Source: Candidatus Caldarchaeum sp. (GTDB lineage: Archaea > Thermoproteota > Nitrososphaeria_A > Caldarchaeales > Caldarchaeaceae). Taken from it: a stretch of 13,747 nt of DNA. The notes below the pieces were generated by a model, which had not been told where the DNA came from, did no database searches, and was given only the letters and a program-made list of their open reading frames with translations. Made by a program: the position numbers and the translations under genes. The stretch covers positions 1-13,747 of the forward strand of contig JAWBRA010000036.1 of NCBI GenBank assembly GCA_038844785.1. Direction: 5' to 3'. Below are positions 1 through 13,747 of this stretch, in pieces. Within the stretch, counting starts at the first letter, position 1, and each line of letters starts with the position of its first letter.

Positions 1-2
1 GC

Positions 3-2216
3 AAATTCTACGTCAGGGTTGTTGACTGCTCCAGCCAGCAGCCTGTAGCGGGGGCCTCAGTCAACCTAGATAACCCGGGTCACAGAGCATCTTCAGTTAC
101 GAACATGACGGGCTACGCTGAGATAGAGGGTTACGCATGGTTCTACACCTACTACATTACTGCAAGCGGCTACAGGTTTACCTATGGTGAGAGAAGGTTC
201 TCGATAGGGGAGGTTTTCACAACATGCTTGTTCAGGGAGACTGGTGGGTTTTGGAGGGTTGTCTCAGACCTTCTCAGCTGGCAGGGAGACATACATGCCG
301 GAGGAGCTGGATGGGGATTGGTGAGGCTGAAGAACTTCGAGTCAGGAGTATTCAACATAACTAACATAGAGCTTATGGTTTCAGGATATGACAGGCCTGT
401 AGGGTTCTGGACATCTAATAGAGGAAAGATTCTCCCCAAGCTCCTCGACACATACTTCAACCTAACAGTCAAACCTCCTCAAGACTCTCCGGTCGGCAGG
501 CTTAAGGCCGAGCTGAGAATAAAAGCAGTCATAATAGGCGATGATGGGAGCAGGATAGGGCCTCTAACCCTCTTCACAGACCTAGACTACATCCTGATAA
601 GAGAGTTCAGAAGCTTCAACATAACAGTCCTAGACTACTGGGGTTTCAACCGCGTTCCCAATGCCTCAGCCACGCTTGTCAGCCAGCTTACAGGAGCATC
701 CTACCAGCTGTCGGGAAATGCTGAAGGCGTTGTTTCAGGCAGAAAGATTCCCGACGGAGTATATAGGATGCAGGTGAGATACACGTCGCCTTATGATAGG
801 GAAACATACGTTGTTTACGACAGGTTTCCCATGCTCGCAGACTTGGCCAGAGAGGGGTATGTCAAGACAGACCTGCACGAGGCTCATATAAAGCCCAGAG
901 ACCTTTCAGGCAGGCCTCTCAACGCCAGTGTTGCGCTTGGCAGGGTAATGGCTGTCGCCAAAACTGTCTCTAGGCCTTGGGGTGAGGAGGTAGCCGCAGT
1001 CTTCGTAAACGTTCCAGAAGGAGTTTATCCCGTGAGGGCTTTCTGGAAAGGTGTGGAAGTCTACAAGGGTGAGGTGAGGGTTGATGAGCCTTTAGCCAGA
1101 CCTGACCCGGGCGGCCTTCTCGAACCCGTCCTCGACGTGGGAGACATAGTAATCATCCTCAAGGATGCTGTGGGAAGAGGTTTGAAAACAAATGTAACAG
1201 TCAGCCTTAACGGCATGAACCAAACCGGCTTGAAGCAGGTGGTTTACACCCGTCTCCCAAGGGGCGAGCATACATTCACCGTTTCAACCTTCAACAGGCT
1301 GCTGGGAAGAGAGGTGAACGTTGGTACATTTACTTTCAGGATACCTGAGCACCATGGAGTCCATGAGGTAAGGCTGGGCATATTCGACGCCGTAATCAGG
1401 CTTCAGACAGCAGACGGAAGGCCTGCCCCAATAGAGTCTCTCCAAGTTGAGGGACGTGACTTCAAGGTGGTTAACGGAGAAGCTTCGGTCTCCGACATTA
1501 CCGTAGGAAGATACAGTATGAAGGCCGTGTATATGGGTGTGACTGTTCTCGACGACATGGTGGAGATAAACAACAGCGATGTAGTTGTCAGGACAAGCAT
1601 TCACAGCCTCAGGGCCAGCGTCCAAACAGTTGACGGAGAGCCTTTGGAGAAAGGGTTGTTTACAGTAGATGTCCGTGGTGAAAAGGTCACTGCCCAGATT
1701 GCAGGAGGAGCAGCATACATACCGTTCCTACCTGCTGGAAAGTTCCCGTTGAAAATATCTGTGGGCGGCCAAACCGTTTACGACGGTCTATTACAGGTTG
1801 ACGGGTTGGACAAGGTGATAATCGCTAACGCTGGAAGGCCTGTAGTTTACGTGGTTGACCAGAAAAGTATTCCCGTGGAATCCGCTGAGGTGGAAGTTGT
1901 AGATGTTGGAAAGGCCGTGACAGGTGTAAACGGCTCGGCGAAGCTAGGGCAGACACCTGTGAGAGAGCTTCCATACAGGGTTTTCTACAAGGGGCTTGAG
2001 ATGTCTTCAGGGATGCTTAAACCCGGAACGCCTGTGAAAACAGTCGTCAAGCTTGTCAATATAGCGGTCAGGGTTGTCAACGAGTTGGGTTCTCCAACAG
2101 ACTCCGACGTAGACCTTGTGAGAGGAGGAAGAACTATCGCAAGAGCTTCAGGCTCCGAGGTAAGGTTTGACGGAGTGCCTTCAGGAGGCTACAGCCTGAG
2201 TCACTCATGGACCTAA
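3..2216 (+). CDS. Large surface protein with tandem carboxypeptidase-regulatory-like beta-sandwich repeats (5'-partial, main body)
   Basis: The frame is open from the window edge (KFYVRVVDCSSQQPVAGASVNL precedes the ATG at 105). About 8 repeats begin with V.V.D..G.P...A.V (e.g. FNITVLDYWGFNRVPNASA, LRASVQTVDGEPLE, IAVRVVNELGSP) and contain P.G.Y-like motifs (IPDGVY, VPEGVY, VPSGGY). Many NxS/T sequons. Confidence 0.8.
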   Translation, partial: KFYVRVVDCSSQQPVAGASVNLDNPGHRASSVTNMTGYAEIEGYAWFYTYYITASGYRFTYGERRFSIGEVFTTCLFRETGGFWRVVSDLLSWQGDIHAGGAGWGLVRLKNFESGVFNITNIELMVSGYDRPVGFWTSNRGKILPKLLDTYFNLTVKPPQDSPVGRLKAELRIKAVIIGDDGSRIGPLTLFTDLDYILIREFRSFNITVLDYWGFNRVPNASATLVSQLTGASYQLSGNAEGVVSGRKIPDGVYRMQVRYTSPYDRETYVVYDRFPMLADLAREGYVKTDLHEAHIKPRDLSGRPLNASVALGRVMAVAKTVSRPWGEEVAAVFVNVPEGVYPVRAFWKGVEVYKGEVRVDEPLARPDPGGLLEPVLDVGDIVIILKDAVGRGLKTNVTVSLNGMNQTGLKQVVYTRLPRGEHTFTVSTFNRLLGREVNVGTFTFRIPEHHGVHEVRLGIFDAVIRLQTADGRPAPIESLQVEGRDFKVVNGEASVSDITVGRYSMKAVYMGVTVLDDMVEINNSDVVVRTSIHSLRASVQTVDGEPLEKGLFTVDVRGEKVTAQIAGGAAYIPFLPAGKFPLKISVGGQTVYDGLLQVDGLDKVIIANAGRPVVYVVDQKSIPVESAEVEVVDVGKAVTGVNGSAKLGQTPVRELPYRVFYKGLEMSSGMLKPGTPVKTVVKLVNIAVRVVNELGSPTDSDVDLVRGGRTIARASGSEVRFDGVPSGGYSLSHSWT

Positions 2217-2424
2217 GCAGGTGGAGACGCAGGTAAGAGCTGAGCAGGAGGACACAAAAGTAACAGTCACATTACCCATAGCCGCCATAGTGCCGGGTTT
2301 AAACCAGCCACTCAGCCTCTCAGAAATATACATGATAGCAACGCCCGTGATTATCGCGGCCATAGTCGTAGCATCCCTCTTCACACTCTCGAAATTGAGG
2401 GGTAAACTCTCGGTGAAAGTTTGA
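2200..2424 (+). CDS. Frameshifted C-terminus of the surface protein, with TM anchor
   Basis: After GGYSL (CTG 2196-2198) the +1 frame reads VTHGPKQVETQVRAEQEDTKVTVTLP, completing the last repeat. It then gives a TM helix (MIATPVIIAAIVVASLFTL) and a basic tail (SKLRGKLSVKV). Confidence 0.75.
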   Translation, partial: VTHGPKQVETQVRAEQEDTKVTVTLPIAAIVPGLNQPLSLSEIYMIATPVIIAAIVVASLFTLSKLRGKLSVKV

Positions 2425-2468
2425 GAGAAGAAGATTGTCCCGAACCCTTTGGCAAACTCTTCTCTCAA
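2421..2468. terminator. Hairpin between the convergent surface-protein gene and the CRISPR trailer
   Basis: Perfect 11-bp inverted repeat TTGAGAGAAGA (2421-2431) / TCTTCTCTCAA (2458-2468), with inner pairing TTGTC/GGCAA. The terminator function is inferred. Confidence 0.45.
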
Positions 2469-2625
2469 CCCCTCATAGGTATTCTACGAACGGTGGCCCT
2501 AATCATGGTCGCCATAATCCTAAACGAACTCTCAATCCCTCATAGGTATTCTACGAACTGTAGTAGAGCAGGTCGCCGATGGCGTTTTTAGGATGCTCTC
2601 AATCCCTCATAGGTATTCTACGAAC
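2462..2625 (-). CRISPR. CRISPR array, 3 repeats / 2 spacers
   Basis: 30-bp repeat CTCTCAATCCCTCATAGGTATTCTACGAAC at 2462-2491 (one mismatch at 2469), 2529-2558 and 2596-2625. Spacers of 37 bp at 2492-2528 and 2559-2595. The minus-strand repeat ends ATTGAGAG, resembling the class 1 ATTGAAAN handle. The degenerate repeat is distal to an AT-rich leader. Confidence 0.95.
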
Positions 2626-2746
2626 GCTTTACAAAATACTGTTATATGGTTTGTTTTAAATGTTTTGCACAGTTCATCGTCGTCGATGTTTAATCCTGTT
2701 TCCATGTCTACGGTTCGACGGTTAGAGGAATATATCGGGCGAGCCT
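2626..2746 (-). promoter_or_regulatory. CRISPR leader with BRE/TATA-like element
   Basis: Non-coding and AT-rich next to the repeat. Minus-strand CAAAACATTTAAAA has its TATA part at 2654-2660, 28 nt before the first repeat. Confidence 0.7.
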
Positions 2747-3510
2747 TTAATTTTGCGTAGATATTTTGTTGTCCATAGCATGTTTAATCACCTCTATCAT
2801 TCCGAATCCTTGGGAGTTTTTGCTGCCGATTCCCGCTTCGTAGTCCATTGCGATGAGTTCTGGACTGCCCTGTATCTCGTAGGTTCCTGACCAGCTCTTT
2901 ATGACCGTGCCTTTAAAGACGTGGATGTGTTCCCGCGGCCTAGACCCCTGATGGGGTTTTATGCTGACATATCCTTTTAGCTCTTTGCCTGTGAGGGCCT
3001 GGATTTTTTCACCAGGTTTTTGCTAATCATGTCGCTGAACTCATCCTCAAAAGGCGAGTAATAATATGTCTTCTTTCCTCCATCTCCCGTCATAAGGGTG
3101 GAGTAGACCGTGATGGGGGAGAGACTTCTGCACAGGATTTTATCATTGATTTGTGGTCGTTCTGGGAGCTCCAGCGCGGTCACCCTCAGCTCTTCACCAT
3201 AGAGGTATACTTTGCCGTTGCTCAAAAAACCGTTTACAGCTTCCATGACAAACCTCTCCACCGGCGAGCTTATGCATAGCTTGATAGGCGGCTTGAAAAC
3301 TATTTCAGCACCATTCAAAACATACCTTCCGAGAAGACGGGAGAAAGTGAAGAGTTTGAAGCTTCTTTTACCCACCGTGAAACCCGCCTCATGTAAAAAC
3401 TTGCTGAAATCAGGTGAAAGCATCCTATAAATCAGCGATTGCACAGCATGGTTGTAGTCATGAGGAAGTTTTAAGGGCTCCGATGACGTGAACGATAACC
3501 AGAACCGCAT
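2747..3510 (-). pseudogene. cas6: CRISPR endoribonuclease Cas6, frameshifted at an A6 run (3004-3009)
   Basis: The N-terminal part has LPHDYNHAVQSLIY, FLHEAGF, FKLFTFSRL and LSPITVYST. Adding one A at GTG-AAA-AAA-TCC continues as IQALTGKELKG...YEAGIGSKNSQGFGMIEV, the Cas6 glycine-rich loop, to TAA at 2747-2749 (254 aa). Confidence 0.92.
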
Positions 3511-3534
3511 AGAAAAACTTTCATGACTGTATGC

Positions 3535-3541
3535 TATTAAA
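3535..3541 (-). promoter_or_regulatory. TATA box for a leaderless cas6 transcript
   Basis: TTTAATA lies about 25 nt upstream of the ATG at 3510. Confidence 0.5.
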
Positions 3542-3581
3542 TATTTCCGACACTAGGCGCACTCTTTAACAACACCTCTCG

Positions 3582-3913
3582 GATAGTGTCTGTATAAGAC
3601 AGGGTAAGTCACCTACTTCTTTTGTTGTTTGGTGATATGACGTGGAAGCCAGTGATAGTAGTAGACAGGGGTCCATGGTACACATGGGCGTTAAACAGGC
3701 TGGGAATAGAATACTTCCATGAAACGTTTGGGGAGAGGGGCAGGATAGAGAGGTGGTTCAGGGAGCTGAAGGAGAGGACAAGGAGGTTCTACAACAACAT
3801 AAACTCCAAGAAGGTAAAGAGCATAGAAGAGATAGCATCAGCCATAGCCCTAATACACAACACACTACTCAACACCCAAAGGGAAGGAGGTGTAATACTT
3901 GGTTGACAGTACC
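3582..3913 (+). mobile_element. Internally deleted IS6-family element
   Basis: Contains the C-terminal part of an IS6 transposase. Right end TTGACAGTACC (reverse complement GGTACTGTCAA). The candidate left end GATAGTGTC at 3582 matches it at 7/9. No target-site duplication seen. Confidence 0.7.
3637..3906 (+). pseudogene. IS6/IS240-type DDE transposase fragment
   Basis: KPVIVVDRGPWYTWALNRLGIEYFHETFGERGRIERWFRELKERTRRFYNN carries the second D and the E of the DDE triad, as in archaeal IS6 transposases. GGTGAT lies directly before ATG 3637. The N-terminal part is missing. Confidence 0.85.
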
Positions 3914-3956
3914 ATTGCTGAAAACCGTTTACCCTGCTGGTCAGCAGGACCATGGG

Positions 3957-4337
3957 TTAGAGGTTTCCGCCACAGCTGTCTGATAAAAGACGGTCGGCTT
4001 TAGTGAGTTCTTTAACCCTTCGGTAGTACCATTCCGCCTCTTTTTCGTCCACCAGATGTATATTTCGAAGGGATGGTAGAGCGGCAGGCCAGCCTCCTCC
4101 TCTATCCTAAGCTTCACCTTCGCTCTTTCGAGGTTGCTCGCAGGAGTATGCTGGGAGACTGCCAAGATGTCGACATCGCTTCCGCCGACAGCCTCGCCCT
4201 TCACCACGCTGCCGAAAACATAGACCTTCGCGTCAGGCAAAACCTTGGAAACAGCCCTAGCAATCTCTCTGACGTATTTCCTCCACTCGTCTAACCATAC
4301 GGGCCCTCTGGAGGAGCTCGTCAAAGTACCATTCCAA
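3957..4337 (-). pseudogene. Minimal nucleotidyltransferase (MNT antitoxin), frameshifted
   Basis: VYVFGSVVKG...SDVDIL motif. Removing an extra TA at 4059-4060 restores PFEIHLVDEKEAEWYYRRVKEL to TAA 3957, parallel to PFEFHVVGKEAAEKYFR in the intact paralog. An extra base near 4289 probably separates the N-terminus LEWYFDELLQRARMVR (TTG 4337 after GAGGTG). Confidence 0.8.
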
Positions 4338-4389
4338 ACTGAAGCACCTCCTTAGCAGCGTTGACCAACAGCCTTGCATCCTCCGTCAA
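4321..4389 (-). pseudogene. C-terminal remnant of a HEPN protein
   Basis: LTEDARLLVNAAKEVLQFGMVL* resembles the last HEPN helix and overlaps the MNT start, the same geometry as the intact pair at 6684-7377. Confidence 0.5.
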
Positions 4390-4453
4390 ACGGATAATAT
4401 CCGACCTCTTCCGTGTGCAGCACGTTGTAACAGTGTTCTTTTCCAATTTAAGC

Positions 4454-4933
4454 CTATGAAATCATCCATACGGATATTTTTCCGTCTGTTTTTGCGTATA
4501 TTTTTAGAGGCTCTGTCTTAGCGCCTCCCATTCCGGGCGAGCCGGCGGGCATTCCCGGGACGGCTATCCCGTCTAAAGTTGGTTTTTCTGAAAGGAGCTT
4601 TGCGATTGCTTCGACTGGTACATGGCCTTCGACAAAGTAGGAACCTGCTTGAGCTGTGTGGCAGCTGTAAAGCTCCTTTGGAACACCCAGCTTCTTTCTC
4701 ATGTTCTCCAGACCTGTGGCGTCGACTGTAACGGTGCGGAAGACAGCACCCCTGCTCCTGAGATAGGCTTCGTAGTCTTTGCAGCAGGGGCATTCCTCGG
4801 TTCTGTAGATTGTTAGCTCTACGCCAGAACCTGTGGTGGGTGTGTTTCCAGCCGTTGTCCAGGTCTGCAGCAGATATGTTGTTGAGACGACCGCTATGGC
4901 CAGCAGCGCCAGCGGAACAATCTTTCTCATCAT
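4454..4933 (-). CDS. copG: DUF411 / CopG-type copper-binding protein with N-terminal anchor
   Basis: CPCC, SCHTA, YFVEGHVP and GIAVPGMPAGSPGM signature motifs. The true start is MMRKIVPLALLAIAVV at 4933; the longer ORF-track extension overlaps the upstream gene. Confidence 0.88.
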   Translation of the reverse strand: MMRKIVPLALLAIAVVSTTYLLQTWTTAGNTPTTGSGVELTIYRTEECPCCKDYEAYLRSRGAVFRTVTVDATGLENMRKKLGVPKELYSCHTAQAGSYFVEGHVPVEAIAKLLSEKPTLDGIAVPGMPAGSPGMGGAKTEPLKIYAKTDGKISVWMIS

Positions 4934-4944
4934 CCCACCATCCG

Positions 4945-5331
4945 TTACTGTGGCTTCCACGTCAGCGCGAGTATTCCGCCTACCAGCGCTAGGAGAGCAC
5001 CTATGATGAAGCCTCCCATCCCGAAGATGCTGATTATCGAGAAGGCTAGTATGAGCGCTCCCCATGTGTGGGCTTGGCTTGGACGGCTTTGAAGCATCAA
5101 GGCGCTGGCTATGACGACTATTCCCGAGGCAAGACCTGTGAGCGAGAGGGCTGACCATGCCCAGGGCATCCACCATCCCATCATCATCCCAGGGCCCATC
5201 ATACCGCCCCAGTAGGCCATGCCACCCCACATCATCCACGCGGTCAGGCCAAACAACCCTCCAGCCAGTATGAGCACGCCCCCGACCAAGGATAGGATGA
5301 AGGCTGCCGTCGGTTTTTCCGCCGCCTTCAA
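4945..5331 (-). CDS. Small ~4-TM membrane protein with Met/Trp/Gly-rich loop
   Basis: Hydrophobic helices flank WMMWGGMAYWGGMMGPGMMMGWWM. TTG start immediately after the upstream stop. Confidence 0.8.
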   Translation of the reverse strand: MKAAEKPTAAFILSLVGGVLILAGGLFGLTAWMMWGGMAYWGGMMGPGMMMGWWMPWAWSALSLTGLASGIVVIASALMLQSRPSQAHTWGALILAFSIISIFGMGGFIIGALLALVGGILALTWKPQ

Positions 5332-5334
5332 CCA

Positions 5335-6060
5335 CTACTCCTCCATCTCTATCTCCTGTATGAATTGGCCGTGCCAGCTGTGGTACCAGACTTGGCCCGT
5401 GAAACCGTTTACGCTGAGCATCCCGTGAGTTCTTCCGCCGAGCTTGTAGTCCATGGTGTAGTAGCCGTAGAAAGTCATCGGATGCTCTACTTCAACGTTT
5501 CCGCCGAACCGGTTGGACAGATAGTTTAACGCAATCTCCTTGGCTTGTTCAGGGCTTACCGGCATGTTGGCCGTGGGAGTGTTATACCATCCCATCATAG
5601 CGTAATGCATGCCGTACTTTGTGTTCCACATCATGTTAGGGCCTGGCTCTGGGTATACGTAGCCTGTGTATGTGTTGACTAGGAGCTCGAAAGCCCCTAC
5701 GCCTGTGTCACGCTCGACAACTACGGCGTAGAAGTTGTACTGAAACTCCATGACCTCATGCAGCCTATAGTTTCCGCCAAGGCCTGCGACATACCTTTGC
5801 AAAACATCGACCGCCTGCTGTATTGTGAGCCTCCGGCCCGTGGGTGCTGCCACCCCTCCAAACCAGCCGAAGCACGGACACTGCCCCATCATCCCGCCGT
5901 CCATCATGTTAGGATACCAGCCGTTGAACGGTGTTTGCCGAGGCATCGCACGATACTGCTGTGCACCCCACCATGGCGGCAGCGCATAGGCAGCCAGCAG
6001 ACCCGCAGCCAGGACAGCCGTAGCCAACGCAGCCAACAAAAGAACCTGTTTGTTAACCAT
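5335..6060 (-). CDS. Exported Met/His-rich protein with two PepSY-like domains
   Basis: Signal/anchor helix, then MMDGGMMGQCPC. Two PepSY-like units (LTIQQAVDVL...LLVNTYTGYV and VSPEQAKEIA...LSVNGFTGQV), a PEPGPNMMWNTKYGMH linker and C-terminal YHSWHG. Confidence 0.8.
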   Translation of the reverse strand: MVNKQVLLLAALATAVLAAGLLAAYALPPWWGAQQYRAMPRQTPFNGWYPNMMDGGMMGQCPCFGWFGGVAAPTGRRLTIQQAVDVLQRYVAGLGGNYRLHEVMEFQYNFYAVVVERDTGVGAFELLVNTYTGYVYPEPGPNMMWNTKYGMHYAMMGWYNTPTANMPVSPEQAKEIALNYLSNRFGGNVEVEHPMTFYGYYTMDYKLGGRTHGMLSVNGFTGQVWYHSWHGQFIQEIEMEE

Positions 6061-6091
6061 TTCTGATCAGATACAAATCTCCTTGGAGCCG

Positions 6092-6127
6092 CTATAGGGT
6101 TTTCTTGAAACGGTCGTGAAACGGTCG
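6092..6127 (-). promoter_or_regulatory. Weak BRE/TATA (GAAAACCCTATAG) with an adjacent 11-bp tandem direct repeat (candidate operator)
   Basis: TGAAACGGTCG occurs at 6106-6116 and 6117-6127, a perfect tandem. It lies directly upstream of the TATA-like element, which is about 32 nt before ATG 6060. Confidence 0.65.
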
Positions 6128-6207
6128 AGCCCGCTCAACAAGGTATAAAAGCGGGAATACGGCGGCGAGTAAACCCTTAAAACCGGCTCATCGCCTAAGT
6201 TTGTAGA

Positions 6208-6687
6208 TTGTTTTCTGGCCGTCCCGCGAAGTTTCTGATGGTTTTTTCGCTGGCGGCTGGAGCCGCGTTGCTGGCAACAGCAGCTCTCAGCGTTTGGCAG
6301 CACGACGTCGTCATGGGCGGGATGATGAGGCAGATGATGGGCGGCGTTTTCCCCGGCATGATGCTATGGATGGTAACCCCGCTCATCATAGCTGCGGCGG
6401 TGCTTATGATACTTCCCGTAGCATTCTACATACTACTCGGAAGCCAAACAACAAGCATAACCGGGCTTACCGAAGAGGAGAAAGCAGTGGTTGACTACCT
6501 AACCCGTAACGGCGGAAGCTCCGAACAGAGGGCGATAGCTAAAACCTTAGGGTTTTCACGTCTAAAAACACATCGTCTAATAGCGTCGCTGCGCCGCAGA
6601 AACGTTGTGGAAGTCGAGCCCCGCGGAAGAACAAACATAGTTAAACTTAAGAATTTTCAGAAAACCAGCGCTGAGAATCTTGTTTAA
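6208..6687 (+). CDS. Membrane-tethered winged-HTH transcriptional regulator (2 TM + Met-rich loop)
   Basis: TM1 FLMVFSLAAGAALLATAALSVW, loop HDVVMGGMMRQMMGGVFPGMM, TM2, then wHTH LTEEEKAVVDYL...QRAIAKTLGFSRLKTHRLIASLRRRNVVEVEPRGRTNIVKL. AAACCCTTAAAA (6171-6182) lies about 25 nt before TTG 6208; ATG 6238 is an alternative start. Confidence 0.85.
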   Translation: MFSGRPAKFLMVFSLAAGAALLATAALSVWQHDVVMGGMMRQMMGGVFPGMMLWMVTPLIIAAAVLMILPVAFYILLGSQTTSITGLTEEEKAVVDYLTRNGGSSEQRAIAKTLGFSRLKTHRLIASLRRRNVVEVEPRGRTNIVKLKNFQKTSAENLV

Positions 6688-7007
6688 ATCGGTTTAAGAG
6701 TGTTTTTGATGATACGGAAATATTTTTCCGCAGCTTCTTTCCCTACCACGTGGAACTCGAACGGCTCTTCAAAACCAGCTCGCCAAAGCTGTGCAATAAC
6801 CTCCGCAGGATTTAGGTCGGTGACGATCAGAACATCTACATCGCTGATCATAGAATGTCCCCCACGCGCAGCCGAGCCGAACAGATAGAGCTTCGAGTTC
6901 TCGTCCAGCTTAAGCATAAAACTCTTCAACCCACATAGATGTTTGTCAAGGTTTCTGAAGATCTCCTTTCTCCGTTTCGCTCTTTCAACCAGTATGCTGT
7001 CTGACAA
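6684..7007 (-). CDS. Minimal nucleotidyltransferase (MNT antitoxin)
   Basis: LYLFGSAARG...SDVDVLIV polymerase-beta motif, 107 aa, overlapping the upstream HEPN gene. Confidence 0.9.
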   Translation of the reverse strand: MSDSILVERAKRRKEIFRNLDKHLCGLKSFMLKLDENSKLYLFGSAARGGHSMISDVDVLIVTDLNPAEVIAQLWRAGFEEPFEFHVVGKEAAEKYFRIIKNTLKPI

Positions 7008-7377
7008 AGCCTACGACCTCTTCATAAAACCTTATGTGACTGTTGGCCTCCTCCTTGGTGAATTCACGTGGAAAACACCGCGATGTGATGTAAGCATCCT
7101 CGAGGGAAGAAAACTCAACAACCCGTTCTTCTGCAAACTTTTCGAAAACGCCCCTTTTGTCCAAGCATTCGCCCAACAGGATGAAGAGCCCTCTTAACGT
7201 ATGGGTTTTGGGGAACTCAACACCGTTTTCGAGCAGCTTCGCCTTCAAAAACAGCTTCAGCGACTGCTCCGAGCTGAAAACAACCATGTCGTAATCTGCT
7301 CGGGACATGTGGAAATCAGCCGCCGCTCTAAACTTTTCAGACCTCCTTAGGAGGGTGAGAATTTCATCTTTTCGCAA
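6985..7377 (-). CDS. HEPN domain protein (toxin of HEPN-MNT pair)
   Basis: EQSLKLFLKAKL, FPKTHTLRGL and LEDAYITSRC (usually SRY) motifs. Likely TTG start at 7377, about 30 nt after AAAAACATAATAG; GTG 7422 is the longest-ORF start. Confidence 0.88.
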   Translation of the reverse strand: MRKDEILTLLRRSEKFRAAADFHMSRADYDMVVFSSEQSLKLFLKAKLLENGVEFPKTHTLRGLFILLGECLDKRGVFEKFAEERVVEFSSLEDAYITSRCFPREFTKEEANSHIRFYEEVVGFVRQHTG

Positions 7378-7425
7378 GTTTTCTAGACAGAACGTCGTTG
7401 CAACAGCTATTATGTTTTTCACGGT

Positions 7426-8370
7426 TTACGACGTCAGCAGCATGACTATCCTCAGCCAATCGTCCTCCGTCAAAGTTCCAAACCTTTTTTCGTAGAGGAT
7501 TTCACCCGAGGACGATATTCCGAAAATCGTCTCCTGCGTTATGACTCTTAAGGCTACTAGGAATTCGAGGTTTGGATGCGTCACTATCCAGTCGCCGCTG
7601 GCGTTATGCTGGTCGAGGAACCTCTGGATTTTCACGGCCGTGTCGCCGGGGTCGAAGCTTGTGAGGAAGACAGTGACTTTATGCTGAAAACGTTTGTAAG
7701 CGTTGCTGAGGCTGGTGACGTTTTTGCTGCACGTGGGACACCATGTGGCGAAGAAAACCAGCAGGACAGGTTTTCCCCGTGAAAGAACTTCTGAGACCGT
7801 TATTTCCCGTCCGTCAAGAGTCTTTAGCTTGATTTTGAAAGCGTCTGCAGCACTCTCCCTGCCGTGAGCCTCATGACCATTGTTTGGGGCTTCGAGAAAA
7901 TTCTCAACCACTGCGTCCCATCCTACAACATCGCCGCCGTGCTTCCTAGCGAACTCAACGGCCGATGTAAACGATTTGAATGCAATCAAGCCGTGACGCA
8001 TGGGTGTGATGATGTCGGAGCCTTTGACGTACCAGGCTGAAGAAGCTTCAACGGCCCCTGCGCCGTCGAAGCTGTAAACCATTATCTTGTCGATTTTTGA
8101 GACGGGCCAGACTCCTTGAACAGGTTTTATTACGCCCTTGAAGCTTAGGTAGTGTATTAGCATGCAGCCGACGTCATTGTAGACAAGCCTTCTGCCGTCG
8201 ACGACCATCTCAGCCGCAAACTCCAGCCTCCTGACCTCCAGACCGCAGTAGCTACATTTTTCCCCAAGGACCATGCTGTCTGCGTTTGATACAAATCGTC
8301 TGAACAGAAAATATGCTGCTGTCCCAGCCGCTGCGAAGCCTACAGAAAATAGAAAAGCCCTCCGTCTCAT
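7426..8370 (-). CDS. Tat-exported NosL-like copper chaperone fused to a TlpA/redoxin domain
   Basis: MRRRAFL twin-arginine signal. NosL motifs CSYCGL, NDVGCM and AWYVKGSDIITPMRHGLIAF. Linker GHEAHG. Thioredoxin-fold GKPVLLVFFATWCPTC. Confidence 0.85.
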   Translation of the reverse strand: MRRRAFLFSVGFAAAGTAAYFLFRRFVSNADSMVLGEKCSYCGLEVRRLEFAAEMVVDGRRLVYNDVGCMLIHYLSFKGVIKPVQGVWPVSKIDKIMVYSFDGAGAVEASSAWYVKGSDIITPMRHGLIAFKSFTSAVEFARKHGGDVVGWDAVVENFLEAPNNGHEAHGRESAADAFKIKLKTLDGREITVSEVLSRGKPVLLVFFATWCPTCSKNVTSLSNAYKRFQHKVTVFLTSFDPGDTAVKIQRFLDQHNASGDWIVTHPNLEFLVALRVITQETIFGISSSGEILYEKRFGTLTEDDWLRIVMLLTS

Positions 8371-8371
8371 T

Positions 8372-8824
8372 CTACGGCCGGCCGACGACCTCAACCTTCC
8401 CCGTCATCCATGGATGCAGCGTGCACATGTATTCGTAGACGCCCGGAGAGGTGAACGTGTAGCGGACTGTCTGTCCAGGTTGTAGGATGTAGTCAAAGAG
8501 CCTTGCAGCGCTTGTAACAGTATGTGGTACCGTGTCTTCGTTCACCCATGTCACCGTGTTATTCACCCCTATGACCAGCCTGACGTACTGAGGGCTAAAA
8601 GTCATGCTGGTGTTTCTGCTGGAGCCCAAGGGGTTCGACACAATCACTTCAGCGGCTGGAGCAGTCTGCGTAAGTGTTGTTGTCACAGTGGGTTTTGCCG
8701 GCGTAGTGGTAGTCTGTGTAGGTGTTGTTTGTAGGGTGGGCTGCTGCCTGGGTATGAAAAACAGCATGACGGCGGATAGCACGCCTATGCCCGCTAACAG
8801 TGCAAGAACATGGGCTTTTTTCAA
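8372..8824 (-). CDS. Membrane-anchored type-1 blue copper protein (plastocyanin/amicyanin-like cupredoxin)
   Basis: TM anchor and Thr/Pro linker, then FSPQ...TVTWVNEDTVPHTVT...PGVYEYMCTLHPWMTGKV (His plus C-x2-H-x2-M ligands). Confidence 0.92.
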   Translation of the reverse strand: MKKAHVLALLAGIGVLSAVMLFFIPRQQPTLQTTPTQTTTTPAKPTVTTTLTQTAPAAEVIVSNPLGSSRNTSMTFSPQYVRLVIGVNNTVTWVNEDTVPHTVTSAARLFDYILQPGQTVRYTFTSPGVYEYMCTLHPWMTGKVEVVGRP

Positions 8825-8826
8825 CG

Positions 8827-9843
8827 CTATTCCTCAATTATTATCAGCCCTATCATGCCGGCGTCGGCGTGGCTTACTACATGGCAGTGGAAGAGATACA
8901 CGCCCGGCCTGTTGTAGACTAGGATGACTGTGTCAGCTGCTCCGGGGACTAGCGGGACGATCTGCGCTGGCCAGCTTCTTCCGCCGAGAACGTACTGGGA
9001 GCGGTGGTCGCCTACGTGGGCGTGGAAGCTGTGGTAAAGGTCTCCTATGTTGATTATGTGGAACCTCAGCCGTTCGCCGAGCTTAGCCTTGAAGACGGGC
9101 ATGGATTTGTTGAAGAGCTGAGCCACACCCTCTAAGCCTTTAAGCTGTGGGTAGATTGTGCTTTTTCCCGCGTAAACTTTCTCGAGCTCGGGCTCTCCGC
9201 CTGGAACACCCATCCCGTTCATGATATAGAAAGGCCTCTGCCCAGTTCCCACGATGGCTCCTCTGACGGCCGGCGTCTCAGCCATGAAGACGACGAAATT
9301 CCTCGACGGAGGCTCGTCTATCTCATCCACTATTATGGCTCCATACAGCCCCATCAGCATGTGGTCTACTATCCTAAGCCCGCCGTCAGCTGAGTGGCAG
9401 TGGTAGTACCATATCCCAGGCTTTGAGGCCGGCCATTCATAGACCCATTCTCCCCCCGGCGGAATCATCGAGCCCTTGCCTACTCCCGTGATTATGTTGA
9501 CTTGGCTGCCGTCATGTTTCAAGTCGTAGTAGGGTAGGTGCGGGTGGAGGCTGTGGGTTAGGTTGAGCTTGTTGACGGCTCTAATCCTTATGATGTCTCC
9601 GACCTTGACGTGAATTGTTGGGCCGGGAACTGTGCCGTTATAGGTCCATGCATTCCAGACAACGCCTGGAGCTATCTGTATCTGCGCTGGCTCTATGAAG
9701 ATTGTGTACTCGCGTATGTTTGACGGCTGGGCGGCTGCTTTGAAAAGGTTTGGAAAATACGTGGGCGCCCAGAAAATCGCCGTAGCATAGCCTAGAAGGA
9801 ATCCGCCAGCTATCAGCCCTGCCAATATGTAGGCGGTTTTCAT
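8827..9843 (-). CDS. Two-domain multicopper oxidase with T1 ligands in both domains
   Basis: Domain 1: YNGTVPGPTI, HSLHPH, WYYHCH-x10-HMLMGLYG. Domain 2: HSFHAH, YLFHCHVVSHADAGMIG. ATG 9843 is preceded by AGGAG and followed by a TM anchor. Confidence 0.92.
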   Translation of the reverse strand: MKTAYILAGLIAGGFLLGYATAIFWAPTYFPNLFKAAAQPSNIREYTIFIEPAQIQIAPGVVWNAWTYNGTVPGPTIHVKVGDIIRIRAVNKLNLTHSLHPHLPYYDLKHDGSQVNIITGVGKGSMIPPGGEWVYEWPASKPGIWYYHCHSADGGLRIVDHMLMGLYGAIIVDEIDEPPSRNFVVFMAETPAVRGAIVGTGQRPFYIMNGMGVPGGEPELEKVYAGKSTIYPQLKGLEGVAQLFNKSMPVFKAKLGERLRFHIINIGDLYHSFHAHVGDHRSQYVLGGRSWPAQIVPLVPGAADTVILVYNRPGVYLFHCHVVSHADAGMIGLIIIEE

Positions 9844-9874
9844 GTTGCTCCTGCTGGGCGGCGGAAATTTTAGG

Positions 9875-9894
9875 TTGACGGGCTGCCAGGTCAA
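9875..9894. promoter_or_regulatory. Inverted repeat TTGAC-N10-GTCAA in the divergent MCO/HTH-10 promoter
   Basis: TTGAC 9875-9879 and GTCAA 9890-9894 lie immediately upstream of a weak minus-strand TATA-like CCTAAAATTT (9865-9874). Confidence 0.45.
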
Positions 9895-9933
9895 ATACTT
9901 TAGGAAGCCCTTACATATTAGGCTCCGGTAACC

Positions 9934-10545
9934 ATGCTCGAGCTTTCTCTGAAGGTTCAGCTTTCATGTCCTTGGATGAGCGAATTGAGGAAGCATGTCT
10001 CTAACTTCCGCATCGTCAGCTGCAGGCCTGTTTACCGCGGAGGCGGAGCCAGCGCCGTCGTAGCCTTCCGGAGCGGCTTGGACCCTGCAGAGCTGCAGGC
10101 ATTTCTGCAGAAGCTGCCGTATGTTACTAAGGCTGAGTTTAAGAAGACAGGGAAAAACAACGGCGTAGGAATTGTAAGCTCGTTGCTGTGTCCATGCAGT
10201 AAACTGGGCATACCGTATGAGCATGTTTTGAAGATTGTTGCCGAAGAAGGATGGGTGAACTTCCATATCTTGTTGTCCGGCGAACAAGAGCTGAAGGAGT
10301 TTATGGAGAACATCAGGTCAACCGGGCTGAAGCACAAGCTGGAAAAAGTGAGAATCTTCAAACCCAGCGTCTTCCTCACACCAAGGCAGGAGCAGGTTCT
10401 TGCCCACGCATATGTCAAAGGCTACTTCAGTTATCCAAGACAGCTGACCGTAAGCCAGTTGGCGAAGGATTTCGGAGTCTCAACCCCCACGTATACCGAG
10501 CTTCTTAGAAGAGCCTTGTCTAAGCTGGTGCTGAAATGGTTTTAG
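9934..10545 (+). CDS. HTH-10 (Bat/NarO/DmsR-type) transcriptional regulator
   Basis: C-terminal LTPRQEQVLAHAYVKGYFSYPRQLTVSQLAKDFGVSTPTYTELLRRALSKL. N-terminal domain has C12, C30 and C86-P-C88. Confidence 0.92.
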   Translation: MLELSLKVQLSCPWMSELRKHVSNFRIVSCRPVYRGGGASAVVAFRSGLDPAELQAFLQKLPYVTKAEFKKTGKNNGVGIVSSLLCPCSKLGIPYEHVLKIVAEEGWVNFHILLSGEQELKEFMENIRSTGLKHKLEKVRIFKPSVFLTPRQEQVLAHAYVKGYFSYPRQLTVSQLAKDFGVSTPTYTELLRRALSKLVLKWF

Positions 10546-10618
10546 CAGCTGGACAGCCTTGTTTTTCAACCTTTAAATTGGGCTTATCCTGCTATAATTT
10601 TGCGATAAGTGGGAGGCC

Positions 10619-10837
10619 ATGGTCAAACACATACTCGTCACATTGTCCGACGAACAGTACAGGTGCGTGTCATTCCTGCGGAACAAGATGGGGTCGAGCG
10701 ACGCTGAGGTGCTTAGGAACATCTTCCTCTCATGGCTTGCTGAAAAAGCGATGATAGGGTGTTGGGAGACAGACAGAGCCGTGGAGGAATTCCAGAAACG
10801 CTGGATAGAGAAGAAAGAATCAAAAACAACCGTCTAG
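10619..10837 (+). CDS. Small ribbon-helix-helix DNA-binding protein
   Basis: KHILVTLSDEQYRCV...MGSSDAEVLRNIFLSWL fits a beta-alpha-alpha pattern. One nucleotide separates its stop from the cysteine synthase ATG. Confidence 0.7.
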   Translation: MVKHILVTLSDEQYRCVSFLRNKMGSSDAEVLRNIFLSWLAEKAMIGCWETDRAVEEFQKRWIEKKESKTTV

Positions 10838-10838
10838 A

Positions 10839-11780
10839 ATGGATAATAAACACATGAGTCCAAGCAGCGCCGCTGTCAGCAGCGTAAAAGGAAAGGGGGT
10901 AGCTGAGCTAATAGGATGGACGCCGCTGATCCGTTTAAAACCCTTCGAGAAACCCGGCGTAAAGATTTTCGCAAAATGCGAGATGTTCAACCCCGGCGGG
11001 TCTGTCAAGGACAGGCCAGCCCTCTACATAATCCTCGATGCTGTGCGGCGCGGTAGGCTGGCTTCCGGCAAAACCCTCCTCGACGCCACGTCGGGGAACA
11101 CAGGCGTTGCCTACGCTATGCTGGCCGCTTCGATGGGTTACACGGTGAAGATGGTGGCGCCGTCCAACATCTCGAAGACGAAGCTGGCTAAGATGAGGCT
11201 TTTCGGAGCCGAGGTAGTGTTGACCGACGCTTTAGAGGGCATGGACGGAGCCATAAAGAAAGCAAGGGAAATTTGCGAGACGGAGCCCGACAAATACTTT
11301 TACGCAGACCAGTACAGCAACCCCGCCAACCCCCAGGCCCATTACCAGACCACAGGTCCCGAGATCTGGTCGCAGACCGCTGGGAAAATCACCCATTTTG
11401 TCGCAGGAGTAGGTACTTCAGGCACGCTGCAGGGGACAGCCCTCTTCCTCAAAGAAAGAAACCCGAGGATTAAGGTTGTTGAGGTGCAGCCTGAGAACGA
11501 GTTCCACGGCATAGAGGGGCTTAAATACATGGCCGCAGCGCTGCGCCCACCCCTTTACAGGGAGGACATAGCCGACGCCCGCTACTTCATAAAAACCGAG
11601 GAAGCCGTTGAAACGACTAAAAAGCTTCGTATGTTGGGAGGTGTTCCGGCAGGCGTCTCCGGCGGAGCTGCTTTAGCCGCAGCCCTAAAGCTTGCGGAAG
11701 AAATCGACGAGGGAGTTGTTGTCGTAATCTTGCCCGACGGCATCGCCAACCATCTGGAGGAAAGGATGGTCAGCCCATGA
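10839..11780 (+). CDS. cysM: PLP-dependent cysteine synthase, CysM/O-phosphoserine sulfhydrylase type
   Basis: IGWTPL, NPGGSVKDR (PLP lysine), DATSGNTG, DQYSNPANPQAHYQTTGPEI and GVGTSGT. Adjacent to JAMM and Ubl genes. Confidence 0.9.
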   Translation: MDNKHMSPSSAAVSSVKGKGVAELIGWTPLIRLKPFEKPGVKIFAKCEMFNPGGSVKDRPALYIILDAVRRGRLASGKTLLDATSGNTGVAYAMLAASMGYTVKMVAPSNISKTKLAKMRLFGAEVVLTDALEGMDGAIKKAREICETEPDKYFYADQYSNPANPQAHYQTTGPEIWSQTAGKITHFVAGVGTSGTLQGTALFLKERNPRIKVVEVQPENEFHGIEGLKYMAAALRPPLYREDIADARYFIKTEEAVETTKKLRMLGGVPAGVSGGAALAAALKLAEEIDEGVVVVILPDGIANHLEERMVSP

Positions 11781-12217
11781 AACTCGTCATCAAACGCGAG
11801 GTTTTAGACACCATTTTGGCGAGATGCGTTGAAGGATATCCGTACGAGACAGCGGGCCTCATGCTCGGCTACGGCGGCAGCAGAAAAGTGGTCGACTCCC
11901 TTCCCACGGCCAACGTCCATGAAGGCGACAGGAGAGTCAGGTACAGGATAGACCCGATGGAGTATTACAGGGCTGAAAAAACAGCGGAAGAACACGGTCT
12001 TCAGGTCGTCGGCGTCTACCACTCCCATCCAGACGTTGCAGCCCGTCCATCCACTTACGACCTTGAATACGCCCTCCCCGGCTGGTCATACCTGATTGTA
12101 TCGGTCACGAAAGGCAAGGTCTTAGACTACGCCAGCTGGCATGTCGTCGACAAAAAAGGCTTTAAAGAGTATGTTAGGGAAGAATTAACAATAGTTGATT
12201 CTGATAAACCCGAATAA
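11777..12217 (+). CDS. mec: JAMM/MPN+ (M67) metallopeptidase, Mec-like
   Basis: YPYETAG (catalytic Glu) and YHSHPDVAARPSTYD (HxH-x7-S-x2-D). ATGA overlap with the cysM stop. Confidence 0.9.
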   Translation: MKLVIKREVLDTILARCVEGYPYETAGLMLGYGGSRKVVDSLPTANVHEGDRRVRYRIDPMEYYRAEKTAEEHGLQVVGVYHSHPDVAARPSTYDLEYALPGWSYLIVSVTKGKVLDYASWHVVDKKGFKEYVREELTIVDSDKPE

Positions 12218-12241
12218 ATGTGTTTAGCGGCTGAACACACG

Positions 12242-12249
12242 TATAAATA
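12242..12249 (+). promoter_or_regulatory. TATA box upstream of the Ubl fusion gene
   Basis: TATAAATA about 28 nt before ATG 12277, in an AT-rich intergenic gap. Confidence 0.55.
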
Positions 12250-12276
12250 TAACGCCTTAAATATTTTTGGGAGCGT

Positions 12277-12819
12277 ATGCCTGTAAAGGTCTATCTTCCT
12301 ACACCGTTGCGCCAGTACGCCGACGGCCGTGACATGGTTGAGGTTGAAGGCTTGACTGTTGGGGAGGTGTTAAACAAGCTGGTCCAGCGGTTCACGGCCC
12401 TACAGAAGCATCTATTCACCGAAACAGGATCTGTTAGAAGCTTTGTCAACGTGTTCCTGAACGACGAGGATATCCGCTATCTTGATGGGATGCAGACGAA
12501 AATAAAGGACGGCGACGTCATATACATCATCCCCTCTATTGCCGGCGGCCTGAGCATAGCCCAGCCCTCTTCGGTTACCCGGAGGCTTGGCAGGACTATG
12601 AAAGAACACGGCCGCATCACCGTGCCCGTAAAGCTTTTAAAAAAGGCTAAGAAGAAAGAGGTTGCGCTCATAATAGATGACGTGAAATATGTCTTCGAGC
12701 CCGACAAGTATGGGAGAATCTACATCCCTCCCACGCTCCGCGATAAGCTGGCCAACATGTCGGCCTTCGAATTCTCCCTCGTAGACGGCGAGCTGCTGCT
12801 GAAGTTCAGAAGGTTTTAA
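12277..12819 (+). CDS. CysO/MoaD/SAMP-like ubiquitin-fold sulfur carrier with internal GG, fused to an AbrB/MraZ-like domain
   Basis: Residues 1-91: VKVYLPTPLRQYADG...FVNVFLNDEDIRYLDG...DGDVIYIIPSIAGG. An 89-aa in-frame tail has two swapped-hairpin motifs, EHGRITVP and DKYGRIYIP. Confidence 0.9.
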   Translation: MPVKVYLPTPLRQYADGRDMVEVEGLTVGEVLNKLVQRFTALQKHLFTETGSVRSFVNVFLNDEDIRYLDGMQTKIKDGDVIYIIPSIAGGLSIAQPSSVTRRLGRTMKEHGRITVPVKLLKKAKKKEVALIIDDVKYVFEPDKYGRIYIPPTLRDKLANMSAFEFSLVDGELLLKFRRF

Positions 12820-12842
12820 AACAACTTATACACTGCCTCACC

Positions 12843-13232
12843 ATGCCGAAGTACGTAATTACTCTGAATGCTGATGACGTGGAGGTTTCATACGAGGCTG
12901 CGTCGAAGGATGAGGCTTTAGCCCATTTTGACGAATTGATGGAGCTGTACAGGACTGTTTTGGACAGAATTAGAACTGAGCCGCGGATGAAAGTCTCTAA
13001 GCGAAGGGGAAGGTCTGAGGCTGTTGAGGTCTTGAAAATCCTAGAGGAAAAGCTGATCCCCTCTTCTTTCTTCAGCCAGCCAAGGTCAACGGCAGAGGTG
13101 AGGGAAAAGATAGCCGAGCTTGAAGGTATCAGGTTCCAGAGCAGGAAGGTCAGCCAAGCCCTTGGAATACTCTTCAAGAAGAACGTTCTCTCCCGCATTG
13201 GTTTAAAAGGAGATTATAAATATTATAAGTAA
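12843..13232 (+). CDS. Hypothetical protein with C-terminal winged helix
   Basis: 129 aa. FFSQPRSTAEVREKI...VSQALGILFKKNVLSRIG...YKY has a wHTH pattern, preceded by a basic linker. Confidence 0.7.
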   Translation: MPKYVITLNADDVEVSYEAASKDEALAHFDELMELYRTVLDRIRTEPRMKVSKRRGRSEAVEVLKILEEKLIPSSFFSQPRSTAEVREKIAELEGIRFQSRKVSQALGILFKKNVLSRIGLKGDYKYYK

Positions 13233-13296
13233 AGCCGCACACAACATACCCATAGAAACTAGGATAGAAGAGGCGTATTACTTGGCTGACAGTACT
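13233..13296 (+). mobile_element. Second IS6 right-end remnant
   Basis: GAGGCGTATTACTTGGCTGACAGTAC (13270-13295) matches 3887-3912 at 23/26 and is preceded by the same CACAACA (HN) remnant. Confidence 0.75.
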
Positions 13297-13519
13297 AGGG
13301 GCTGGCGGTTCGATGGGCTAACACTTCCCCTAGACGCTTGGCTAGATAGTCTCTATCCCTAAAGGCTCAACCCAGCAAAAAGACCATACCTGAACAACCT
13401 ACTCATGCAGTCAACTAAATAATCGAAGACATACACAAACCGTCAAACCATTCCTAAACTACAGACCCAACAAACACACCTAAACTGAAGGTGAAGGTAA
13501 GGAAAAATAGGGGAGGTTT

Positions 13520-13672
13520 GGCTGGAGGCCGCCAACAGGAACAACGTCAAGGAAACCCATGAGAAAGGCCGACTGATATTATCTGGGCCGTATCAAATAG
13601 ATACGGCTGTTTATAATCGGGCCGGCCTTTCTATAGGGTTTTTCCCTGCTGTTCAGGCCGGCGCCTCCAGCC
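13520..13672. repeat. Long imperfect inverted repeat
   Basis: Nested arms GGCTGGAGGC/GCCTCCAGCC, GGAAACCC/GGGTTTTTCC, AGAAAGGCCG/CGGCCTTTCT and GCCGTATC/GATACGGC around a 5-nt AAATA centre. Confidence 0.85.
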
Positions 13673-13745
13673 TTTCCTGGGTTTCCCTAACAGTCTTCCA
13701 GATTCTCTTTAGCAGTTGTTCTTCGTCCCTTGCCCGATGTTTCGG
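13653..13745 (-). CDS. Possible 3' end of a gene entering from beyond the window
   Basis: Open frame PKHRARDEEQLLKRIWKTVRETQERLEAPA* with helical, protein-like composition; too short to identify. Confidence 0.4.
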   Translation of the reverse strand, partial: PKHRARDEEQLLKRIWKTVRETQERLEAPA

Positions 13746-13747
13746 AT

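Follow-up and report, generated by a model that had tools for sequence, protein, structure and literature searches.

The 180-aa open reading frame (ORF) of the window, the 13,747-nucleotide stretch of Candidatus Caldarchaeum sp. DNA analyzed here, is a genuine fusion of a sulfur-carrier ubiquitin-like protein (Ubl) with an AbrB-like domain, and is conserved across the genus. We consider it likely that this fusion originated once from two neighboring genes, that its product is a carrier precursor processed by a JAMM protease, and that the fusion has been tolerated rather than selected for a new regulatory function. The precursor and its cleavage by a JAMM are already in print; the fold of the extension and its origin from a separate gene appear to be undescribed.

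Nunoura 2011 reported that CSUB_C0702 of Candidatus Caldiarchaeum subterraneum is a Ubl with 89 residues after the Gly-Gly (GG) (PMC3082918), in line with the suspicion in the original prediction that such a precursor might have been noted before. According to the main text of Fuchs 2018, the adjacent JAMM Csub_C0703 (CsJAMM) cleaves the Csub_C0702 precursor in vitro, the Rpn11 homolog does not cleave it, and C0702 served as the CsJAMM substrate in inhibitor assays (PMC6043591). The proposal that the neighboring JAMM matures the carrier is supported in vitro for this pair by that report (PMC6043591). Note that these assays were performed with the C. subterraneum proteins, to which the pair in the window is likened by extension length (89 residues) and gene order. 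Csub_C0702 is described as a prokaryote-type Ubl of the ThiS/MoaD family, and the JAMM gene bears the neighboring locus tag (PMC3082918, PMC6043591). The published pair differs in belonging to another species of the genus, and an origin of the extension from a neighboring gene is not described in those main texts. The words AbrB, MraZ and DNA-binding do not occur in the main texts of PMC3082918 and PMC6043591, so that the 89 residues are left without an identity in both. Among the matches listed in a search of open-access papers and bioRxiv, no described fusion of a carrier with an AbrB domain was found.

Architecture of the fusion protein

The GG of the carrier occupies residues 90-91 of 180 (codons 12544-12549), with the IPSIAGG end at residue 91 (12547-12549), and is followed by 89 further in-frame residues. 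The encoded protein therefore lacks a free C-terminal GG. A carrier precursor with an internal GG had been predicted, and the ORF, the Pfam ThiS match and the in-frame extension support it. The coordinates of all features are given in Table 1.

Table 1. Features of the window around the fusion gene
Feature	Coordinates	Strand	Evidence or remark
72-aa ORF	10619..10837	+	No family match (Pfam, NCBIfam)
CysM/CysK-family PLP enzyme, cysteine synthase type	10839..11780	+	Pfam PALP, E 1.3e-70
JAMM/MPN+ metalloprotease	11777..12217	+	Pfam Prok-JAB, E 4.8e-20, 72 bits vs 25
TATA-like box, TATAAATA (12242-12249)	12242..12252	+	~31 nt upstream of carrier ATG
Fusion gene, 180 aa: carrier Ubl, linker and AbrB/MraZ-like domain	12277..12819 (including stop)	+	
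CysO/SAMP1-type beta-grasp carrier domain, residues 1-91	12277..12549	+	Pfam ThiS, NCBIfam SAMP1, PDB matches, Foldseek
Linker, residues 92-100	12550..12576	+	Alignment, junction DNA, pLDDT
Predicted AbrB/MraZ-type swapped-hairpin pseudobarrel, single-chain, two-repeat, residues 101-180	12577..12816	+	
129-aa ORF, conserved neighbor downstream of the carrier/AbrB-like pair	12843..13232	+	No Pfam or NCBIfam match

An assembly or frameshift artefact was ruled out, as 11 other genomes, and also independent contigs, share the reading frame of the window's fusion gene. The fusion is in frame in all of these members of the genus and contiguous in contigs from two RNA libraries, arguing that it is no assembly accident. 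One RNA-library contig of 612 nt matches 12298-12899 with 7 differences and spans the junction of carrier and tail; a contig from a second RNA study matches 12458-12615. Contigs of this kind may derive from contaminating DNA and cannot demonstrate a single transcript. Among the RNA-library pieces listed, none lay over 12098-12285 (the 3' end of the JAMM gene and the intergenic region), which says nothing about transcript ends. Close sequence clusters (76-91% identical) carry the source name Candidatus Caldarchaeum sp.

The N-terminal domain matched Pfam ThiS (PF02597) over residues 5-91 (E 9.8e-13; 48.9 bits vs a cut-off of 22.5), as well as the NCBIfam models SAMP1 (62 bits vs 60) and moaD_arch (54.5 vs 49.5). 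Its best sequence matches in the PDB were 4n6e_B (E 8.8e-18) and M. tuberculosis CysO (3dwg_C; E 1.8e-16), and Foldseek aligned the model to the same entries with TMt values of 0.90 (E 3.8e-9) and 0.86, respectively. AlphaFold predicted a beta-grasp fold with pLDDT 88-96 across residues 1-80. G91 is invariant, G90 is present in at least 90% of the alignment rows, and the CysO-like core is likewise conserved. The carrier is of the CysO type, in that its closest relatives are CysO proteins and genes for a CysM-type enzyme and a JAMM lie nearby.

The linker is of constant length and variable sequence among the relatives, and is predicted to be disordered. AlphaFold modeled the full-length protein (mean pLDDT 85.2) as two confident domains joined by a linker of low confidence, with residues 89-96 below 50. 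The pTM of this model was 0.49, and the packing of the two domains against each other is thus not confident. A complex prediction for the carrier (1-91) and the tail scored 0.00 against a mark of 0.32, a result that counts neither way.

The assignment of the tail to the AbrB/MraZ-type fold class is supported by Pfam, by a profile search of the PDB and by fold searches with the predicted model, as originally proposed from sequence. Pfam MraZ matched in two stretches (E 2.2e-7; 31.2 bits vs a cut-off of 23), each covering only ~20 of the 72 profile positions, and scored 29.4 bits on the tail alone. The two anticipated GR(I)x(V/I)P motifs are GRITVP (residues 112-117; 12610-12627) and GRIYIP (residues 146-151; 12712-12729). 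Local alignment of the two half-domains with each other gave a score of 29, compared to 17.9 ± 3.5 for shuffled sequences (16 of 2000 shuffles reached 29). A profile built from 42 tails retrieved 10 PDB matches at E <= 10, of which ranks 1-5 were AbrB, Abh and SpoVT (E 0.0063-0.47) and ranks 6-9 were MraZ.

Modeled by itself, the tail reached a pLDDT of 88.0 and a pTM of 0.74. The top 14 rows of a wide VIA-align search with this model were all B3, MraZ or restriction-enzyme DNA-binding pseudobarrels; their Z values (5.9-3.1) are all below 8, a range in which, by the tool's own warning, similarity may reflect a common arrangement. Foldseek returned LlaJI.R1-N, ARF/B3, MraZ and PhS018 with probabilities of 0.80-0.99, none at E <= 0.001. 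Structure modeling, which the original prediction had proposed as a check, tentatively places the tail with AbrB/MraZ/B3-type pseudobarrels, at middling scores.

The tail shares with AbrB/SpoVT/MazE, MraZ and B3/EcoRII-N the GRxxxP/DxxxR motif and, as predicted, a beta-alpha-beta repeat that occurs twice. In the second repeat, D143-K-Y-G-R147 aligns with AbrB D11-R15, and all 42 tails compared have the D and the R of this motif; in the first, K109xxxR113 replaces DxxxR. The DXXXR motif is reported to be responsible for DNA binding in SpoVT/AbrB/MraZ (PMC12957436). As in MraZ and B3, one chain of the tail would form the whole barrel, whereas AbrB builds the same barrel from two chains (PMC12957436). 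Sequence similarity to AbrB/MraZ is marginal (best profile E 0.006). The tail is strongly basic, with a pI of 10.1 compared to 5.2 for the carrier domain. Once released, the AbrB-like protein would most likely be a DNA binder, and the same is presumed of its free-standing orthologs. However, the tail is shorter than MraZ (~80 residues vs ~150 aa) and lacks the flanking oligomerization helices of the latter, which makes the DNA affinity of a monomeric barrel uncertain.

An exhaustive phmmer search of 1.84 billion representatives with the tail produced 4 matches at E <= 0.001. The fused cluster and a 90-aa protein that stands alone were accepted as real; the other two (3107 and 551 aa) are repeat proteins of unrelated Pfam content and were judged spurious, as was a de novo TIM barrel that was the only match of a single-sequence PDB search (E 0.0097). 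The Thermus thermophilus MoaD-related protein (PDB 1v8c, 168 aa) also combines a carrier-like beta-grasp domain, ending in VAGG at residue 87, with ~80 further residues in a single chain. Its C-terminal part is absent among the listed matches of the tail model, suggesting that this second domain is probably of another fold.

Genomic neighborhood and sulfur-carrier context

The JAMM and CysM genes were found as the original prediction had described them. The JAMM gene overlaps the cysM stop by 4 nt, and its product has an intact zinc-site motif (E24, H82-S-H84-x7-S92-x2-D95). With 71 bits it falls under the cut-off of 130 for NCBIfam desampylase. The CysM-like protein scored 322 bits for NCBIfam cysM, also under the cut-off (394), and matched CysM/CysK structures in the PDB, including M. 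tuberculosis CysM (3dwg_A; E 5e-52). The 72-aa ORF is always upstream of cysM-JAMM, is 81-91% identical across four genera and, read by eye only, resembles a ribbon-helix-helix protein. For the downstream 129-aa ORF, the ESM Atlas listed "hypothetical protein" clusters of Nitrososphaerota only, with a weak Penicillinase_R (winged-helix) entry, shared by 36% of members, at rank 14; this lead is too weak for naming the protein.

As proposed earlier, the carrier gene has a TATA-like box of its own, and all 15 related carrier upstream regions compared have an A/T box at a similar distance. Beyond this box, comparison by eye revealed little conservation of these regions. CysM and JAMM genes adjoin the carrier in 9 of 11 other loci of the genus; one of the remaining loci lacks them and the other is at a contig end. 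In two of the sister genera (g3 and g4) and in one genome of the window's genus, the carrier gene lacks JAMM and CysM neighbors. Thus, protease and precursor need not be linked in the genome.

The likeness to the M. tuberculosis CysO-CysM-Mec+ system, whose enzymology as a cysteine pathway was reportedly described by Burns in 2005, lies in the CysO-similar carrier, in the CysM-family enzyme and JAMM alongside it, and in an E1 of ThiF+rhodanese length, which most members of the window's genus encode. In contrast to M. tuberculosis CysO, which ends at GG, the window's carrier has a whole folded domain (predicted) after it; the window's CysM and JAMM also lie under the curated NCBIfam cut-offs. 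Operons of ThiS/MoaD, JAB and cysteine synthase genes were described by Iyer et al. 2006 (rows 4c/4d; PMC1779556).

The genome encodes three other ThiS-family proteins, ending in GG, GG and GG+FT. A ubiquitin-type E1 is the only E1 type present in the window's assembly (95.5% complete). An E1 of ThiF+rhodanese length (MoeZ-type) was not found there with PF00899 or by tblastn with the 389-aa protein of a relative; 9 of the 12 other genomes in the genus have one. The carrier's activating enzyme was thus not found in the window's genome.

Distribution and origin of the fusion

A search of related genomes for the same fusion upheld the original expectation within the genus and not outside it. Besides the window, 11 of the 12 other genomes in its genus carry the fused form, with 88-89 in-frame residues after GG; the remaining genome (76% complete) gave no match. 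At the 5 loci of three sister genera, the carrier ends 0, 3, 3, 3 and 4 residues past GG, and an ORF of its own, 87-92 aa long and overlapping or abutting the carrier gene, encodes the AbrB-like protein. Carriers stopping at GG beside a separate AbrB gene were what the original prediction had named as evidence against it, and the three sister genera have this arrangement. The unfused genes overlap by 17, 4 or 8 nt, or are separated by a TAG followed by one codon. In one genome of a sister genus (g2), the carrier and tail genes are in the same frame with just a TAG between them. The two genes, or gene halves, are adjacent in all four genera of the family. Free-standing relatives of the tail in another family (f2) have no adjoining carrier gene in the 2 loci examined.

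A tree of tails, with the distant f2-type branch as root, groups all fused tails in a single clade (support 100/99) that is nested within the free-standing tails of their own family (f1), indicating that the fusion is derived. Given the separate genes in the sister genera, the fusion is a derived event at the level of the genus and no design principle of the system.

The junction retains a probable trace of this event. Among 11 distinct sequences of the genus, the codon after GG is ATG in 2, TTG in 4, CTG in 3, TTA in 1 and GCG in 1. This pattern points to the first linker codon, CTG in the window and aligned with ATG or TTG in related sequences, as a probable remnant of the start codon of a formerly separate downstream gene. 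Only 6 of the 11 sequences have a canonical start here (CTG, as in the window, is not one), and in the other 5 the tail is made solely within the precursor. An internal start was accordingly rejected as a general source of the tail. Initiation at Met108 of the window protein would also shorten the first strand, and the other ten distinct sequences have Val at this position, encoded by GTG in only 2 of the ten.

Proposed history and processing of the precursor

These data are most economically read as a fusion of neighboring genes that has been tolerated. It would have arisen once, in the ancestor of the genus, when the stop/start overlap of two adjacent, tightly coupled genes was lost. The JAMM encoded just upstream would cut the precursor after Gly91, the presumed exact site, and expose the GG terminus. 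A MoeZ-type E1 might then adenylate and thiocarboxylate the GG, and the activated carrier would serve the adjacent CysM-type enzyme, presumably in cysteine synthesis, and possibly protein modification as well. Each cut would free one AbrB-like protein of ~9-10 kDa per carrier. The fusion was probably tolerated, and not selected for new regulation, since the JAMM already acts on the carrier C-terminus and most unfused carriers bear 3-4 residues after GG.

A further-reaching reading, along the lines of the original prediction, has a tethered AbrB-like domain that is inactive until its 1:1 release by the JAMM couples carrier maturation, through autoregulation, to transcription of the carrier and cysteine genes. 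Such an adaptive fusion would account for the persistence of the fused form, with a linker of constant length, in 11 of the 12 other genomes as well as in the window, and for a tail that can be produced solely as part of the precursor in 5 of 11 distinct sequences. It also fits the carrier gene's own conserved TATA-like box and the tail's DNA-binder fold class, DxxxR motif and charge. Nevertheless, we regard it as unlikely: the same gene set is unfused in three sister genera, the overlapping or abutting separate genes suggest near-equimolar synthesis without a proteolytic gate, and the carrier upstream regions are little conserved by eye outside the TATA-like box.

Alternatively, the tail could be a partner that does not bind DNA (acting as adaptor or chaperone, or capping the carrier, E1 or CysM), with the fusion mirroring a physical interaction, much as for MoaE fused to MoaD. 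Cradle-loop barrels occur also in substrate-binding domains without DNA binding, and the carrier and tail genes adjoin in all four genera. Known natural carrier fusions, MoaD-MoaE and ThiS-ThiG, join functional partners (PMC1779556; PMC11237513). This seems quite improbable, because the free-standing f2 relatives lack a carrier gene beside them at both loci examined, the invariant DxxxR and a pI as high as 10.1 agree with binding to nucleic acids, and the modeled domain packing is not confident. That the protein works uncleaved in vivo, its beta-grasp domain being a sensor or interaction module while the three other ThiS/MoaD proteins carry sulfur, would agree with the lack of a MoeZ-type E1 match in the assembly but is very improbable given the published in vitro cleavage of the ortholog by its adjacent JAMM (PMC6043591), the conserved GG and CysO-like core, the disordered linker at the junction, as a protease site should be, and the CysM and JAMM genes still adjoining the carrier in 9 of 11 other loci of the genus.

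Fusion of a carrier to a neighbor has parallels. D. radiodurans DR0402/DRJAMM is described as a natural linear MoaD-MoaE fusion cleaved by a JAMM, with H. volcanii SAMP1-HvJAMM1 as a related archaeal system (PMC11237513, PMC8832034, PMC4443979). As proposed for the window protein, a carrier Ubl translated in frame with the product of a neighboring gene has its GG freed by a JAMM/MPN+ protease. In contrast, MoaE is an enzymatic partner, whereas the partner in the window is a small, basic protein of AbrB/MraZ type with no known role in sulfur transfer.

In the precursors UBA52 and RPS27A, ubiquitin is in frame with a small, very basic protein, and a protease separates the two after GG. The window protein resembles them in joining a Ubl in frame to a small, very basic protein of nucleic-acid-binding type. 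It differs in its independent origin, its Ubl family, its proposed processing by a JAMM rather than a cysteine DUB, and its restriction to one archaeal genus.

Should the tail prove to be an ordinary neighbor whose fusion was neutral, the finding would be no more than a tidy annotation. If the adaptive reading were true, one regulator molecule per matured carrier would reach the promoters of the carrier and cysteine genes, and prokaryotes would have their own counterpart of the ubiquitin-fusion precursors, with a proteolytically gated regulator inside a sulfur-carrier system. As the recombinant C. subterraneum pair is already in the literature, a DNA-binding test of the tail would be cheap. 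The identity of the tail as an AbrB/MraZ-type domain and its existence as a separate gene until recently both appear to be undescribed. The fused and unfused versions in sister genera constitute a natural experiment on Ubl tethering and the activity of a small DNA-binding-type protein, and suggest that Ubl-fusion precursors, such as those of ubiquitin and ribosomal proteins, can arise by loss of a stop codon where a GG-specific protease pre-exists.

The fusion protein and the folds of its two domains

The window is contig C36 of an archaeal assembly (G000) of 1.74 Mb in 57 contigs, 95.5% complete; Candidatus Caldarchaeum sp. is also the source name on close relatives of the fusion protein. Pfam matched ThiS to residues 5-91 of this protein (E 9.8e-13) and MraZ to two short stretches in the C-terminal part (E 2.2e-7), with 31.2 bits for the whole protein and 29.4 bits for the tail by itself where the cut-off is 23. 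The N-terminal half was matched by the NCBIfam models SAMP1 (62 bits versus 60) and moaD_arch (54.5 versus 49.5). Residue 91 (nucleotides 12547-12549) closes the sequence IPSIAGG, after which 89 residues follow in frame. This tail contains GRITVP (residues 112-117) and GRIYIP (residues 146-151), one per half-domain, and the alignment of the two half-domains with each other beats 1984 of 2000 shuffles. The tail has a pI of 10.1 (19 K+R versus 10 D+E), the carrier domain a pI of 5.2. The family matches, the internal GG, the motifs and the neighbouring genes thus bear out in every particular what had been observed at the outset: a CysO-like and an AbrB/MraZ-like domain on one ORF, an internal GG, two GR motifs and the named neighbours. 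Three other ThiS-family genes in G000 have the C-termini GG+FT, GG and GG.

AlphaFold (73-row alignment) modelled the whole protein as two confident domains (mean pLDDT 85.2), with residues 89-96, including the GG, below a pLDDT of 50. The pTM of 0.49 is expected of two beads joined by a flexible string. The N-terminal domain is CysO-like. Its best solved relatives by sequence are 4n6e_B, the CysO-type partner of BexX (E 8.8e-18), and 3dwg_C, M. tuberculosis CysO (E 1.8e-16), on which Foldseek superimposed it with TMt values of 0.90 and 0.86, respectively.

Modelled alone from 42 sequences (pLDDT 88.0, pTM 0.74), the tail runs strand, helix, short strand, helix, hairpin, followed by strand, helix, hairpin. 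The best Foldseek rows were LlaJI.R1-N, plant B3/ARF domains, MraZ (1n0e, 9qlg, 9r4j) and PhS018, with probabilities of 0.80-0.99 and none at E <= 0.001. Among 48,161 representative chains, VIA-align found 90 that reach Z >= 2; 5 of them have Z >= 5 and none has Z >= 8. Its 14 best rows are all DNA-binding pseudobarrels (B3, MraZ, BfiI-C, NgoAVII, EcoRII-N, LlaJI, UbaLAI). Z values as middling as these can reflect a common arrangement, but the fold match agrees with what the sequences show: searched with a profile built from the 42 tails, PDB returned 10 sequences at E <= 10, headed by five entries of AbrB, Abh and SpoVT (E 0.0063-0.47) with four of MraZ after them. In the profile alignment, D143-K-Y-G-R147 of the tail falls on D11-E-L-G-R15 of AbrB, and the D and R of this motif are invariant in all 42 tails. 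DNA binding in the AbrB/MraZ superfamily, in which one MraZ chain makes the domain that AbrB makes as a dimer, is attributed to a DXXXR motif (PMC12957436), and R15 of AbrB is described as crucial to DNA interaction (bioRxiv 10.1101/2024.08.12.607668). From predicted fold and sequence, we take the tail to be, in all probability, a minimal AbrB/MraZ-type barrel made by a single chain. What had been observed is a real feature, for which the AbrB/MraZ-like tail of the original prediction is the right structural reading. Putative DNA binding by the tail is plausible, with the balance leaning modestly in its favour.

Distribution and origin of the fused form

A word-indexed search of 5.8 billion proteins returned 1068 relatives of the fusion protein at E <= 0.001. 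Among the 120 matches listed, 12 clusters (75-100% identical) span the whole query and both Pfam families, their named members all being Caldarchaeum; the remainder match the carrier half only. When the tail was compared exhaustively by phmmer with 1.84 billion representatives, the only matches were the fused cluster, a free-standing protein of 90 aa and two repeat proteins, the last two regarded as spurious. A profile search with the tail recovered 31 small proteins of 48-93 aa, labelled 'hypothetical' or with automatic MraZ/PrlF names, those with a named source being Nitrososphaerota or Caldiarchaeum. Within the order, the tail was matched in 31 of 76 genomes.

Related genomes carry the same fusion within the window's genus (g1) but not in three sister genera (g2, g3 and g4). 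The reading frame runs on for 88-89 residues beyond GG in the window and in 11 of the 12 other g1 genomes, the twelfth being 76% complete. In the five loci of the sister genera, the carrier ends in GG+SYD, GG, GG+VGA (twice) or GG+EGHA, and the tail is an ORF of its own (87-92 aa). Its overlap with the carrier gene measures 17, 4 or 8 nt, except in one g2 genome, where the carrier's TAG and one further codon are followed by the tail ORF in the same frame. More distant tail relatives in another family (f2) are 22-33% identical, and no carrier gene adjoins them in the two loci read.

The 42 tails were also placed in a maximum-likelihood tree. With the long f2-type branch as root, the seven fused tails sampled form one clade (100/99) nested inside the free-standing forms, with g2-type, g3 and g4 tails as successive outgroups. 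On this rooting, the nested single clade indicates that the fusion is one derived, genus-level event. The codon after GG in 11 distinct g1 sequences (TTG in four, CTG in three including the window, ATG in two, TTA and GCG in one each) looks like a start codon in decay after fusion. Since four of the five unfused carriers have 3-4 residues after GG, trimming at this site is probably older than the fusion; with such trimming already in place, an in-frame fusion would have been tolerated.

Gene neighbourhood, candidate promoters and hints of expression

The genes around the fusion fall into two modules: module A, with an HTH_10 regulator, the 72-aa ORF, CysM and JAMM, and module B, with the carrier, the AbrB-like protein (fused or separate) and the 129-aa ORF. 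Module A was found together in all four additional loci (G010, G015, G016, G017). The modules adjoin in 9 of 11 other g1 loci and in both g2 loci; of the remaining g1 loci, one has no module A upstream and the other stops at a contig end. In G010, g3 and g4, the two modules are separated. This grouping makes CysM the tightest tie of the JAMM. Such a tie would fit a Mec-like role in the CysO-CysM pathway, which Burns reportedly described with Mec in 2005. Operon types 4c/4d offer a counterpart for the JAMM and CysM arrangement (PMC1779556).

Features of the window discussed in the text
Feature	Position	Strand	Remarks
Cas6 gene	2977-3510	-	upstream of HTH_10 regulator
Copper-handling cluster	4454-9894	-	multicopper oxidase, cupredoxin, NosL-thioredoxin fusion, DUF411 protein; upstream of HTH_10 regulator
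HEPN-domain gene	6985-7422	-	upstream of HTH_10 regulator
TTTAAAT, TATA-like	10572-10578		upstream of 72-aa ORF
Inverted repeat, CTTATC arm	10583-10588		between TTTAAAT and ATG of 72-aa ORF
Inverted repeat, GATAAG arm	10604-10609		between TTTAAAT and ATG of 72-aa ORF
72-aa ORF	10619-10837		upstream of CysM gene; no family match
CysM/CysK-family gene	10839-11780		upstream of JAMM
JAMM/MPN+ gene	11777-12217		upstream of fusion ORF; E24 and HSH-x7-S-xx-D intact
TATA-like box	12242-12249		~31 nt 5' of carrier ATG
Fusion ORF	12277-12819	+	180 aa
129-aa ORF	12843-13232		downstream of fusion ORF; no Pfam or NCBIfam match

The 72-aa ORF always lies directly upstream of cysM. It is 81-91% identical over four genera, above the following CysM (60-70%) and JAMM (54-68%), and to us it reads like a ribbon-helix-helix protein. 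Upstream of its orthologs, four of five related loci have comparable A/T boxes and, before the ATG, imperfect or different inverted repeats, G017 being the one that differs. The repeat in the window is a putative operator, to which the 72-aa protein might itself bind. The 129-aa ORF is a conserved downstream neighbour of the carrier and AbrB-like pair, present in 9 of 11 other g1 loci (G011 does not have it, and the remaining locus is cut short by a contig edge) as well as in g3, g4 and one g2 locus out of two, where a GAPDH-like gene is inserted before it. In the ESM Atlas it matches exclusively hypothetical proteins of Nitrososphaerota; a winged-helix fold (Penicillinase_R) is a weak lead there.

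The carrier gene was described at the outset as having its own TATA box, and a TATA-like box is present. All 15 upstream regions compared, loci without an upstream JAMM included, have an A/T box at a comparable distance; by eye, little else is conserved among them. Over 10500-13300, the window was compared with contigs assembled from one DNA run and three metatranscriptomic ones. An RNA-library contig of 612 nt corresponds, with 7 differences, to 12298-12899, and so runs through the GG junction and past the stop codon into the beginning of the 129-aa ORF; another study contributes a contig for 12458-12615. As RNA libraries can contain DNA and a contig is no proof of a single transcript, these contigs lend weak support to expression of the fusion ORF. 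Base 10836, at the stop codon that ends the 72-aa ORF and immediately ahead of cysM, is missing from the contigs of a DNA run and of one RNA-library run, probably through strain variation.

As to the activating enzyme, G000 has only a ubiquitin-type E1 (C9:28218-29117), adjoining another JAB gene. A ThiF-family E1 of MoeZ length was not found in G000 with PF00899 or by tblastn with a relative's 389-aa protein; 9 of 12 other g1 genomes have one, in a frame of roughly 385-420 aa at about 300 bits. The nearest relative, G009 (82% complete), likewise lacks it. Its absence from G000 may reflect an assembly gap or loss.

Precedents and meaning of the fusion

Nunoura et al. (2011; PMC3082918) listed CSUB_C0702 and CSUB_C1603 of C. 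subterraneum as prokaryote-type Ubls with 89 and 12 residues after GG. Fuchs et al. (2018; PMC6043591) synthesised Csub_C0702, Csub_C1603 and the protease Csub_C0703 (CsJAMM) and reported that CsJAMM cleaves Csub_C0702, the ortholog of the fusion protein, in vitro, the gel being their Supplementary Fig. 8a. Csub_C0702 was also their CsJAMM substrate in inhibitor assays. Together, these papers mean that the central mechanistic proposal of the original prediction, maturation of the precursor by the JAMM, was already in print for the ortholog. The words AbrB, MraZ and DNA-binding are absent from the main texts of both papers. In the open-access literature searched, the CSUB_C0702 locus tag occurred in these two papers only, and keywords for a carrier-AbrB fusion yielded nothing relevant.

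Other carriers also extend beyond GG. The CysO-like P0016, P0028 and P0055, from other lineages (Terriglobia where named), have 8 to about 25 residues after GG, ending in a conserved C-I-C-S/R motif; these Cys-x-Cys-tailed carriers may be another carrier-precursor family. P0013 (188 aa) has two CysO-like beta-grasp domains in tandem in one chain, the first ending in GG and the second in GG+SGK. The 'MoaD related protein' of Thermus thermophilus, whose structure has been solved (PDB 1v8c), is carrier-like too and has a domain after GG: it runs to VAGG at residue 87 and on for about 80 residues. This second domain was not among the matches listed for the tail model.

The precursor and its cleavage by the JAMM were already known. 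New here, it appears, are the assignment of the tail to the AbrB/MraZ type and its recent descent from a neighbour gene that was separate and overlapped the carrier gene; the distribution and origin of the tail are the main new result. Proteolytically gated gene regulation by the tail is possible but not favoured: in three sister genera, these genes occur unfused. The fusion belongs among the Ubl-partner fusions that are resolved by JAMM proteases.
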